64,000 bases of DNA, taken from IMG/VR virus record IMGVR_UViG_3300027849_000009; one strand, 5' to 3'. Of this stretch, positions 1-64,000 are shown one piece after another. The position numbers and the translations under genes are program-made. How positions within the stretch are numbered: the first letter of the stretch is position 1; each line of letters begins with the position of its first letter. The notes under the pieces are model-generated. The model was not told where the DNA came from. It made no database searches and worked only from the letters and a program-made list of their open reading frames with translations. The DNA comes from a virus.

Positions 1-435
1 GTTACTGACAATGCTGGTCGTTCACGTATCAAGTACTTCTATTCTGATATTGATATGCTGACTACTCCTTCGAAAGACATCATTATGCCTGAGACCGAAG
101 TTAAGTTTACACTAGATAGTGCCACTCTATCCAGTATCAAACGTGCGGCATCTGTTCTTGGTCATACTGAAATGTCAGTGACCGCATCTGATGGTGTTGT
201 ATCGTTATCTGTAATCGATAACAATGATCGTACCTCAAACGTATATTCTATTGATGTTGATGGAGTATTTGCTGAAGAGAAGTTTAACTTTATCTTTAAC
301 ATCTCTAACCTTAAGATGGTTGATGGTGATTATGAAGTTGGTATTTCTAAGAAATTAATCTCACATTTTGTGAACAAAGAGAACGGCATCGAATACTGGT
401 GCGCCCTCGAAAAATCTAGTACTTACGGAGAATAG
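1..435 (+). CDS. 45: Sliding clamp gp45, 5' truncated by window
   Basis: Frame open from base 1 (VTDNAGRSRIKYFYSD...); C-terminus NLKMVDGDYEVGIS...YWCALE typical of gp45; lies upstream of gp44. Confidence 0.85.
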   Translation, partial: VTDNAGRSRIKYFYSDIDMLTTPSKDIIMPETEVKFTLDSATLSSIKRAASVLGHTEMSVTASDGVVSLSVIDNNDRTSNVYSIDVDGVFAEEKFNFIFNISNLKMVDGDYEVGISKKLISHFVNKENGIEYWCALEKSSTYGE

Positions 436-437
436 TA

Positions 438-626
438 ATGAGTAACAATGTAGAAATGACAGACCTGGCGAATCGTATCACACGATCAACTGTTGCAGTA
501 ATCGACACAGTTGCCGCCCGAGGTGGATTTAAAGGTGAAGAACTAGCAACTATTGGACAGTTGCGTGATCAGTGTATTGCATTGATTCAGATTGTTGAAG
601 ACGCTCAGGCGCAAGCAGTAGAATAA
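438..626 (+). CDS. Hypothetical protein
   Basis: 62-aa ORF with GGAG SD. Confidence 0.7.
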   Translation: MSNNVEMTDLANRITRSTVAVIDTVAARGGFKGEELATIGQLRDQCIALIQIVEDAQAQAVE

Positions 627-639
627 AGATTCGATTCGC

Positions 640-669
640 TTGACTTTTGGTCTTGTCTGCTGTATAATT
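640..669 (+). promoter_or_regulatory. Sigma70-type promoter upstream of gp44
   Basis: TTGACT-N18-TATAAT with TG extension. Confidence 0.55.
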
Positions 670-710
670 ACGTATAGTAGACAAGACATTTTTTATATTA
701 TGAGGCACAT

Positions 711-1646
711 ATGAGCAAAGACTTTTTATGGGTAGAGAAATATCGCCCACAAACAATTAAAGACACCATCCTTCCTAAAAAACTAAAAGACGTATTCCTT
801 AAAATCGTAGAAGGCGGCGAGATGCCCAATATGCTTTTTACTGGTACTGCTGGTCTTGGTAAAACAACTGTAGCAAAAGCACTATGTAAAGAACTTGACT
901 ATGATTGTATTGTGGTCAACTGTTCTGAAGATGGTAACATCGATACACTTCGTGGTAAGATTAGACGCTTTGCATCTTCGGTATCTCTTGGCGGTGACGT
1001 TAAAGTTGTTATCCTAGATGAGGCAGATTATCTTAATGCTCAATCAACTCAACCCGCACTACGTGGTTTCATCGAAGAGTTTGCTGACAACTGTAGATTC
1101 ATCTTAACTTGTAACTTCAAGAACCGTATCATCGAACCTATCCATTCTCGCTGTGGTGTATATGAATTCAATACATCTAAGAAAGACATGGGTCAATTGT
1201 GTGGTCAGTTCATGGAACGACTCAAGACAATTCTTGATACCGAAGGTGTTACGTACAGTGATAAACTGATTGCTAACATGATTATGAAACATGCTCCTGA
1301 TTGGAGAAGAGTGATTAATGAATGTCAACGCTATTCAATGGGTGGTCAACTAGACTCTATTGCTATCGATAGTACTGATAGTGAAGTCGATCAACTGTTC
1401 GCCTCGCTGAAAGCAAAAGACTTTAAGAAGATGCGCTCATGGGTTGTTAATAATGTTGATGTAGATACCTCGACCATCTTCCGTTCACTATATGACAAGA
1501 TGTATGATAGAGTTGATCCGTCATCTATTCCGCAGTTAGTATTAATTCTTGCTGACTATCAATACAAGGCGGCATTTGTTGCTGACCATGAGTTAAACAT
1601 TGTTGCTTGTATGACTGAAGTAATGGCAAATGTGGAGATGATCTAA
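711..1646 (+). CDS. 44: Clamp loader large subunit gp44 (AAA+)
   Basis: LWVEKYRP, Walker A GTAGLGKT, Walker B ILDEAD, SRC motif. Confidence 0.95.
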   Translation: MSKDFLWVEKYRPQTIKDTILPKKLKDVFLKIVEGGEMPNMLFTGTAGLGKTTVAKALCKELDYDCIVVNCSEDGNIDTLRGKIRRFASSVSLGGDVKVVILDEADYLNAQSTQPALRGFIEEFADNCRFILTCNFKNRIIEPIHSRCGVYEFNTSKKDMGQLCGQFMERLKTILDTEGVTYSDKLIANMIMKHAPDWRRVINECQRYSMGGQLDSIAIDSTDSEVDQLFASLKAKDFKKMRSWVVNNVDVDTSTIFRSLYDKMYDRVDPSSIPQLVLILADYQYKAAFVADHELNIVACMTEVMANVEMI

Positions 1647-2251
1647 TGATTAACATATATGATTATGAAACATTAGGCACTGACTTGAACACTGCTCCTG
1701 TAGTGAACGTGGCGGCAATGACAGTTGACGAAGATATGTTTCTTTCTGATACTCCATACTCTTATATGGACTTAGTTGGTCTTGCTAAGATAATGAAGTT
1801 TGATGTTAAAGAGCAGGTCGAGAAGTACGGACGTATTGTAGATAAGAATACACTCGCGTGGTGGCAGAAGCAAGGAGAAGCGGCAATGTCGCAACTCAAA
1901 CCTCTGTCAACAGATGTATCAATCACAGAACTGCCAGCGTTTCTTCGTGCAACAATGACACCTGGTCAATTAGTTTATACGCGAGGCAACACTTTCGATC
2001 CTGTTCTCACTACATCTATATGCAATCTACTAGACGCATCAGAACCCTACAGATTCTGGGATGTTCGTGATACTCGTACTATGATTGAAGGCATTGCAAT
2101 TGGTCATGGTATTAATATCAATAACTCATTCGTACCTAAGGGCGTTAATGATGGTGACTTCATTGCTCACAATCCTGCACACGATATCGCTATGGACATT
2201 TTCAGAATACAGCAGTTGCTAAGAGGTGTATTCTACAATGAACCCTTTTGA
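1646..2251 (+). CDS. dexA: DEDDh 3'-5' exonuclease, DexA-like
   Basis: DYETLG, RGNTFD, RDTRT, HNPAHD motifs. Confidence 0.75.
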   Translation: MINIYDYETLGTDLNTAPVVNVAAMTVDEDMFLSDTPYSYMDLVGLAKIMKFDVKEQVEKYGRIVDKNTLAWWQKQGEAAMSQLKPLSTDVSITELPAFLRATMTPGQLVYTRGNTFDPVLTTSICNLLDASEPYRFWDVRDTRTMIEGIAIGHGININNSFVPKGVNDGDFIAHNPAHDIAMDIFRIQQLLRGVFYNEPF

Positions 2252-2615
2252 TTATGTGATGGCGATTAATCTAAGTAAGAAAGACCTGATGGTAGATGAC
2301 CTGACTGAGAAGGGTTATGCTCCATATATGGTAAATAGATCCCTTTCTTACTTCCCAGACACTGTTGCTGTTGCTAATGCTATGAATCAGCACTACTCTA
2401 TTGACAAAAAACTACAATTTCATTTTCTGCTAAATATAGTTAGAAAGAGGAAGCGGTTCTCTAAATGGGATAAAGCGACCAAATCTGATGACGTGGATGC
2501 AGTTAAAGAGTATTATGGTTATAGCAACGAGAAAGCAAAGTCTGCTCTTAAACTCCTCACACCCGACCAAATAATAAGTATTAAGAAAAGGATCTATAAA
2601 GGTGGAAGGAATTAA
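2238..2615 (+). CDS. 62: Clamp loader small subunit gp62
   Basis: Y.PYMVNRSLSYFPDT, RKRKRFSKW, YYGYSNEKA; start chosen after GAGG SD. Confidence 0.9.
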   Translation: MNPFDYVMAINLSKKDLMVDDLTEKGYAPYMVNRSLSYFPDTVAVANAMNQHYSIDKKLQFHFLLNIVRKRKRFSKWDKATKSDDVDAVKEYYGYSNEKAKSALKLLTPDQIISIKKRIYKGGRN

Positions 2616-3006
2616 ATTATGGACATCGTCCGATATGTTAGAAGTTATTCTTCAAGAACCCGATGACTTCTTAAAAGTGCGCGAGACACTGACACGAATG
2701 GGTGTCGCATCTCGCAAAGAAAATAAACTGTTTCAGTCTTGTCACATTCTACATAAGCAAGGCAGATACTTCATTGTTCACTTCAAAGAACTATTTCTAC
2801 TAGACGGCAAGAAGTCTAATTTAGAAGAGATGGATCTACTACGAAGAAATAGTATTGCTCAGTTGTTAGCAGATTGGGGTTTAGTAAGCATCGTTGATAA
2901 AGAGATGGTTGCTGAATGCGCACCGCTAAGACAGATTAAGATTATTTCTCACAAAGAAAAGAGTGAGTGGGAGTTATGTCCCAAGTATAATATAGGTAAC
3001 AAGTGA
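2602..3006 (+). CDS. regA: Translational repressor RegA
   Basis: PDDFLKVRETLTRMGVAS, LFQSCHILHKQGRYFIVHFKELF. Confidence 0.95.
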   Translation: MEGIKLWTSSDMLEVILQEPDDFLKVRETLTRMGVASRKENKLFQSCHILHKQGRYFIVHFKELFLLDGKKSNLEEMDLLRRNSIAQLLADWGLVSIVDKEMVAECAPLRQIKIISHKEKSEWELCPKYNIGNK

Positions 3007-3134
3007 CAGTAGAAGAACATATACACAGGATGGAAGAACTCTTCGGGGAACTTCCTAATCCTGATCACAGTCCAATACAGTTTCAATACTATGTTGACCT
3101 GTACAAGTTTTATACGAAACAGGGTTACTGTTAG
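3003..3134 (+). CDS. Small hypothetical protein (43 aa, not in track)
   Basis: GTG start overlapping regA stop; MTVEEHIHRMEELFGELPNPDHSPIQF... Confidence 0.5.
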   Translation: MTVEEHIHRMEELFGELPNPDHSPIQFQYYVDLYKFYTKQGYC

Positions 3135-3142
3135 TATAAATA
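3135..3142 (+). promoter_or_regulatory. T4-type late promoter upstream of hsp20
   Basis: TATAAATA in intergenic position. Confidence 0.7.
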
Positions 3143-3147
3143 AGCGC

Positions 3148-3205
3148 GTAGATGCGGATGGTCCGGTCTACATTTTTATCTTGCTTTTAATTAAGGAGAA
3201 GCACT
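3148..3205 (+). promoter_or_regulatory. ROSE-like RNA thermometer in hsp20 leader
   Basis: Hairpin 3148-3171, then TCTTGCTT (3179-3186) pairing with SD AAGGAGA (3193-3199) with a bulged G. Confidence 0.6.
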
Positions 3206-3634
3206 ATGACGAACACAACGAGTATCAAAGTACCCAGTCTATATCCACGAGCATCATTTGTGGGTTTTGACCACCTCTTCGCTGAATTAGATTTTGTCAC
3301 GAGAAATGCCAAAGACACTTACCCTCCACATAACGTAGTAAAAATCAACGAGTTTGATTATGTGATAGAGATAGCAGTCGCGGGTTTTGAGATGGACGAT
3401 CTTATCATTGAACAGGACGAGCGAACTTTGAACATAGCAGGCAATCAACAAAGTGTGGATGCGCCTGTTGAATACCTACACAAAGGTATTTCCACTAAAA
3501 AGTTTCAACGAACTTTTCGACTTTCCGAGTATGTTGAAGTAGTAGGAGCGACTCTGGACAAAGGTATCCTTGTAGTTAATCTAAAGGTCGAATTGCCCGC
3601 AGAGAAGCGTCCACGTAAAATTAAAATCAATTAA
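3206..3634 (+). CDS. hsp20: Small heat shock protein Hsp20 (IbpA-like)
   Basis: VGFDHLF, YPPHNVVK, IEIAVAGF, YLHKGIS, GILVVNL. Confidence 0.95.
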   Translation: MTNTTSIKVPSLYPRASFVGFDHLFAELDFVTRNAKDTYPPHNVVKINEFDYVIEIAVAGFEMDDLIIEQDERTLNIAGNQQSVDAPVEYLHKGISTKKFQRTFRLSEYVEVVGATLDKGILVVNLKVELPAEKRPRKIKIN

Positions 3635-3655
3635 TTTTCGTGGAGAAAAAAAGAA

Positions 3656-3748
3656 ATGGCAACGTCTAAAGTAGACAGGGTCGGTTCTTGGTTAATAGGT
3701 TCAATGTGTACTATCGCATTGTTCGTATCAATCACAGCACTGATTTAA
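3656..3748 (+). CDS. 30-aa single-TM peptide (not in track)
   Basis: GGAG SD; MATSKVDRVGSWLIGSMCTIALFVSITALI. Confidence 0.45.
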   Translation: MATSKVDRVGSWLIGSMCTIALFVSITALI

Positions 3749-3763
3749 CAGTCAAGAAAACTC

Positions 3764-3789
3764 GGGAGGTGAGATGCCTCCCAACTTTT
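3764..3789 (+). terminator. Intrinsic terminator
   Basis: GGGAGGT/GCCTCCC stem followed by AACTTTTT. Confidence 0.6.
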
Positions 3790-3800
3790 AGGATGAACTA

Positions 3801-4517
3801 ATGATTGAAGCATATATGGGAGTTGATCTAAACAATCCACTCGCAGTAAAGTACAACGAATTATCCCTCAAATCTTTTGAATGCGTATCTGACGTACTCA
3901 ACATAAACGTAATACAATGTATAACACCAGATACATTATTCCCACATCTTACGTTATCAAAACATAAAGACAGATCACCACAAGAAATAGCACATATTCA
4001 TTCAACCTTCAGACTCATGCGACGAATCTCTCGTGGCGAACGTCTATGGATTATGGAGCATGATGCATATTTAATCCCGGAACAGGTTGACATGTTCAGG
4101 CGTATTATGTTAAAATATACAGAGATGCCAACATGTAATATTGGTATTGCGCTTGAGTGTTACACAGTTATACCACAGATTGCAGAGATGTTTTGTGAAC
4201 ATGTTATTAATGACGAGATGCACAACTGTCGTGGACCTATGAGTATACTCCACTCTGTCACTGACTTTTACTGTAAAGCGAACAACAATAATCGATACAA
4301 TGTTTATTGGCCAAAGAAGGGCATGGATAACAAAACTGGCGTTTCAGTTAATGTTTCTCATGCTCACACTCGACCCAGTGTAGTACTTGATAGTCCTATT
4401 ACTCAGTTAATAGATGAGAATCAAGGTTGCACAGTAACAGATAGAACTAGATTCCAAGGAAAAGAACGATACTACAATTCAAAGACACACCCAAACTTTC
4501 ACTTCGTTACATTATAA
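3801..4517 (+). CDS. Glycosyltransferase family 25-like protein
   Basis: [16 protein letters not shown] resembles the GT25 EDD region; same pattern in the ORF at 62474. Confidence 0.45.
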
Positions 4518-4522
4518 ATCGC

Positions 4523-4551
4523 TTGACTGTCCGCGCCATGTGTGTTATAAT
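4523..4551 (+). promoter_or_regulatory. Sigma70-type promoter for DNA polymerase
   Basis: TTGACT-N17-TATAAT, extended -10. Confidence 0.7.
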
Positions 4552-4575
4552 GGTGTCTTATACTATGGAGAACCT

Positions 4576-7014
4576 ATGAACTTTTACACAAATGTGACCC
4601 GATACGGTAACAAATTACTTTATCGTGGATATGAAAACGGTGAGCGCGTAGAACTACGCATACCTTATCAACCCACAATGTATGTTACCTCACGTAAGGC
4701 GACTGGCAAATACAATACACTCTACGGTGTTCCTGTCGAACCTATGCAGTTCGATTCCATGAAAGAAGCAACTGAATTCACCAAGCAATACGAAGGTGTG
4801 AAGAACTTCGATGTTCACGGTCAGTCTAACTTCGTAACCCAATTCATTAGTGATGCATTCCCTCAAGAGGACATCAAGTGGGATCTCAGTCAAATTAACA
4901 TATGCTCAATCGATATTGAGGTGAAGTCTGATCAGGGTTTCCCTAAACCTCAAGAGGCGGCACATCCTATCACTGCTATTGGTGTCAAGAACAATCAAAG
5001 CGATGGTTACACAGTATGGGGTCTTAAAGATTATGATCCAACTCTGAATGACTTAGAAGTGACGTACTTCAAGATGATCGACGAGAAGGCGTTGATTCGT
5101 GCTTTCTTGGACTGGTGGGGTGCTAACTCGCCTGACATCGTTACTGGTTGGAACTCAAAGGGTTTTGATATTCCATACCTAGTCAACCGCACTCGTAATA
5201 TAATCAATGATGATGCTATTAAAGCATTCTCTCCATGGAAGTTAGTTCAAGCGAGAGAAACTAAAACTGCTTACGGTGTTGACCAGACTTACGATCTTAT
5301 GGGCATTGCGCAACTCGACTACCTTGAATTGTTTAAGAAGTTCGGTAAACTGACATACGGTGAGCAAGAGTCCTACAAACTGGATCATATTGCTCAGACC
5401 ATACTCGGCGAAGCAAAACTATCATACGAAGAACATGGTAATCTACACACACTATACGAGCAAGATCACCAGAAGTACATCGACTATAACATTAGAGATG
5501 TCGAGTTGATCGTGCGATTCGAAGAGAAGATGGGTCTAATTGCTCTTGCTCTTACTATGGCATACCAGTCTAAAGTAAACTATGCAGATACATTCGGCAC
5601 AACTTCTATCTGGGATTCTATCATCTACAATCAGTTGATTAAGAAGAATGTTATTATTCCACCTAAACCTCCTCTGGATCACGATGTTAGTCGTATTGTT
5701 GGTGGTTACGTGAAAGAACCTCAAGTAGGATCACATAACTGGGTAACATCATTCGATTTGGCATCTCTGTATCCTAACATCATTGTACAGTACAATATGT
5801 CACCCGAGACTATGTGCTATGACGAAGATATTCCTACTGCTATTGCCGCTAACGGTGCTTCTTTCCGCAAAGATAAAGAGGGTATTATTCCTAACGTGAT
5901 TCGTAAGTTCTATGATAATCGTGTTACTATCAAAAAGAACATGCTTGCGGCACAGCAGAAGTATGAGATTGAACCCACCCATGAACTCGTGAATGAGATT
6001 GCAACGCTGAATAATCAGCAGATGGCGATTAAGATTTTGATGAACAGTCTCTACGGTGCGCTTGCTAATAAGTACTTCCGTTACTTCGATCAGCGTATCG
6101 CCGAGGGTGTTACTATGTCTGGTCAACGTGCTATCAAGGTAGCAGAGGTAGCAGTCAATGACGAGATGAACAATCTCCTCAAAGATAAGAAAGATTATGT
6201 TATTGCTATGGATACTGACTCCTTGTATATCAACATGGAATCTTTGGTGACGAAGTTCTCACCTGCTGATCCTGTTAAGTTTCTTGATAAGATATGCGGT
6301 GAACATTTCGAGAAAGTTATTGCTGGCGCATATGACAAACTAGCGAACGACACTGGTGCATACATCAATCGCATGGTGATGGAGCGAGAAGTTATTGCTG
6401 ATCGTGGTATCTGGTTGGCGAAGAAGCGTTACATCCTAAATGTACATAACAACGAGGGTGTCCAGTACGCAGAACCCAAACTCAAGATGATGGGTATCGA
6501 AGCAATCAAGTCATCCACTCCTATGGTCTGTCGTAAGAAGTTCAAAGAAGTCTTTAAGGTTATCATCGAAGGTACAGAAGAAGATACTCAGAAGTTTATT
6601 GCAGACTTCAGAAGCGAGTTTAGTTCTCTCAATCCCGAAGATGTTGCATTCCCCAGAGGTATCTCGGATCTTACTAAGTATAAGGATCGAAAGAATATTT
6701 ATGGTAAGGGCACTCCAATTCATGTTCGTGGCGCCCTTCTATATAATCACTACGTAAAGAAAGCAGGAATGACTGACAAATACGAGACGGTTAAAGATGG
6801 TGAGAAGATTAAGTTTATCTACCTGAAACAACCTAATCGTATTAAAGAGAATGTTATTTCATTCCCAACTACTTTACCAAAAGAACTTGGACTCCATCCT
6901 CAGATTGATTACAATTTACAGTATGAGAAGACTTTTCTTTCACCACTTGAACCCATTCTGGCGGCAGTCGGATGGAGTTCTGAACCAAGAGCATCACTAG
7001 AGGAGTTCTTTTAA
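4576..7014 (+). CDS. 43: Family B DNA polymerase gp43
   Basis: Exo [31 protein letters not shown]-terminal clamp-binding SLEEFF. Confidence 0.97.
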
Positions 7015-7601
7015 TGAAATTAGATCATCTGTCATTCCCCGACATAGGTTGGGGTTATATGCCACCCACAAAGCAAGTGTTTGCCGCATTTGAGTTTGTG
7101 CAAGAACACTATAAACCAAAGTCTGTATTGGAGATTGGGTTTCATATTGGTCATTCAACTACTTACCAGTTAGACATATACAAGGATGCAAGAATTGTTG
7201 GTGTATCTCCTGACAATGAACGTATTGGTAAACCAGGCGATTGCACCGATCCTCAAGTTAGAAGGGATATGGTAGGGATTCTGAATGAGTTATACATCAA
7301 TCGATTCACTTGGGTACCAGGTAGAACAAAGGACGTTAAAGATAAATTGGTCGATGAGTATGTATTCGACTTTGCGTTGGTTGATGGTAATCATGCAGAA
7401 GCGGCGGCACTCTATGACATGGAAGTTATCTACGAGTTAGCGATTCCTAATCTACTGATAGACAACTGGGATCAAGCACCAGTAAAGTCTGCTGTAATCA
7501 AACATGGCAAGTATGAACTAGTAAAGGAGTTCGACTATGACCAAACTTTCAAAGGCAAGACTCAGACCAATCAAATGGGACTATTAACTCTTAAAAAATA
7601 A
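7014..7601 (+). CDS. Class I SAM-dependent methyltransferase
   Basis: VLEIGFHIGHS motif I, FDFALVDGNH. Confidence 0.75.
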   Translation: MKLDHLSFPDIGWGYMPPTKQVFAAFEFVQEHYKPKSVLEIGFHIGHSTTYQLDIYKDARIVGVSPDNERIGKPGDCTDPQVRRDMVGILNELYINRFTWVPGRTKDVKDKLVDEYVFDFALVDGNHAEAAALYDMEVIYELAIPNLLIDNWDQAPVKSAVIKHGKYELVKEFDYDQTFKGKTQTNQMGLLTLKK

Positions 7602-7604
7602 TGG

Positions 7605-7633
7605 TTGCATTCTGAAATTAACTGTGTTATAAT
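7605..7633 (+). promoter_or_regulatory. Sigma70-type promoter, probably giving a leaderless mRNA
   Basis: TTGCAT-N17-TATAAT; ATG lies 7 nt after the -10 with no SD. Confidence 0.55.
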
Positions 7634-7640
7634 ACATACT

Positions 7641-8585
7641 ATGAAATACGAACTGACAATATTCCAATCTGCATTCGACAATAAGACTCACCGCAAGGCA
7701 TCTTTTGATACTTGGGATGAGTTTGTTGGATTACTAGAAGCACTCTCAACTAAATATGGAGAAAAAGGTGGTAAAAACTCATCCGCTCTTATCAGTCCTG
7801 CCATTTTCGCAGACGGCACAACACGTAGCAACGTCAATACTTTACATTGGGGAGGTTGGTGTGCAGTTGATGTTGATAAGCATAGTTTCCTTCCTGACTT
7901 GGACATTCTAAAGAATGAACTTATCACTCGATTTAGTGATCTGGATTTCGTGTGCTATTCTACTGCTAGTTCTCGCGACGACTATTATAAGTTCCGTCTT
8001 GTCTTCAGAATTGAAGAAACTATCCCAAATGATAAAATCAAGTCATTTTGGTACGCCCTCAATACCGATATTGGAGAAATCGGTGACCCGCAGACAAAGG
8101 ATCTTGCAAGGATGTATTACATTCCTGCAGTGTATCCAGGCGCTAATAATTTTTTCTTCAAGCACTCTGGTGGTAGTAGCATTGATCCAAATGCTCTTAT
8201 AAGTAAACATCCATACGTTACAAAGACTGGCAATTCTTTTCTGGACAGATTGCCCGAAGAAATGCAACAAGCAGTAATACAGCATCGTAAAAATTCGATG
8301 ACTGCAACAAACATCTCATGGACAGATTATCGCGACTGTCCATTCTTTCCGAAGCGTCTTGCTATAGAATATGGTTCGATTGCTGAGGGTGGGTGGTATC
8401 ACAAGATGTATCAAATAATGGTTGCTACAGCAGGTACGGCAATCAAGCGAGGTTATCCTATCACTGCCAAGCAAGTTGCAGATTTATGCAGACAACTTGA
8501 CAATGACAATGGAAAATGGTATACTAGTAGACCGCTAGAAGTTGAAGCGGATCGAGCAGTTGAATATGCGTATAGAAATAATTAA
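7641..8585 (+). CDS. AEP-superfamily primase-like protein
   Basis: WCAVDVD (DxD), YSTAS, KFRLVF, DPQTKDLARMYYIP; helical C-terminal domain. Confidence 0.65.
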   Translation: MKYELTIFQSAFDNKTHRKASFDTWDEFVGLLEALSTKYGEKGGKNSSALISPAIFADGTTRSNVNTLHWGGWCAVDVDKHSFLPDLDILKNELITRFSDLDFVCYSTASSRDDYYKFRLVFRIEETIPNDKIKSFWYALNTDIGEIGDPQTKDLARMYYIPAVYPGANNFFFKHSGGSSIDPNALISKHPYVTKTGNSFLDRLPEEMQQAVIQHRKNSMTATNISWTDYRDCPFFPKRLAIEYGSIAEGGWYHKMYQIMVATAGTAIKRGYPITAKQVADLCRQLDNDNGKWYTSRPLEVEADRAVEYAYRNN

Positions 8586-8606
8586 TTTAATGAAAGGTAA
8601 AAATGT

Positions 8607-9569
8607 ATGAGTGATATAAGCGAAGGCGAAATGGTAGAACTGCCAGGAGAAGAAATAACCGGAATGGAGACGCTAACTGAAGTGCAAGCAAATATGATTG
8701 CTGAAGGTCAAGGCGAAGAGGTAAGTGGACAGATGGACAAGAAAGGTGGTGAACAACAGAAGATTCGTATTGGTGTTATCGGTGACAATGCAGTCGCTCA
8801 AGCAATGCAATTAGCATTTGATGTTAAGTCAGTAGAGACTATGCACGTTTCTGGACTAGAGGGTATCGATGATCTAATTGATTGGAAACCAGGGATCACA
8901 TTCTTATGTACTCCGGTTCCTCTATTGAAGAATGATTCAGTGGATGATGCTGACCTAATCAACATGACTAACAAGTTGATTCGTGGTTGTGGTAGTGGTG
9001 TATGTATCAAATCAAGCATCAATATCGAAACTATTGAGCGTCTGATTAAAGCATTATCGTATGAAATTATGGTAAAGAAAGTTACATACAATCCTGTTAT
9101 GGGTGATGATACTGACATTGGTAACATTCTATCTCCTGAAGTAGAGTATTTCGGTGGTGATCCAGCAGTTATTCCAGAGCATATGAAGATTATTCAACAC
9201 ACTAGTGTATTTTCTGCACAGCAGGTTATTACTGGTTCTATCTTCGAAGTTGCGTATGCTAAGTTGGCAGTAGCAGGTTTCAAAGCAGTGAAGCAAACAT
9301 ACTTTAATCAGTTGCATGATGCAATTATGGACACCGGTGGTGCTAATCCATCTATCGTTCGCCGTATGATTGAGAAAGCGCCTGAACTGATTGATCGTTC
9401 TGTAATGATTCCGACGTTCATTCGTGGTCGTACTGATGCTGGTATTAGTTACAAGCAAGCGCGATCCTTTGGCGGAGAGTTTGAGAATGATGTTCGTATG
9501 TTCGCCAGCACGACTGATAAGTTGCCCTTATTGGATGAATGTATTAACTACAAAAATCTGAAGGATTAA
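8607..9569 (+). CDS. Degenerate UDP-glucose/GDP-mannose dehydrogenase-like protein
   Basis: IGVIG Rossmann start, FLCTPVP, IKSS, AKLA..F.A.K..YFN; catalytic GGxC replaced by GGEF. Confidence 0.6.
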   Translation: MSDISEGEMVELPGEEITGMETLTEVQANMIAEGQGEEVSGQMDKKGGEQQKIRIGVIGDNAVAQAMQLAFDVKSVETMHVSGLEGIDDLIDWKPGITFLCTPVPLLKNDSVDDADLINMTNKLIRGCGSGVCIKSSINIETIERLIKALSYEIMVKKVTYNPVMGDDTDIGNILSPEVEYFGGDPAVIPEHMKIIQHTSVFSAQQVITGSIFEVAYAKLAVAGFKAVKQTYFNQLHDAIMDTGGANPSIVRRMIEKAPELIDRSVMIPTFIRGRTDAGISYKQARSFGGEFENDVRMFASTTDKLPLLDECINYKNLKD

Positions 9570-9572
9570 TAT

Positions 9573-10604
9573 ATGTCTGTTATGGATAAATTGAAAAAGA
9601 ACTCAAAGATTAAGGGCACCAATGTGTTGTCCAAGTCCGAGTTCTTCGGTGAGAAAGAGATGTGTTCTATTGATGTGCCCATGTTAAATGTGGCACTATC
9701 AGGTAAACTTGATGGTGGTTTGGTGTCTGGCATGACTGTACTTGCTGGTCCATCGAAGCACTTCAAGACATCATTTGCTTTAAAGATTGCCTCTGCTTAT
9801 CTGAAATCAGATCCTGAAGCAATCATGTTGTTCTATGATTCTGAGTTTGGTTCACCGCAGTCGTACTTCACTGCATTCGGCATCGATGTGGATCGTGTAC
9901 TCCATACTCCTATTCGTAATGTCGAAGAACTGAAGTTTGATTTGATTGGTCAACTTGAGAGTATCGAGAAGAAAGATAAAGTAATTATTGTTATTGATTC
10001 TATTGGTAACCTAGCGTCCAAGAAAGAACTTCAAGATGCTATTGATGAGAAATCTGTTGCTGATATGTCTCGTGCTAAAGCATTGAAGGGTCTGTTCCGT
10101 ATGACCACTCCTTACTTGACCATGAAGAATATTCCTTTACTTGCTATCAATCACACTTATAAAGAGATTGGTTTGTTCCCTAAAGACATCGTTGGCGGTG
10201 GTACTGGCATCTATTATAGTGCTGATAACATCTGGATCATCGGTCGTCGCCAGAACAAGACGGGTACAGAAGTGATGGGTTATGACTTCATTGTTAAAGT
10301 AGAGAAGTCTCGGTATGTTAAAGAGCAGTCTAAGATTCCGATCACGGTGACGTGGGAAGGTGGTATCGAGCAGTATTCTGGTCTACTTGACATTGCACTT
10401 GGCGGTGGTTATGTTACTAAACCATCTAATGGTTGGTATCAGAAAGCAGGTGAAGATACTAAAGTTCGTCAGAAAGATACTCTCACCGCAGAGTTCTGGG
10501 CAGACATTCTTAATCAGAAAGGTTTCCAAGATTTAGTTGAATCAACCTACTGTATCGGTAAGCGATCAGAGATTGACCTTGACGCATTGATCGAGGAGGG
10601 TTAA
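9573..10604 (+). CDS. uvsX: UvsX RecA-like recombinase
   Basis: LNVALSG, GPSKHFKT, FYDSEFG, DMSRAK, GGGTG. Confidence 0.95.
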   Translation: MSVMDKLKKNSKIKGTNVLSKSEFFGEKEMCSIDVPMLNVALSGKLDGGLVSGMTVLAGPSKHFKTSFALKIASAYLKSDPEAIMLFYDSEFGSPQSYFTAFGIDVDRVLHTPIRNVEELKFDLIGQLESIEKKDKVIIVIDSIGNLASKKELQDAIDEKSVADMSRAKALKGLFRMTTPYLTMKNIPLLAINHTYKEIGLFPKDIVGGGTGIYYSADNIWIIGRRQNKTGTEVMGYDFIVKVEKSRYVKEQSKIPITVTWEGGIEQYSGLLDIALGGGYVTKPSNGWYQKAGEDTKVRQKDTLTAEFWADILNQKGFQDLVESTYCIGKRSEIDLDALIEEG

Positions 10605-10921
10605 TGACTGCTATGGTAGAAGGGACTGACTACGAGTTGGTCCCTGCTGATGGTACTGAAGCACTGAATGACCAAGCGTGGGATGTACGTCTCACGACTG
10701 GTTCGTTCGTTGAAACTGTATTAAGATTCGGTAATATTAAATTTAATGCAGAAGATGGTTGCTTAAACTTCAGTTTTATGATACAATCAACACCTGACGC
10801 CAGTATTAATGAAGAAGACACTGGATTACAGGAACACGCTGGTGCTATACTAGAAAGTATCCTAGAGACGGCAGCACAAGAAGGACAACTACAGTTGGGT
10901 GACCCTGACTCTGAGGAATAG
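10604..10921 (+). CDS. Hypothetical protein, gp40-like by position
   Basis: Between uvsX and gp41 as T4 gene 40; acidic, 105 aa. Confidence 0.45.
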   Translation: MTAMVEGTDYELVPADGTEALNDQAWDVRLTTGSFVETVLRFGNIKFNAEDGCLNFSFMIQSTPDASINEEDTGLQEHAGAILESILETAAQEGQLQLGDPDSEE

Positions 10922-10923
10922 AA

Positions 10924-12291
10924 TTGAAGATTGACTTAGAACAAACTATATTAAGAAACTTGTTGACGAATGAACCTTACTTGCGTAAAGTTATTCCTCA
11001 TCTGAAAAAAGAGTACTTCGAAGGTGTTTACTCTTTATTGTTCACTGAAGTCACTAAGTTCGTTAGTAGGTTCAATGCGTTACCTACTATCGAATCATTC
11101 AAGATTGAAATTGACCAATGTGATTTATTCACTGAGCAAACTTACACACACGCGATGGATATTCTGCCAACCATCTTCACTCACTCACCTGAGAACGAAG
11201 ATTGGTTGTTAGAGTCCACTGAGAAGTGGTGCCAAGATCGTGCTGTATATCTCGCTATCATGGAATCGATTGCAGTCATTGATGGTAAACACCAGACGTT
11301 TACTAAAGATGCTCTGCCTGATATTCTCACCGAAGCACTATCAGTATGTTTTGATAACAATGTAGGTCACGATTATCTCGAAGATGTTGAGGGTCGTTAT
11401 AACTTTTACCATGAGCAAGAAGAACGACTGCCGTTTGACTTGTCACAGTTCAATACTATCACTAAGGGTGGATTACCCAATAAGACTTTGAATATCTGTC
11501 TTGCTGGTACTGGTGTTGGTAAGTCTCTGTTCATGTGTCACGTGGCAGCAAATGCTTTATCACAAGGACGTAATGCTCTATACATTACTATGGAGATGGC
11601 AGAAGAGCGTATCGCAGAACGTATTGATGCTAACTTACTGAATGTTCCTATTGACCAGTTAGAGAATATGTCGCAGAAGATGTTCAGTGATAGGGTCAAT
11701 AAAGTCGCTTCGGGTACTAATGGTAAGTTAATCATTAAAGAGTATCCAACTGGTGCGGCACACAGCGGACACTTTCGTGCATTGTTGAACGAATTAAAGT
11801 TGAAAAAGAAGTTCGTTCCTGATATAATATTCATTGACTACTTAAACATATGTGCGAGTGCGAGAATGAAGAGTATGGGTGGAGCAATCAACTCTTATAC
11901 ATATATTAAAGCAATCGCTGAAGAGTTACGCGGTCTTGCTGTAGAGTTCAATGTTCCTATTATGTCTGCGACACAGACTACACGATCTGGATTTGGTAAC
12001 TCTGATCCCGGTCTTGAAGATACTAGTGAATCATTCGGACTACCCGCAACTGCTGATCTAATGTTCGCATTGATTAGTAACGAAGAGTTGTCAAGTCTCA
12101 ATCAAATCATGGTAAAGCAGTTGAAGAATCGTTACAATGATCCGAACGTCGAGAAGCGTTTCGTTATTGGTGTTGATCGTTCTAAGATGCGCCTCTATGA
12201 TATTGATCCTTCGGAGCAGACACTTGCTAATGATGTACCTCAGATGAGTACACCAAATGGTAAGGATCTATCCGGCATCAAAATGTTCTAG
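10924..12291 (+). CDS. 41: Replicative helicase gp41
   Basis: AGTGVGKS, YITMEMAEE, IDYLNIC, ATQTTR, SESFGLPATAD. Confidence 0.95.
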   Translation: MKIDLEQTILRNLLTNEPYLRKVIPHLKKEYFEGVYSLLFTEVTKFVSRFNALPTIESFKIEIDQCDLFTEQTYTHAMDILPTIFTHSPENEDWLLESTEKWCQDRAVYLAIMESIAVIDGKHQTFTKDALPDILTEALSVCFDNNVGHDYLEDVEGRYNFYHEQEERLPFDLSQFNTITKGGLPNKTLNICLAGTGVGKSLFMCHVAANALSQGRNALYITMEMAEERIAERIDANLLNVPIDQLENMSQKMFSDRVNKVASGTNGKLIIKEYPTGAAHSGHFRALLNELKLKKKFVPDIIFIDYLNICASARMKSMGGAINSYTYIKAIAEELRGLAVEFNVPIMSATQTTRSGFGNSDPGLEDTSESFGLPATADLMFALISNEELSSLNQIMVKQLKNRYNDPNVEKRFVIGVDRSKMRLYDIDPSEQTLANDVPQMSTPNGKDLSGIKMF

Positions 12292-12301
12292 GAGAATAGA
12301 A

Positions 12302-12505
12302 ATGGATCCAGTTTTACATACATTATTAGCAATTAGTTGCATGGCAGTATCATACTATGTAGGTAAAGCAGTAGGAGTAAGAGAGGGGATGTCAGACGTA
12401 TGGCAGTCCCTGCTTACATTATTTAAAGCAAAGAGTATCGAAGTCGATGATGACCTGAACATGTTCATTACTGATTACGATGGAAACGATAGAAAAATTA
12501 ATTAA
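12302..12505 (+). CDS. Hypothetical membrane protein
   Basis: AGGAG SD; N-terminal hydrophobic helix. Confidence 0.6.
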   Translation: MDPVLHTLLAISCMAVSYYVGKAVGVREGMSDVWQSLLTLFKAKSIEVDDDLNMFITDYDGNDRKIN

Positions 12506-12518
12506 TAGGAATTATATT

Positions 12519-13043
12519 ATGTTAGTCCCAGATACAATGTTTTATATGAGAGTACCATTTTTTAGCGACGATGCAAATCCATTCGCGTGGTCGTACAAGA
12601 CCAGCAAAGATTTATTTGCAGGAAAGAATGTGATCATCTTTGGTCTACCAGGAGCGTTCACTCCCACTTGTTCTAATGAGCAACTACCGGGTTATGAGGG
12701 ACTTTATAATGAGTTCATGGAAGCGGGTATTGATGAAGTGTGGTGCACCTCGGTGAACGATGCTTTCAGTATGTTCCAGTGGGCAAAGAATCTTGGTATT
12801 GAGAATGTTAAGATGTTGCCTGATGGTAATGGAGACTTCGCAGAGAGTCTAGGAATGTTAGTTGACAAGTCTAATCTTGGATTCGGTAAGCGTTCTTGGA
12901 GATACTCTATGCTAGTTCAAGATATGAGAATTACTAAAATGTTCGAAGAGCGAGGATTCGGTAATAATTGTCCTACAGATCCCTTTGAAGTATCAGATGC
13001 GCAGACCATGTTAATTGAGGTGACCAAAAATGCCGAACTATAA
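12519..13043 (+). CDS. Peroxiredoxin (Prx5 type)
   Basis: PGAFTPTCS, SVNDAF, LPDGNG, RSWRYSM. Confidence 0.92.
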   Translation: MLVPDTMFYMRVPFFSDDANPFAWSYKTSKDLFAGKNVIIFGLPGAFTPTCSNEQLPGYEGLYNEFMEAGIDEVWCTSVNDAFSMFQWAKNLGIENVKMLPDGNGDFAESLGMLVDKSNLGFGKRSWRYSMLVQDMRITKMFEERGFGNNCPTDPFEVSDAQTMLIEVTKNAEL

Positions 13044-13539
13044 ATTTAGAGAAGACGAACTGATTGCTGAGTTCATGAAGTATATTGACCAGACTTATGG
13101 TGGTCATTATGGACAGGGCGGATTACAGTCGAGCGAAGTAATCGTTGATCGTGGTCATGGTATTGGATTCTTTCTTGGTAATGTTGACAAGTACAATGGT
13201 CGATATGGTAAGAAGGGTGAACCCGCAGATCACCGCAAAGATATTGTAAAGATTATTCATTATGGATTTCTTGCACTGTATGAGCATGATCGTATCCATG
13301 AAGTGTCAGCGCCGACAGAAGATTTTTCATATGACGCGGCAAGTCATGTTGGCACACCCGAAGGTTATGATGTAACATTTGACTTCCCACGTGAAGATGT
13401 AATTGAAACTAAGTTATCATTCGAAGATATAAATTGGTTGAATGTAAACTCAACTGATGCTAGATCATTGAATGATGTTTCGCCTCAAGAGTGGGATAGA
13501 GTAGGCAAAGCATTTCTTGAAAAGGAATTAGCGAAGTGA
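13030..13539 (+). CDS. DUF3310-like (T7 gp1.7-like) protein
   Basis: HY...GFFLGNVDKYNGRYGKKG..KDIVKIIHY pattern. Confidence 0.55.
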   Translation: MPNYKFREDELIAEFMKYIDQTYGGHYGQGGLQSSEVIVDRGHGIGFFLGNVDKYNGRYGKKGEPADHRKDIVKIIHYGFLALYEHDRIHEVSAPTEDFSYDAASHVGTPEGYDVTFDFPREDVIETKLSFEDINWLNVNSTDARSLNDVSPQEWDRVGKAFLEKELAK

Positions 13540-13778
13540 GTGACATCTTCGATTTTGGATTCACAGCAGTTACAGAGGACGAACTTGAAACTGTAACTGT
13601 TGCAAAAGAAAGTGAGATTTTGGTTGCAAATAGGTTAGATATGTTGTATAATGGCATTCTACCATTGTTAGAGAACTTAAAGAAAAACCCAGAAAAAGAT
13701 TACATTTATTGGCCAAATAGAACTGGCAAAGTAGAAGAGTTTGAAAAACACTTAAAGAAAATCTACCAAGGAGAATAA
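13536..13778 (+). CDS. Hypothetical protein
   Basis: FDFGFTAV...PEKDYIYWPNR; overlaps the previous stop. Confidence 0.7.
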   Translation: MSDIFDFGFTAVTEDELETVTVAKESEILVANRLDMLYNGILPLLENLKKNPEKDYIYWPNRTGKVEEFEKHLKKIYQGE

Positions 13779-13889
13779 CATTGCGATCAAACACTGCTCA
13801 AGTAAGGACACTACAGAGAAGACAGCGATCAGTATGGGATTTAATTGAGAGACAAGACAAAGCGAGACTAATTAATAATGAGGTATTGG

Positions 13890-14189
13890 ATGATAGAAGC
13901 GAGAATAGAGCAAGTAAAGCAGTGGCACATAGATCGGAATCTGATTGATGGTGCAACTGACAAGGATCAAGTTTGTAAGTTGATTCAGGAAGTAGGTGAG
14001 TTATCCGATAACGTCTGTAAGAATTTAGATGTAGCAGACGATATTGGTGACATCATGGTAGTATTGATTAACATTGCAGAGCGTAATGGTTTATCATTAG
14101 AACATTGTTTAGATGTTGCATACGATGATATTAAGGACCGAAAGGGTCGAATGGTTGATGGTATATTTGTTAAGGAAGGTGATTTATGA
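13890..14189 (+). CDS. MazG-like nucleotide pyrophosphohydrolase
   Basis: KLIQEVGEL, DDIGDIMVVL, AYDDIKDRKG. Confidence 0.8.
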   Translation: MIEARIEQVKQWHIDRNLIDGATDKDQVCKLIQEVGELSDNVCKNLDVADDIGDIMVVLINIAERNGLSLEHCLDVAYDDIKDRKGRMVDGIFVKEGDL

Positions 14190-14443
14190 ATAAAGAAGAA
14201 TTTTTATTAGCGGCACAAGCAGGCGTAGTTACAGTTCAGTTCGAGAAGATTAATGATGGCGGCACAAGGATCATGCCTTGCACCCTCAATCGAGCATTGT
14301 CTCAAGATAATGTACCTGAGATACTAGAGCAGAAATCAGAAAACGACCACTTCGCTGTCTGGTCATTAGACAAAGAAGCATGGCGATCCTTTCGAGTTGA
14401 CACCGTGACTGACTGGTACGAGGGTTATCCACCCGAAGCATAA
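14186..14443 (+). CDS. Small SH3/WYL-like protein
   Basis: VTVQFEK..G.TR.M.CTL...WRSFRVD. Confidence 0.55.
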   Translation: MNKEEFLLAAQAGVVTVQFEKINDGGTRIMPCTLNRALSQDNVPEILEQKSENDHFAVWSLDKEAWRSFRVDTVTDWYEGYPPEA

Positions 14444-14445
14444 GA

Positions 14446-14511
14446 AGTTATGTTCTTATAACAAAACAATCTAAGCGAACTGTTGACAGCAGTTCGTTTT
14501 TTTGCTATAAT
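14446..14511 (+). promoter_or_regulatory. Early promoter, family A copy 1
   Basis: TTATAACaaaacAATCTAA dyad; TTGACA(14483)-N17-TATAAT. Confidence 0.8.
14475..14503 (+). terminator. Intrinsic terminator overlapping the -35 box
   Basis: CGAACTG/CAGTTCG stem with the -35 at its tip, followed by T7. Confidence 0.65.
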
Positions 14512-14546
14512 AGTGTCTGATTTGATTGATTTGTAAAGGATATATT

Positions 14547-14702
14547 ATGAGTGTTTTAGTTGATATGAGTACTGGACGTTTTGTTGAGTTTGGTTGTTTT
14601 GGCAATATTGCTGAGTATGTACAGAGTTTAGATTCTGCGGGTGTTGAACACACCTACCGTATCTTTCTGGATGCAGAAGAAGCATATGCCGAAGTGTCAT
14701 AA
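14547..14702 (+). CDS. Small early protein (51 aa, not in track)
   Basis: AAGGA SD; MSVLVDMSTGRFVEFG... Confidence 0.65.
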   Translation: MSVLVDMSTGRFVEFGCFGNIAEYVQSLDSAGVEHTYRIFLDAEEAYAEVS

Positions 14703-14774
14703 GTTTCATGAATGATCACTATTCACGATAAAAATGTGGATAGTGTTGACATACCAAGCAAACATTGATATAAT
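14699..14774 (+). promoter_or_regulatory. Early promoter, family B copy 1
   Basis: ATAA-N7-GAAT-N7-ATTC-N7-AAAT, 10 nt, TTGACA-N17-TATAAT. Confidence 0.85.
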
Positions 14775-14804
14775 AACACCTGATTCGAACGATTACTGAG
14801 AGAT

Positions 14805-15215
14805 ATGATTATGGCGTATGTAAGTCAAGAAATGAAAAAAGAATTCGCTCCTGCTATCAAAGCAGTCCTCAAGAAGTACAACATGAAAGGTAGTATTGCC
14901 GTTCGTCACCACAGCGTTTTGGTTGTAAACATCAAGAGTGGTGCTTTAGACATTCTCGGTTCTTTGCCTGTCAGTGAGTACGGACCGCGTGATTACGTTC
15001 AAGTCAACGAACACTGGATCAAAGAGAACTATGATGATGCCACTGTTGTTGCGTTCCTGACTGAACTGAAAGATGCGATGAAAGGACCAGACTTCTTCGA
15101 TGAATCTGATGCAATGACTGATTACTTCAACGTCAGTCACTACCTCTCTATGAATGTTGGAAACTACAACACTCCTTACATCTATACTCCCCTTGAACTG
15201 AAGAAGGCAGCATAA
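14805..15215 (+). CDS. Conserved early hypothetical protein
   Basis: MAYVSQE...SDAMTDYF; directly after promoter. Confidence 0.75.
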   Translation: MIMAYVSQEMKKEFAPAIKAVLKKYNMKGSIAVRHHSVLVVNIKSGALDILGSLPVSEYGPRDYVQVNEHWIKENYDDATVVAFLTELKDAMKGPDFFDESDAMTDYFNVSHYLSMNVGNYNTPYIYTPLELKKAA

Positions 15216-15216
15216 A

Positions 15217-15366
15217 ATGAACGTAATGAATCTCGAATATATCGACAGTTTAGGCGAGAGACACATTGTATGGAACGTAGCAGATCCCGAGCAGTTGAAA
15301 CGTAATCTGATTGCTCTGAATGTTCCTGCTGAGAATATTGAAATCTACGAAAAGGATGTATCATGA
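15217..15366 (+). CDS. Small hypothetical protein (49 aa, not in track)
   Basis: MNVMNLEYIDSLGERH...; abuts the previous stop. Confidence 0.55.
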   Translation: MNVMNLEYIDSLGERHIVWNVADPEQLKRNLIALNVPAENIEIYEKDVS

Positions 15367-15501
15367 AACGACAACATAAGGTTATAATGCTTTTTCTACC
15401 CATGTTAATCTGGGACACGTATTACTATTTGCTCAAGCATTTGTACAGATTAAGCACCAATATAGATAAAGTAGGCGGCAACAAAATAGAGAACTTTCTA
15501 G

Positions 15502-16293
15502 GTGACGAATAAATTGAAAAAGAAAATTATAATTGCTGGTTATGGTCCAGTAGGTCAAGCGATACACGCGGCACTAAAAGAACATCCTAAGATTGAACTT
15601 CTTATCGATGATCCTTACCTGGGTCTCTATGTCGATGAGGATGTAATCGTCGAAGGCGTAATCGTGTGTGTTGCTACTCCTCAGGGAGATGATGGCAAGT
15701 GTGATACGACTGCATTAGAAGAAGTATTTTCTAAGTACGGTGATGTAAAGTATTTGGTCAAGTCAACAACTGATCCAGTCTTCTTCGACTTCCGTGATGA
15801 AAACATTACATTTAGTCCTGAGTACATTCGCGGTACGACTAGTTTCAACTACCTCAAAGACTTCACCGATTCCACGTTTGCGGTCTACGGTGGTGGTGAG
15901 ATGCGATATTGGCACGAACTGCTTAAACCAGTTATGCCTAATCTGAAAGATGTGAGGTTCTTACCTGATGCATCACAGGCAGCATTCACTAAATACTTCC
16001 TCAACTGTTATCTGGCGACCAAGGTATCATTCTTTAATCAGATGTTCCAAGTGTTCGAGGACTATAGAGGCGGTGACGTATCTGATTTTGATTGTGTGAT
16101 CGATGCGTTATGTTTAGACCCGAGAGTGTCTGACTCTCATACACAAGTGCCTGGTCCTGACGGCGAGTTCGGTTACGGTGGACATTGTTTCCCCAAAGAC
16201 ATGAGTGCAATGATTCAGGTAGGCAAAGAGTTGGGAACTGATATGACGTTCCTAGAGAATGTGGTTGAAGCGAACGAAAGGAACAGGAGTTAA
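15502..16293 (+). CDS. UDP-glucose 6-dehydrogenase-like protein lacking the C-terminal domain
   Basis: GYGPVG, VCVATP, FSPEY, ATKVSFFN, DPRV, GYGGHCFPKD. Confidence 0.85.
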   Translation: MTNKLKKKIIIAGYGPVGQAIHAALKEHPKIELLIDDPYLGLYVDEDVIVEGVIVCVATPQGDDGKCDTTALEEVFSKYGDVKYLVKSTTDPVFFDFRDENITFSPEYIRGTTSFNYLKDFTDSTFAVYGGGEMRYWHELLKPVMPNLKDVRFLPDASQAAFTKYFLNCYLATKVSFFNQMFQVFEDYRGGDVSDFDCVIDALCLDPRVSDSHTQVPGPDGEFGYGGHCFPKDMSAMIQVGKELGTDMTFLENVVEANERNRS

Positions 16294-16295
16294 AC

Positions 16296-16493
16296 ATGAG
16301 CGTAATCGATTTTATTATTCTGGCAATCTCAATGTATGCTTTATATTGGGTAATCAGAGGTTTGATTGGGTTTGCAAAATTGTACTGGACAGAGATTTTA
16401 GATGAAGACGAACGGTCGTTTTTCCGTGATCCTGTAGCGTACACAAGAAAGTCTGCTAAAGACGATAAGGACGAGAGTGATGGAACTGGGTGA
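16296..16493 (+). CDS. Hypothetical membrane protein
   Basis: N-terminal TM, AGGAG SD. Confidence 0.6.
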   Translation: MSVIDFIILAISMYALYWVIRGLIGFAKLYWTEILDEDERSFFRDPVAYTRKSAKDDKDESDGTG

Positions 16494-16573
16494 TTTAGAT
16501 AGCGGACATTATATAGGAATGGTATTCATTACTGTCCTGATGTTTGTATGGTTAGCATTTGATTTAAGAGAGG

Positions 16574-16855
16574 ATGATGATGATGAGTAAAATGATTGTA
16601 TTGAATAAGTTTGTAGTAGTGAAAGAAATAGCGGTAGCAGATACAGAATTAGCAAGTGGTATTATTCTATCGGGTGATATTACAACGGGTAATAAACCTG
16701 CTGAAGTGGTTGCTGTCGGTGCTGAGTGTGAATACATTGTTCCTGGTATCAACGTGATCCTTGATTGGACCAAAGCAATGCCATTCGAAAGTGAAAGTGT
16801 AAAGTTAGCGGTTATTGCTTACGAACACGTTAAGGTGATTCTCAATGTCGATTAA
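16574..16855 (+). CDS. Co-chaperonin GroES-like
   Basis: Mobile loop TELASGIIL, AEVVAVG. Confidence 0.7.
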   Translation: MMMMSKMIVLNKFVVVKEIAVADTELASGIILSGDITTGNKPAEVVAVGAECEYIVPGINVILDWTKAMPFESESVKLAVIAYEHVKVILNVD

Positions 16856-17045
16856 TATTGAATTGGAACATGAGCAAGTCGATGCTATTATGGTGCAAGA
16901 GTTGACGCGCCAGATTGATGACTTCGAAGCGAACAAGCATCCACCCGGCATGACAATATTTGATGACGATCCAGTGAAAGATGCTGTATTGATTCAGCAA
17001 CAGATCGATGCTATGCGCCTAGTTAGGGAATGGTACACTGCATGA
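16845..17045 (+). CDS. Hypothetical protein
   Basis: Coupled ORF. Confidence 0.6.
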   Translation: MSINIELEHEQVDAIMVQELTRQIDDFEANKHPPGMTIFDDDPVKDAVLIQQQIDAMRLVREWYTA

Positions 17046-17157
17046 TTATCAAGATAGAGGTCGAGATCGATACTAATGATAACCGCGACCAGCAATCTAT
17101 AATGGAATTAATAGAAATACTTAAAGACTTTGGAAGTCGAGAAACGGAGGAAGAGTA

Positions 17158-18273
17158 ATGAGTTATGAGTTTACCAGCGAGAGTGTTAGTGAGGGGCATC
17201 CGGACAAGATAGCGGACCTCATCTCTGACAGTATCGCAGATTTTCTTATTGAGAAGAACCCAAACAATCGTGCGGCAATCGAAACCCTAGTGACTAGCAA
17301 TACCGTGGTAGTTGCAGGCGAATATAAAAGTGATACTCCTATGTCGATGAAAACTCGATTTAGAATTGAGGGTATTATTCGTCGTGTTGTGCGCGAGATT
17401 GGGTATGAGCAAGAGAATTTTCATTGGGACACATTAGATGTTGTCAATCTTATCCATGGTCAGAGTCCTGATATTGCTTTAGGCACTGATGACTTTGGTG
17501 CTGGCGATCAGGGTTTGATGTTTGGTTATGCGTGTACCGAGACCGAAGACTTTATGCCGAGTGCGATATATCACAGTCACAAGATACTTCAACTATTGAC
17601 CGAAGAGCGAAAGAGTGGTCGTGCTGAATATCTGGGTCCTGATGCTAAAGCACAGGTGACGATGGAGTACAACGATGATGGCACTCCTCTACGCATTAGT
17701 AAAGTTGTTTGTAGTAGTCAACACACAGAAGATTATCCATTCGATATTATTCGGACGTTCATCACCCAGATTGTCAAGCGGGCAATTACTGGTTACTTCG
17801 ATGAAGATACAGAGTTCTTAATCAATCCGACTGGTAGATTCATCATTGGTGGTCCAGACGGTGATACAGGCGTAACTGGTCGAAAGATCATCGTAGACAC
17901 CTATGGTGGATACGCACCGCACGGAGGTGGAGCGTTTAGCGGTAAAGACTGTACTAAAGTCGATAGAAGTGGCGCATATATGGCGAGATATCTTGCTAAA
18001 AACATTGTTGCCTCAACCTTTGCTGACACTTGTACTGTTCAATTAAGTTATGCGATTGGTGTGAAAGAACCAACAAGTCTACACGTATTTGCTGACGGTA
18101 AGGTTAGAAACGATCTAGCGGCATTGATTCGTGAAAAAGTTGACCTAACACCAAAAGGAATCATTGACAAGTTCGACCTGTTTATGTTACAATTAGAACT
18201 TACTACTAACTATGGTCATTTCGGCAAAGCAGACTTACCATGGGAAAGACTTGATTTAGACTTAGGTGAATAA
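17158..18273 (+). CDS. metK: S-adenosylmethionine synthetase
   Basis: FTSESVSEGHPDK, GAGDQG, GRKIIVDTYGG, GGGAFSGKD. Confidence 0.97.
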   Translation: MSYEFTSESVSEGHPDKIADLISDSIADFLIEKNPNNRAAIETLVTSNTVVVAGEYKSDTPMSMKTRFRIEGIIRRVVREIGYEQENFHWDTLDVVNLIHGQSPDIALGTDDFGAGDQGLMFGYACTETEDFMPSAIYHSHKILQLLTEERKSGRAEYLGPDAKAQVTMEYNDDGTPLRISKVVCSSQHTEDYPFDIIRTFITQIVKRAITGYFDEDTEFLINPTGRFIIGGPDGDTGVTGRKIIVDTYGGYAPHGGGAFSGKDCTKVDRSGAYMARYLAKNIVASTFADTCTVQLSYAIGVKEPTSLHVFADGKVRNDLAALIREKVDLTPKGIIDKFDLFMLQLELTTNYGHFGKADLPWERLDLDLGE

Positions 18274-18730
18274 TATGAAAGAAAAGTTCGTGAAAGCATA
18301 TATGGATACTGCACATAGATTTGCACAGTTAAGCACTGCAAAGAGATTACAAGTGGGAGCGATCATTGTAAAAGATGATCGTATCATTTCTATTGGTTAT
18401 AATGGTATGCCTTCAGGTTGGGATAATGTGTGTGAACATCATCTTTACACAAATGAATTTGGTAGAGAGAAATCCTATACTAAGTCGCGACCCGAAGTTC
18501 TTCATGCTGAAGCGAATGCAATCACCAAGGTTGCACGTAGTTCCGAATCAAGTAAAGGTGCAACTCTATTCTGTACTCACACTCCTTGCATGGAATGTGC
18601 TAAGTTAATATATCAGAGTGGTATCGATACCGTCTATGTTGATACCGAGTATGTTGCAAGTAAGGGCAGCGGCAAGCAGTTTCTAATTGATTGTGGCGTA
18701 GAGGTAATTCAGTATGACAATGCCATGTGA
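18266..18730 (+). CDS. dCMP deaminase
   Basis: IGYNG, HAEANAI, PCMECAK. Confidence 0.9.
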   Translation: MNNMKEKFVKAYMDTAHRFAQLSTAKRLQVGAIIVKDDRIISIGYNGMPSGWDNVCEHHLYTNEFGREKSYTKSRPEVLHAEANAITKVARSSESSKGATLFCTHTPCMECAKLIYQSGIDTVYVDTEYVASKGSGKQFLIDCGVEVIQYDNAM

Positions 18731-18908
18731 AAGAACCCGAGCAGTTAATAATACTAGACAGTTTCTGGTTGACTTGCAGTCAGACCTCAGTGCACCTGAT
18801 GCAGTAAGGAAAGAAGCATCCCGATGCCTCAGGCACTATCCTGGCGAATACTATATGGAATTATCACAAGAACATTTACCAGAAGTGTGGGGAGAACCTA
18901 ATGAGTAA
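18714..18908 (+). CDS. Hypothetical protein (BPSL0761-like)
   Basis: MTMPCERTRAV...EASRCLRHYP. Confidence 0.5.
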   Translation: MTMPCERTRAVNNTRQFLVDLQSDLSAPDAVRKEASRCLRHYPGEYYMELSQEHLPEVWGEPNE

Positions 18909-19188
18909 GTTTGTTATGGTCGATTGTATCAGCACCTATCGTATGAGATATTGTGTCGAATTGAATGACAATGATCCGAAAGAGTGGGCGCTGGATACTG
19001 TAGTTATGGAGGAAGCGAAAGAGTTTTCTCAAGAGCATTTAGGTGAAATGATAACATCTCATAGAGTATTATCTGATAAAGAAGAGGCATTCGAAATATT
19101 TCGAGAAGATAACGAATACCTTAAAGACATAAGCGAAGAGCGTCTTACTGAGATTGGAATAACTTTGATCGAGGACTATACTAAATGA
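18901..19188 (+). CDS. Hypothetical protein
   Basis: Coupled ORF. Confidence 0.65.
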   Translation: MSKFVMVDCISTYRMRYCVELNDNDPKEWALDTVVMEEAKEFSQEHLGEMITSHRVLSDKEEAFEIFREDNEYLKDISEERLTEIGITLIEDYTK

Positions 19189-19559
19189 AACATTACTACA
19201 AATTTATATCTACACCTTATGAGTGTGATCTAGGCAGTTCGGTCAACAATCACATAGAGTTTTCTATTACTGATCGTGATGTTCCTCTACATGATATGCT
19301 AGAACAGTTTAAGTATTTCTTGCAGGCATCAGGTTACAATATATACCCTAATGAACATATTGAGATTGTAACTGACGAAGAAAGGTTCGAATATCCCTCT
19401 GAGCATGAATGGAAAGATGTGACCCGAGTAGAAGTCATTGATGATAATGGACGTGCTTATGTTGGTTATGGATTAGAGAGTGTATCACATTCTGTACAAG
19501 ATGATGGACAAACCCTTAAAATATTTGTAGAGAATGAGAAGCATGATAGTACCAGATAA
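19185..19559 (+). CDS. Hypothetical protein
   Basis: VTRVEVID..GR.Y...QDDGQTLKIF. Confidence 0.65.
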   Translation: MKHYYKFISTPYECDLGSSVNNHIEFSITDRDVPLHDMLEQFKYFLQASGYNIYPNEHIEIVTDEERFEYPSEHEWKDVTRVEVIDDNGRAYVGYGLESVSHSVQDDGQTLKIFVENEKHDSTR

Positions 19560-19950
19560 GACCTATAAGATTGAAGCGGCAAACAAAAAGTGTGTAAGAC
19601 TCTCTGATTGTTATGAACATGATAACGGCGATGAAGTCTGGTTGCAAAAGATATATCGCAATGGTGCATTTATTATTACACCTCAAGATTGGGATGAATG
19701 TGATGCAATTCAGGCAGCACTAGACGGTGATGTTATTTCACTTGACGAGTTTTCAGAATGGGAATTTGATTCAGTGTATGATTTATGCTCCGAAGATTCG
19801 ATAGGCGACACCGAGAAGATGGATGAAGCACTTGACACTGATGATTGGGATGACGAAGAAGAGTGGTTAGAAAACAACGACTTCAATAACACCAAGTCCT
19901 TCTACGAAATTCAAGATGGTATAATCCTGAGTGATGACGAACATTCATGA
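19534..19950 (+). CDS. Highly acidic hypothetical protein
   Basis: 40 D/E in 138 aa. Confidence 0.65.
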   Translation: MRSMIVPDKTYKIEAANKKCVRLSDCYEHDNGDEVWLQKIYRNGAFIITPQDWDECDAIQAALDGDVISLDEFSEWEFDSVYDLCSEDSIGDTEKMDEALDTDDWDDEEEWLENNDFNNTKSFYEIQDGIILSDDEHS

Positions 19951-19996
19951 GATAAATGGTTAAACTGTTGACAACCTCTCGCTTTCTTGATATAAT
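19921..19996 (+). promoter_or_regulatory. Early promoter, family B copy 2
   Basis: ATAA-N7-TGAT-N7-ATTC-N7-AAAT, 10 nt, TTGACA-N17-TATAAT. Confidence 0.85.
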
Positions 19997-20031
19997 AGTA
20001 CCCTAATCAAATGAAGAGAGTGAGAAAGATT

Positions 20032-20397
20032 ATGTGTGGAACTTATACTGGTGAACATGAAGAGACTAAACCCACTAATGAATTTAGATATGCAAACTAC
20101 TACGGTTACTCGGACGTTAGTCCGTATGAGATTACTAAAGTAATTTCTAGGCAAACTATGGAAGTTCGTCCTATGCGGGCGACTCTTGATCCTAACTTCA
20201 AATGTGAAACAGTTGTCGGTGGATTCTTCGGACACACTACTAACAACAACTCTCAAACTTACACCTACGAATCACTTGCAGATGCTCCTACGATGAGAAT
20301 TCGATACAGCAAAGCGAAACGTGGTTGGTTCTCTGCTTGCGGTCAACGTCATCTTTTAGAAGATGCTCCTGTTCGCTTTTATGACTATAACTTTTAA
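20032..20397 (+). CDS. Early hypothetical protein
   Basis: First gene after promoter; ends ...FYDYNF. Confidence 0.7.
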   Translation: MCGTYTGEHEETKPTNEFRYANYYGYSDVSPYEITKVISRQTMEVRPMRATLDPNFKCETVVGGFFGHTTNNNSQTYTYESLADAPTMRIRYSKAKRGWFSACGQRHLLEDAPVRFYDYNF

Positions 20398-20407
20398 GGA
20401 GATTGAA

Positions 20408-20629
20408 ATGAGTAGAATGATCCAGAATGCAGTTGCGGTTGACAAAGTTCATAAACTAGTTGACCAGATGACAAAACTTATCGAGAAGCAAGGTGCTGAT
20501 CAGTATCAGATTAACGATTCCTCGTACTCTCTTGGTTATCTCAAGGGTATGTTGACCACGCTATGCTGTAAGAATCCTCAAGTACTTGACCACGTTATCG
20601 ATACGATTGACTATTTAGAAGAAGCATAA
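20408..20629 (+). CDS. Hypothetical protein
   Basis: AAGGAG SD. Confidence 0.65.
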   Translation: MSRMIQNAVAVDKVHKLVDQMTKLIEKQGADQYQINDSSYSLGYLKGMLTTLCCKNPQVLDHVIDTIDYLEEA

Positions 20630-20631
20630 AA

Positions 20632-20697
20632 GGTTATGTTCTTATAACAAAGTATTCTAAGTGAAGTGTTGACAGCACCCTTAGAATATGAGATAAT
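20632..20697 (+). promoter_or_regulatory. Early promoter, family A copy 2
   Basis: TTATAACaaagtATTCTAA; TTGACA(20669)-N17-GATAAT; ATTCTAAG/CTTAGAAT inverted repeat around the -35. Confidence 0.8.
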
Positions 20698-20728
20698 GGT
20701 TGTACAAATTGAGTTGAGAGAGTTTATT

Positions 20729-21139
20729 ATGTTTTGTATTGAAGGTCGTCATGCCAAACCAGAAATCGTCGAAGAGTATGTTGCGCGTCTTATGGGCGCT
20801 CTAAAAATTCATCGATTCACTTCTAAGTTGGTAACAGTCAAGTTCAAATCTGAACTGCCTAGTTACGCTCAAGGTCTATGTGAGGGCGATAAAGATTACG
20901 CCTACATTCAGATCGGCAAGTTTGATCAGACCTTCCTTCAACAGATGCAAGCACTCGCTCACGAGATGGTTCATGCTCGACAGTTTTTACGTGGTCAATT
21001 GACTGCTGAAGGTGTGTGGAAGTGGAAGGGTCGCAATGCTGACAACTACGCTTACACTAACCAACCTTGGGAGAAAGAAGCATATCGCCTTGAGCGTGAA
21101 CTCTTTCTCGATTGTTTCCCCTTTGAGAAGATGGTATAA
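20729..21139 (+). CDS. HEXXH zinc metallopeptidase-like protein
   Basis: LAHEMVHARQ...PWEKEAY. Confidence 0.75.
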   Translation: MFCIEGRHAKPEIVEEYVARLMGALKIHRFTSKLVTVKFKSELPSYAQGLCEGDKDYAYIQIGKFDQTFLQQMQALAHEMVHARQFLRGQLTAEGVWKWKGRNADNYAYTNQPWEKEAYRLERELFLDCFPFEKMV

Positions 21140-21141
21140 TT

Positions 21142-21576
21142 ATGGGACATTATGACGAACAACGCGAAGCAGATCGAAAGCAAAATATGCCACCGAATCT
21201 TATTCGCAATGCAATACAAACGCCTGACGGCACGATCTTAGAATCGACACATCGGCACGACTACAAAGAATATAAGGATGCCAATGGGTTGACTTATATG
21301 GTTGATGGTGGATTAGAATACTGTAGACGTAATCGACAAGACTCTGAACCTTATATTGAAATGAATCTGTATGATGATGAACCACATTCTGTACAGCGTG
21401 AAGTTCTGAAGTGGGGAACGTATGGTATCAATGGTGATCAACCACTCAAATGGTTATCTGTCGCTGAAATGGAGACTGGTCACATTGAAGCAGTGGTAAA
21501 GATGTCGAATGTGAGACCACAAATACGTGACTGTATGAAAGAAGAACTCGGACAACGGGAGATGAGTGGTGAATAA
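21142..21576 (+). CDS. Hypothetical protein
   Basis: ES.HRHDY, VDGG..Y.RR. Confidence 0.65.
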   Translation: MGHYDEQREADRKQNMPPNLIRNAIQTPDGTILESTHRHDYKEYKDANGLTYMVDGGLEYCRRNRQDSEPYIEMNLYDDEPHSVQREVLKWGTYGINGDQPLKWLSVAEMETGHIEAVVKMSNVRPQIRDCMKEELGQREMSGE

Positions 21577-21931
21577 ATTAGAAACTGCATTTGAACGTCT
21601 ACGTGCCGAGGGTTGGTATTGTGCATGGGGTTTACCTTGCTGTCAGACTTGCGCATGGGATGAAGTATCCTGCGAAGATGATATTGATCTCGAAAAGGTA
21701 TTGTTCAATCACGAGCAGGATATCGAAGAAGAAGTGGATTATGATGATGATGAAATGGAGTGGGATCGGCACTTCTACGAAATTGATGCTATCAATGGAA
21801 GTCTGTTTTGTTTCAGCGGAAGTAAAGAGGGTGTTAAAAATCTCATCGAAGTGTTGCCTATCTTTGAAGAGTGTGGAGTAAAGGTGCTTTGGAATCAGAA
21901 TGGTAATTCCAGAATAGAGTTGGAATGGTAA
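21566..21931 (+). CDS. Acidic hypothetical protein
   Basis: CCQTCAW motif, D/E-rich centre. Confidence 0.6.
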   Translation: MVNKLETAFERLRAEGWYCAWGLPCCQTCAWDEVSCEDDIDLEKVLFNHEQDIEEEVDYDDDEMEWDRHFYEIDAINGSLFCFSGSKEGVKNLIEVLPIFEECGVKVLWNQNGNSRIELEW

Positions 21932-21934
21932 TAT

Positions 21935-22411
21935 ATGACTAAGAGTATTATAGTCGTGGATGATTTTCTCGAGGAACATATCATTGATTTGATGATAGAG
22001 TTCTATGATTCGAGTGCCTATATTCCTGATTATGATAAGTTAAGCAAACTCGACTGTGGTGAATGGAAACCTTCTAACGAATTAGTTCAACACGTTTGGG
22101 ATGCGCAGAATGAGCAGTCGATGAAAATTGCGAATGCTGTAGTACATTGGGGAGACATCTATCGCTGGCCGATTGGTTCTGATATGGGTCTCCATAATGA
22201 TGTAGCGAGTAAACATACTGTATTCACCTCGATATTATATTTGAATGATGATTTCGAAGGTGGGTTTACAGAGTTTGCGGACGGTACAAGAGTAGCACCG
22301 AAGAAAGGACGTATTGTGTTCTATGATGGAATACATTACTGGCACAAAGTAACACCGATAACGAAAGGAATACGATACACATTTGCATCGTGGTACCGAA
22401 CAAACAATTAA
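21935..22411 (+). CDS. 2OG-Fe(II) oxygenase (prolyl-4-hydroxylase-like)
   Basis: HxD (HND), LYLNDDFEGG, H.V..I..G.RY. Confidence 0.85.
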   Translation: MTKSIIVVDDFLEEHIIDLMIEFYDSSAYIPDYDKLSKLDCGEWKPSNELVQHVWDAQNEQSMKIANAVVHWGDIYRWPIGSDMGLHNDVASKHTVFTSILYLNDDFEGGFTEFADGTRVAPKKGRIVFYDGIHYWHKVTPITKGIRYTFASWYRTNN

Positions 22412-22432
22412 ATTTAATAATGAGGCAGTAAA

Positions 22433-22678
22433 ATGATTAGTAGTCCAGCAGACCGTAAGAAAGTAAAAGACTCCATCAAAGAGTTATCCGATTCAATGCT
22501 ACGTGTTGATAGTGAGAAAGATTTGCAGAAAGACATCGTTCAGGTGACGTTCGAAGATACTGGTGTTGATAAGAAGCATATCCGCAAACTTGCGGTGATC
22601 TATCATAAGCAATCAATGAATGATGTTAAGTCAGACTACGAAGACCTCGAAGCACTGTACGACGAATTGTTCAAATAA
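22433..22678 (+). CDS. dsDNA-binding protein DsbA-like
   Basis: IKELSDSM.R...K.IRKLA..YHKQ...LY..LF. Confidence 0.65.
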   Translation: MISSPADRKKVKDSIKELSDSMLRVDSEKDLQKDIVQVTFEDTGVDKKHIRKLAVIYHKQSMNDVKSDYEDLEALYDELFK

Positions 22679-22682
22679 GTGG

Positions 22683-22711
22683 TTGCATATGACACAAGGA
22701 TGTGTTATAAT
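22683..22711 (+). promoter_or_regulatory. Sigma70-type promoter
   Basis: TTGCAT-N17-TATAAT. Confidence 0.6.
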
Positions 22712-22735
22712 ATCATATATTATGAGGAGTTAGTG

Positions 22736-22921
22736 ATGGGACGTTCACAGTCAAAAAGAAGCAATCGTAAGAATACCGCGAAGGATTTCAGTAACACTAA
22801 TCCAGTAGCAAAGAACATGGAGAAGTTCAACAAACCTGCTACACACGTTGATAAGAAGAAAGAATCTAAGATCAAGGGTCTCGATATAGATAAAGCGTGG
22901 TTAGACGATGAAATACGGTAG
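22736..22921 (+). CDS. Basic hypothetical protein
   Basis: GAGGAG SD; NPVAKNM. Confidence 0.6.
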   Translation: MGRSQSKRSNRKNTAKDFSNTNPVAKNMEKFNKPATHVDKKKESKIKGLDIDKAWLDDEIR

Positions 22922-23216
22922 CATGACACACGACTTTCATGGTCGTAAAATCAAAAAGAAGAAAGCACGAGGTGTTGTATATGACAAGTACACACCACCA
23001 GCATTCAAAGAATTAGTTACTAGTGATGGACCCTACCAGAGAGAGACTAAGGTTTATAAATCTCTTGATGTTGGTACTGGTAATACTGAAAGAAAGGAAC
23101 GAATGAACTATACTGGCACTCTTATCAAAGGTATTGCTACCATGCATAAGAGCAATGCGGTGCCAATCCTCAATCAACAAGATGCAATAGACATTGCAAA
23201 CATGAGAAGATCCTGA
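22908..23216 (+). CDS. Conserved hypothetical protein
   Basis: YTGTLIKGIATMHKSNAVP. Confidence 0.7.
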   Translation: MKYGSMTHDFHGRKIKKKKARGVVYDKYTPPAFKELVTSDGPYQRETKVYKSLDVGTGNTERKERMNYTGTLIKGIATMHKSNAVPILNQQDAIDIANMRRS

Positions 23217-23220
23217 TATA

Positions 23221-23400
23221 ATGGTAGATTATACACTGAAGACTAACTGGGATTGCCTAGCGACTCTGACGAAAAAGATTGAAGATGATAAGAAGTCCAA
23301 AGAGAAAGTGATTTCTTTTGATGGACTTACGTTGACTACCAACAAGTTTACATATACGTTATTTGCTGGTGAATTGAATAGAAAGAAGAGGACTAAATGA
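23221..23400 (+). CDS. Small hypothetical protein (59 aa, not in track)
   Basis: MVDYTLKTNWD...; fills the gap and its stop overlaps the next ATG. Confidence 0.5.
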   Translation: MVDYTLKTNWDCLATLTKKIEDDKKSKEKVISFDGLTLTTNKFTYTLFAGELNRKKRTK

Positions 23401-23630
23401 TGGCAGAACGATATCGCGAAGAAACTACTGATTGGGGTGATTACAAGATAAGCAATCACATATATATTACTATGGGTGAGCAATTGTTAGGTTATATACC
23501 CAAAGGCGGTAAAGAGATGCGATTCTCTAAACCGAAGAAGCAATGGTCAGTATCGCGACGAAAGTTTCGTGAACTCACCAAGAAAGAAATAGCGTGGGTA
23601 AAAGAAAATGGTAACATACCGCAAAGTTAG
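23397..23630 (+). CDS. Hypothetical protein
   Basis: GAGG SD; E.T.W...NHIY. Confidence 0.6.
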   Translation: MMAERYREETTDWGDYKISNHIYITMGEQLLGYIPKGGKEMRFSKPKKQWSVSRRKFRELTKKEIAWVKENGNIPQS

Positions 23631-23982
23631 TATATTAGCACTAGCAATATTAATATCTGGATGTAATTTATTACCAGACAACTTCGATAATCAAGAGTTT
23701 GGTTATCTCGCAGAACTTCATGTATCTGCATCCGTAACACCAAGTCCCTGTGATCAAGACGAACTAAAAGAAATACATCGTCTAGCATCCGTTCTCACTA
23801 CATACAGTGAACATACACTAAATGACAATACCACACTAATCTATAGTGAGATTCAAAGTCTCACGGGTGAGTTGTTGGACAGGGAATCACCTAGTAGAAC
23901 CTACTGTAAAATGAAACGAAAGAGTATCCGACAAGTGACTGACACAGCACTATCGGTATTCGGAACGAGGATAAAGAAATGA
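23608..23982 (+). CDS. Lipoprotein
   Basis: Lipobox LISGC. Confidence 0.65.
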   Translation: MVTYRKVSILALAILISGCNLLPDNFDNQEFGYLAELHVSASVTPSPCDQDELKEIHRLASVLTTYSEHTLNDNTTLIYSEIQSLTGELLDRESPSRTYCKMKRKSIRQVTDTALSVFGTRIKK

Positions 23983-24200
23983 GTGCATTATTAGACGATT
24001 GGGAAAAGAAAGCAGAAGTTCATATTCATGAGTTGAAGAGTTACTTGGATAATGGTGAACTTGCACAAGATGAATATGACGAGTTAGTAAAAGATGTTGT
24101 TGATACATCTACTATTGTCGGACTACTTGATACAGAAAACGATCGGATCATTATGGCGAAGATTGCAGAAGGACTAATGGTTCTTGCAGGTGCGCTATGA
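23979..24200 (+). CDS. Hypothetical protein
   Basis: Coupled ORF. Confidence 0.6.
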   Translation: MSALLDDWEKKAEVHIHELKSYLDNGELAQDEYDELVKDVVDTSTIVGLLDTENDRIIMAKIAEGLMVLAGAL

Positions 24201-24589
24201 TAAGTAAAATACTGTTCGGTGTGATACTGAGTGGTTCTATAGGTTTCTATCTGTTCTATACGTTTGCGCATCTACCATTAGTCACTAAGGTGGAGCAACA
24301 GCAGTTAGTTCTACAGGCACAAGAGTTTCGCCAGCAAGAACAGATTGCTACTATAGACGCACTTCAGAACAATCTAACCAAGACTAGTGAAGCACTAAGC
24401 ACACAGTCGGCACGTAACTCAGAGATTGAGGGTGAGATGTCTCGATACATGAACATCTTTCGTAGACACAACCTAAGTAAATTAGCGGCAGCAAAACCTG
24501 GACTAATTGAACCACGTATTAACAAGGGGACCAAGAATGTATTTGACAGCATCGAAAAAGATTCTGCTTTTATCAGCGATCTTAATTAG
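24197..24589 (+). CDS. Inner-membrane spanin (Rz-like)
   Basis: N-terminal TM, coiled coil, AKPGLIE.RIN; overlaps a lipoprotein gene. Confidence 0.7.
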   Translation: MISKILFGVILSGSIGFYLFYTFAHLPLVTKVEQQQLVLQAQEFRQQEQIATIDALQNNLTKTSEALSTQSARNSEIEGEMSRYMNIFRRHNLSKLAAAKPGLIEPRINKGTKNVFDSIEKDSAFISDLN

Positions 24590-24929
24590 TACAGGTTGTT
24601 CGTTACTTCCTCAAGCACCTAAAGTTATTCCAGTTGAGATTCGTACTATAGAGGTAAAGATACCTATTGTGCATCCTACTCTGCCTCGTGCAATCGATCT
24701 GAAAGAACCATACTTCTATGTGGTATCAGATAAGAACATGGATACGTTTATCGCAGAGATGGAGAAACTAAATGGTACAGTAGTCTTCACTGCAATGACA
24801 ATTGATGACTATGAGTTGATGGCATATAACATGCAGGAAATAAAACGCTACATAGGACAGTTAAAGGAAGTTGTGGTATACTACCGAACTATTAATGACG
24901 AACCCGAAGAGGTCGTAGAGGAAAAATAA
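24537..24929 (+). CDS. Outer-membrane spanin lipoprotein (Rz1-like)
   Basis: Lipobox ISTGC, Pro-rich segment; overlaps the i-spanin 3' end. Confidence 0.7.
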   Translation: MYLTASKKILLLSAILISTGCSLLPQAPKVIPVEIRTIEVKIPIVHPTLPRAIDLKEPYFYVVSDKNMDTFIAEMEKLNGTVVFTAMTIDDYELMAYNMQEIKRYIGQLKEVVVYYRTINDEPEEVVEEK

Positions 24930-25384
24930 TGTACGATTACAAAGTAAAAATCGTGAGAGTGGTCGATGGCGATACAGTGGATGTTGATATTGACTTAGGT
25001 TTTGGTATCTGGATGCTTAAAGAACGTGTACGTATGATGGGCATCGACACACCTGAATCACGTACTCGCGATAAGGTAGAGAAGAAGTTTGGTCTTGCCG
25101 CTAAGAAACATCTCAAAGAAATGTTAGGTAAGACAGCGATTCTTAGGACTCAGATCGATAGGTCCGGAGAAGACAAGAAAGGTAAGTTCGGTCGTATTCT
25201 AGGGGACTTCGATGTTCAAGTTGAACCATCTATCGGTCAGTATGATACAATGAAGAGTGCTTGCCAGATTATGATTGATGACGGTCATGCAGTATCGTAC
25301 TTCGGTGGTAATAAAGAAGAGAATAAAGCAAAGCATTTAGCGAACCGTGAACGCCTGATTGCCGAAGGTGTTGTCGTTCTATAG
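24929..25384 (+). CDS. Thermonuclease (SNase-like)
   Basis: RVVDGDT, RMMGIDTPES, GKFGRILG. Confidence 0.85.
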   Translation: MYDYKVKIVRVVDGDTVDVDIDLGFGIWMLKERVRMMGIDTPESRTRDKVEKKFGLAAKKHLKEMLGKTAILRTQIDRSGEDKKGKFGRILGDFDVQVEPSIGQYDTMKSACQIMIDDGHAVSYFGGNKEENKAKHLANRERLIAEGVVVL

Positions 25385-25391
25385 ATCGAAA

Positions 25392-25477
25392 GGTTATATG
25401 CATATAACAAAATACTCTAAAAATAGTGTTATTAAATCATAATAATGCTTGTGGATGTTACTCTCTCGTGTTATAAT
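25392..25477 (+). promoter_or_regulatory. Early promoter, family A copy 3
   Basis: ATATAACaaaatACTCTAA; weak -35 TTGTGG(25449)-N17-TATAAT. Confidence 0.65.
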
Positions 25478-25508
25478 GGTACCTCATTAGACAGAGAGAG
25501 TAACTACC

Positions 25509-26138
25509 ATGTTCATGAAGATCGCAGATTCTACCCTTTACGAGATGTACGTAACTAAGCATCAAATCAAGCAGAACAAAGGCGAAGCACGTGGTTCTAA
25601 GGACATGGAGCGCACCAAGTGCTACGATGCAGAGTGGAGATTCCAACGCTCTGTTCAGATCCCTCTATTCAAGTCTATCGCAGAAGCAGAAAAATTCACT
25701 AAGAAAATCTACAAGTCTAAGTTGTGGGAGAAGATGTGGAAAGAATCTGTCGAGAACAATGTCGGTAGAATCTTCAACAACTATCCTGACGTAGTACAGA
25801 TGAAGCGCGCCTCAGGAAGAACTGCTGGTTCTACTAACGGTAAGACTGTATACTTAAATGTCAATTCTGGTTTAGATATGTACACTTTGTTGCACGAACT
25901 TGCTCACACTCTTGGTCACATGCACCACGGACGTTCGTTTCGTCAAGCACTGTTGAAACTTGTAGGACAGTTCATGGGTGCCAAGTTCAAGAAAGTTCTA
26001 GCAGAATCATTCAAGAAAAACAAACTCAAGTGTGGCGATGCTCGTAAAGCAATGTCATTTGAGAACTGGGTTGCTTCTCGTGATCGAATGGAGAAGATTC
26101 GTCAAGAGAAAGGAATAGGGGAGTTCGCACCATTATGA
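25509..26138 (+). CDS. HEXXH metallopeptidase-like protein
   Basis: LLHELAH...HHGRSF. Confidence 0.7.
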   Translation: MFMKIADSTLYEMYVTKHQIKQNKGEARGSKDMERTKCYDAEWRFQRSVQIPLFKSIAEAEKFTKKIYKSKLWEKMWKESVENNVGRIFNNYPDVVQMKRASGRTAGSTNGKTVYLNVNSGLDMYTLLHELAHTLGHMHHGRSFRQALLKLVGQFMGAKFKKVLAESFKKNKLKCGDARKAMSFENWVASRDRMEKIRQEKGIGEFAPL

Positions 26139-26503
26139 GACCAATATGCTTAAATTACGGTTGTGAGAAACTAGTGACCCATAACGGTAGCAGATGGCGA
26201 TCCTTCTGTGCCCGTTGTCATCGTGCTGGATATGGTGCCGCGACACTAGCAGAAGGTGTAACTGCATTCAAGACTGGTGTGTGTAGTAATCAGAACGGTC
26301 AACTTGGATTCGGATGTGCAATCGATTATGTTAAAGCACCGTGGGCATTGGGACAGACTCAGATCGATCATATATCTGGTGACTACTTTCATAACGATCC
26401 AATCAACTGTATGGAACTATGTGATATGTGCCATACTTACAAGGGTAAACTGTCAGGCGATTTCAAGCGACAGAATAAATATATGTATAAAAAAACGAAA
26501 TAA
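26135..26503 (+). CDS. Zn-finger/HNH-type protein
   Basis: C..C pairs, QIDHISGDYFHNDPINCMELCDMCH. Confidence 0.7.
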   Translation: MRPICLNYGCEKLVTHNGSRWRSFCARCHRAGYGAATLAEGVTAFKTGVCSNQNGQLGFGCAIDYVKAPWALGQTQIDHISGDYFHNDPINCMELCDMCHTYKGKLSGDFKRQNKYMYKKTK

Positions 26504-26515
26504 ACTGAGAAATAT

Positions 26516-26545
26516 GTTGCAATTACATATTACCTATGTTATAAT
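26516..26545 (+). promoter_or_regulatory. Sigma70-type promoter
   Basis: TTGCAA...TGTTATAAT upstream of a GAGAG SD. Confidence 0.55.
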
Positions 26546-26577
26546 AACACTTCATTAATGAGAAAGAGAGATATATT

Positions 26578-27540
26578 ATGAGTCATGAATTAGAGATTGT
26601 AAACGGTAAAGCACAAATGGCATATGCAGGACAAGTTCCTTGGCATGGTCTCGGTACTAAAGTATCTACAGATTTGTCTCCGAGAGAGATGATGGTCGAA
26701 GCGGGATTGGATTGGGGTGTGGAGAAACACTCTGCATTGATCAACGTGCGTGGTGAGTTAATTGAGACGGGTCAGGAAGCACTTATCCGTACAGATACCA
26801 ATGCTGTACTAACTAACGTAGGTAAGAACTGGAATCCTGTTCAGAATAGCGAAGCATTCGATTTCTTTGCTGAGTACTGCGCCGCTGGCGATATGGAGAT
26901 GCACACAGCGGGTTCACTAAAGGATGGGCAAATCACTTGGGTTCTTGCTAAAGTAAATGAGTCATTCGATATCCTTGGTGATGATCAAGTAGATTCGTTC
27001 TTGTTACTATCTAACCCACATCAGTATGGCAAAGCAATCAATGTTCGCTTCACTCCTATTCGTGTAGTATGTAACAACACCTTGACCTTCTCACTTAGTG
27101 CGAACTCAAACAATCAAGTAACTATGAATCACCGTTCTAAGTTTAATCCTGATGAAGTTAAAGCACATATGGGAATTGCTCACGACAAGTTTGCTCAGTA
27201 TAAAGAGATGGCGAATTACTTAGGACACAAGCAAGCATCATTCGGTGATTTGATTAACTACTTTAACAACGTGTTCCCAGTTGCTAATGCTGCCGCTCGT
27301 GAAGCGAAATCATACAGTGATTTGTCTCGTACTGCTAAGATAGCGATGGATCAACTTGACACACAACCGGGTGCTGAGTACGGACGCGGATCATGGTGGC
27401 AAGCACTTAATGCAGTGACTTACACAACCGATCACTTGTTGGGTCGCTCTGCTGATACTCGTATGGCGTCTGCATGGTTCGGATCTAATCAAGCGAAGAA
27501 AGTCAAAGCAGTAAACCTCGCAGTTGAGATGGCATCGTAA
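26578..27540 (+). CDS. DUF932 family protein
   Basis: VPWHGLG, PVQNSEAFDFF, TPIRVVCNNTL, W.A.NAVT. Confidence 0.85.
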   Translation: MSHELEIVNGKAQMAYAGQVPWHGLGTKVSTDLSPREMMVEAGLDWGVEKHSALINVRGELIETGQEALIRTDTNAVLTNVGKNWNPVQNSEAFDFFAEYCAAGDMEMHTAGSLKDGQITWVLAKVNESFDILGDDQVDSFLLLSNPHQYGKAINVRFTPIRVVCNNTLTFSLSANSNNQVTMNHRSKFNPDEVKAHMGIAHDKFAQYKEMANYLGHKQASFGDLINYFNNVFPVANAAAREAKSYSDLSRTAKIAMDQLDTQPGAEYGRGSWWQALNAVTYTTDHLLGRSADTRMASAWFGSNQAKKVKAVNLAVEMAS

Positions 27541-27554
27541 TTAACGCCTGAAAA

Positions 27555-27607
27555 ACGTCTTTAGTATAAATATTATAATGATATTCATGTACTAAAGGCG
27601 TTGTTTT
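27555..27607 (+). promoter_or_regulatory. Late promoter with SD-sequestering hairpin
   Basis: TATAAATA 27565-27572; ACGTCTTTAGTA pairs with TACTAAAGGCGT. Confidence 0.7.
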
Positions 27608-28081
27608 ATGATCGATCCTATATCTGCTGTGGCAGTTGCAACATCCGCATACAAAACAATAACTGCAATGCTTTCTGCTGGACGTGAAGTTGAAGATACT
27701 CTCGGTCAGTTAGGAAAATGGTACGGCGCTATCGCTGACTTCAATGAAGCAAAGCGACAAGCAGAAAATCCCCCTCTATTCAAGAAACTATTCTATTCCT
27801 CAAGTATTGAACAAGAGGCGATGAATATGTTCATTCAAGAACGAAAAATCAAAGCACAAGAAAAAGACCTCCGAGAACTATTGACCTTCTGTTTTCCTGG
27901 TGACGCATACAAAGAATTGACGGATATGCGTAGAAAAATAAGGGATCAGCGAGAGAAAACCCAGTACAAGCAAATTCGCCAGAGACAAGCATTTGTTGCC
28001 AATGCAATCAACTGTATACTGATTGTTGTTTTAAGTGCTTTTACGTATGGTATATTTTCAATGATTATAAATAACATATAG
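27608..28081 (+). CDS. Coiled-coil membrane protein
   Basis: Amphipathic N-terminus, coiled coil, C-terminal TM. Confidence 0.75.
   Translation: MIDPISAVAVATSAYKTITAMLSAGREVEDTLGQLGKWYGAIADFNEAKRQAENPPLFKKLFYSSSIEQEAMNMFIQERKIKAQEKDLRELLTFCFPGDAYKELTDMRRKIRDQREKTQYKQIRQRQAFVANAINCILIVVLSAFTYGIFSMIINNI
28066..28073 (+). promoter_or_regulatory. Late promoter
   Basis: TATAAATA 55 nt upstream of 28129. Confidence 0.55.
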
Positions 28082-28128
28082 ATAAGATAAGATAAACAAT
28101 TGAATTAAATGAATGAAAGGTGGAATAA

Positions 28129-28689
28129 ATGAAACATATAATTTGTGTGATGTTAATGGGAATGCTATGCACCATAGCGAATGCACAAGATGCTCCCATT
28201 GATGATACTATCAGAACAGACTCAGTAACAAACAGTACGGTTGATTCAACATCGAGATCAACTACCACGCTGAACTCTCCTCCTGCTTCTGCAATAACTC
28301 CGACTATCAATACGTCAAACTCTGACTTATGTACGTTCGGTGTTGCGGGTGCAATTCAAACACAGATTCTAGGTATCTCTACTGGCACTCAGGTGACAGA
28401 TGATAACTGTGAACGCCTGAAACTTTCGAAGACTCTGTATGATATGGGTATGAAAGTGGCAGCGGTTTCGACGATGTGTCAAGACGAACGAGTATTCAAC
28501 GCTATGATGATGGCAGGCACTCCGTGTCCCTACGATGGTATGATTGGATCAGAAGCAAAGGCAGCATGGGAAGTTAATGCTGAAGAGAAACCAGATGCTA
28601 AAAAAGAAGAGGAGGGACTGACTGATGGTACTAAGACATTATTGGGCGGCGCTGGCGTTGCTAGTTTGCTCTTGTTACTCCTACTCTAA
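28129..28689 (+). CDS. Exported protein with C-terminal membrane anchor
   Basis: Signal peptide (ANA|QD), 4 Cys in mature part, C-terminal LLLLLL. Confidence 0.75.
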   Translation: MKHIICVMLMGMLCTIANAQDAPIDDTIRTDSVTNSTVDSTSRSTTTLNSPPASAITPTINTSNSDLCTFGVAGAIQTQILGISTGTQVTDDNCERLKLSKTLYDMGMKVAAVSTMCQDERVFNAMMMAGTPCPYDGMIGSEAKAAWEVNAEEKPDAKKEEEGLTDGTKTLLGGAGVASLLLLLLL

Positions 28690-29515
28690 CGATACAGTTT
28701 ATGGTTCTACGTCGAATGCGGCAGCAAATGGTTACAGATGGGTCATGACAAATGTTCTACCTCAACAGTTAGGATTGACTGTTGGTAATGTCATCTATCA
28801 ATACACTACAGTTAAGAATACTGATGACGATATGGTTGTCAGTGTACAGAATGAGAATGCGCGAGGCGAAGGTTATATCTTTAGATCAGTAGATGATTGG
28901 TCAGGAATACCGGGCAATAGTATAAATAAAGTCGTTCCTGCAGGCAACATAGACATATCATACTGGGGGAATGGTTCGATAGATTGGACAGGCACTGGTT
29001 CTGTTACAGATGCGAAAGTGATATACACGTATCAGTACGACCCATGTTTTGATCCGCAGACTGATCCCGCTTGCCCAGGATGGATAGCGCCAGTTAATTA
29101 CAGTATCGAAGACGCCGAAGCATACGATGCTTTATCTGAAGACTATGTTCAGAATGAACTGGATCGAAAGCAGACTCTCCAAGATGAAGAAGAGGAAGAA
29201 GAAGCGGAACGCAAGGCAAACATTCTAAGAAAGAAAAGAGAGAATGACGAACGACTAGAAGTAATGTTGGGATATGTGAATACATCCCTATTATCTGACG
29301 GTCAACTAATTCAGCATGAGATGCTAAAGGCGACAAACAATCTGTCGGGTGCGTATTATGCAACTATATCAGGTGGTAATTATCCAGAGACTATTAAGTT
29401 GATTGATAAGAAACTGCCGGATAGTAAGAGTGGTGTCAGAACCAATCTTGCGCAACAAGTGCTACACCAACAGATGGTCGACTCACAATATAATAATAAT
29501 AACGGAGAACAATAA
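28625..29515 (+). CDS. Exported protein: beta-rich domain plus acidic coiled coil
   Basis: Signal peptide, DPCFDPQTDPACPG hinge. Confidence 0.75.
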   Translation: MVLRHYWAALALLVCSCYSYSNDTVYGSTSNAAANGYRWVMTNVLPQQLGLTVGNVIYQYTTVKNTDDDMVVSVQNENARGEGYIFRSVDDWSGIPGNSINKVVPAGNIDISYWGNGSIDWTGTGSVTDAKVIYTYQYDPCFDPQTDPACPGWIAPVNYSIEDAEAYDALSEDYVQNELDRKQTLQDEEEEEEAERKANILRKKRENDERLEVMLGYVNTSLLSDGQLIQHEMLKATNNLSGAYYATISGGNYPETIKLIDKKLPDSKSGVRTNLAQQVLHQQMVDSQYNNNNGEQ

Positions 29516-30009
29516 TGTTCAAAAAATTAATGTTATCGGTAGCAATTCTGAGTGGCAGTGCAATTGCCCAAGAAGTGCCTATTACTGGCAACGTAGAATC
29601 AAAATGTATAGTACAAACTGATACACTCGGAGTATATGGTAACCCGACTCCTAGTCAACTAACTACATCATCTAATAGTGGCGGAGTAACTCCTATTATT
29701 CGTTTCGATGTGATTCAAGCAAGTTTTTATAAAGCACGAATCACTACACCGAGCGGATTCTCAGAAAGTCCTGCGCTAGATGATGTTGTAACATGGACGG
29801 GTGATGTTGCTGTAGGCGAAGTTTCCGATGCTACTATGTCATCTTATAGCACCAGCAAAGTCGAGTACGATAACACAACTGAAATAGATTTGACAGTTGC
29901 GGGCAGTACTTGGTTTAATATTACATCAACAGCAGACTACGGATATGACACAGCACTTCCTGCTGGCACTTATCGTGCTGTTGTAAGCGCGGAATGTATC
30001 GCTCTGTAA
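29515..30009 (+). CDS. Exported fimbrial/pilin-like protein
   Basis: Signal peptide AIA|QE, ITGNVESKC start, C-terminal AGTYRAVVSAEC. Confidence 0.55.
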   Translation: MFKKLMLSVAILSGSAIAQEVPITGNVESKCIVQTDTLGVYGNPTPSQLTTSSNSGGVTPIIRFDVIQASFYKARITTPSGFSESPALDDVVTWTGDVAVGEVSDATMSSYSTSKVEYDNTTEIDLTVAGSTWFNITSTADYGYDTALPAGTYRAVVSAECIAL

Positions 30010-30383
30010 TGCGTTTTTTTGTAATGCTATTATTGATGACTTTAAGCACCTATGTAATAGGTCATCAATGGACTCCAACTTATCCTACGTTGAAGAACTC
30101 TTATGTATCTGGGGTTCTTTCAACTAGGATGGAGTTGTTCAATGCTAGAAAAGAGGTGTTGTATTATCAGATTGGTGTATTTGATACCGACTTCAAAGCA
30201 GTGCCATTTGCTACCTCAGAAAAGATAATAAAGATTGAACACCTTGACCGAAGGACTGTTGACATTTTTATTAGAAATAGAGATAAAAGTAAAGCAGTAT
30301 ATATTTGTTCTAAGTCTAAGTTGTTAGCAAAGGGATCGGCAACAACCTCTATATCTTCAAGGATATGTTCTAAAATTAAATGA
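30009..30383 (+). CDS. Exported Ig-like, pilus-chaperone-like protein
   Basis: Signal peptide, TP...MELFN...YQIGV pattern similar to a PapD-like N-domain. Confidence 0.45.
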   Translation: MRFFVMLLLMTLSTYVIGHQWTPTYPTLKNSYVSGVLSTRMELFNARKEVLYYQIGVFDTDFKAVPFATSEKIIKIEHLDRRTVDIFIRNRDKSKAVYICSKSKLLAKGSATTSISSRICSKIK

Positions 30384-30393
30384 GTAAATTGTA

Positions 30394-30822
30394 GTGAGAA
30401 AGATTTTTATAATATTGATGTTAGTAAGTACCGGAGCAATAGGTGAATCTAGTTCTTTGAATCTTGCTATACCTCAATCACAACAGAGTTACCAGTCAGA
30501 CAGAATACGTGCAGGGAATATCGAATGTTCTAATGCTATCGGTTCTGCAACTAATGTTGAGTTTGGTGTTGTTGGAATCATTGGAGAGAATGATCCCTAC
30601 GGTTATAATAATAACTCTGGCGCCAGTATGAACACAGGTAGCAATAACGGTATGGTCAAAGATGTCGGTGTGTATGCTAAGATAACGATACCAATCGGTG
30701 GACCAAAAGAAAGAATAAACTGTAATACTTTGTATCAACTAGAACTAGAAAAGACTCGCTTAGAAGTTCGCAAACTGAAAGCAGAAATACAGAGTATGAA
30801 GCAACTAGAATTTGATAACTAA
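30394..30822 (+). CDS. Exported protein: beta-hairpin plus coiled coil
   Basis: Signal peptide, NVEFGVVG / GVYAKITIPIG strands, two Cys, C-terminal heptads. Confidence 0.7.
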   Translation: MRKIFIILMLVSTGAIGESSSLNLAIPQSQQSYQSDRIRAGNIECSNAIGSATNVEFGVVGIIGENDPYGYNNNSGASMNTGSNNGMVKDVGVYAKITIPIGGPKERINCNTLYQLELEKTRLEVRKLKAEIQSMKQLEFDN

Positions 30823-30836
30823 AGGATCAATGTAAC

Positions 30837-31295
30837 ATGGCAGAAGTAGAGTTTGGTGGAGTAACTTTTAGTGGCGGTAAGATGTTTGTCTTACTCTCTG
30901 CACTTTCTACTTTGGGCGGTGCTACATGGGCAGGTTTCGAGTTCTATTCCGACTACATGGATATGAAAGAGATTGTCCAGAACATCGACACTACCGAGAT
31001 AGCAAACCGAAATGCTCAGATCGAGATTAAACTTGACGAAGCAATCGACTATTCACGTAGTATCAAGAACGACCTTCGTGATGACTTCAATCGTATGGAA
31101 GGTAATGTTGACCGTATCGAAGATAAGAATCGTGATATGGAAGATAAAGTAAAGACGATGATTGATCGCGCCAGCGAGAGATTTGACTCAAAGAGAGATA
31201 GTCTTCAGAACGATACCGAGATTAAAATCAACTCTCTTGAAGATCGAATGAATAAGAAGATACAAACTGTTTTAGATAATCCTCTGGCAGATTAA
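30837..31295 (+). CDS. Membrane-anchored coiled-coil protein
   Basis: N-terminal TM then long heptad repeat. Confidence 0.7.
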   Translation: MAEVEFGGVTFSGGKMFVLLSALSTLGGATWAGFEFYSDYMDMKEIVQNIDTTEIANRNAQIEIKLDEAIDYSRSIKNDLRDDFNRMEGNVDRIEDKNRDMEDKVKTMIDRASERFDSKRDSLQNDTEIKINSLEDRMNKKIQTVLDNPLAD

Positions 31296-31299
31296 AGTA

Positions 31300-31587
31300 A
31301 TGCAAGTAACAGATAGAGCAAGAGAGAAACTCCAAAACTTCTTAGAACAACGGAGTAAAGGTTGCGGTGTGTTCGTAACAGTTAAAACAACTGGATGCTC
31401 TGGGTATGCATATCATTTAGAATTTGCAAATGACCAAGATAGTCTTATCGAAGTAGACCCCAAATACAAGTATATGTTCGAAGGAGTCATTCTTGATTAT
31501 GTCAAGCAGGGTCTTAATGAAGGATTCGAATTTGACAATCCTAACGAAAAACACAAATGCGGTTGTGGTGAATCTTTTACCGTATAA
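31300..31587 (+). CDS. iscA: Fe-S cluster assembly protein IscA/HesB
   Basis: GCSGYAY, F.NPN...CGCGESF. Confidence 0.9.
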   Translation: MQVTDRAREKLQNFLEQRSKGCGVFVTVKTTGCSGYAYHLEFANDQDSLIEVDPKYKYMFEGVILDYVKQGLNEGFEFDNPNEKHKCGCGESFTV

Positions 31588-31596
31588 AAATAACAC

Positions 31597-31626
31597 TTGA
31601 CATTCCTTATAAATCCTAGTATAATG
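31597..31626 (+). promoter_or_regulatory. Sigma70-type promoter
   Basis: TTGACA-N17-TATAAT. Confidence 0.65.
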
Positions 31627-31734
31627 CACTTAACGCTTTTATGAATACTAAATATTATCTTTTCAACAAATATCGCAAATACCAATTCTATCTTGAGAGA
31701 AAGGGTAATACTATAGATGTATATGTTTAGTACT

Positions 31735-31810
31735 ATAAATCCTATGAATGATGACTATTCATGAGATAAATGGTAATTAGGTTGACGATGTTGTGATATC
31801 ATGATATAAT
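31735..31810 (+). promoter_or_regulatory. Early promoter, family B copy 3
   Basis: ATAA-N7-GAAT-N7-ATTC-N7-AAAT, 10 nt, TTGACG-N17-TATAAT. Confidence 0.85.
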
Positions 31811-31838
31811 AACACTATATTAACCAATTGAGAAAATT

Positions 31839-32012
31839 ATGAATTTATATGATATGAACGATACAAACTTTGATAACTACCAAAACTACATTATGGACAA
31901 TGCTGATCTTTCTGAGGTCACCATCTGTAACGGAGACACACTCTTGGAGGCAGCAGAAAATTCGTACCTCCTAGAAGAGTTCATGCAATCACCCCAATAC
32001 ATTGTGGAATAA
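31839..32012 (+). CDS. Small acidic early protein (57 aa, not in track)
   Basis: MNLYDMNDTNFDNYQNYIMD...; no K or R residues. Confidence 0.6.
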   Translation: MNLYDMNDTNFDNYQNYIMDNADLSEVTICNGDTLLEAAENSYLLEEFMQSPQYIVE

Positions 32013-32023
32013 CCTTTGAGTAA

Positions 32024-32377
32024 ATGATTATGAGAAAACCACCAATATGTTGCATAGAAGATTGCGGTCAAACATCCGATCATACAGATGTACGCTATTT
32101 CGGTGAAGTGTATAGAAACCTCTGTGAGGAACATTACGAAGACCTGCATCCTATTAGAGATAGAACACATCCAATTAGACCCGAGTGTACAGTTGCAGAT
32201 TGTGACAAGTTAGCGCATAATACCGGTACCAATAAGAACGGTACTATAAACTGGAGAAAGCATTGTTATGCGCATCACCAGGATAGACTAGACCAACTCG
32301 CCTTATCAAATTCAATTTCGCTTACTCCATTTATACCAAGATCGCATCACGGTGATCTGCTACCATTTTTCGAGTGA
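32024..32377 (+). CDS. Protein with two C-x4-C...C-x2-H zinc-finger-like repeats
   Basis: CCIEDC..LCEEH and CTVADC..HCYAH. Confidence 0.55.
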   Translation: MIMRKPPICCIEDCGQTSDHTDVRYFGEVYRNLCEEHYEDLHPIRDRTHPIRPECTVADCDKLAHNTGTNKNGTINWRKHCYAHHQDRLDQLALSNSISLTPFIPRSHHGDLLPFFE

Positions 32378-32378
32378 T

Positions 32379-32454
32379 ATAAGTTCCATGAATAGTGAGT
32401 ATTCATGAGATAAATGCTAATTAGGTTGACTATGTTGTCATTTCATGAGATAAT
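32379..32454 (+). promoter_or_regulatory. Early promoter, family B copy 4
   Basis: ATAA-N7-GAAT-N7-ATTC-N7-AAAT, 10 nt, TTGACT-N17-GATAAT. Confidence 0.85.
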
Positions 32455-32484
32455 AGTACCCTAATCAGATGAGAGAGATATGTT

Positions 32485-32781
32485 ATGACTGCATTTACTA
32501 AAGAAAACTTCACTTGGGACGGCATGTACTTGATGTATCAAGGCGCGTTCGAAGGTTCTCGCACTATGGAGCAAGTGTCTCCTGACTGTCACCCATCTTG
32601 GTACGGTATGCCCGAACGTACTTTTGTTGCACGATTCAAGTATGGTAGCAAACCTTGGAAGTCGTGGGTTAACTTCCTAGTTAAGAACTTCACCATCGAA
32701 GAGTACATTGAACTAAGTAAACAAACTAGTCCGATGCAAGCGATGGAAGTCAAAGGTTTTAAAGCGAGGAAGAAAGCATGA
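32485..32781 (+). CDS. Early hypothetical protein
   Basis: F.K.NF.WDGMYL...FVARFKY. Confidence 0.7.
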   Translation: MTAFTKENFTWDGMYLMYQGAFEGSRTMEQVSPDCHPSWYGMPERTFVARFKYGSKPWKSWVNFLVKNFTIEEYIELSKQTSPMQAMEVKGFKARKKA

Positions 32782-33203
32782 AAATTTTAATGATGTGTCA
32801 AGATAGAGAGAACTATGGCGCTCATGATTGGGACGATGCAACTACCGAGTGTCCTCAGTATTGGAAGAATAAGGGCGGTAATACATATATCATAGAGAAC
32901 GTAACTGTTGCGCAGGGACGTGATGAGGCGTTCTGGCAGTTAGCAGAGGCAGCAATCGAGTCTTCGGACGATTACTTCTCTACGCATATTCTACAGCAAC
33001 AATTAGTAGATGATGATTACGACACTAGTAAGTGGATAGAGGGTTGGGAAACTCCTATTCGCTTAAATCTTGTCGGCGAAGACTTCCATGCAGAGAGAAC
33101 TCGGGGGGCATTATCTAACGTCTCAATCAACGAGTCATGGATTCAAAAAGATGGTGATAGATTGCACTACACATCCTTAAATACTACAGGTACAAACAAA
33201 TGA
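32778..33203 (+). CDS. Hypothetical protein
   Basis: ENYGAHDWD...PQYWK.KGG. Confidence 0.7.
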   Translation: MKILMMCQDRENYGAHDWDDATTECPQYWKNKGGNTYIIENVTVAQGRDEAFWQLAEAAIESSDDYFSTHILQQQLVDDDYDTSKWIEGWETPIRLNLVGEDFHAERTRGALSNVSINESWIQKDGDRLHYTSLNTTGTNK

Positions 33204-34153
33204 AGGGAAATAGAATACTTGTTACCGGCGGTGCTGGTTTCATTGGTTCACAACTGATTGCTCGATTGAATGATCGGGGTTACGAGGCGATGGGTATTGA
33301 CAACTTCAACTCCCATCTGTACGATGCATCCTTTAAACATGATCGAGTAAAGGCATTAAAGATTCCTGTTACTCATTGTGATTTTGCCTCAGGAGACATT
33401 CGCTATCTTCGTAAGACTGTCACGGACTTCGCGCCTGATCAGATTATTCATCTCGGTGCTATGGCGGGGGTGCGCGATTCGTTTGGTAAAGAAAGTGAAT
33501 ATCACAAGAACAATATTGACGGCACACAAAGAATCATTGAATTACTTCAGACATATTTACCTGAGTGTCGGGTGATTTATGCGTCTACGTCTAGTGTGTA
33601 CAGTAGCACCAAAGAACTTCCATGGAAAGAGGACAATGTTCAAGCGCACCAGTTGAATGCATATTCATACAGCAAGTATGCTAACGAATGTATGTTCAAG
33701 ATTAGTGGTCTGAATAATGTTGGTCTAAGATTCTTCACAGTCTATGGACCGTGGGGCAGACCTGACATGGCACTGTTCGACTTCACTAAGAAGATTCTAG
33801 CGGGCGAACGTATCACAGTGTATAACTATGGTAACATGAAACGGGACTTCACCTACGTCGATGATATACTTGACGGCATTGAGATAGTGATTGAGAATGC
33901 TAAGATCGAATCTGGTGAGATATTCAATATTGGTAATGGCAAGCAAGTGGGTTTAATAGACTTCATCAATGAGATTGTGAAGTGTACGGGCAAGAAATCA
34001 TTGCAAGACCTTCGCGCTCCACATCCTGCTGATGCTCTTGAAACATGGTCTGATACAACGAAACTTGCTAAACTAGGATATGCTCCGAAGGTTGATGTTG
34101 AAGAAGGTGTCGCTAAGTTCTACGATTGGTACATGGAGTACTACGGTGATTAG
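33200..34153 (+). CDS. NAD-dependent NDP-sugar epimerase (UDP-glucuronate 4-epimerase-like)
   Basis: TGGAGFIG, YSYSK, LRFFTVYGPWGRPDMA, RDFTYVDD. Confidence 0.92.
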   Translation: MKGNRILVTGGAGFIGSQLIARLNDRGYEAMGIDNFNSHLYDASFKHDRVKALKIPVTHCDFASGDIRYLRKTVTDFAPDQIIHLGAMAGVRDSFGKESEYHKNNIDGTQRIIELLQTYLPECRVIYASTSSVYSSTKELPWKEDNVQAHQLNAYSYSKYANECMFKISGLNNVGLRFFTVYGPWGRPDMALFDFTKKILAGERITVYNYGNMKRDFTYVDDILDGIEIVIENAKIESGEIFNIGNGKQVGLIDFINEIVKCTGKKSLQDLRAPHPADALETWSDTTKLAKLGYAPKVDVEEGVAKFYDWYMEYYGD

Positions 34154-34496
34154 TTATAGCACAAACTGGATGGGTCCAATCTCTACTAAGTGGTACGAAG
34201 ATAGAGACATACCATTTGTAATGGAGAAAACACTAAACTCTTCTAACACTGCATACATAGAGTACAAACACTATCTTGAATCTTATTCATGTGGACGTAT
34301 CGATATCTATGGGTTAGATCCTGAAGAATATTATGCAGGTAAAGATGAGTACGGTGTCTCGCCAATGCGTACAGAAGATTGGAACGCATTCGGCGATTGG
34401 TTAGATAATATAAATGATGAAAGTCTAACTACATACAAAGAACTGATACGTCAATTCGAAGATCACCATGGCAAACCTATAAGATGGTATAAATAG
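34146..34496 (+). CDS. Hypothetical protein
   Basis: GTG start after GGAG SD; YSTNWMGP. Confidence 0.6.
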   Translation: MISYSTNWMGPISTKWYEDRDIPFVMEKTLNSSNTAYIEYKHYLESYSCGRIDIYGLDPEEYYAGKDEYGVSPMRTEDWNAFGDWLDNINDESLTTYKELIRQFEDHHGKPIRWYK

Positions 34497-34593
34497 AGAT
34501 TACAAGGATGATGTTCTGCGTATCAAGTGGTACGTACCACAGTAGTGATAAAGGGATACACAATCGGAAAGACAAGAACAGGAGATTGTCACT
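34488..34593 (+). promoter_or_regulatory. Late promoter plus structured GGA-rich leader
   Basis: TATAAATA 34488; ACAAGGATG; perfect palindrome GTGGTACGTACCAC; SD in GACAA/TTGTC hairpin loop. Confidence 0.55.
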
Positions 34594-34803
34594 ATGCATA
34601 AGTTATTCGCATTAGTAGCAGTAGTTTTTCTAGCAAGTTGTTCTACAGTCGATGCTACCTATGACGGTGGTAAGGGTGTTGTGAATGGTGTTGCCAAAGA
34701 TACATTTGGTATTACATCAGGAACTTTTGACGTTATTTCAAACGTCATCAAAGATGTTGCTGATAAGACTGGCGTAGATATCGAAGAAGAAGACGCCGAG
34801 TAA
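34594..34803 (+). CDS. Small entericidin-like lipoprotein
   Basis: Lipobox LASC, amphipathic helix. Confidence 0.65.
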   Translation: MHKLFALVAVVFLASCSTVDATYDGGKGVVNGVAKDTFGITSGTFDVISNVIKDVADKTGVDIEEEDAE

Positions 34804-34860
34804 TTGTAAGTAAGGAGTTCGCCGACCAAGGATGGTACTATTCATTAAAGGTATTAGAGT

Positions 34861-35031
34861 ATGAAACGTGGTGAGAAAAGTTTGGAAGTAAGAGCAAAGC
34901 AACAGATTTCTATTTGTTGTAAGACTCTGTGTGAACGTGAGGTAGTCGAAGCGTATATTGAAGAGTTGGAATGTGAAATCGCTGACTTGAAAAAGTATGT
35001 TGCCGCATTAGAAAGGCAGTACAATGAGTGA
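34861..35031 (+). CDS. Small hypothetical protein (56 aa, not in track)
   Basis: MKRGEKSLEVRAKQQISICCK... Confidence 0.55.
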   Translation: MKRGEKSLEVRAKQQISICCKTLCEREVVEAYIEELECEIADLKKYVAALERQYNE

Positions 35032-35482
35032 ATATACACCAGACAATTGGGTTGTCATTAAATTTACCCAACAAGTAAAAAGTGGCAACACTGGATATGG
35101 TAGAACAGAAAAAGTGTTTTACAAAGTACTCGGTGGTTGGTCAGGCGGTTATCTGTCTGGTGATTCATGGAGACTGAACAGTGGCATCGTTGATGTTGAA
35201 GAGACTACCGATTCTTTTATCTTCATTGGTCATAGTGGTAGTCGATACATATGCGACAAGACTCAGGAATGTCTGAGAATGAATACTGCCGGTATATGGA
35301 AACAAATGCAGGAAGTTAGTGGTGATACGGCAGGAGATGTTGAAGTCGAACTGATGGAACCTGATGACGAAAGAACTCGTAAGGATTGGAAGGCGATGAT
35401 ACTCAATGTGACACCAGAAGAATTTATTGCAAAGTACGAAGACGTATTGCTACCCGTAATGAAGAGACTGGCAGACAAATGA
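35024..35482 (+). CDS. Conserved hypothetical protein
   Basis: YTPDNWV...GWSGGYL.GDSWRLNSGI. Confidence 0.75.
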   Translation: MSEYTPDNWVVIKFTQQVKSGNTGYGRTEKVFYKVLGGWSGGYLSGDSWRLNSGIVDVEETTDSFIFIGHSGSRYICDKTQECLRMNTAGIWKQMQEVSGDTAGDVEVELMEPDDERTRKDWKAMILNVTPEEFIAKYEDVLLPVMKRLADK

Positions 35483-35658
35483 ATAAGTGGTGGAGAATCT
35501 GGGCAAAGAGTCTAGGTGAGAAAGTTGGTGAGACGGACAAGCAAGCAAACACTGTTGCTAGTATTCGTACACTATGGTGGTTGACTCACATGGCAACTTG
35601 TGTAGCAATCATTCTTAATGCAATAGCAAATCACGGTTGGAGATTGATAGGATTATGA
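35479..35658 (+). CDS. Small membrane protein
   Basis: WRIWAKSLGEK, C-terminal TM. Confidence 0.65.
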   Translation: MNKWWRIWAKSLGEKVGETDKQANTVASIRTLWWLTHMATCVAIILNAIANHGWRLIGL

Positions 35659-36011
35659 AATACGTCTGGATGGGTTTAGGTTGGTTGTGTGTTGTATTAG
35701 CATATGTTGGTTTCGTCACACCTGGAATTCCATTCAGTCACTTTCTGTTGGGTGCAGTCTATTGCTTCTCGAAGTCTAGTCCTCGAATGGAGAAGTGGTT
35801 ATATAATCATCCCTGGTTCGGTGAGTTTCTTACCAACTGGAAAGAGAAGAAGATATTCCCAGTCAAAGCAAAGATCGGCATGGTCGTTATGATGTCATCT
35901 TCCCTCATTATTATGTACTACACTGTACCTAATATCATGTTGGTTGTCTATGCGGGTGTCACCATGGCACTAGTTGCTACCTTTGTCTGGTGGAAATACC
36001 CATCGTCATAA
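35655..36011 (+). CDS. YbaN/DUF454 family membrane protein
   Basis: G...PGIP...F.KSSPR...WL.NHPWFG. Confidence 0.8.
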   Translation: MKYVWMGLGWLCVVLAYVGFVTPGIPFSHFLLGAVYCFSKSSPRMEKWLYNHPWFGEFLTNWKEKKIFPVKAKIGMVVMMSSSLIIMYYTVPNIMLVVYAGVTMALVATFVWWKYPSS

Positions 36012-36082
36012 GTTCCATGAATCATGAGTATTCATGAGATAAATGGCGAAAGTGTTGACACCATCTCCAGTTATGATATAAT
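36008..36082 (+). promoter_or_regulatory. Early promoter, family B copy 5
   Basis: ATAA-N7-GAAT-N7-ATTC-N7-AAAT, 10 nt, TTGACA-N16-TATAAT. Confidence 0.85.
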
Positions 36083-36112
36083 AGTACCTCATTAGACAGA
36101 TAGAGACTTATT

Positions 36113-36409
36113 ATGAAAGACAGAATATTCAACTATGCCCACACTGATGATACTAACAAGTTCTACTTCAATCGTGTTACCGACGAGTTCACCACCAAGA
36201 TGAATTGGTATGATAACGATGACGTTGATATGATTGTCGTTGACGCAACCAATACCTCACAAGAGACTGACAACATATTCTCTTTCATCTATAAGACAGA
36301 ACCTAACACTGATCAAGTATGGATGCGCTTTGCCAATGAGTTCGAATGTCGCAACACTGACTTGATTCTTGATCCAACTAAACCTGCTTACATGATACAG
36401 GTGAAATAA
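36113..36409 (+). CDS. Early hypothetical protein
   Basis: First gene after promoter. Confidence 0.65.
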   Translation: MKDRIFNYAHTDDTNKFYFNRVTDEFTTKMNWYDNDDVDMIVVDATNTSQETDNIFSFIYKTEPNTDQVWMRFANEFECRNTDLILDPTKPAYMIQVK

Positions 36410-36410
36410 A

Positions 36411-36569
36411 ATGAATAAACTGAATCTTGTATTAGGTAGTTTGATGATGATGGGTGCTGTTGGTGCAATCGAGACTGGCAGTATGCCACTCAGTACTGCT
36501 ATGGTGTTTGGTGTGATTGGTTCAATCTCCGCAGTCTACAGTGCATATAAACTTAATGAAGAGTATTAA
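36411..36569 (+). CDS. Small two-TM protein (52 aa, not in track)
   Basis: MNKLNLVLGSLMMMGAVGAIE... Confidence 0.55.
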   Translation: MNKLNLVLGSLMMMGAVGAIETGSMPLSTAMVFGVIGSISAVYSAYKLNEEY

Positions 36570-36572
36570 ATA

Positions 36573-36866
36573 ATGACCGAGTTCACCCCCGAAGAGTTGA
36601 AAAACTCCAAACGAATCTTCAAGTCCGCAACACCAAAGTATACTATTGATTGGTATGTCAAGTGGTTTGCCTCTGTTATGGTCCTCTCTGCAATGTCAGT
36701 ACGAGGAATTGAGGGATTGATGTACTACGATCTCGCCTTGTCATACATTGGATTGATCGGGTGGTTAGCAGTCTCGTTCATGTGGAAAGATAGAGCATTG
36801 ATTTGTGTAAACGGTGTTGGTCTTGTGTTACTATCAAAGAATATTCTTTCTCTGTGGGCAGCATAA
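36573..36866 (+). CDS. Membrane protein
   Basis: Three hydrophobic helices, W.DRALI.VN. Confidence 0.7.
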   Translation: MTEFTPEELKNSKRIFKSATPKYTIDWYVKWFASVMVLSAMSVRGIEGLMYYDLALSYIGLIGWLAVSFMWKDRALICVNGVGLVLLSKNILSLWAA

Positions 36867-36873
36867 GAATGAA

Positions 36874-36943
36874 GGTTCTTATAACAAAATGTTCTAAAAA
36901 TAAGTGAGAAAAAGGTAGACAAGAACTCCAGATATGATATAAT
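36874..36943 (+). promoter_or_regulatory. Early promoter, family A copy 4
   Basis: TTATAACaaaatGTTCTAA; TAGACA(36916)-N16-TATAAT. Confidence 0.75.
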
Positions 36944-36980
36944 AAGTACTTAGTTAATCGAGATGAAGAGAGAATATATT

Positions 36981-37574
36981 ATGAATGATGTAATTGAGAT
37001 GTACGAAGCAAATGTTGTTATGAATGATTTAGTTGAGTTGTTCGAAGCAAATAGTTTAACACTTGTACTAGATGTTGACAATAAGATTGCTCGTTGTGAT
37101 CGACCTGCTCCACGTAGTCGTTTAGGTTTCAAGAGCGAGTTCCACACTCGTTACCAAAGTGTTGAGCGTATGATTCTAGTATGTACTCAGTTCATCGAAA
37201 AGCGTATTGCTAATCAGAAAGCGAAAGAAGAACGTAAGATCGCTCAGAAGTTAAATAAAGTTGCTCTTGCCGCAGATGTTAAAGTTGGTGACTTGTTCGT
37301 TGACAGTTGGGGTTATGAACAAACCAATGTTGATGCTTACCAAGTTGTTGCTAAACCTAGTGCGACTACTGTAATCGTTCGTGAGATTGGTTACGCTACT
37401 GTTAAAGATTCTGAAGGTTATGATTGTGAAAATGTTCGTCTTGTTCCTAACTCTTTCAAGGGTGAAGAGATGACCAAGAGATTAAACAACTACGGTGGTT
37501 TCAAGACTTACAGTCACTCAAGTGCTTCAAAGACTACTGCTGATGCTACTCACTACCGTTCATGGTACTACTAA
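36981..37574 (+). CDS. Early hypothetical protein
   Basis: VGD.F..SWGYEQTNVD.YQV. Confidence 0.75.
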   Translation: MNDVIEMYEANVVMNDLVELFEANSLTLVLDVDNKIARCDRPAPRSRLGFKSEFHTRYQSVERMILVCTQFIEKRIANQKAKEERKIAQKLNKVALAADVKVGDLFVDSWGYEQTNVDAYQVVAKPSATTVIVREIGYATVKDSEGYDCENVRLVPNSFKGEEMTKRLNNYGGFKTYSHSSASKTTADATHYRSWYY

Positions 37575-37587
37575 GAGAGAATATATT

Positions 37588-37725
37588 ATGAAAAATGAAG
37601 TTTCTGTGTTGATGAATGACCTCGTTATGCTGATTGAAGCAAGCGAGTGTTATAACGAAACGTACTACAACAGCGAGTACAAGCGAATAATTAATCGAAT
37701 CATTGAACTAGGAGGGTTCTTATAA
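37588..37725 (+). CDS. Small hypothetical protein
   Basis: Same leader as the 36981 gene. Confidence 0.6.
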   Translation: MKNEVSVLMNDLVMLIEASECYNETYYNSEYKRIINRIIELGGFL

Positions 37726-37775
37726 CAAAATGTTCTAAGAAAGGTGTTGACAAAACATCATATCCATGAGATAAT
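37715..37775 (+). promoter_or_regulatory. Early promoter, family A copy 5
   Basis: TTATAACaaaatGTTCTAA; TTGACA(37747)-N17-GATAAT. Confidence 0.8.
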
Positions 37776-37807
37776 AGTACCCTATTGAGATGAGAGAGTT
37801 ATTAGTT

Positions 37808-38296
37808 ATGTTAGTTGAAGCGATCCAGTTTGCCACCGAGATGCACAAAGGTCAGGTACGAAAGTATACTGGTGAAGCATATATCACCCACCCTGTTGCC
37901 GTTGCTGATCTTGTTGAAGAGTATATGGATGCCAATGGTTACAGCGAAGATGAGATCATGGATGCCATGACCATCGCCGTCTTGCACGATACTGTCGAAG
38001 ACACCGAAGCAACCGAGGAAGACATCTTCCAGATGTACGGTGCTGATATTGCCAGCGGTGTTTGGTTCTTAACTAAGTGTCCTGACTATGTAGGTAACAG
38101 ACGAATTCGCAAGAAGATATGCGAAGAACGTCTCGCTCGTGCCCCACAAATTATTAAAATCATTAAGACATTTGATATGTACCACAACAGTCTAACCTTG
38201 GAAAGAGATGACCCTAAGTTCTACAAGGTCTTCATGGTCGAGACTGCCAGTTTGTTGAGCGCAATGAACACTACTGAAATCTTTCCGAAGAAGTAA
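37808..38296 (+). CDS. HD-domain hydrolase, SpoT/Mesh1-like small alarmone hydrolase family
   Basis: H.GQ.RKYTGE.YI.HP.AV, LHDTVEDT, IK..D..HN. Confidence 0.85.
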   Translation: MLVEAIQFATEMHKGQVRKYTGEAYITHPVAVADLVEEYMDANGYSEDEIMDAMTIAVLHDTVEDTEATEEDIFQMYGADIASGVWFLTKCPDYVGNRRIRKKICEERLARAPQIIKIIKTFDMYHNSLTLERDDPKFYKVFMVETASLLSAMNTTEIFPKK

Positions 38297-38321
38297 CTAC
38301 TTAAATTATTGGAGATATATT

Positions 38322-38675
38322 ATGGGTATTCACGTAAACATTTATAAGCAAGCAAGAGACGAAGATTCTATGTTCGGTAACGTGGACTGCACCGCTGGTG
38401 GTGAGTCAAGTTACGCAAAAGGTTTCACTGTGATGAACTGTGAAGGACCGTTCGAACCTTGTATGGATTATCCTGCCGCTGAACTTGTGATGGCAGAACC
38501 AATCGGTGGAAGAAAGATTCTTAGACTGTTTCCAGTTTCTAAGTTGAACAACAACATGACCATGTTCGGTGGAAACTATGCGGGTTGTTCTGACTCAAGG
38601 TTCTCAAGACTTTGTGACCAGTTACTCGGTAGTACGTTCTACGGTGCGGTTGCTGTCTTTGATAGAGTTGAGTGA
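38322..38675 (+). CDS. Conserved hypothetical protein
   Basis: MFGGNY...SDSRF...DRVE. Confidence 0.7.
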   Translation: MGIHVNIYKQARDEDSMFGNVDCTAGGESSYAKGFTVMNCEGPFEPCMDYPAAELVMAEPIGGRKILRLFPVSKLNNNMTMFGGNYAGCSDSRFSRLCDQLLGSTFYGAVAVFDRVE

Positions 38676-38676
38676 G

Positions 38677-38751
38677 ATTCATCAGATGAATAATCACTAT
38701 TCATGAGAAAAATGTGAAAAGTGTTGACACCCTGTGTGAATATGTTATAAT
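38677..38751 (+). promoter_or_regulatory. Early promoter, family B copy 6
   Basis: ATTC-N7-GAAT-N7-ATTC-N7-AAAT, 10 nt, TTGACA-N16-TATAAT. Confidence 0.85.
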
Positions 38752-38780
38752 GGTTGTACGAATTGAGAGAGAGATTAAAT

Positions 38781-39164
38781 ATGTTATATAATGATTACAA
38801 CGAAATCCCCGCAAACCTTCGCCGAGTTATCCTTGATGAGACGCTAGAGAAGCGTATAAACAAAGTGCCTTTGTCACTATGTAATCGAATCATCGATGAT
38901 TATGAGCGACATGAGGCAGAGATGGAAACACTTCGCCACTTCAGTGTTCAATATAAGAAGGGCAGTGTCACTAAGACATTCGAATACACAAGTGGTCAAG
39001 AAGCGTTGACCGCACTTGATCAGATGATTGGTTATGATGATAGAGACTTGTCTGTTGTTGCTGTTCTGAAGCAAGCAGATAGAGTTATTCGTGGTTACTT
39101 CAACGGTCAGTGGATTGTCCCTGCTCCGAAAGATGCTGTTAAATTTAATAAGGTTGGTGTTTAA
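38781..39164 (+). CDS. Early hypothetical protein
   Basis: First gene after promoter. Confidence 0.65.
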   Translation: MLYNDYNEIPANLRRVILDETLEKRINKVPLSLCNRIIDDYERHEAEMETLRHFSVQYKKGSVTKTFEYTSGQEALTALDQMIGYDDRDLSVVAVLKQADRVIRGYFNGQWIVPAPKDAVKFNKVGV

Positions 39165-39165
39165 T

Positions 39166-39441
39166 ATGATTATTGATAAAATTACTGTTACTACTGCGCA
39201 ACAAATTCCTAATGAAGATACTTCGTTTATACAGGATATGTACACATCAATTACTGTACGTGAGTTGTACGCTGTAGTAAAAAAGAAAGCGTTGGCGATA
39301 GCAGAAGATTTAGAATTGCAGACCCAAGGCAAAGCGCGTGTTAGCGTTGAGATGGTAGAGGGCGCGGGTGGTTTACCTTGCGCAGATATTTGGAGTTACG
39401 GAAGCATTACAAATCAAGTCTTCTGTACAGATGAGGTATAA
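39166..39441 (+). CDS. Hypothetical protein
   Basis: Coupled ORF. Confidence 0.55.
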   Translation: MIIDKITVTTAQQIPNEDTSFIQDMYTSITVRELYAVVKKKALAIAEDLELQTQGKARVSVEMVEGAGGLPCADIWSYGSITNQVFCTDEV

Positions 39442-40020
39442 ATGAGAGAAGATAATATAATTTTAACTGACATCGACGGAGTAGTTCTTAACTGGTTCTA
39501 TGCGTTTGATGTCTGGATGTTAGAACATGGACATGAGCGTAGAGATGGTGTTCTACAATATGATGTATCAGAAACATATGGTATTGGCAAAGCACAAGCA
39601 AAACAAATGGTTCGTATGTTCAATGAGAGTGCCGCAATGGGATTCTTACCGCCTCTACGTGATGCAATGCACTACATGAAGAAGTTGCACGAAGAGCATG
39701 GATATGTTTTCCATGCAATCACTAGTCAGAGCAGTAACCCTAATGCGCAGAAGTTGCGAATTATGAATCTTCAGAAGTTATTTGGAGAAACTCTATTCGC
39801 GAAGTTCACTATTCTTGGTTGTGGTGATGACAAAGACGAAGCACTTGAACCATATCGCGATTCCGGTTATACTTGGGTTGAAGATAAAGTAGAGAATGCT
39901 GAGTTGGGTGTTAAGTTAGGACTCGATAGTCTATTGATGGAACATGGATTCAACATGGATCACGAAACTATTCCTTGTATGAAAAACTGGAAAGACATCT
40001 ATGAGCGACTTGTAGGTTAA
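39442..40020 (+). CDS. HAD-family phosphatase (T4 30.2-like)
   Basis: LTDIDGV, WVEDK.EN. Confidence 0.8.
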   Translation: MREDNIILTDIDGVVLNWFYAFDVWMLEHGHERRDGVLQYDVSETYGIGKAQAKQMVRMFNESAAMGFLPPLRDAMHYMKKLHEEHGYVFHAITSQSSNPNAQKLRIMNLQKLFGETLFAKFTILGCGDDKDEALEPYRDSGYTWVEDKVENAELGVKLGLDSLLMEHGFNMDHETIPCMKNWKDIYERLVG

Positions 40021-40029
40021 TATGTTATG

Positions 40030-40054
40030 GGGAGTGGCGTTATGTGCTACTCCC
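40030..40054 (+). terminator. Stem-loop, probable terminator ending the early block
   Basis: GGGAGTGGC/GCTACTCCC stem. Confidence 0.55.
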
Positions 40055-40067
40055 TAACACGTTTCTG

Positions 40068-40098
40068 TCCCTTATAAATAAAACATTATATCGAGGGA
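40068..40098 (+). promoter_or_regulatory. Late promoter with SD-sequestering hairpin
   Basis: TATAAATA 40073; TCCCTTATAA pairs with TTATA..AGGGA. Confidence 0.6.
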
Positions 40099-40106
40099 AT
40101 CAATCA

Positions 40107-41558
40107 ATGCCAGCGTTAGGTTTAGATGAGTTTAAAAATATAGCGTCATCCGGTGACTATGCTGGCACTTATAGGCATGAAATTTTCAATCTCAAGATCA
40201 GAGACAAAAAACCATTCATAATAGGCAACACTGAAGCGGGCAGAAAAGTTGTCGGCGTATCTTATGAGTATGATCCCCGCGATACTAGTCATAAAGGCAC
40301 ATTCACCTACTACATCCACAACAAGAAAGAACTCATATCTGTATCTAATAGAAAGGTATTTAAAGATGGAGACTTTGGTGGAGGCAAAGCAGGATCAGGT
40401 GGTGGTGCTGAAGTAACCAAGTTTACTGAGTCTACACAGTGCTACTATTGTGCCTATGTGTTCAAGCATGGACGTAAGATCGATCTGAAGAAACCTCCTA
40501 CTACTGCTGAACTCAAATCATGTGAGAATCTGGTATATGCCACAAAGTCACTTGATGATTGTATCAAGAAAGGACCCGCAAAATGGTTCGAAGACCAGAT
40601 ATATGCTAAGACTGCTAATGTGATGTTCGAGAAATACAAGGGCAAGTTCAAAGGCACTGTATACTTTCATCGTTCTGGTGATGGCAGTAGGTCTAAGTTG
40701 ATGGACAGCATCTATCAAGCAAAGTTAATTTGTGCTAGAAAAGATCGACAGTCTGGTGAACCTCAAGCACCTGGTAGTTTCTCTAATGACAAATGGAATC
40801 CCGGTGACATATGGGCAACAACATTACCTAACGAAGCAAAACCTCTGCACGACTTCACAGATTCGTGGGGCGAACTCAATGATGCTGTAGCAAGACTGAG
40901 TGGTGCTTTCGGTGGTGATGCTAAGATTCTAGGCATATCTTTGAAGCGACTAGCAGGAATGGGTAAAGTACAAGAGTTCAATATTCCTGGCACCAAGACA
41001 TTCGATGATATCTCATTCTCACATTTTACCTTCGGTCAAATCAATAACTTCTTCTCATCTACTGATGCCTACTTGTATACATTAGTACAGGGCAGAATGC
41101 AGTTAAGAACATTCTCTACTACATCATCTTGGCAGGGACAGATTACTGGTGCGGCGGCAGCAGGTGGTAAGATTGGTGGTGGTAACTTAGCATTCTATCT
41201 AAATCTAGTCACTAATGGTACAGTTAGAATGTTCGGTGCATTAGGAACTGAAGATAATCTCATCAGAAATGAAATAAATAATAACGCTAAATATAGTAAT
41301 GATTTCTATAAGTTGTATGTTAATTTAGCGAAAAGTTCTAAGAACCAAAGGCAAGAAGTGCCGCTGTCCGAATCAGAGTTTGATAAGAAACTCAGTCAAG
41401 CGACAGATGGTTTTAGAGTATCAAAATACATTACCAGTAGATTTATAAATGAGTTGTTAAAATTAACTGCTAAAGAGCAGGACGAAATAATGACCTTGTG
41501 TTGGTTGTATGCATCTTCTGCAACAGACCAATCTAGTTATTATATTAAAATAGCATAG
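40107..41558 (+). CDS. Late protein with PD-(D/E)xK-like nuclease motif
   Basis: TE.TQC, KWNPGDIW, GISLK. Confidence 0.55.
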   Translation: MPALGLDEFKNIASSGDYAGTYRHEIFNLKIRDKKPFIIGNTEAGRKVVGVSYEYDPRDTSHKGTFTYYIHNKKELISVSNRKVFKDGDFGGGKAGSGGGAEVTKFTESTQCYYCAYVFKHGRKIDLKKPPTTAELKSCENLVYATKSLDDCIKKGPAKWFEDQIYAKTANVMFEKYKGKFKGTVYFHRSGDGSRSKLMDSIYQAKLICARKDRQSGEPQAPGSFSNDKWNPGDIWATTLPNEAKPLHDFTDSWGELNDAVARLSGAFGGDAKILGISLKRLAGMGKVQEFNIPGTKTFDDISFSHFTFGQINNFFSSTDAYLYTLVQGRMQLRTFSTTSSWQGQITGAAAAGGKIGGGNLAFYLNLVTNGTVRMFGALGTEDNLIRNEINNNAKYSNDFYKLYVNLAKSSKNQRQEVPLSESEFDKKLSQATDGFRVSKYITSRFINELLKLTAKEQDEIMTLCWLYASSATDQSSYYIKIA

Positions 41559-41565
41559 AAATAGG

Positions 41566-41593
41566 TTGACAACCAGTACCAGTATGTTATAAT
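41566..41593 (+). promoter_or_regulatory. Sigma70-type promoter
   Basis: TTGACA-N16-TATAAT. Confidence 0.6.
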
Positions 41594-41625
41594 AGCATAT
41601 TACTTACTAGAACTAAGAGAGAAAT

Positions 41626-41922
41626 ATGAAGTCATTCAAAGTATATCTTCAAGAATCCATCAAAGTAAAGTGGAATAAAGTTGCTGATGGATACGTGAAT
41701 AAAAAGATGGTGTACAAACACGTTACTTCTGATGGTATGTATCAAATACGTATATCTGGTGCTGATTCTATGAAATTTAATAAAGATGGCAGTCAGAAAG
41801 TGATGCCAACAGTCTTTGATATGCATCCAGCATCATATAGTCCAAGATACCCCGTTAGCGGTTATAAGAATGTTACTATAGCGAAAGCAGAAGTTGAAAG
41901 GTGGATTGCTGATCATGAATAA
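41626..41922 (+). CDS. Putative internal head protein
   Basis: N-terminus MKSFKVYLQE, similar to the T4 IP capsid-targeting sequence. Confidence 0.6.
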   Translation: MKSFKVYLQESIKVKWNKVADGYVNKKMVYKHVTSDGMYQIRISGADSMKFNKDGSQKVMPTVFDMHPASYSPRYPVSGYKNVTIAKAEVERWIADHE

Positions 41923-43144
41923 TTTTAACGAGTTCATTACAGAAGCGGCACAAAAGAACACCCATATGACCCACATCGAAGATAAGGTCATCTACGGTGG
42001 TGCTAATGGAACTCGTCAAGCAATCAATGCTCTTCGTGAGTTAAGAGATATGCTTGGCGGTAAGAAAGAAGGTTCTGTATCAGTCAAGTGGGACGGTGCA
42101 CCAGCAGTATTTGCCGGTACTGATCCCTCTGACGGTAAGTTCTTTGTTGCTAAGAAAGGTATCTTCAATAAGAATCCAAAGATATACAAGACTGATGCTG
42201 ACATCGATGACGATACATCTGGTGATCTCAATGACAAACTAAAACTTGCATTGAAGTATTTACCTGAACTTGGTATTAAAGGAGTCATTCAAGGCGACTT
42301 TCTATACAAGCGTTCTGAACTAAAGAAGAAAAAGATCGGTACAGAAACATATCTTACCTTTCACCCTAACACAATCGTGTATGCAGTACCCGTAAAACAA
42401 TCTAAAGAACTTCTCGCTTCTAAAATCGGCATTGTATGGCACACTACATATACAGGTAGTTCTTTTGAAACTATGAGCGCATCATATGGTGTTGATGTAA
42501 ACAAACTGAAGAAGTCAACTAATGTCTGGTCACAGGATGCTATATTGCGTGATGTGTCTAATGCTACGATGACTAAAAAAGAAACGGATGAAGTAAATGA
42601 AACTCTATCACAAATTGGCAAACTTTTTAACCAAATCTCTGGAAGCACTCTTCGAGTATTATCCTCTAACCCAGGACTTGCACAGACCATCGAGACCTTT
42701 AATAACACCTACGTTAGACGAGGAGAAGTTATCGGAGACTCCAAAAAGCACGCCGAAAAACTCATCGCCTACATCAACCAAAAGTACCAAAAAGAAATCG
42801 ACAAGCGCAAAACCGAAAAAGGCAAAGGCGCCCAGCAAGCAAAGCGCGACGAAATCCTCAAGTTCTTCAGCAAAGAAAACAAAATAAGTCTAATTAAGAT
42901 GTTTGAATTGCAGAAATTGATTGTTTTAGTTAAATTAAAACTTATAAATAACCTTAATAGATTAAGTAATATTGGTGCGTTTGTTAAAACTAAGAACGGA
43001 TACAAGACTACTGGTCAAGAAGGTTATGTTGCAATAGACACACTTGGTGGTGATGCGGTGAAACTAGTTGATCGTATGGAGTTTTCATACAACAACTTTT
43101 CACCTGATATATTAAAAGGATGGGATAAACCAAAAGGTAAATAA
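41915..43144 (+). CDS. ATP-dependent ligase-fold protein with IP-like N-terminus
   Basis: Motif I KWDG, QGDFL, motif IV EGYV, motif V KLVDR; MNNFNEFITE. Confidence 0.65.
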   Translation: MNNFNEFITEAAQKNTHMTHIEDKVIYGGANGTRQAINALRELRDMLGGKKEGSVSVKWDGAPAVFAGTDPSDGKFFVAKKGIFNKNPKIYKTDADIDDDTSGDLNDKLKLALKYLPELGIKGVIQGDFLYKRSELKKKKIGTETYLTFHPNTIVYAVPVKQSKELLASKIGIVWHTTYTGSSFETMSASYGVDVNKLKKSTNVWSQDAILRDVSNATMTKKETDEVNETLSQIGKLFNQISGSTLRVLSSNPGLAQTIETFNNTYVRRGEVIGDSKKHAEKLIAYINQKYQKEIDKRKTEKGKGAQQAKRDEILKFFSKENKISLIKMFELQKLIVLVKLKLINNLNRLSNIGAFVKTKNGYKTTGQEGYVAIDTLGGDAVKLVDRMEFSYNNFSPDILKGWDKPKGK

Positions 43145-43145
43145 G

Positions 43146-43580
43146 ATGGCAGATAAACCATTATCGTTTAAAGACTTTTTAACAGTTGACTACAGTCAGA
43201 CTGGTGAAAGAGTACAAGCGACAAACGCTAAACAGCGTAAAGAAACTGACGAAGCACTCGACTTTCAACAGAGACGTGCCCGCGGTCGTTCGATGAAAAA
43301 GAACAAAGCAAAGATAGCGATGGGTCGTAGACGTGCCGCTAAGAAAACTGCTAGTCAAGATGTCCTTAAGAAACGTGCCCGCAAAGGCGCGATCAATCAA
43401 CTATTCAAAAAATTCGCAAAGGGCACTTCACGGTCTGATTTACCTGCATCTCGGCGTCAAGAGATCGAGAAGCGTATCGAGAAAATGAAATCCAAAGTGA
43501 ATATGATTGCACGTAAGAACTTACCTGCTATTCGCAAATTAGAGAAAGATCGCCGACAGGGTGGAAATACTCCAAAATGA
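43146..43580 (+). CDS. Very basic putative internal/core protein
   Basis: SFKDFL N-terminus, K/R-rich body. Confidence 0.65.
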   Translation: MADKPLSFKDFLTVDYSQTGERVQATNAKQRKETDEALDFQQRRARGRSMKKNKAKIAMGRRRAAKKTASQDVLKKRARKGAINQLFKKFAKGTSRSDLPASRRQEIEKRIEKMKSKVNMIARKNLPAIRKLEKDRRQGGNTPK

Positions 43581-44824
43581 TTCCTTCCTTTAAACAGTAT
43601 CTCGTAGAAGAGAACCGTGAAGTGTTCTTCACATTCGGTCGTATGAATCCTCCTACGATCGGACACGGCAAACTACTGTCAGTACTATCCACTAAAGCGG
43701 GCAAGAATCCCTGGTTCGCTTATGTCTCACAATCACAAAACGCAAAGAAAGATCCCTTAACCTACGACCAGAAAGTGAAACACGTTCGCAAGATGTTTCC
43801 TAAGTTTGGTCGTAATGTAATGCTTGATAAGAAAGTACGTACAGTGTTTGATATTGCTGTAATACTATTCGATCAAGGTTTCAATCGCATTACAATGGTT
43901 GTTGGTTCGGATCGTGTAACAGAATTTAAGACTCTCCTTGACAAGTACAATGGTGAGAAAGCGCGACATGGTTTCTACAACTTCGAAAAGATTATGGTTG
44001 TCTCTGCTGGTGAACGTGATCCTGATGCCGAAGGCGTTGAGGGAATGTCTGCATCTAAGCAACGCGAGAATGCCAAGAACAATGATTTCGCATCATTCTC
44101 TCAGGGTGTTCCTAAGTCGATGAATGCGAGAGATGCAAAGCGTCTGTTCAATGATGTTCGCGGTGGGATGGGACTCAAAGAAACAACTACATTTAGAAAT
44201 CACATTGAACTTGAATCAGTATCAGAGACACGAGAGAAATTCATTCAAGGTGAGTTATTCAATCTTACTGACAAAGTTATTATTAGCGAGTCAGGTAAGT
44301 CGGGATACATTCAGACTATTGGTACTAACTATGTTATCGTAGCATTAGATGAAGGTGGCATTACTCGTCAATGGATAGAATCAGTTGAGTTAGCAGAAGT
44401 ACCAACAAGTCAGATGATCGATAAGATTAAAGCATCTACTGTATCTAAGAAGCGATATCAGACAGCACTCAAAATACTAAAAGATGTTGTTGCTCGTAAG
44501 AAGAAAGAAGCGAATGGTAAACCCATGCGTCACGGTATCGAATACTACGCTGGACAAATCGCTAAACAGTATGATATTAATCCTCGGGTTCTTGCTACTA
44601 TGCATGAGACTAATGTTCCTGGATGGGGAACACCAGAAGCAACTAAGAAAGCGAAGAAGTATGTGCCTGGTCAGAATGAAGCGAAGGGTGACGAAGTTGC
44701 CATAGCAAGAGATGTTATCGACCAAGAACTTCAGACAGACAAGATTAAACATGACCGTATTCTTGATCGTGCGAGACTAAACCGCGCTAGACGCAAGAAT
44801 AAACAAACAAATCCAAAAGTATAA
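43577..44824 (+). CDS. HxGH nucleotidyltransferase (cytidyltransferase-like) with C-terminal extra domains
   Basis: FGRMNPPTIGH, VVGSDR, SAGERDPDA, MSASK.R; MIPSFKQYLVE. Confidence 0.85.
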   Translation: MIPSFKQYLVEENREVFFTFGRMNPPTIGHGKLLSVLSTKAGKNPWFAYVSQSQNAKKDPLTYDQKVKHVRKMFPKFGRNVMLDKKVRTVFDIAVILFDQGFNRITMVVGSDRVTEFKTLLDKYNGEKARHGFYNFEKIMVVSAGERDPDAEGVEGMSASKQRENAKNNDFASFSQGVPKSMNARDAKRLFNDVRGGMGLKETTTFRNHIELESVSETREKFIQGELFNLTDKVIISESGKSGYIQTIGTNYVIVALDEGGITRQWIESVELAEVPTSQMIDKIKASTVSKKRYQTALKILKDVVARKKKEANGKPMRHGIEYYAGQIAKQYDINPRVLATMHETNVPGWGTPEATKKAKKYVPGQNEAKGDEVAIARDVIDQELQTDKIKHDRILDRARLNRARRKNKQTNPKV

Positions 44825-44827
44825 ATA
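44820..44827 (+). promoter_or_regulatory. Possible late promoter
   Basis: TATAAATA 6 nt before the ATG at 44834. Confidence 0.4.
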
Positions 44828-44833
44828 GGACAT

Positions 44834-46834
44834 ATGAAAACATTTAATGCGCTATCAGAAGAAGTAACTCAAAAGCAACTCAATGATGTTGAGAAGTTTG
44901 CGGATCGTATTCTCGCCAAGTTTAATGTAGACATTGAATTTACTCGACACTTTGCGGATCGTATGAATGATGATCGAAACAAACCCGCAGTTAGTGTTGC
45001 GGAGTTACAGCAGATATTCAAAAAGATTGCAAGAAAGAAAGCGAAGGATATAAGACAGAATCCAGACAGTGAAGCGGTCATAAAAGATATTCAAAAAGAC
45101 TTGAACTTGCCTGTGGTTATACGTTATAATAGAAACAAAGAAGAGTTTGAGGTTACTACAAAGACTATCATGCGCAAAAAAGATTTTAAAACCACAAGTA
45201 AAGTAATTACTACGGAAGCAAAAAAAATGAAAGATGACCCTTGTTGGAAAGATTACGAGATGGTAGGCACTAAGAAGAAGAATGGTAAAGAAGTGCCTAA
45301 CTGTGTACCAAAAGAAGATGTGTCCTTAGAGTCAACAAAGGAATACGGTAAGTCTCAGGCAGCGATTGCTCGTAAGCGTCAACAGGCAGCAATGCGTCCT
45401 GGTGAGATGGACAAGTTAAAGCGTCTCAAAGATATGCTCAAGAATGCTAATAATAAAGTTGGTGTTGTTAAAAAAGAATCTGTTGATGAAGCAACTATTG
45501 AAGAAGCAACAATGGGCCCAGACAAGTTAGAGATGCTACGTAAAGCATATGGTTCTGTTAATAAGATAGACCCCTCATCTCCTACGTATAAGAAGATGGA
45601 AAAAATGATTGATGGTATGAGTCAAGACCATTTGAAAGGTCTTGCTTTTGCTAAGATTAAATTCTTATCTATGTTGGCAGCAACTAAGTTACGTTACAAG
45701 CACAACGTAAAGTTAGACTTTGGTGACTACTGGGCAGAATCGGTCGATCATGATCTAGAACAAATCGAAGAAGCAGTTCAAGATTGGACAGTCACCGTTA
45801 CAAAACCTGTCAACAAATTAAAGAAAGGTGCCACACAAAAAGTTAAAGCACGTTCGGCATTTGAAGCAATTAACAAAGCAGTGAAACTGTGGGGCGATCC
45901 TGCTCTTAAAGCGGCACCAATGAATTCGTTTAGTATTACTAAAGAATCTGTTGAACTTGACGAAGCGGCGGGCAAATATTCAAAATCTGGTGATAATCTA
46001 ATGTATAAATGGGGTGATGTTAATAAAGCACTAATGAATGCTGGTTTAAACCCTAGAGCAATATTAAATGTTCTTACCGATCTTTCTAAAAAGGAAGTCA
46101 AAGAGTCTGTTGAACTTGACGAAGGGTACCAAAATAAAGTTTTAGCAAGTAAAGGTCAGTGGGTATTTCAAAATAAAGGCGAAATTCAGCAAATTAAATA
46201 TAAAGGAAAAGTAATTGGAGATGGTTACTATGACCAAGGGTCAGATAGTTTTGATGTAAGTTGGACAGATTTTAAGCGTGGTCAAAAGAATAACCGCAAA
46301 GGAGGAACAATGTTTGATACCGCACAGGATGTCGTAGACTTTTTCTCTAAGATGAAAATTACAGAGTCTGTTGACCTTGACGAAGCAAGACAAATGAAAG
46401 ACCCTAAGAAAGACTCTATGGTCACTAAGAGTGGTAAGACTATCGTAATCGACAAGTCTAAGGAATCAGAGTACCTCAAGAAAGGTTGGACTCTTGCTGA
46501 GAATGAGACTGTCAAAGAGTCTAATAACTTCTTTAAGTTCCGCGACTCATTGAATGAGAAGAAAGATTCTGCTGCCGATTTGTACTTTGATACTTACTCT
46601 GCCGCAGTACAACACGCAAAGGCGCAAGCAGAGAAGAAAGGTTTTGAAGTTGTCGAAGATGATTGGTTCACTCAAGTGACCACAGGCAAAGGGAAACCTG
46701 GTCGTGGTAAGACTACACGCCACACTCTGAAACTTCTCAAGAATGATAAACCAGTACGTAAAAGTCTTGCTATTCAGGTATACAACCGTGATACCAATAA
46801 GAACACTTACGAACTTAATATGTACATATCCTAA
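44834..46834 (+). CDS. Multi-module putative internal polyprotein; N-terminal RegB/RelE-like domain
   Basis: MKTFNALSE; FTRHFADR; CWKDY..VPNCVP; repeated ESV(E/D)LDE linkers. Confidence 0.7.
   Translation: MKTFNALSEEVTQKQLNDVEKFADRILAKFNVDIEFTRHFADRMNDDRNKPAVSVAELQQIFKKIARKKAKDIRQNPDSEAVIKDIQKDLNLPVVIRYNRNKEEFEVTTKTIMRKKDFKTTSKVITTEAKKMKDDPCWKDYEMVGTKKKNGKEVPNCVPKEDVSLESTKEYGKSQAAIARKRQQAAMRPGEMDKLKRLKDMLKNANNKVGVVKKESVDEATIEEATMGPDKLEMLRKAYGSVNKIDPSSPTYKKMEKMIDGMSQDHLKGLAFAKIKFLSMLAATKLRYKHNVKLDFGDYWAESVDHDLEQIEEAVQDWTVTVTKPVNKLKKGATQKVKARSAFEAINKAVKLWGDPALKAAPMNSFSITKESVELDEAAGKYSKSGDNLMYKWGDVNKALMNAGLNPRAILNVLTDLSKKEVKESVELDEGYQNKVLASKGQWVFQNKGEIQQIKYKGKVIGDGYYDQGSDSFDVSWTDFKRGQKNNRKGGTMFDTAQDVVDFFSKMKITESVDLDEARQMKDPKKDSMVTKSGKTIVIDKSKESEYLKKGWTLAENETVKESNNFFKFRDSLNEKKDSAADLYFDTYSAAVQHAKAQAEKKGFEVVEDDWFTQVTTGKGKPGRGKTTRHTLKLLKNDKPVRKSLAIQVYNRDTNKNTYELNMYIS
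45473..46386 (+). repeat. Four copies of a 20-26-bp linker repeat encoding ESV(EL)DE
   Basis: AAAGAATCTGTTGATGAAGC 45473; AAAGAATCTGTTGAACTTGACGAAG 45941; AAAGAGTCTGTTGAACTTGACGAAG 46100; ACAGAGTCTGTTGACCTTGACGAAG 46361. Confidence 0.85.
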
Positions 46835-47166
46835 TGAAAAAGTTTAGTTCTTTCATAAAGGAAGACTGTACTTGTGAAGAACTAGAAATCACAGAGGCGG
46901 AATATCAGGGTAAATCTGTTACACTAAATAATCCCTTTAGACTGCCTTCTGGTAATAAGAAGAAGTTTGGCGTATACGTTACCAATAAGAAAGGTAATAT
47001 AGTTAAAGTTACGTTTGGTGATCCTAACATGGAGATCAAACGTGATGATCCCGAAAGACGAAAGTCCTTCAGAGCGCGGCACAATTGTGCTGATAAGAAA
47101 GATAAAACCACTCCGGGTTATTGGAGTTGCTATCAATGGAGGGCATCTGCGAAAGTAGATAACTAG
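46834..47166 (+). CDS. Conserved putative internal protein
   Basis: MKKFSSFIKE; FGDPNM...RKSFRARHNC...YWSC. Confidence 0.75.
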   Translation: MKKFSSFIKEDCTCEELEITEAEYQGKSVTLNNPFRLPSGNKKKFGVYVTNKKGNIVKVTFGDPNMEIKRDDPERRKSFRARHNCADKKDKTTPGYWSCYQWRASAKVDN

Positions 47167-47171
47167 ATTGT

Positions 47172-47471
47172 ATGGGAAATATGACAAACGCAGATCGACT
47201 AGGCAGAATAGAGGACAAGATTGACCAAATGTCCGAAGCAATCATCTCACTCGCAAGAGTGCAGGAGAAAGTGTCGGACTTGGAGAATCGAAGAGCGGAG
47301 CAACACGAACGTATGAATCAACACTCTAAGAAATTAGATGACATAGATATTAAAGTCACTACGTTGATGGAAAAAGTAAACAACATACAGATGGTGGGAC
47401 TCGCGGCAGGCGGTCTGATAGCAACAATTTTTTTAGCACTACTAACTGGGCAGATAGTAATCGGCCAATAA
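47172..47471 (+). CDS. Coiled-coil protein with C-terminal TM
   Basis: RL.RIE.KID.., C-terminal hydrophobic helix. Confidence 0.7.
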   Translation: MGNMTNADRLGRIEDKIDQMSEAIISLARVQEKVSDLENRRAEQHERMNQHSKKLDDIDIKVTTLMEKVNNIQMVGLAAGGLIATIFLALLTGQIVIGQ

Positions 47472-47489
47472 ACGCAACTGGAGAACAAA

Positions 47490-48518
47490 ATGAATCCCGA
47501 GTACATTAAAAATATCGCCCAACTATGGCAAGACGTACAAGAAGGCGAAAAGAAGAAATTAGATCCCGTAGATGATAAAGCGAACGATAAGAAGTTCGTT
47601 AATCGCAAAGACAAAGACATTGACAACGATGGCGATGTTGATTCATCTGATGAGTTTCTGCATAAGAAACGCAAAGCAATCGATGATAAGATTGATGGCG
47701 GTAAGAAACCTGCTAAGGAATCTTGCGGCGATGACGATAAGAAGGTGAAGAAAGAGTCGGACGAAGATATGACTCCTTGTCCTGATTGCGAAGGTTCTAC
47801 TGAAAATCACGAACCTGATTGTCCTAAAGCAGACAAAGGTAAAAAAGAAGTAGAAGAAGGCAGAGTGAAAGATCAAATGGTTACAGATTCCGAGAAGATG
47901 TCTAAGAAAGACTTCATTAAGAAGTACGGAAAAGAAATGGCAGATGATCTTTATGAAGCAAAAGAATATTCTTACACGGTTGTTCATGCTAAGAAAGGTA
48001 AGGTAGTAGTTACTGCCCCTACTTCATATGATGCGGCACAGAAAGCGGCAAAGCAATGGAAACTGAAGTCTACCGGTGGTGTTGATGCGCATCTTATGAA
48101 AGAGTCAAACACTGTTACTCATGCTCACCACGGTTACGGTGAAATTCTGCAACGTACTGATGAAGGCATAGATGTTATGTTTGAACATGGCGTTGAAATG
48201 GGTATGAGCGAAGCAACTCTAACATTCCTAGAGACTGTTGCCGCTACTACACTAGCAAAGAAAGCGACTCAAGTTGCTGGCGGTGGAGAGAAGACTGGAC
48301 AAAATGCTTCTAAAGGCGAGAAAGAATTTGCTGATAAGCATGACAAAGATGATCCAAAGTTAGCGGCAGATGATGCTGATGGACACGAAGATGCTACTAA
48401 AGCAGGACGTGCAGTTAAGTCTCAGTCTGGTACTCGTGGTAACGAACCTCGTATCGGTGACAAGACTATTGTAAATCCTGTTAAGGGTGCTGTAACTAAA
48501 ACTACTGGTAAGGAATAA
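47490..48518 (+). CDS. Charged multi-module protein, putative head/core
   Basis: DIDNDGDVD, CPDC..C, several xxE|A/S/G junctions. Confidence 0.7.
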   Translation: MNPEYIKNIAQLWQDVQEGEKKKLDPVDDKANDKKFVNRKDKDIDNDGDVDSSDEFLHKKRKAIDDKIDGGKKPAKESCGDDDKKVKKESDEDMTPCPDCEGSTENHEPDCPKADKGKKEVEEGRVKDQMVTDSEKMSKKDFIKKYGKEMADDLYEAKEYSYTVVHAKKGKVVVTAPTSYDAAQKAAKQWKLKSTGGVDAHLMKESNTVTHAHHGYGEILQRTDEGIDVMFEHGVEMGMSEATLTFLETVAATTLAKKATQVAGGGEKTGQNASKGEKEFADKHDKDDPKLAADDADGHEDATKAGRAVKSQSGTRGNEPRIGDKTIVNPVKGAVTKTTGKE

Positions 48519-48522
48519 GATT

Positions 48523-48786
48523 ATGCCTATTAGAGGTCCTAAGAATGCTACTCCAACTCCAATCGGTTGGGTTTCACCAAAAGGCGAATTGCTAAAGAGT
48601 CAACGTATTACTTCTCAGCAAATCGCAGAGTTTCATGGCGATGTTCCATCAACTGCAACTCAGTTAAACGAAGCACCTGTTCACCAGACTTCATTGGGTG
48701 CTATGACAGATGTGGAACTAGAAGTAACTTCACTGCATTATGATATCGACTTGTCTTCGGGTATCACCGAAGAGTTAGAAGATTAA
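48523..48786 (+). CDS. Hypothetical protein
   Basis: P...TP.GW...KGELL. Confidence 0.65.
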   Translation: MPIRGPKNATPTPIGWVSPKGELLKSQRITSQQIAEFHGDVPSTATQLNEAPVHQTSLGAMTDVELEVTSLHYDIDLSSGITEELED

Positions 48787-48787
48787 T

Positions 48788-49105
48788 ATGTCAGAAGAAC
48801 TAGATAAGATCCATCATCCTGCTGATACCAACGGTGATGGAAAGGTATCAAAAGAAGAAGAAGCAATGTACTTAGAGTTTAAACGTAAAGAACTCGACGA
48901 TGCTGATGCTATGCGAGACGCACAACGTAAGATGGCGTGGTTCGCATTGTTCGGTATGTTGTTATATCCCTTTGCTGTTGTACTTGCTTCTCTATTAGGT
49001 ATCGATACAGCGGCGAAGACTTTAGGTGATATGGCGCCTACTTACTTTGTATCTGTATCATTAATTGTTGGTGCTTTCTTTGGCGCTCAGGCACTGAAGA
49101 AATAG
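48788..49105 (+). CDS. Two-TM membrane protein with EF-hand-like loop (holin candidate)
   Basis: DTNGDGKVSKEE followed by two TMs. Confidence 0.6.
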   Translation: MSEELDKIHHPADTNGDGKVSKEEEAMYLEFKRKELDDADAMRDAQRKMAWFALFGMLLYPFAVVLASLLGIDTAAKTLGDMAPTYFVSVSLIVGAFFGAQALKK

Positions 49106-49144
49106 AAGTCTATATACTATACCAACATATAGACTATAGCAAAT

Positions 49145-49513
49145 ATGAAACTTTTTGAAACACTAGATGAATCTACGTTCCTGATCTTCTCAGCAAAGAA
49201 TTATTACAATCCTACTTGTATCGATGCTGAGGAGTTCTACGAAGATATAAAACGATTTAAGTATATCAAGCGTCTATTGAACAGACATCTTGATGGTGGT
49301 AAACTGTCAGTGAACTTGATATTAAATCATCTCATTGTTGTATTCAATGTGTTTGGTAATGAACCAGGTTTAAAGATGTTAGAGTACAAGTTAGATGACC
49401 GTCACTGGACATCAGTCAAACCATTCCTTGTATATCTAAGAGTAATAACAAACGAAACATATACGGGCATTGAAATGGATGCGCGTGTTATCGAAGAGTT
49501 GAGAAAGATATGA
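49145..49513 (+). CDS. Conserved T4-like hypothetical protein
   Basis: Y.NP.C...EF.ED.KRFKYIKRL, LILNH.I...NVF. Confidence 0.75.
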   Translation: MKLFETLDESTFLIFSAKNYYNPTCIDAEEFYEDIKRFKYIKRLLNRHLDGGKLSVNLILNHLIVVFNVFGNEPGLKMLEYKLDDRHWTSVKPFLVYLRVITNETYTGIEMDARVIEELRKI

Positions 49514-50097
49514 GTTTAGCAAGTAAAGCGGGTGATCTGCTCTATACGTTTAGATTCTTGAAGATGTTGACTACACCTTGGGATGAGACTGATGCATTTA
49601 AATTAGGTCTTATTGATGAGAAAGGTAAGCGAATCAAGAGCGAGAAAGTCGATTCATCTGACAAGAAAACCGCGTTAGGTCCTTTCGTTCGTCTCGTGTT
49701 TAATGTCAAAAGAGCAATAGGCAAGATACCTGGTGGCAAGACTACTTTAGGTTCTTATGCGGCAGCACTCTTTCTACTCAAAGAACATTATAGTGTCGGT
49801 GAGAATAATCTAACAAGAATATGTGTCGAAGCGGGTATTGATCCACTTGATATGATAGCAGAAGACCATGCTTGGTACGTACTTGAGAACAACCAATTAG
49901 CACCAGGAATATATCGCGTAAAGGGTGATAAACTTCTTGGCGAAGGACTCGAAGATGCAGTTCGTGCTAAAGACCAAATTCGTATACTTGACGAATCATT
50001 TCCAGTCGGTGATGTGTTCGGCATGAACGTGTATGAAGCAATGCACCTAACTACTAACAAGATGGTGTATATCACACTAGGAGAAATCTACAAATGA
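49510..50097 (+). CDS. Conserved T4-like hypothetical protein
   Basis: YTFRFLK.LTTPW..T.AFKLG.ID, YAAALFLLKE. Confidence 0.75.
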   Translation: MSLASKAGDLLYTFRFLKMLTTPWDETDAFKLGLIDEKGKRIKSEKVDSSDKKTALGPFVRLVFNVKRAIGKIPGGKTTLGSYAAALFLLKEHYSVGENNLTRICVEAGIDPLDMIAEDHAWYVLENNQLAPGIYRVKGDKLLGEGLEDAVRAKDQIRILDESFPVGDVFGMNVYEAMHLTTNKMVYITLGEIYK

Positions 50098-50270
50098 AAT
50101 CGTTCAAAGAATTTATGGTAGAAGAACCTACAGTCTCCACTGGTCCCGGTATCGCAGGCACAAGTCCTGGTGATCCTGCTGACTGGACACATGGAAAGAA
50201 GAAAAAGCGTAAACCCCTAACTCGTTCTTTTATAGAGATAATGGGCAAGCGTAAAAAACTTATCAAATAA
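50094..50270 (+). CDS. Small putative internal protein (58 aa, not in track)
   Basis: MKSFKEFMVEE...; AGGAG SD. Confidence 0.7.
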   Translation: MKSFKEFMVEEPTVSTGPGIAGTSPGDPADWTHGKKKKRKPLTRSFIEIMGKRKKLIK

Positions 50271-50367
50271 AACCTCGAAATAGATTGACATCCTCTCGAT
50301 TGTAGTGTACAATAAGCACTATATAAACGACTAGACCCAAAAATAAAATAATAGATGAGTAGAATTA

Positions 50368-52356
50368 ATGCCAGTAAAAATTGATAAGAAGCGTGATGCA
50401 CTATTAAAAGATTACGCAGTAGGTATGTTGAAAGACTTCTACTTAAATGATAATGAAAATTCTCCGCAAGAAGCATTCGCTAGAGCATCAACAGCATGGT
50501 CAAGATACGAAGGACAATTGGACGAAGCATTAGCACAACGACTCTATGATTTTGTTTCGAAGAAGTGGTTTATGTTTGCTAGTCCTGTACTATCTAATGC
50601 GCCTACTGATAAGAAGAAAGATAAAGGGATGCCTATCTCATGCTTTCTAACTTATGTTCCAGATACATTAGAAGGACTAATTGGTCACTCATCTGAGTTA
50701 AGATGGTTGTCAGTCTATGGTGGTGGAGTTGGTGGTCATTGGAGTGATGTACGTACAGTATCAGATGTAGCACCTGGTCCTATGCCATTCTTACATACTG
50801 TCGATGCTGACATGATTGCATATAAACAAGGCAAGACTCGCAAGGGTTCTTATGCCGCATATATGGATGTAAGTCACCCTGACATTATAGAGTTTTTGAA
50901 CATGCGTGTGCCTACGGGTGACGTACAGCGTAAAGCATTGAACTTGCATAATGCAATCAATATTACTGATGAGTTCATGGAAGCGGTTACTAAGAATCTT
51001 TTGTTCGATCTACGTGATCCGAAAGGACAAAAAGTTAAAGAATCAATCAATGCTCGTAAGTTATGGGAACGTATTCTTGAGACTCGATTCAGAACAGGCG
51101 AACCTTACTTAAACTTTATTGACACTGCTAACAGAGACTTACCTCAACCATTGAAAGACCTAGGTCTGAAGATTAATGGTTCGAATCTCTGTAATGAAAT
51201 TCACTTACCCACATCGAAAGACCGAACTGCTGTATGTTGTTTGTCTTCATTAAATCTGGAATACTATGATGAATGGAAAGATACTACTATTGTTCGTGAC
51301 CTTATTCGTATGCTTGATAACGTCTTGCAGTACTTCATTGACGAAGCACCCAACACAATTGAACGTGCAAAATATAGCGCCGCAAGAGAGAGATCGCTCG
51401 GACTTGGAGCGATGGGATTCCATAGTCTATTGCAACGACACGGTGTTGCATGGGAGTCACAGGCAGCGCGGGAAATTAACGATGCTGTGTTTAAACACAT
51501 TAATACCCAAGCGATTCTGGAGACTGAAGTCTTGGCACAAGAGAGAGGTGAATATCTCGATGGTCAGGGAAGTGGACGGAGAAATAGTCATCTCATGGCA
51601 GTGGCACCCAACGCTTCAAGTGGAGTAATACTAAGTACTAGTCCTTCGATTGAACCAAGTAAAGCAAACGCATACACACACCGTACTCGTGCTGGATCGT
51701 TTCTTGTTAAGAATCCATACTTGATTCAATTACTGATAGATAAGGGTGAAGATAACGAGTCTAACTGGACAAGTATCATCACCAACAAAGGTTCTGTTCA
51801 ACACTTACCGTTTATGACTGAAGGCGAGAAAGCAATCTTCAAGACTGCGCAAGAGTTAGATCAGAACTGGGTAGTTCAACACGCAGGTGAACGTCAGAAG
51901 TATATCTGCCAGGGTCAGAGTGTTAATCTATTCTTTCCAGCAGGTACTCCTAAGTCGTATGTAAACAAAGTACATATCAATGCATGGAAACTAGGACTGA
52001 AAGGACTGTACTATCTACGTACAGAAGCGAAGTCTCGTGCAGAGAATGTATCAGAGAAAGTAGAAAGAGTAGCACTAGAAGGTGATAAGCGAAACGTAGT
52101 ATATTCTAAACCAGATTGTCCATTCTGTCAATTGGCGAAAGAAGAAATGAGACTACGTGGTATTCCATATGATGAAGTTAATCTAACTGAGGTAGGTAAG
52201 ACAGCGGCAGAAGTAACTGGTCGTAAAGATGTTAAAACAGTTCCACAGATATATATTGGTGGAGAATATATTGGTGGGTATGAAGACCTTATGTCATACC
52301 TAGATAAAGAAGTTGAAAACGATGGCGATGACGAATGTCTCGCGTGTTCAGGATAA
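50368..52356 (+). CDS. nrdA: Class Ia ribonucleotide reductase alpha with inserted glutaredoxin domain
   Basis: PISCF, SNLCNE, APNASS, LYYLR; Grx CPFC...TVPQI..GGY; terminal CLACSG. Confidence 0.95.
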   Translation: MPVKIDKKRDALLKDYAVGMLKDFYLNDNENSPQEAFARASTAWSRYEGQLDEALAQRLYDFVSKKWFMFASPVLSNAPTDKKKDKGMPISCFLTYVPDTLEGLIGHSSELRWLSVYGGGVGGHWSDVRTVSDVAPGPMPFLHTVDADMIAYKQGKTRKGSYAAYMDVSHPDIIEFLNMRVPTGDVQRKALNLHNAINITDEFMEAVTKNLLFDLRDPKGQKVKESINARKLWERILETRFRTGEPYLNFIDTANRDLPQPLKDLGLKINGSNLCNEIHLPTSKDRTAVCCLSSLNLEYYDEWKDTTIVRDLIRMLDNVLQYFIDEAPNTIERAKYSAARERSLGLGAMGFHSLLQRHGVAWESQAAREINDAVFKHINTQAILETEVLAQERGEYLDGQGSGRRNSHLMAVAPNASSGVILSTSPSIEPSKANAYTHRTRAGSFLVKNPYLIQLLIDKGEDNESNWTSIITNKGSVQHLPFMTEGEKAIFKTAQELDQNWVVQHAGERQKYICQGQSVNLFFPAGTPKSYVNKVHINAWKLGLKGLYYLRTEAKSRAENVSEKVERVALEGDKRNVVYSKPDCPFCQLAKEEMRLRGIPYDEVNLTEVGKTAAEVTGRKDVKTVPQIYIGGEYIGGYEDLMSYLDKEVENDGDDECLACSG

Positions 52357-52368
52357 GAGAGTAGATTA

Positions 52369-53337
52369 ATGGCATTATTAGAATTCAGTAAAAGTTACAA
52401 ACCATTCTATTACCCTTGGGCGGTAGACTTGACAAAGAAACATGAAGAGATACATTGGGTAGAAGACGAAGCAGAGTTAAGCGAAGACGTACAAGATTGG
52501 AAAACTAAGTTAAGTGAAGAGGAGAAGGAGTTTGTTACACAGATTCTACGTCTATTCACACAGTCAGATGTTCAAGTAGGCGAGAACTACCACGAGTTAT
52601 TGATCCCTAAGTTTAAGAACAACGAGATCCGTAACATGCTATCGTCCTTTGCTAATCGCGAAGGTGTACATCAACGTGCATATGCTCTGTTGAATGATAC
52701 GCTTGGATTGCCAGACGAAGACTTCCACAAGTTTCTTGAATACAAAGCGATGGCAGAGAAACTGGACTTCATGAAAGAAGGCAGTATCAATACACATACA
52801 GGTCTTGCACTAGTATTAGCACAGTCAGTATTCAACGAAGGTATGAGTTTGTTCTCTTCGTTCGTTATGCTATTGAACTTCCAGCGTTTCGGTAAGATGA
52901 AAGGCATGGGTACTATTGTTGAGTGGTCTATTCGTGATGAGACTCTACACGTACAAGGCAACGCTAAGTTGTTCCGTGAGTTCTGCGAAGAGCATCCACG
53001 CATTGTCAATGACGAATTAAAGTCAAAGATTTATGAGATGGCAAAGAATGCTGTTAAGTTAGAAGATAAGTTTATTGACTTAGCATACAACAACCACGAG
53101 ATCGAAGGTCTTGCAAAAGAAGATGTTAAGCAATACATTCGACACATTGCTGATCGACGCTTGTTACAACTAGGCATGAAACCTAAGTTTAAAGTAAAAG
53201 AGAATCCATTACCTTGGTTGGACTGGGTACTCAATGGAGCATCTCATGATAATTTCTTTGAGAAGCGAGTCACTGAGTACTCTGTAAATGGTATGGACGG
53301 TGATTGGGGATGGGATGAAGAAGGAGTGCCTGCATGA
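52369..53337 (+). CDS. nrdB: Ribonucleotide reductase beta
   Basis: EGVHQRAY, EGMSLFSSF, RDETLH, NFFEKRVTEY. Confidence 0.95.
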   Translation: MALLEFSKSYKPFYYPWAVDLTKKHEEIHWVEDEAELSEDVQDWKTKLSEEEKEFVTQILRLFTQSDVQVGENYHELLIPKFKNNEIRNMLSSFANREGVHQRAYALLNDTLGLPDEDFHKFLEYKAMAEKLDFMKEGSINTHTGLALVLAQSVFNEGMSLFSSFVMLLNFQRFGKMKGMGTIVEWSIRDETLHVQGNAKLFREFCEEHPRIVNDELKSKIYEMAKNAVKLEDKFIDLAYNNHEIEGLAKEDVKQYIRHIADRRLLQLGMKPKFKVKENPLPWLDWVLNGASHDNFFEKRVTEYSVNGMDGDWGWDEEGVPA

Positions 53338-53483
53338 TGGAAGACACCCGTAGATTTATGACTGAATGTCCGGTATGTGATAGTAACTGTTTCATCGATG
53401 TGTTAAACGTCGATGAGGCAGTGATATACTGTCCCATGTGCGGAACTGAAGCAGAAGTGGAAGAGGTTTTTATAGAAGACTAA
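53334..53483 (+). CDS. Small zinc-ribbon protein (49 aa, not in track)
   Basis: CPVC...CPMCG. Confidence 0.65.
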   Translation: MMEDTRRFMTECPVCDSNCFIDVLNVDEAVIYCPMCGTEAEVEEVFIED

Positions 53484-53514
53484 ATAGTGTTATCTTCAAT
53501 CAAGGTAGCACTAC

Positions 53515-55158
53515 ATGAAACCCACTATAGCATTGTATGAGGGTCATGATACTAATCTAACAGTATATGACCCTAATACCGACTCGTTCTACATATATGA
53601 ATTTGAACGTGTTTCAGGTATTAAACACCACAACATAAAAAATCGTACGGGTAGCAATGGTTTATCTACCAGCGCAAATGTTCAATATCTACATATTATT
53701 CTGAATCATCTTAAAGAAGTTCATGGCATTGAAAATGACTTTGGCACATTTATCTTCAAACCCATTTGGTGGAATATATCATACATTGACCGTAGTATTA
53801 TCAATTCAGACAAAGAGATTTTACCAGTCATCGATCACCATGATGCTCATGCATGGTGTGCATATGGACAGGCACCTGAATCGTTCGAGAACACTGCTTG
53901 TATAACTTATGATGGTTGGGGCGAAAACACCGCATTCAAGTACTCGTGTTTCAAAGGCATCAATCGACATTCAGTTGAACCCATGTATTATAATTTCTCG
54001 ATGGTCTACACTGCTATGGCACACTCTCTCAAGATATTACATAATACTATGGATCTTGATCTCCCGGGTAAACTAATGGGATTATCTGCATACGGTGAAG
54101 TGAATCGCACGTGGTCAGATATAATGAAAGATTCTATCAAATCAGACTGGTGGAAATATAAACTAAACAAAGATACAGGATCTAAACCACCTGCCACCTG
54201 GAACGACTCACAAAATCCATTACTTGTGATGAGAAAACAGATCAATCCGTGTATTCAGACAACTGATTATAACATAAAACTAGAGAACACTAAAGCATTC
54301 ATGCTTGCTAGGTCTGCGCAGATTGCATTCGAAGAAGGTATCGTCGAAACTATTAAAGAAGAGTTCCTTGATAAGATTGAAGCGCACGATAACAATCTGA
54401 TAATATCTGGTGGTAGTGCATTAAATGTTCTTGCTAACGAAGCAATCAAACGTGCATTTCCTGATGTCAACATATACATCCCACCAAACTGTCATGATGG
54501 CGGTCTAAGTTTTGGTATGTTATATGAACATCTAAAGACTACTAAGAAATACGATGTCACACAATCTGGTCCAAGAATATTTGATTACAAATATATGGAT
54601 CCGATGATTAAACTATACGGCGCAAAGAAGGTCAGTATTAATGATATTGCAGACTTACTTAAAGAGCAGAAGATAATAGGGATGGTGATTGGTAACATGG
54701 AAGTAGGACCGAGAGCATTAGGCAATCGTTCTATACTATGTGACGCATCTAACCCTAAGATGAAAGACACACTCAATTGTCGTGTTAAGTTCCGAGAGTG
54801 GTTTAGACCGTTCGCTCCTATATGCAGAAAGGAAGATGCACCTAAGTATTTCTACTCACCAAACTTTGATAACATGGAATGTATGCAATTCGTCGCGGAT
54901 GTGTTGCCAGAGTATCAAACTAAACTATTCTCTGTAACACACTACGACAATACTGCCAGACTGCAGGTGGTGACGGAGGAGAGCAATGCCGCAATCTATG
55001 ACATACTGACAGCGTTCGATGGAGTACTAATAAACACTTCCTTGAATGTTCAAGGTAAACCTATTCTAAATACCTTTGATGAAGCATTTCATGTTTTACA
55101 AAAGACTGGTCTAGACCATATAGTGGTAGAGTATGAAAATGATTATTGGTTATTCTAA
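53515..55158 (+). CDS. Carbamoyltransferase (NodU/CmcH/TobZ family) 1
   Basis: GHD, ER..G.KH, HHDAHA, DGWGE, GKLMGLSAYG, GPRALGNRSIL, REWFRPFAP, NTSLN. Confidence 0.9.
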   Translation: MKPTIALYEGHDTNLTVYDPNTDSFYIYEFERVSGIKHHNIKNRTGSNGLSTSANVQYLHIILNHLKEVHGIENDFGTFIFKPIWWNISYIDRSIINSDKEILPVIDHHDAHAWCAYGQAPESFENTACITYDGWGENTAFKYSCFKGINRHSVEPMYYNFSMVYTAMAHSLKILHNTMDLDLPGKLMGLSAYGEVNRTWSDIMKDSIKSDWWKYKLNKDTGSKPPATWNDSQNPLLVMRKQINPCIQTTDYNIKLENTKAFMLARSAQIAFEEGIVETIKEEFLDKIEAHDNNLIISGGSALNVLANEAIKRAFPDVNIYIPPNCHDGGLSFGMLYEHLKTTKKYDVTQSGPRIFDYKYMDPMIKLYGAKKVSINDIADLLKEQKIIGMVIGNMEVGPRALGNRSILCDASNPKMKDTLNCRVKFREWFRPFAPICRKEDAPKYFYSPNFDNMECMQFVADVLPEYQTKLFSVTHYDNTARLQVVTEESNAAIYDILTAFDGVLINTSLNVQGKPILNTFDEAFHVLQKTGLDHIVVEYENDYWLF

Positions 55159-55171
55159 GGAATTATAACAG

Positions 55172-55627
55172 ATGTGGAATATGAATGAAAGTGTATTCGA
55201 ACCCAGCGAAGAGTTTTTAAAAGACTATGTTGGATTTGTGTATCGTATCACTGAGATAGATACAGGTAAGATGTATATAGGAAAGAAGTTCTTCTGGAAA
55301 CCCAAGACACTACCCAAGAACTCTGTACGTAAAAGAAAGATAAAAATGAAAGTACCTTCGGACTGGCAGAAGTATTATGGTTCGAGTGAACATCTATTAG
55401 AGTCAATCAAGAGAACTGGCGTTGATAACTATCACCGTGAAGTTCTAAAGTTATGCACAACTAAAGGCGAATGCTCCTACTATGAAGCAAAGTTACAATT
55501 TGAATACGATGTCCTACTCGACGAACAATACTACAATGCGTTTATCGGTTGCAAAATACACGCAAAGCATTTGCCCAAACCCGCTATCGAAATACGAACA
55601 GCAGAACCTTGGTTCAATAGACCTTAA
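55172..55627 (+). CDS. GIY-YIG family nuclease
   Basis: GFVYRIT...YIGKK, W.KYYGSS, E...YYN. Confidence 0.75.
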   Translation: MWNMNESVFEPSEEFLKDYVGFVYRITEIDTGKMYIGKKFFWKPKTLPKNSVRKRKIKMKVPSDWQKYYGSSEHLLESIKRTGVDNYHREVLKLCTTKGECSYYEAKLQFEYDVLLDEQYYNAFIGCKIHAKHLPKPAIEIRTAEPWFNRP

Positions 55628-55630
55628 ACT

Positions 55631-57379
55631 ATGAGGAATCTAATCGCCGCTAATTGGGGGCATGACGCCTCACTATGTTTCTGGAATGATGTTGCGAAAA
55701 CATTTCATACTATTGAGATAGAAAAACTTGTAGGTATAAAACACTACAGAGGTCACGCACGTAAGGATGAAGAACTAGAGATTCTTAAAAGGTGTGCTAA
55801 GATAGCAGAAGAAGAGTTTGGCATACCCAACGACTATCACTGCATCATTCGTGGCAATCTATTGAACGATATCAAGAAAGAACAGATTGAAAATGGCACG
55901 GGTCGTTTGACAGATAATAAAGTTTCTGATGATATGATGCTCGATGTTGATAACATTAATGCGGCATTTAATACTAAGAATATTGATATCACATATCGAC
56001 ATCATGAAGCACACGCATGGAATGGATTCGCTCCTTCGGGATTTGACAAAGCAGTCATACTTACTATGGATGGTGGTGGTAACGATGGGTTCACTCACTT
56101 GTTCACTGCTGAACATCCTAATAAACCTCTGACAAGTCGTACACGAATACATGGAGTTCAAGCGCATGGCAGAAACTATACTCAGGCATGCCTATGGTCG
56201 TTATACAGTATAATGCAAAGCACCGACTGCTCGTTAGATGTTGCGGGTAAAGCAATGGGTGCATCGTCGTACGGAAACACTGAAAGCGATCCCTACTCGA
56301 CTGCAACGAAACTGTTTTTGAGGACTAACTCCGCTTGGAAAAACTTTAGTCCTGGCAGAATGCTGTACGAGAAACATTACAATCAACCTCTGAAAGACGG
56401 TACTAACAGCAAGATTAAGTTTATCGAAGCATTTAGTACTTCGCCCGAAGTGTACAATCCCTATAAACTATTTATTGATGAGATCGATTGGCAAACAGAA
56501 TGTGATATGGCAAGAGGCATTCAAGATGCGTTTGTTAAAGATGCTATAAAATGGTTCAAAGAGATTATGAGTGTTAGGAACATAAACCTAGATGACTACG
56601 ACAGAAATGTGGTGTTCTCTGGTGGTAGTGCGTTAAATGTACTGTTCAATGATATACTACAGCGAGAGATGAATATCAATCTATTCGTGCCGCCTAATCC
56701 AGCAGACCAAGGAATTCCCTACGGTATGCTCGTGCAATGGATGGTCGATCATGCAACACAATACTCGCGTGAAGAAACTACGTACTCTGGTCAAAAGATA
56801 CAAGACATGGAGGACTTACAGAAATATTATCATTCACACAAAGGCAGAATGACAACTATTGCAGATGTAGCAAGCATACTGAAAGATGATAAGATTGTCG
56901 GACTCGTGCAAGGTGGCATGGAAGTAGGTGCGAGAGCATTAGGCAATCGTTCTATACTTGCTGATCCAAAGGGCGCAGATAAGAAAGACAAAGTTAATGT
57001 AGTAAAGAGACGCGAAGCATACCGTCCGTTCGCGCCAGTATGTAGATTAGAAGATGTAGAGACTTACTTTGACTCAGTTCGTTATGACAATCTATCTTAT
57101 ATGAATTTTGCGATAAAGACTCGTGAGGAACATATAGATAAGTTAAGAGCAGTTACTCATGTTGATGGGACAGCAAGAGTACAGACAGTTACTAAAGAAC
57201 AGAATACAATACTACATGATTTATTAAGTGAATTTGATGGTGTATTATTGAACACTTCTTTCAATGTGAAAGGATCTCCAATACTAAATACACTTAAAGA
57301 AGCGTTCTATATGCTTGACGAAACCACACTCGATCATCTGGTAGTAGTAGATGAACATAACACAATATGGATTTTTTAA
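55631..57379 (+). CDS. Carbamoyltransferase (NodU/CmcH/TobZ family) 2
   Basis: GHDAS, HHEAHA, DGGG, GKAMG, GARALGNRSIL, RPFAP, NTSFN. Confidence 0.9.
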   Translation: MRNLIAANWGHDASLCFWNDVAKTFHTIEIEKLVGIKHYRGHARKDEELEILKRCAKIAEEEFGIPNDYHCIIRGNLLNDIKKEQIENGTGRLTDNKVSDDMMLDVDNINAAFNTKNIDITYRHHEAHAWNGFAPSGFDKAVILTMDGGGNDGFTHLFTAEHPNKPLTSRTRIHGVQAHGRNYTQACLWSLYSIMQSTDCSLDVAGKAMGASSYGNTESDPYSTATKLFLRTNSAWKNFSPGRMLYEKHYNQPLKDGTNSKIKFIEAFSTSPEVYNPYKLFIDEIDWQTECDMARGIQDAFVKDAIKWFKEIMSVRNINLDDYDRNVVFSGGSALNVLFNDILQREMNINLFVPPNPADQGIPYGMLVQWMVDHATQYSREETTYSGQKIQDMEDLQKYYHSHKGRMTTIADVASILKDDKIVGLVQGGMEVGARALGNRSILADPKGADKKDKVNVVKRREAYRPFAPVCRLEDVETYFDSVRYDNLSYMNFAIKTREEHIDKLRAVTHVDGTARVQTVTKEQNTILHDLLSEFDGVLLNTSFNVKGSPILNTLKEAFYMLDETTLDHLVVVDEHNTIWIF

Positions 57380-58128
57380 TGTTAAAATTTCAACAGTACA
57401 TAAACGAACAAGCAATAATAGAACAAGCAGAACTAGACCTAATCAACGAAGGCGTAAATGATCCAGCAATCTTTAAAGCAGTGTTTCTTGCTGGTGGTCC
57501 TGGTAGTGGCAAGTCGTTCATTGTTGGCAAAACTGGATTAGGTAGTTTTGGATTTCGTGTAGTCAACTCTGATGATGCATTTGAAAACTCTATGAAGAAA
57601 GCAGGCATGGAGATGAATCCGGATAACATCTTCTCTGTTAAAGGACAAGAACTACGTGGTAAAGCAACTAAGTTGACTGCCGCTAAACAAGAGATGTATC
57701 TTAAAGGTCGTCTCGGTATTGTTATTGATGGTACTGGTAAAGACTCTGCTAAGATTAAAAAGCAACGTGCGGCACTAGAGAAGATGGGATACGAAACTGC
57801 AATCATTATAGTGAACACCAACTTAGAATCCGCTGTTGATCGTGATACAAAACGTCAACGCTCGATTGGTAAGAAGATGCTGGAACCCATGTGGCAGGCA
57901 GTACAAGATAATATCGGAGCATACCAACAGATGTTTGGTCAAGAGAATACATTCATTGTTGATAACTCAGACGTTGATGGTGTTACTGATAAGAAAGAAA
58001 TCTTGAAATTGATCGACAAGAAAACAATGGCAGCATACAAGGGAATTGGTGCATGGTCTAAGAGACCAGTTAAAGGATCTCGTGCTAAGAAGTGGATTAA
58101 ATCTGAGTTAAAAAATAAGACTAGATAA
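57379..58128 (+). CDS. P-loop kinase (zeta-toxin/PNK-like) with IP-like N-terminus
   Basis: GGPGSGKS, NSDD, VIDGT; MLKFQQYINE. Confidence 0.75.
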   Translation: MLKFQQYINEQAIIEQAELDLINEGVNDPAIFKAVFLAGGPGSGKSFIVGKTGLGSFGFRVVNSDDAFENSMKKAGMEMNPDNIFSVKGQELRGKATKLTAAKQEMYLKGRLGIVIDGTGKDSAKIKKQRAALEKMGYETAIIIVNTNLESAVDRDTKRQRSIGKKMLEPMWQAVQDNIGAYQQMFGQENTFIVDNSDVDGVTDKKEILKLIDKKTMAAYKGIGAWSKRPVKGSRAKKWIKSELKNKTR

Positions 58129-58142
58129 TAGTAAGAAATAGG

Positions 58143-58171
58143 TTGACAGGCGTACTGTGATCGTGTATAAT
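58143..58171 (+). promoter_or_regulatory. Sigma70-type promoter
   Basis: TTGACA-N17-TATAAT. Confidence 0.7.
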
Positions 58172-58218
58172 GCACTTAGTACGTTTTTAATTGAATAAGA
58201 TGATAGGTTGTTAGTAAT

Positions 58219-58650
58219 ATGAGTTATGCAAGAAAGAAAGAAGTATATCAAATACTTAAACTAGTTGAATCAGCAAAGTCTCGTAAAGACAAGATCCAAG
58301 TCTTACGTGATAACAATATAATGGCACTACGAGATGTACTTCAAGGTACATTCGATCCCACTATCAAATTCAAACTGCCAGAAGGCACACCTCCGTTTAC
58401 TGCAAATGAAGAAAACACTGCACCCTCATCATTACTAAGGCATCATAGATTCTTTAAGTATTTTGTTGAGGGAGTTGGTGAGTGTGAAAAACTCACAAAC
58501 CTCAGGCGTGAAAAAATGTTCATTGAAGTACTCGAAGCGATTCACCCACAAGATGCCGAAATTGTAATCAAAATGGTTGCAAAGAAAACCCCCTTGAAAG
58601 GATTGACCAAGAAATTGGTACAGGAGGCATTGCCTGATTTGATCCGATAA
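58219..58650 (+). CDS. Conserved T4-like hypothetical protein
   Basis: FD....LPEG.PP, RE.MFI..LE..HP..AE. Confidence 0.75.
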   Translation: MSYARKKEVYQILKLVESAKSRKDKIQVLRDNNIMALRDVLQGTFDPTIKFKLPEGTPPFTANEENTAPSSLLRHHRFFKYFVEGVGECEKLTNLRREKMFIEVLEAIHPQDAEIVIKMVAKKTPLKGLTKKLVQEALPDLIR

Positions 58651-58698
58651 TTTGTCATGTTGAAGTTTAATTAACTAACCCCCTTACGGAGTACGCCT

Positions 58699-58869
58699 AT
58701 GGTAGAAAGAAATCAGATAGCAAGGTTAAGAAAAGATTCTCAAGAACTTGGACACTATATCCACAAATTGAATAAGAAAGGAAATGCAGATAAAGCGTAT
58801 AAAATCGCCAAACGGCAATCTTTCCTCAATCAGGTAATAGAGCAATTCGAGACTTCAATAGCAAAATAA
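58699..58869 (+). CDS. Small basic protein (56 aa, not in track)
   Basis: GGAG SD; MVERNQIARLRKDSQEL... Confidence 0.6.
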   Translation: MVERNQIARLRKDSQELGHYIHKLNKKGNADKAYKIAKRQSFLNQVIEQFETSIAK

Positions 58870-58923
58870 GGGGGTGATCCTATCTCTTTGGAGTAATTAC
58901 AGTTACTTCATCGTATGTTTTAG

Positions 58924-58956
58924 GATAGCGTCTCAAGGATGAGACATATCTTTTTT
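58924..58956 (+). terminator. Intrinsic terminator with AGGA loop
   Basis: GTCTCA-AGGA-TGAGAC stem, outer GATA/TATC, T6. Confidence 0.65.
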
Positions 58957-59005
58957 ATACATAATGTAAACTATAAGAAACAATGTACAGGATAAGAAAC
59001 AAATA

Positions 59006-59242
59006 ATGCCTATTTACACAATGAAAAACATTAATACTGGCGAAACAGAAGATATGTTTATGTCTATAGCAAACATGGAAAAATTCGTGGCAGAAGGTAC
59101 TCACACACAAGTTATGAGTGCGCCTGCTTTGGTAAGTCATACAGGTAACATCATCAATAAGACATCTGGTGATTGGAAAGAACATCTTACTCGCTGTCAG
59201 AAAGCGGCAGGCACTCACATTCCTAATACTATAAAAGTATAA
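59006..59242 (+). CDS. FmdB-like small protein
   Basis: MPIYT..N..TGE; precedes phoH. Confidence 0.6.
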   Translation: MPIYTMKNINTGETEDMFMSIANMEKFVAEGTHTQVMSAPALVSHTGNIINKTSGDWKEHLTRCQKAAGTHIPNTIKV

Positions 59243-59243
59243 T

Positions 59244-59969
59244 ATGAAATCAAAACAAACTAAAGGTCAGTTCATTACAGCGGCACCGGCACGTCGACCC
59301 AGAACACTTCGTCTCTGCGACTTGATGACTATCGATCCTCTTACAGATAAGCAGAGAGATACGTTTGAAGCATATAAGTCTGGTGATCATCTAGCACTCG
59401 TAGGAACAGCAGGAACAGGTAAGACATTTCTTGCTCTATATCTTGCGTTCGAAGAGATGATGAATAAGTCAACAATATACGAATCAGTTAGAATCGTTCG
59501 CTCAGTTGTACCTACAAGAGATGTTGGTTTCTTGCCAGGAACACTAGAAGAGAAACTTGATGCGTTCACAGGACCTTATCGTTCTGCTTGTGCTGAGTTG
59601 TTCGGAGACGGTGAAGCGTATGATAAACTGATTGATGCCAACCAATTAACATTCGAGTCTACATCATTTATTCGTGGTGTCACATATGATAACTCTATTG
59701 TTATTGTCGATGAGATGCAGAACTTAAACTTTCACGAGTTAGATTCTATCATCACACGTATCGGTCAAAACAGTAAGATTATATTTGCAGGTGATTATCT
59801 GCAATCAGATTTCAAGAATAAGAATGAAAAAGAAGGGGTTAATAAATTCCTAAGTATACTTGAGAACATGAAACATTTCAGCATAGTTACATTTACTTGG
59901 GAAGACATCGTAAGGTCTGACTTCGTGAGAGACTATATAATGACTAAAGAACATATGGGCATAACATAA
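59244..59969 (+). CDS. phoH: PhoH family ATPase
   Basis: GTAGTGKT, GFLPG.LEEK, RGVT, DEMQN, TRIG, GD..QSD, DIVRS. Confidence 0.92.
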   Translation: MKSKQTKGQFITAAPARRPRTLRLCDLMTIDPLTDKQRDTFEAYKSGDHLALVGTAGTGKTFLALYLAFEEMMNKSTIYESVRIVRSVVPTRDVGFLPGTLEEKLDAFTGPYRSACAELFGDGEAYDKLIDANQLTFESTSFIRGVTYDNSIVIVDEMQNLNFHELDSIITRIGQNSKIIFAGDYLQSDFKNKNEKEGVNKFLSILENMKHFSIVTFTWEDIVRSDFVRDYIMTKEHMGIT

Positions 59970-60415
59970 TGAACAGAACAAATTTATTTGAACAATTAAA
60001 AATCGACGAAGGTGTCAAGTACGAAGTGTACAAGGATCATCTTGGTTATCCAACATTTGGTGTAGGTCACTTAATTTTAAAAGATGACCCCGAATATGGA
60101 TTCGAAGAAGGCACTCCTATCTCAGAAGAACGTGTTGTTGAAGCGTTTAAATATGACAGTGAGTTAGCAGAGTCAGAGTGTGTTGCACTATTCGGTAACG
60201 GATTCATGTTGTGGCAACCAGAAGTACAAGAAATCTGCATTAACATGATGTTCAACTTAGGTCGTACTCGACTAAGTAAGTTCAAGAACTTCAGGGCAGC
60301 ACTTAAAGATAAAGACTTTGCACGAGCGGCAGTAGAAGGTCGTGATAGTCTATGGTACAGACAAGTAGGCAATCGTGCCGAGCGTCTGATGGTTAGATTG
60401 GAAGCACTAGGATAA
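59969..60415 (+). CDS. Lysozyme/endolysin (GH24, T4 e-like)
   Basis: DEG...Y.D.LGYPTFGVGHL, NM.FNLG, S.WYRQV.NRA.RL. Confidence 0.88.
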   Translation: MNRTNLFEQLKIDEGVKYEVYKDHLGYPTFGVGHLILKDDPEYGFEEGTPISEERVVEAFKYDSELAESECVALFGNGFMLWQPEVQEICINMMFNLGRTRLSKFKNFRAALKDKDFARAAVEGRDSLWYRQVGNRAERLMVRLEALG

Positions 60416-60420
60416 TAGTA

Positions 60421-60576
60421 ATGGCAAAGTACGGTCGATTCGATCCCCGTAATAAGAAGAAAGAGCAGAAGTCTGGTAAGAAAGTAAGAACACCACAGGA
60501 TGCTATGAATTTTATTAACTCGCTTGATAAGAGGTCTTTCTCGGAGTCTACTACAGATCAACGTGAACAAAAGTAA
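60421..60576 (+). CDS. Small basic protein (51 aa, not in track)
   Basis: MAKYGRFDPRNKKK... Confidence 0.55.
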   Translation: MAKYGRFDPRNKKKEQKSGKKVRTPQDAMNFINSLDKRSFSESTTDQREQK

Positions 60577-61463
60577 TGCCATTACAAGAGTACGTCGATC
60601 CATGGAAAGGACTGTCTTTTCTTTTTACAGATACTAATACTGTAGATTGGAAGGGCACCATTGGTGTCGGCGACATACTCTTTGGTCTTAATGCTGTACA
60701 TATGCTCACACATCTAGCACGAAAGTCTGGTCGCGATGTGCCATTCACTACGATGAATGTGCATTGGAATCACAGCGAAGACCACCTCCATCACTTCGAA
60801 GATCCCGAAACTATCATTGAGCGAACTGATTACATTCATTCGTTCTATCACGATAAAGAATCCGTAAAGATTAATCATATCTTTAACTCCACTGACAATG
60901 AGATTGAACGTCTACGTCATAGAGGACTACAACGTAAGTCTGGTGCGAGAGATGTGCTAGATGGTATCCCGTCATGGATGTTCAGACGCGATTGCTGGCA
61001 CGATTCAAGTGAAAGCAAGAAGGTCGTATTCTGGAGACCATTCGTACTTAATGCAGAGATCCCACGTGGGTGGAAACGAACCTTTCAACCCGAAGACTGG
61101 GAAAGAATACTCGACATACTACGCGCCAAAGGTTATGAACTTATTGAGTTGTCGTACCGCACCCCCGTAAGAGAAGCATTCTATCATATCAACACTTGTC
61201 GTTTTGGTATATTCTACGATGGCATGTGGCAGTACATTGCAAAGAATTTATGTAAACCTGTTGTAGCATTAGGCGACAATGGTATCATTCACATACACAA
61301 TCCGCAGGGCGTCAACTTCAAGTTACCTATACCAGATGCTGGAGGTGGTACTGTATTCTCTTATCTTGAGGGTTTAGATAAAGGAAATCAAAATCACATG
61401 GATCGTCGTGCAGAGAAATATCGAGATTTTATACTAAATGAGTTGCAAGTTGAAGACATTTAG
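60576..61463 (+). CDS. Putative GT-B glycosyltransferase (GT9-like)
   Basis: GVGDIL, KR.F...W, YDGMWQYIA....PVVALG. Confidence 0.45.
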   Translation: MPLQEYVDPWKGLSFLFTDTNTVDWKGTIGVGDILFGLNAVHMLTHLARKSGRDVPFTTMNVHWNHSEDHLHHFEDPETIIERTDYIHSFYHDKESVKINHIFNSTDNEIERLRHRGLQRKSGARDVLDGIPSWMFRRDCWHDSSESKKVVFWRPFVLNAEIPRGWKRTFQPEDWERILDILRAKGYELIELSYRTPVREAFYHINTCRFGIFYDGMWQYIAKNLCKPVVALGDNGIIHIHNPQGVNFKLPIPDAGGGTVFSYLEGLDKGNQNHMDRRAEKYRDFILNELQVEDI

Positions 61464-61508
61464 TGTATACTATACATAGTAGTCTATAACGTAATAAAGT
61501 GAATTAAT

Positions 61509-62477
61509 ATGAAAATCGATAGAGCAGTAATTGAGATTGAAGGTGCATGTAACTTCTCATGTACCATGTGTCCACAAGACAAGCGCAACGAACAGGGCGG
61601 GCGACACAAAGACTTTCTTCGTAAGATGAATCTATTGGAGTTTGAGGACTACGTAAGAGATTGCGCACAGCATGGTTTACGTGTAGTTAATCTTGATGGT
61701 TCTGGCGAAGCAACAATTCTACGAACACTTCCTAAATATATTGAAATCGTTAAGAGATACAATGCCGAGTGCGTTATCTTCTCTAACGGTTTTAAGATGC
61801 ATGGTCAATTCATGCGAGACTGTGTTGATGCAGGACTCGACTTCTTCAGGTTTTCGTTCATCGGTTCGAATCCAGAAAAGTATCAACAATGGATGTATAA
61901 CACTCGCGGTTCGAACTACGAGTTTATCAAGAAGAACATTCGTGAGATGCGCGACTATGTTAAGTCATCGGGTTCTACATGTACTGTAGCAACATATCAT
62001 CTTATCACTGACAACGACAACTACGAGAACGAACTTGCTGAGTATAAAGCAATCGTTGAAGAGTTAGATGTTAAGACTGAAATCTGGAAGATGCACAACT
62101 GGTCAGGCGTATATGAGTTAGATGTTAATGCTCGAAAGGGTGAAGTTAAAACATGTGGTCGACCATTCGCTCCTGATGTTGTGATTCGTGCTGGCGGTTT
62201 AGATGGTAACAGAGGTGCAGTTGCGCCATGTTGTCAAGTATTAGGTCGCGACGAAGAGGCAGTTCTTGGTCATTGTTCTGTAAACACTATCGAAGAGATT
62301 TGGGATGGACCTGCTTACACCGAGTTAAGAGACAATCATACTACAGGTGACTATCCAGATTACTGTAAGTCGTGTGACTTTTTACTTGACGATCCAGAAG
62401 TTTTAGTCTATAGTAACCATGAACGTGATCTACACCAGATGTACGGCACTGAATTTAGTCTTGAGGAATTTCGATGA
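61509..62477 (+). CDS. Radical SAM/SPASM enzyme
   Basis: CNFSCTMC, GSGE, C-terminal C..P...PCC...C..C. Confidence 0.9.
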   Translation: MKIDRAVIEIEGACNFSCTMCPQDKRNEQGGRHKDFLRKMNLLEFEDYVRDCAQHGLRVVNLDGSGEATILRTLPKYIEIVKRYNAECVIFSNGFKMHGQFMRDCVDAGLDFFRFSFIGSNPEKYQQWMYNTRGSNYEFIKKNIREMRDYVKSSGSTCTVATYHLITDNDNYENELAEYKAIVEELDVKTEIWKMHNWSGVYELDVNARKGEVKTCGRPFAPDVVIRAGGLDGNRGAVAPCCQVLGRDEEAVLGHCSVNTIEEIWDGPAYTELRDNHTTGDYPDYCKSCDFLLDDPEVLVYSNHERDLHQMYGTEFSLEEFR

Positions 62478-63055
62478 AACCAGATGTTCATATGATTACT
62501 ATTACTGGTAATGCTATATCAGAACACTATCGCGATCTTGTTAAACCATCGTGGGAAGATGCTGGTTGGAAAGTTTTAAACTTCGAAGCGTTAGTTCCTG
62601 AGGACTGTGTGAATGTGAAAATCTTACCCTTAGGCGATAAGCGTCGAGGTGCTAAGATAGTTGGATTTACTGAAACAGAGATAGCAGTTTGGTACAGTCA
62701 TTACTATGCTTGGATGCTATGTCGTAAGTTAGATAAACCTATCATCGTAGCAGAGCATGACATTCTATTAGAACAAGATATTGATCCAGATGTGTTCAAT
62801 CATCCTATTGCCTGCTTGTCTCATGTCACACGAAGAAACGGTGATCATGCTAAACTCGCGGGTGGTGCATATTATATTACGCCAGCAGGCGCAAAGAGAT
62901 TATGTGCAATCAAAGACCATAAGAAAGACTCTGTTGATTATAACTCTGATGCTTGGATACATCGTATTTGTGATACTTACGGTAAATGGTTTATGATGAC
63001 AACTATACAAGTGCAAGACCAAGAAGTTGGTGTTACAGTTGAGCATAGAAAATGA
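62474..63055 (+). CDS. Glycosyltransferase family 25-like
   Basis: E.A.WYSH..AW, IIVAEHDI, AYYITP.GAK.L. Confidence 0.7.
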   Translation: MKPDVHMITITGNAISEHYRDLVKPSWEDAGWKVLNFEALVPEDCVNVKILPLGDKRRGAKIVGFTETEIAVWYSHYYAWMLCRKLDKPIIVAEHDILLEQDIDPDVFNHPIACLSHVTRRNGDHAKLAGGAYYITPAGAKRLCAIKDHKKDSVDYNSDAWIHRICDTYGKWFMMTTIQVQDQEVGVTVEHRK

Positions 63056-63837
63056 AAAGATTAATATATCAAGTAGCAGTAGGCAAACCTTCGAAGTTAT
63101 ATGCAACGTGTATAGAGACAGTCTCCTTATATTGCGAACGTCATGGTATAGAGCATATCGTACAGACAACTCCTAAACTTAGAATCAAACCCGACATCTT
63201 TACCACGGGTCGTAGCACTGAGTCATACAGTAAACATGGTGGTTTTCTACCTATCTTCGAGAAAGAGAATGCGTTCGATCTCCTTGATTCTTATGACCAG
63301 ATTGCTATAGTTGATGCTGACATATTCATACGTGAAGACGCTCCTAATATCTTCGATGATTTCGGAACAGATCGTGCGTTCGGTGCAGTCATTGAGCGAG
63401 AGATGCCTATCACTAGAGAGTATCAGAACAAGATACAAAACTACTCTAATATGCAGTACGCTGGATTACACACACCTCAAGTTGACTTCAAACCTAACAG
63501 ATTAGGATTCGAGTTCGCTAACATGGGTCTAATTCTACTGAACAGTAAGTTGTTTAAACCTTATCTTAAAGGACAGACAGCAAAACAGTTTCTAAATCGT
63601 ATTGAGTTTAAACCATTCGTTGATGGTATCAATGCTTGGAAATGGTCTACAGATCAGACTCTATTGAACTATTTCATAAAAAAAGAGAAGGTTTCGTTTA
63701 AATCGCTTGACTTTAGATGGAATGGTCTGTATACTGTAAATACAAAGATAACTGAATGCTACTTCGTTCACTTCTTTCTGAAAGATAAACTGCCGAATGG
63801 TGGTGAGAATGTAAGCGAGTTAATAGGAAACATATGA
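63052..63837 (+). CDS. GT-A glycosyltransferase (GT8/GT34-like)
   Basis: DAD motif (IVDADIF), N.G..L, DQTLLNY, WN, HF. Confidence 0.75.
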   Translation: MKRLIYQVAVGKPSKLYATCIETVSLYCERHGIEHIVQTTPKLRIKPDIFTTGRSTESYSKHGGFLPIFEKENAFDLLDSYDQIAIVDADIFIREDAPNIFDDFGTDRAFGAVIEREMPITREYQNKIQNYSNMQYAGLHTPQVDFKPNRLGFEFANMGLILLNSKLFKPYLKGQTAKQFLNRIEFKPFVDGINAWKWSTDQTLLNYFIKKEKVSFKSLDFRWNGLYTVNTKITECYFVHFFLKDKLPNGGENVSELIGNI

Positions 63838-64000
63838 AGTCATACGAAGATAAAACCCAGAAGTACAGTACGTGGGGAGATAAACTTCTCCAACATACTG
63901 ACCTTCTGGCGTCCATACAGATAGAAGATAAGTTTAAACCAGTTACAGTTCAACTGTCGCTATGTGAGATGTGTGACAGTGATTGTCCGTTCTGCTCTGT
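63834..64000 (+). CDS. Radical SAM enzyme, 3' truncated by window
   Basis: MKSYEDK...CDSDCPFC (CxxxCxxC). Confidence 0.7.
   Translation, partial: MKSYEDKTQKYSTWGDKLLQHTDLLASIQIEDKFKPVTVQLSLCEMCDSDCPFCS

Follow-up and report, generated by a model that had tools for sequence, protein, structure and literature searches.

Does a run of phage genes for exported proteins build a pilus-like structure on the surface of the infected cell, or does it act within the envelope of that cell? The genes in question lie in a 64,000-nucleotide stretch of DNA (the window) from an uncultured marine T4-like phage. A sequence-only reading had described seven tightly coupled genes under two late promoters, which would build an usher-less surface structure.

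A conserved six-gene block

The genes and their products are named p1 to p7 here by start position, and the features of the region are as follows:

27565..27572, + strand: TATAAATA, a T4-type late-promoter-like motif (exact match, motif only), ~36 nt 5' of p1
27608..28081, + strand: p1, 157 aa, coiled-coil-rich with a C-terminal hydrophobic tail (ORF, hydropathy); a variable neighbour
28066..28073, + strand: second TATAAATA motif (exact match), ~56 nt 5' of p2
28129..28689, + strand: p2, 186 aa; signal peptide, Ser/Thr-rich linker, four-Cys core, acidic linker, C-terminal hydrophobic anchor
28625..29515, + strand: p3, 296 aa; signal peptide, N-terminal domain with a C-x8-C loop, acidic linker, C-terminal MVDSQY
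29515..30009, + strand: p4, 164 aa; signal peptide, N-terminal extension, Ig-like beta-sandwich, C-terminal P-A-G-T-Y...C strand
29994..30383, + strand: p5, 129 aa (mature ~106 aa); signal peptide and a single PapD-like (MSP-type) Ig domain
30394..30822, + strand: p6, 142 aa; signal peptide, two conserved hydrophobic stretches, heptad-like C-terminal stretch
30837..31295, + strand: p7, 152 aa; hydrophobic N-terminal segment, coiled-coil-like remainder, C-terminal D-N-P-L-A-D

All seven ORFs are present on the + strand and tightly packed, as had been described. The spacing between p1 and p2 is 47 nt, p2 and p3 overlap by 65 nt (with hydrophobic segments encoded there in both reading frames), p3 and p4 overlap by 1 nt, p4 and p5 overlap by 16 nt, and gaps of 10 nt and 14 nt separate p5 from p6 and p6 from p7 respectively. 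The conserved unit, however, comprises six genes rather than seven (28129-31295). Each of the 13 related loci spanning the block carried all of p2-p7, in the same order in 12 of them and rearranged in one (L017; p2-p3-p7-p4-p5-p6), where identity to the window's proteins was 25-57%. In this rearranged locus p3, p4 and p5 were the fastest evolving (25%, 27% and 34% identity), compared with 49-57% for p2, p6 and p7. The overlapping starts and stops were kept among the related loci, and the flanking genes varied from locus to locus. Homologues of p1 occurred in only three related loci, where they lay upstream, downstream or inverted, on either strand. The expectation that the genes would co-occur as a block therefore held for p2-p7 and failed for p1, which is a come-and-go neighbour outside the conserved unit (weak match to phrog_32327, E 2e-5).

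Searches of Pfam, NCBIfam and PDB sequences returned no match for any of p2-p7, nor for any member of the p4 and p5 alignments. The families are nevertheless large, with 553 metagenomic homologues for p4 (clusters; all ~165 aa), 1,174 for p5 (clusters) and at least 7,096 metagenomic proteins for the p2 core (clusters), and no Pfam domain among the members listed. The cassette is very common, and no paper describing it was found.

The two promoters fared less well than the gene layout. Although TATAAATA matches exactly at 27565 and 28066, the window holds eight copies, all on the + strand, and 9 of 100 shuffles also reach eight; moreover, the exact motif lies within 120 nt upstream of p2 in only one of the 12 related loci checked (L003). 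On these counts late expression of the cassette is plausible, and the word 'late' can be taken no further than that.

Export signals and conserved features of the proteins

Export signals were scored with a hydropathy script rather than SignalP. The N-terminal h-regions of p2-p6 scored 2.2-2.9, compared with 0.1-1.2 for most flanking genes (the exception being an epimerase, at 1.97). The hydrophobic segment of p7 starts at about residue 17 and was read as an N-terminal membrane anchor, and C-terminal hydrophobic tails were found in p1 (segment 127-157) and p2. The hydropathy results agree with the proposal of a signal peptide or membrane segment in every gene product. After the signal peptide p2-p6 contain even numbers of Cys (4, 2, 2, 2 and 2). 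No conserved lipobox Cys was found in p2-p6. The analysis supports p2-p7 being a co-inherited block of envelope-targeted proteins.

The four-Cys core of p2 (~residues 48-150) is nearly invariant, is 52-61% identical to cultured Pelagibacter phage proteins and 33-38% identical to roseophage proteins, and matches phrog_20531 (E 2e-14); p2 is also found on its own in other phages. In p3 both the N-terminal domain with its C-x8-C loop and the C-terminal MVDSQY motif are conserved, and no match was found in Pfam, PDB sequences or the phage database. p6 has a conserved N-terminal motif, and its Cys45 and Cys110 bracket a variable Gly/Asn-rich loop between the two conserved hydrophobic stretches; it has no lipobox and no family or PDB-sequence match. 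The D-N-P-L-A-D ending of p7 is invariant. Neither p6 nor p7 matched a spanin HMM.

A chaperone-like and a subunit-like protein

The p5 signal peptide (h-region 2.81) is probably cleaved before the invariant His24, judging from hydropathy, and both this mature N-terminal His and the C-terminal C-S-K-I-K are invariant. When the AlphaFold2 model of p5 (pLDDT 86.8) was searched with Foldseek, the top matches were the pilus chaperones SfaE, PapD, SafB, FimC, Caf1M, FaeE and CsuC (E 2e-4 to 1e-3). An unbiased fold search of 48,161 chains gave Z 8-10.1 for YadV, FimC, SafB, CfaA, PapD, FaeE, CupB2, CsuC and EcpB, with model residues 22-129 mapping to chaperone residues 1 to ~114-129, and comparison with chaperone domain 1 (VIA) gave Z 8-10.7 over 89-105 residues, reaching from chaperone residue 1 to ~114-141. 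A Z of ~10 is modestly higher than the search tool's stated background of 7-8, and is tied by an unrelated glycosidase Ig domain (Z 10.6). In hhalign comparison with nine chaperones p5 aligned in the same register and scored 19.5, against a maximum of 16.8 among 30 shuffled controls; with signal peptides removed P was 0.011, at a probability of 4%. The nearest named language-model cluster was PapD_N (0.84), and the PapD_N profile (PF00345), with E values as high as 10 admitted, matched neither p5 nor any of 30 members of its family.

Periplasmic chaperones consist of two Ig-like domains meeting at a right angle (PMC2500206). Domain 2 is absent from p5, as its ~106 mature residues all align to domain 1, and the relatives are similarly short (111-137 aa in all 120 listed of 1,174). 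In PapD-family chaperones the conserved Arg8 and Lys112 anchor the C-terminus of the subunit. The residue of p5 near the Arg8 position varies; the invariant K129 and nearly invariant K127, at the end of the chain, fall at about the Lys112 position by aligned ranges only. The model therefore predicts that p5 is a single-domain PapD-like protein matching domain 1 of pilus chaperones, which preserves the fold part of the earlier proposal of an Ig/chaperone-like protein beside p4, but with neither the second domain nor a PapD_N profile match. MSP/VAP/ASH domains match p5 as well as the pilus chaperones do (MSP domains, Z 9.1-9.7), and they too are single-domain and bind peptides at the edge of a beta-sheet; they are, however, cytoplasmic and eukaryotic, whereas p5 is predicted to be exported and disulfide-bonded and is encoded in a phage operon.

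Pilus subunits have an unstructured N-terminal extension with alternating hydrophobic residues, and an Ig fold that lacks its C-terminal strand and so leaves a groove (PMC2500206). The p4 model (pLDDT 91.1) is an Ig-like sandwich, in which residues 19-30 are conserved yet modeled as coil. They carry most of the pattern V-x-I-x-G-x-V-x-S-K-C (V21-I23-G25-V27-S29-C31), kept as h-x-h-x-G-x-h...C in relatives of 22-27% identity, which resembles that in the donor strands of FimA, FimG and MrkA. The fimbrial hallmarks claimed for the two ends of p4 are real as motifs; its fold matches are to Ig-like domains in general and not to pilins in particular. The best fold matches were complete Ig-like domains of MSCRAMM and integrin proteins (Z 7.0-7.6), compared with Z of at most 5.4 for pilins (PapG pilin domain 5.4, AggA 5.2), although CfaB (E 4.7e-3), the PapG pilin domain, CsuA/B and FimG were among the weak Foldseek matches. 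Neither p4 nor 36 relatives matched a pilin profile (Fimbrial PF00419, SCPU PF05229), hhalign against nine type 1 pilins gave P 0.42, and the language-model lead was the SCPU cluster (spore coat U, Csu-type pilin domain; 0.94). Cys31 and Cys161 are invariant, are the only two Cys of p4 and lie in the first and last strands. In the pilins fetched the second Cys follows ~40 residues after the first; the disulfide of p4, which joins the first and last strands, differs from the pilin type (strand A to strand B).

One could argue that there is no common machine at all, i.e. that the exported proteins are accessories, each with a job of its own, which happen to travel together, and that the pilus likeness of p4 and p5 is a chance convergence of small Ig-like domains. 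For p4 the fold scores indeed lie close to background and for p5 they are modest, no protein has sequence homology to any family, and p2 occurs alone elsewhere. We consider this very unlikely, because the same six genes stay together at 25-57% identity and through a changed gene order, with overlapping starts and stops conserved, and because the adjacent p4 and p5 independently lead to two partners of one pathway.

The cassette shares several features with known chaperone-usher pili (FimC-FimA, PapD-PapK, Caf1M-Caf1, CfaA-CfaB and the archaic CsuC-CsuA/B), i.e. predicted Sec export, a PapD-like p5 gene adjoining the Ig-like p4 gene, a p4 N-terminal extension with hydrophobic residues alternating around a Gly and a Cys opening the first strand, and a p4 C-terminal strand of the form G-x-Y/h-x-A-x-h. 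It differs from them in having no usher and no HMM matches, in being encoded by lytic phages, in the single domain of p5 (ending at about strand G1) where chaperones have two, in the first-to-last-strand disulfide of p4, and in p2, p3, p6 and p7, which have no counterpart.

In the chaperone-usher pathway an outer-membrane usher of ~800 residues polymerises and exports the subunits (PMC2500206). In agreement with the sequence-only reading, no usher was found in the block or in the related loci. Scanned against PHROGs or Pfam, the window's ten largest non-overlapping ORFs came out as a polymerase, a helicase, an RNR, carbamoyltransferases, a SAM synthetase, a DUF6267 protein or unmatched, and none matched an usher; taken together with the cassette proteins, they gave no usher, secretin or CsgG-like match. 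This absence, together with the need of the known pathway for its large usher, weighs against a true surface fibre, in which p4 would polymerise by donor-strand exchange and leave the cell via a pore of oligomeric p6, itself a pure conjecture, or via an usher of the host, serving adhesion, aggregation or the blocking of other phages. Late expression would also leave an appendage little time to matter. Such a fibre would account for the pilin-like extension and C-terminal strand of p4, for the PapD-like neighbour p5, for the two conserved hydrophobic stretches of p6 around a variable loop with a heptad-like C-terminal stretch, and for the rapid evolution of p3, p4 and p5, as expected of exposed parts; we nevertheless regard it as quite unlikely.

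Lysis-gene neighbourhoods and the envelope

Relatives of p2 and p7 in other marine phages point elsewhere. Genes like p2 lie one to three genes before a lysozyme or M15 peptidase gene in four of the six other marine phages examined (CRP-810, CRP-207, HTVC023P and ctXG6705), and in HTVC023P a p7-like gene lies immediately before the M15 peptidase gene; in HTVC202P and Mosig the p2-like genes have no adjoining annotated lysin. Pelagiphage proteins encoded near p2-like genes have the layout of p7 and an N-P-L-[AG] ending (hmmsearch E 3e-4 to 0.02 in a 16-sequence set, a likeness of layout and short motif). As the usual place of this module is immediately 5' of the endolysin gene, the assembly most probably has its effect on the envelope as infection ends rather than as an appendage, and the structure on the cell surface proposed earlier found no support.

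We therefore favor, with a probability of about 0.5, an usher-less envelope module of p2-p7 containing a chaperone-subunit-like pair, whose target is the envelope in the final stage of infection and which is not an exported pilus. Within the infected Gram-negative cell the six proteins would form one functional module of the envelope, all of them reaching it across the inner membrane by Sec. An N-terminal helix would anchor p7 and a C-terminal tail would anchor p2, with both proteins exposed to the periplasm, and p3, p4, p5 and p6 would be soluble or outer-membrane-associated, carrying disulfides. p5 would correspond to domain 1 of a pilus chaperone, the domain that binds the subunit, and p4 would be the subunit, Ig-like and extended at its N-terminus in the manner of pilins; the most likely contact between the two is beta-strand complementation, which would hold, cap or chain p4 in the periplasm with no usher. 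p2 and p7 would be part of an older, far more widespread marine-phage module, and the assembly would work in envelope breakdown or its timing.

The envelope location would also suit superinfection exclusion or receptor masking. Here the complex would keep the DNA of other phages out of the cell, or would mask receptors and thereby spare progeny from being lost to cell debris; T4 Imm and Sp and the T5 lipoprotein Llp are the models. Like these proteins the cassette is phage-encoded, and its products seem to be sent to the host envelope and not to be virion parts. All would be periplasmic or membrane-bound by hydropathy, the variable p3, p4 and p5 could track variable parts of the host surface, and the block lies among accessory genes with variable flanks. 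Known exclusion systems, however, are one or two small proteins made early (Imm, Sp and Llp are single small proteins with known targets), they have no link in sequence or fold to the six-protein block, and the cassette shows no sign of receptor contact. We think this explanation unlikely.

If the chaperone-subunit reading is true, phages have taken beta-strand complementation, the central trick of pilus assembly, without the usher, which would bear on the evolution of these folds and on late phage effects on the host envelope. A bolder and rather improbable extension is that aquatic phages have a self-sufficient, usher-independent assembly of donor-strand-linked fibres or lattices in the Gram-negative envelope, using a one-domain chaperone, the anchors p2 and p7 and possibly a small oligomeric outer-membrane p6, and that its late use alters the shape of the envelope or opens it. 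Such an assembly would add one more class to the pathways of envelope assembly. The link to lysis, if true, would shed light on the way in which pelagiphages and other abundant marine phages open their hosts.

The cassette can also be compared with two-component spanins (lambda Rz/Rz1, T4 PseT.3/PseT.2). p7 has the i-spanin layout, in which an N-terminal membrane anchor precedes a coiled-coil-like part; relatives of p7 adjoin endolysin genes in pelagiphages, and the module is predicted to combine parts anchored in the inner membrane with soluble periplasmic ones. None of the pelagiphage neighbourhoods examined contains an annotated or profile-matched spanin. Unlike the spanins, the cassette has no lipobox lipoprotein partner, and the phage has its own canonical Rz-like spanin pair elsewhere, at 24197-24929; the cassette lies 2.7 kb downstream of this pair, and any role that it plays in lysis would therefore be additional.

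The conserved block and the phage that carries it

We found seven tightly packed ORFs where the sequence-only reading had placed a late operon of seven genes for exported proteins (27608-31295):

from 27608, plus strand: p1
from 28129, plus strand: p2
from 28625, plus strand: p3
from 29515, plus strand: p4
29994-30383, plus strand: p5
from 30394, plus strand: p6
from 30837, plus strand: p7

Gaps of 47, 10 and 14 nt separate p1 from p2, p5 from p6 and p6 from p7, while p3 and p4 overlap by 1 nt and p4 and p5 by 16 nt. The overlap of p2 and p3 is 65 nt long (28625-28689) and is preserved among relatives. These same 65 nt encode the C-terminal membrane anchor of p2 in one frame and the signal peptide of p3 in another; a comparable overlap, of 38 nt, links the p2-like gene of roseophage CRP-207 to the gene after it.

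The related loci comprised 11 IMG/VR contigs with p4, three more from an exact-protein look-up, two distant relatives and one contig from a metagenome-assembled genome (MAG). Genes p2-p7 were complete in every locus spanning the block, in the same order in 12 and rearranged to p2-p3-p7-p4-p5-p6 in one. The proteins of the rearranged locus are approximately 55% (p2), 49% (p7), 49% (p6), 34% (p5), 27% (p4) and 25% (p3) identical to those of the window; because of these identities we class p2, p6 and p7 as slow and p3, p4 and p5 as fast members. Flanking genes vary from locus to locus, and p1 homologues occur in only three loci (one upstream, one downstream and one inverted), p1 being a frequent neighbour outside the conserved unit. 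The proposed operon is therefore borne out as a co-occurring block, but one of six genes, p2-p7, rather than seven. These are most likely a co-inherited envelope module; that they are exported proteins with no common machine, each with a job of its own, is very improbable given a block that stays complete even where it is rearranged.

Export signals, scored with a hydropathy script, agreed with the signal peptides and transmembrane segments read from the sequence, in that hydrophobic N- or C-termini were found. The N-terminal h-regions of p2-p6 scored 2.2-2.9, compared with 0.1-1.2 in most neighbouring genes (the exception being an epimerase, at 1.97). In p7 a hydrophobic segment starts at about residue 17, which we read as an N-terminal membrane anchor, and p1 and p2 each end in a hydrophobic tail. 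Past the signal peptide there are four Cys in p2 and two in each of p3, p4, p5 and p6, as would be expected of disulfide-bonded periplasmic proteins. The p2-p6 alignments contain no conserved lipobox. Virion proteins are ruled out by the export or anchor signals on all six products, and related contigs place the block outside the capsid and tail genes. A GlyGly-CTERM sorting signal at the C-terminus of p2 was also rejected, as NCBIfam gave no match and the basic tail is absent.

All long ORFs of the window lie on the plus strand. They encode a T4-type DNA polymerase (56% identical to that of the unassigned 'Phage C48C1' and 48% to those of cyanomyophages), a DnaB-like helicase, ribonucleotide reductase, a nucleotide-sugar epimerase and two carbamoyltransferases; from this gene set and the polymerase identities we take the window to be an uncultured marine T4-like phage. 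Further landmarks are:

17158-18273: S-adenosylmethionine synthetase, complete
26578-27540: DUF932 protein
53515-57379: two Nol-like carbamoyltransferases in tandem

Related contigs have the DUF932 gene on either side of the block, before it in some and after it in others.

The metagenomic families of p4, p5 and the p2 core contain 553, 1,174 and at least 7,096 clusters, respectively, with no Pfam domain in family members among the matches listed, and some members lie on contigs of 100-200 kb. Two strict patterns of p5, which distant bacterial versions could escape, were also run against 185,579 species genomes. The sole match was a 4313 bp contig (CALBDR010000414.1) with a complete p2-p7, assigned to a 'Candidatus Melainabacteria' MAG; it probably comes from a phage and was placed in that bin in error. 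We found no account of a phage module of this kind in the literature searched.

Predicted folds of p5 and p4

Searches of Pfam, NCBIfam and, with hmmsearch, PDB sequences gave no match for any of p2-p7, nor for any sequence aligned with p4 or p5, and nothing usable for p1; PHROGs matches were to function-unknown families only. Neither p3 nor p4 has a relative among 50,697 deposited phage genomes. The p4 profile had 105 matches among 1.84 billion representatives, mostly fragments and all from its own narrow family, with no bacterial pilins among them; a BFVD search with p4 gave no clear match. SCPU gave no match in any control genome.

The AlphaFold2 model of p5 (pLDDT 86.8, from a 30-sequence alignment) is a seven-strand sandwich. 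Its top Foldseek matches were the pilus chaperones SfaE, PapD, SafB, FimC, Caf1M, FaeE and CsuC (E 2e-4 to 1e-3), with MSP/VAP domains interspersed among them. In a Foldseek-independent structural search, 29 of 48,161 chains reached Z ≥8 (the tool states a background of 7-8), nearly all of them PapD-like: the chaperones YadV (10.1), FimC (10.0), SafB (9.9), CfaA (9.6) and PapD (8.9), together with FaeE, CupB2, CsuC and EcpB, and MSP/ASH domains at 9.1-9.7. A single glycosidase Ig domain that is unrelated to them tied with the chaperones (10.6). Residues 22-129, the whole mature protein, align with chaperone residues 1 to ~114-129, i.e. domain 1 as far as strand G1. Aligned by hhalign with nine chaperones from E. 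coli and plasmid records, p5 gave P 3e-4 with signal peptides and 0.011 without, in a sensible strand register; its score of 19.5 compares with a maximum of 16.8 for 30 column shuffles, 16.4 for the reversed profile and 9-13 for the other cassette proteins. The nearest named language-model cluster was PapD_N chaperone (0.84), which is a lead only.

The modelled structure therefore supports a PapD-like fold for p5, which may plausibly descend from pilus chaperones. However, p5 falls outside the PapD family as defined, because it lacks the second domain, has no HMM match and varies at about the Arg8 position; an invariant C-terminal K-I-K lies roughly at the Lys112 site. The chaperone-like neighbour of the sequence-only reading thus survives as a predicted fold, but not as a two-domain family member. 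We also observed that the predicted mature N-terminus of p5 (encoded within 29994-30383) is an invariant His, the first residue of the motif H-[EQ]-[LW]-x-P-T-Y-P. It may be comparable to the N-terminal His of CopC, YcnI and other periplasmic Ig-like proteins that bind copper.

In the p4 model (pLDDT 91.1, 37 sequences) an Ig-like sandwich containing one helix spans residues 31-164, and residues 19-30 are coil. This stretch holds residues that rank among the most conserved of the family (I23, G25, V27, S29, K30 and C31), and its pattern of hydrophobic-x-hydrophobic-x-Gly-x-hydrophobic...Cys, kept in relatives at 22-27% identity, resembles the donor strands of FimA, FimG, MrkA and a Paraburkholderia pilin. 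In the same pilins the ending T-x-G-x-h-x-A...Y-Q likewise resembles the C-terminal P-A-G-x-Y-x-A-x-V strand of p4. An unstructured N-terminal extension is one of the defining traits of chaperone-usher subunits (PMC2500206). The fimbrial hallmarks first noted in p4 are therefore present at both ends, but the fold matches are generic and the disulfide differs. Alignment with type 1 pilins by hhalign was not significant; Foldseek matches to CfaB, the PapG pilin domain, CsuA/B and FimG were weak (E 4.7e-3 upward); and the Z values, all of them (5.2-7.6) at the tool's background level, were highest for MSCRAMM and integrin Ig-like domains (7.0-7.6), followed by archaeal donor-strand fibres such as CanA (5.7-6.0), the PapG pilin domain (5.4) and AggA (5.2). 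In p4 the invariant Cys pair links the first strand to the last; in pilins the bridge is between strands A and B. Because of these four results we doubt that p4 is a pilin. A real exported fibre, for which the pilin-like ends of p4 and the fold of p5 would speak, seems quite unlikely.

p2, p7 and the lysis neighbourhood

Within the cassette the four-Cys core of p2 hardly varies. Proteins of cultured Pelagibacter phages (podoviruses and the myovirus Mosig) are 52-61% identical to this core and those of roseophages 33-38%; the proteins of both groups likewise carry a signal peptide and a Ser/Thr-rich linker. The p2-like gene is located 1-3 genes before an endolysin gene in four of the six other phage genomes examined, an adjacency absent in HTVC202P and Mosig:

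CRP-810: lysozyme
CRP-207: putative lysozyme
HTVC023P: peptidase M15
ctXG6705: lysozyme

A small p7-like protein is encoded 2-3 genes past the p2-like gene in HTVC023P, HTVC202P and Mosig. Like p7, it begins with a membrane anchor, continues with G-G-F and a coiled coil, and ends in N-P-L-[AG], although hmmsearch matches were weak (E 3e-4 to 0.02, 16-sequence set). The genes, numbered on the phage loci compared (L029, L030 and L016), are:

L029:5044-5403 (HTVC023P): p7-like, immediately before the M15 peptidase gene
L030:4782-5123 (HTVC202P): p7-like
L016:3915-4313 (Mosig): p7-like
L029:3514-4899, L030:3487-4785, L016:2080-3915: gene after the p2-like gene, 432-611 aa, hydrophobic N-terminus

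The p7-like proteins are candidates for unrecognised SAR11-phage lysis proteins. The layout that p7 shares with them, N-terminal anchor and coiled coil, is thus i-spanin-like. By eye, the C-terminal stretch of the 432-611 aa proteins looks like the end of p6, with a profile match that was not significant; homology of p3 or p6 to these large secreted proteins was likewise not significant, and no other relative of either was identified.

Other candidates for the spanin role lie 2.7 kb upstream of the cassette; they and the gene that follows them are:

24197-24929: Rz-like pair, overlapping ORFs of 130 and 140 aa (phrog_739, phrog_812, E ~1e-12)
24929-25384: staphylococcal-nuclease-like gene, after the pair

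By sequence this pair is the phage's canonical spanin pair, which together with the absence of a lipobox rules out p6/p7 in that role.

Most likely, an old, very widespread pair of p2-type and p7-type proteins that keeps company with endolysin genes was joined, in T4-like phages, by a one-domain PapD-like protein, a pilin-ended subunit and two more exported proteins. In the most economical mechanism, to which we give about an even chance, p5 and p4 would undergo beta-strand complementation in the periplasm, tethered to the inner membrane, and the assembly would act on the envelope as infection ends. Exclusion of other phages or receptor masking, which would also suit envelope-targeted proteins, is unlikely.

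Promoter motifs around the block

Exact copies of TATAAATA, a T4-type late-promoter-like motif, are present at 27565 and 28066, as the sequence-only reading had noted in naming two late promoters. The window contains eight copies, all on the plus strand, and nine of 100 shuffles also reached eight. Late expression of the block is no more than plausible; an exact copy of the motif lies upstream of p2 in only one of 12 related loci checked. Strong sigma-70-like promoters occur on both sides of the region, at 26517 and 31597. Other sites in or beside the block are:

28921-28928: further TATAAATA, within p3 and ~590 nt before p4
31300-31587: Fe-S assembly gene
31597-31625: promoter-like site, perfect TTGACA-17-TATAAT, 3' of the Fe-S assembly gene
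31782-31810: promoter-like site, 11/12 match, 3' of the same gene

The motif within p3 may serve as an internal late start, or it may have arisen by chance. The two promoter-like sites at 31597-31625 and 31782-31810 open the next early-type gene units.
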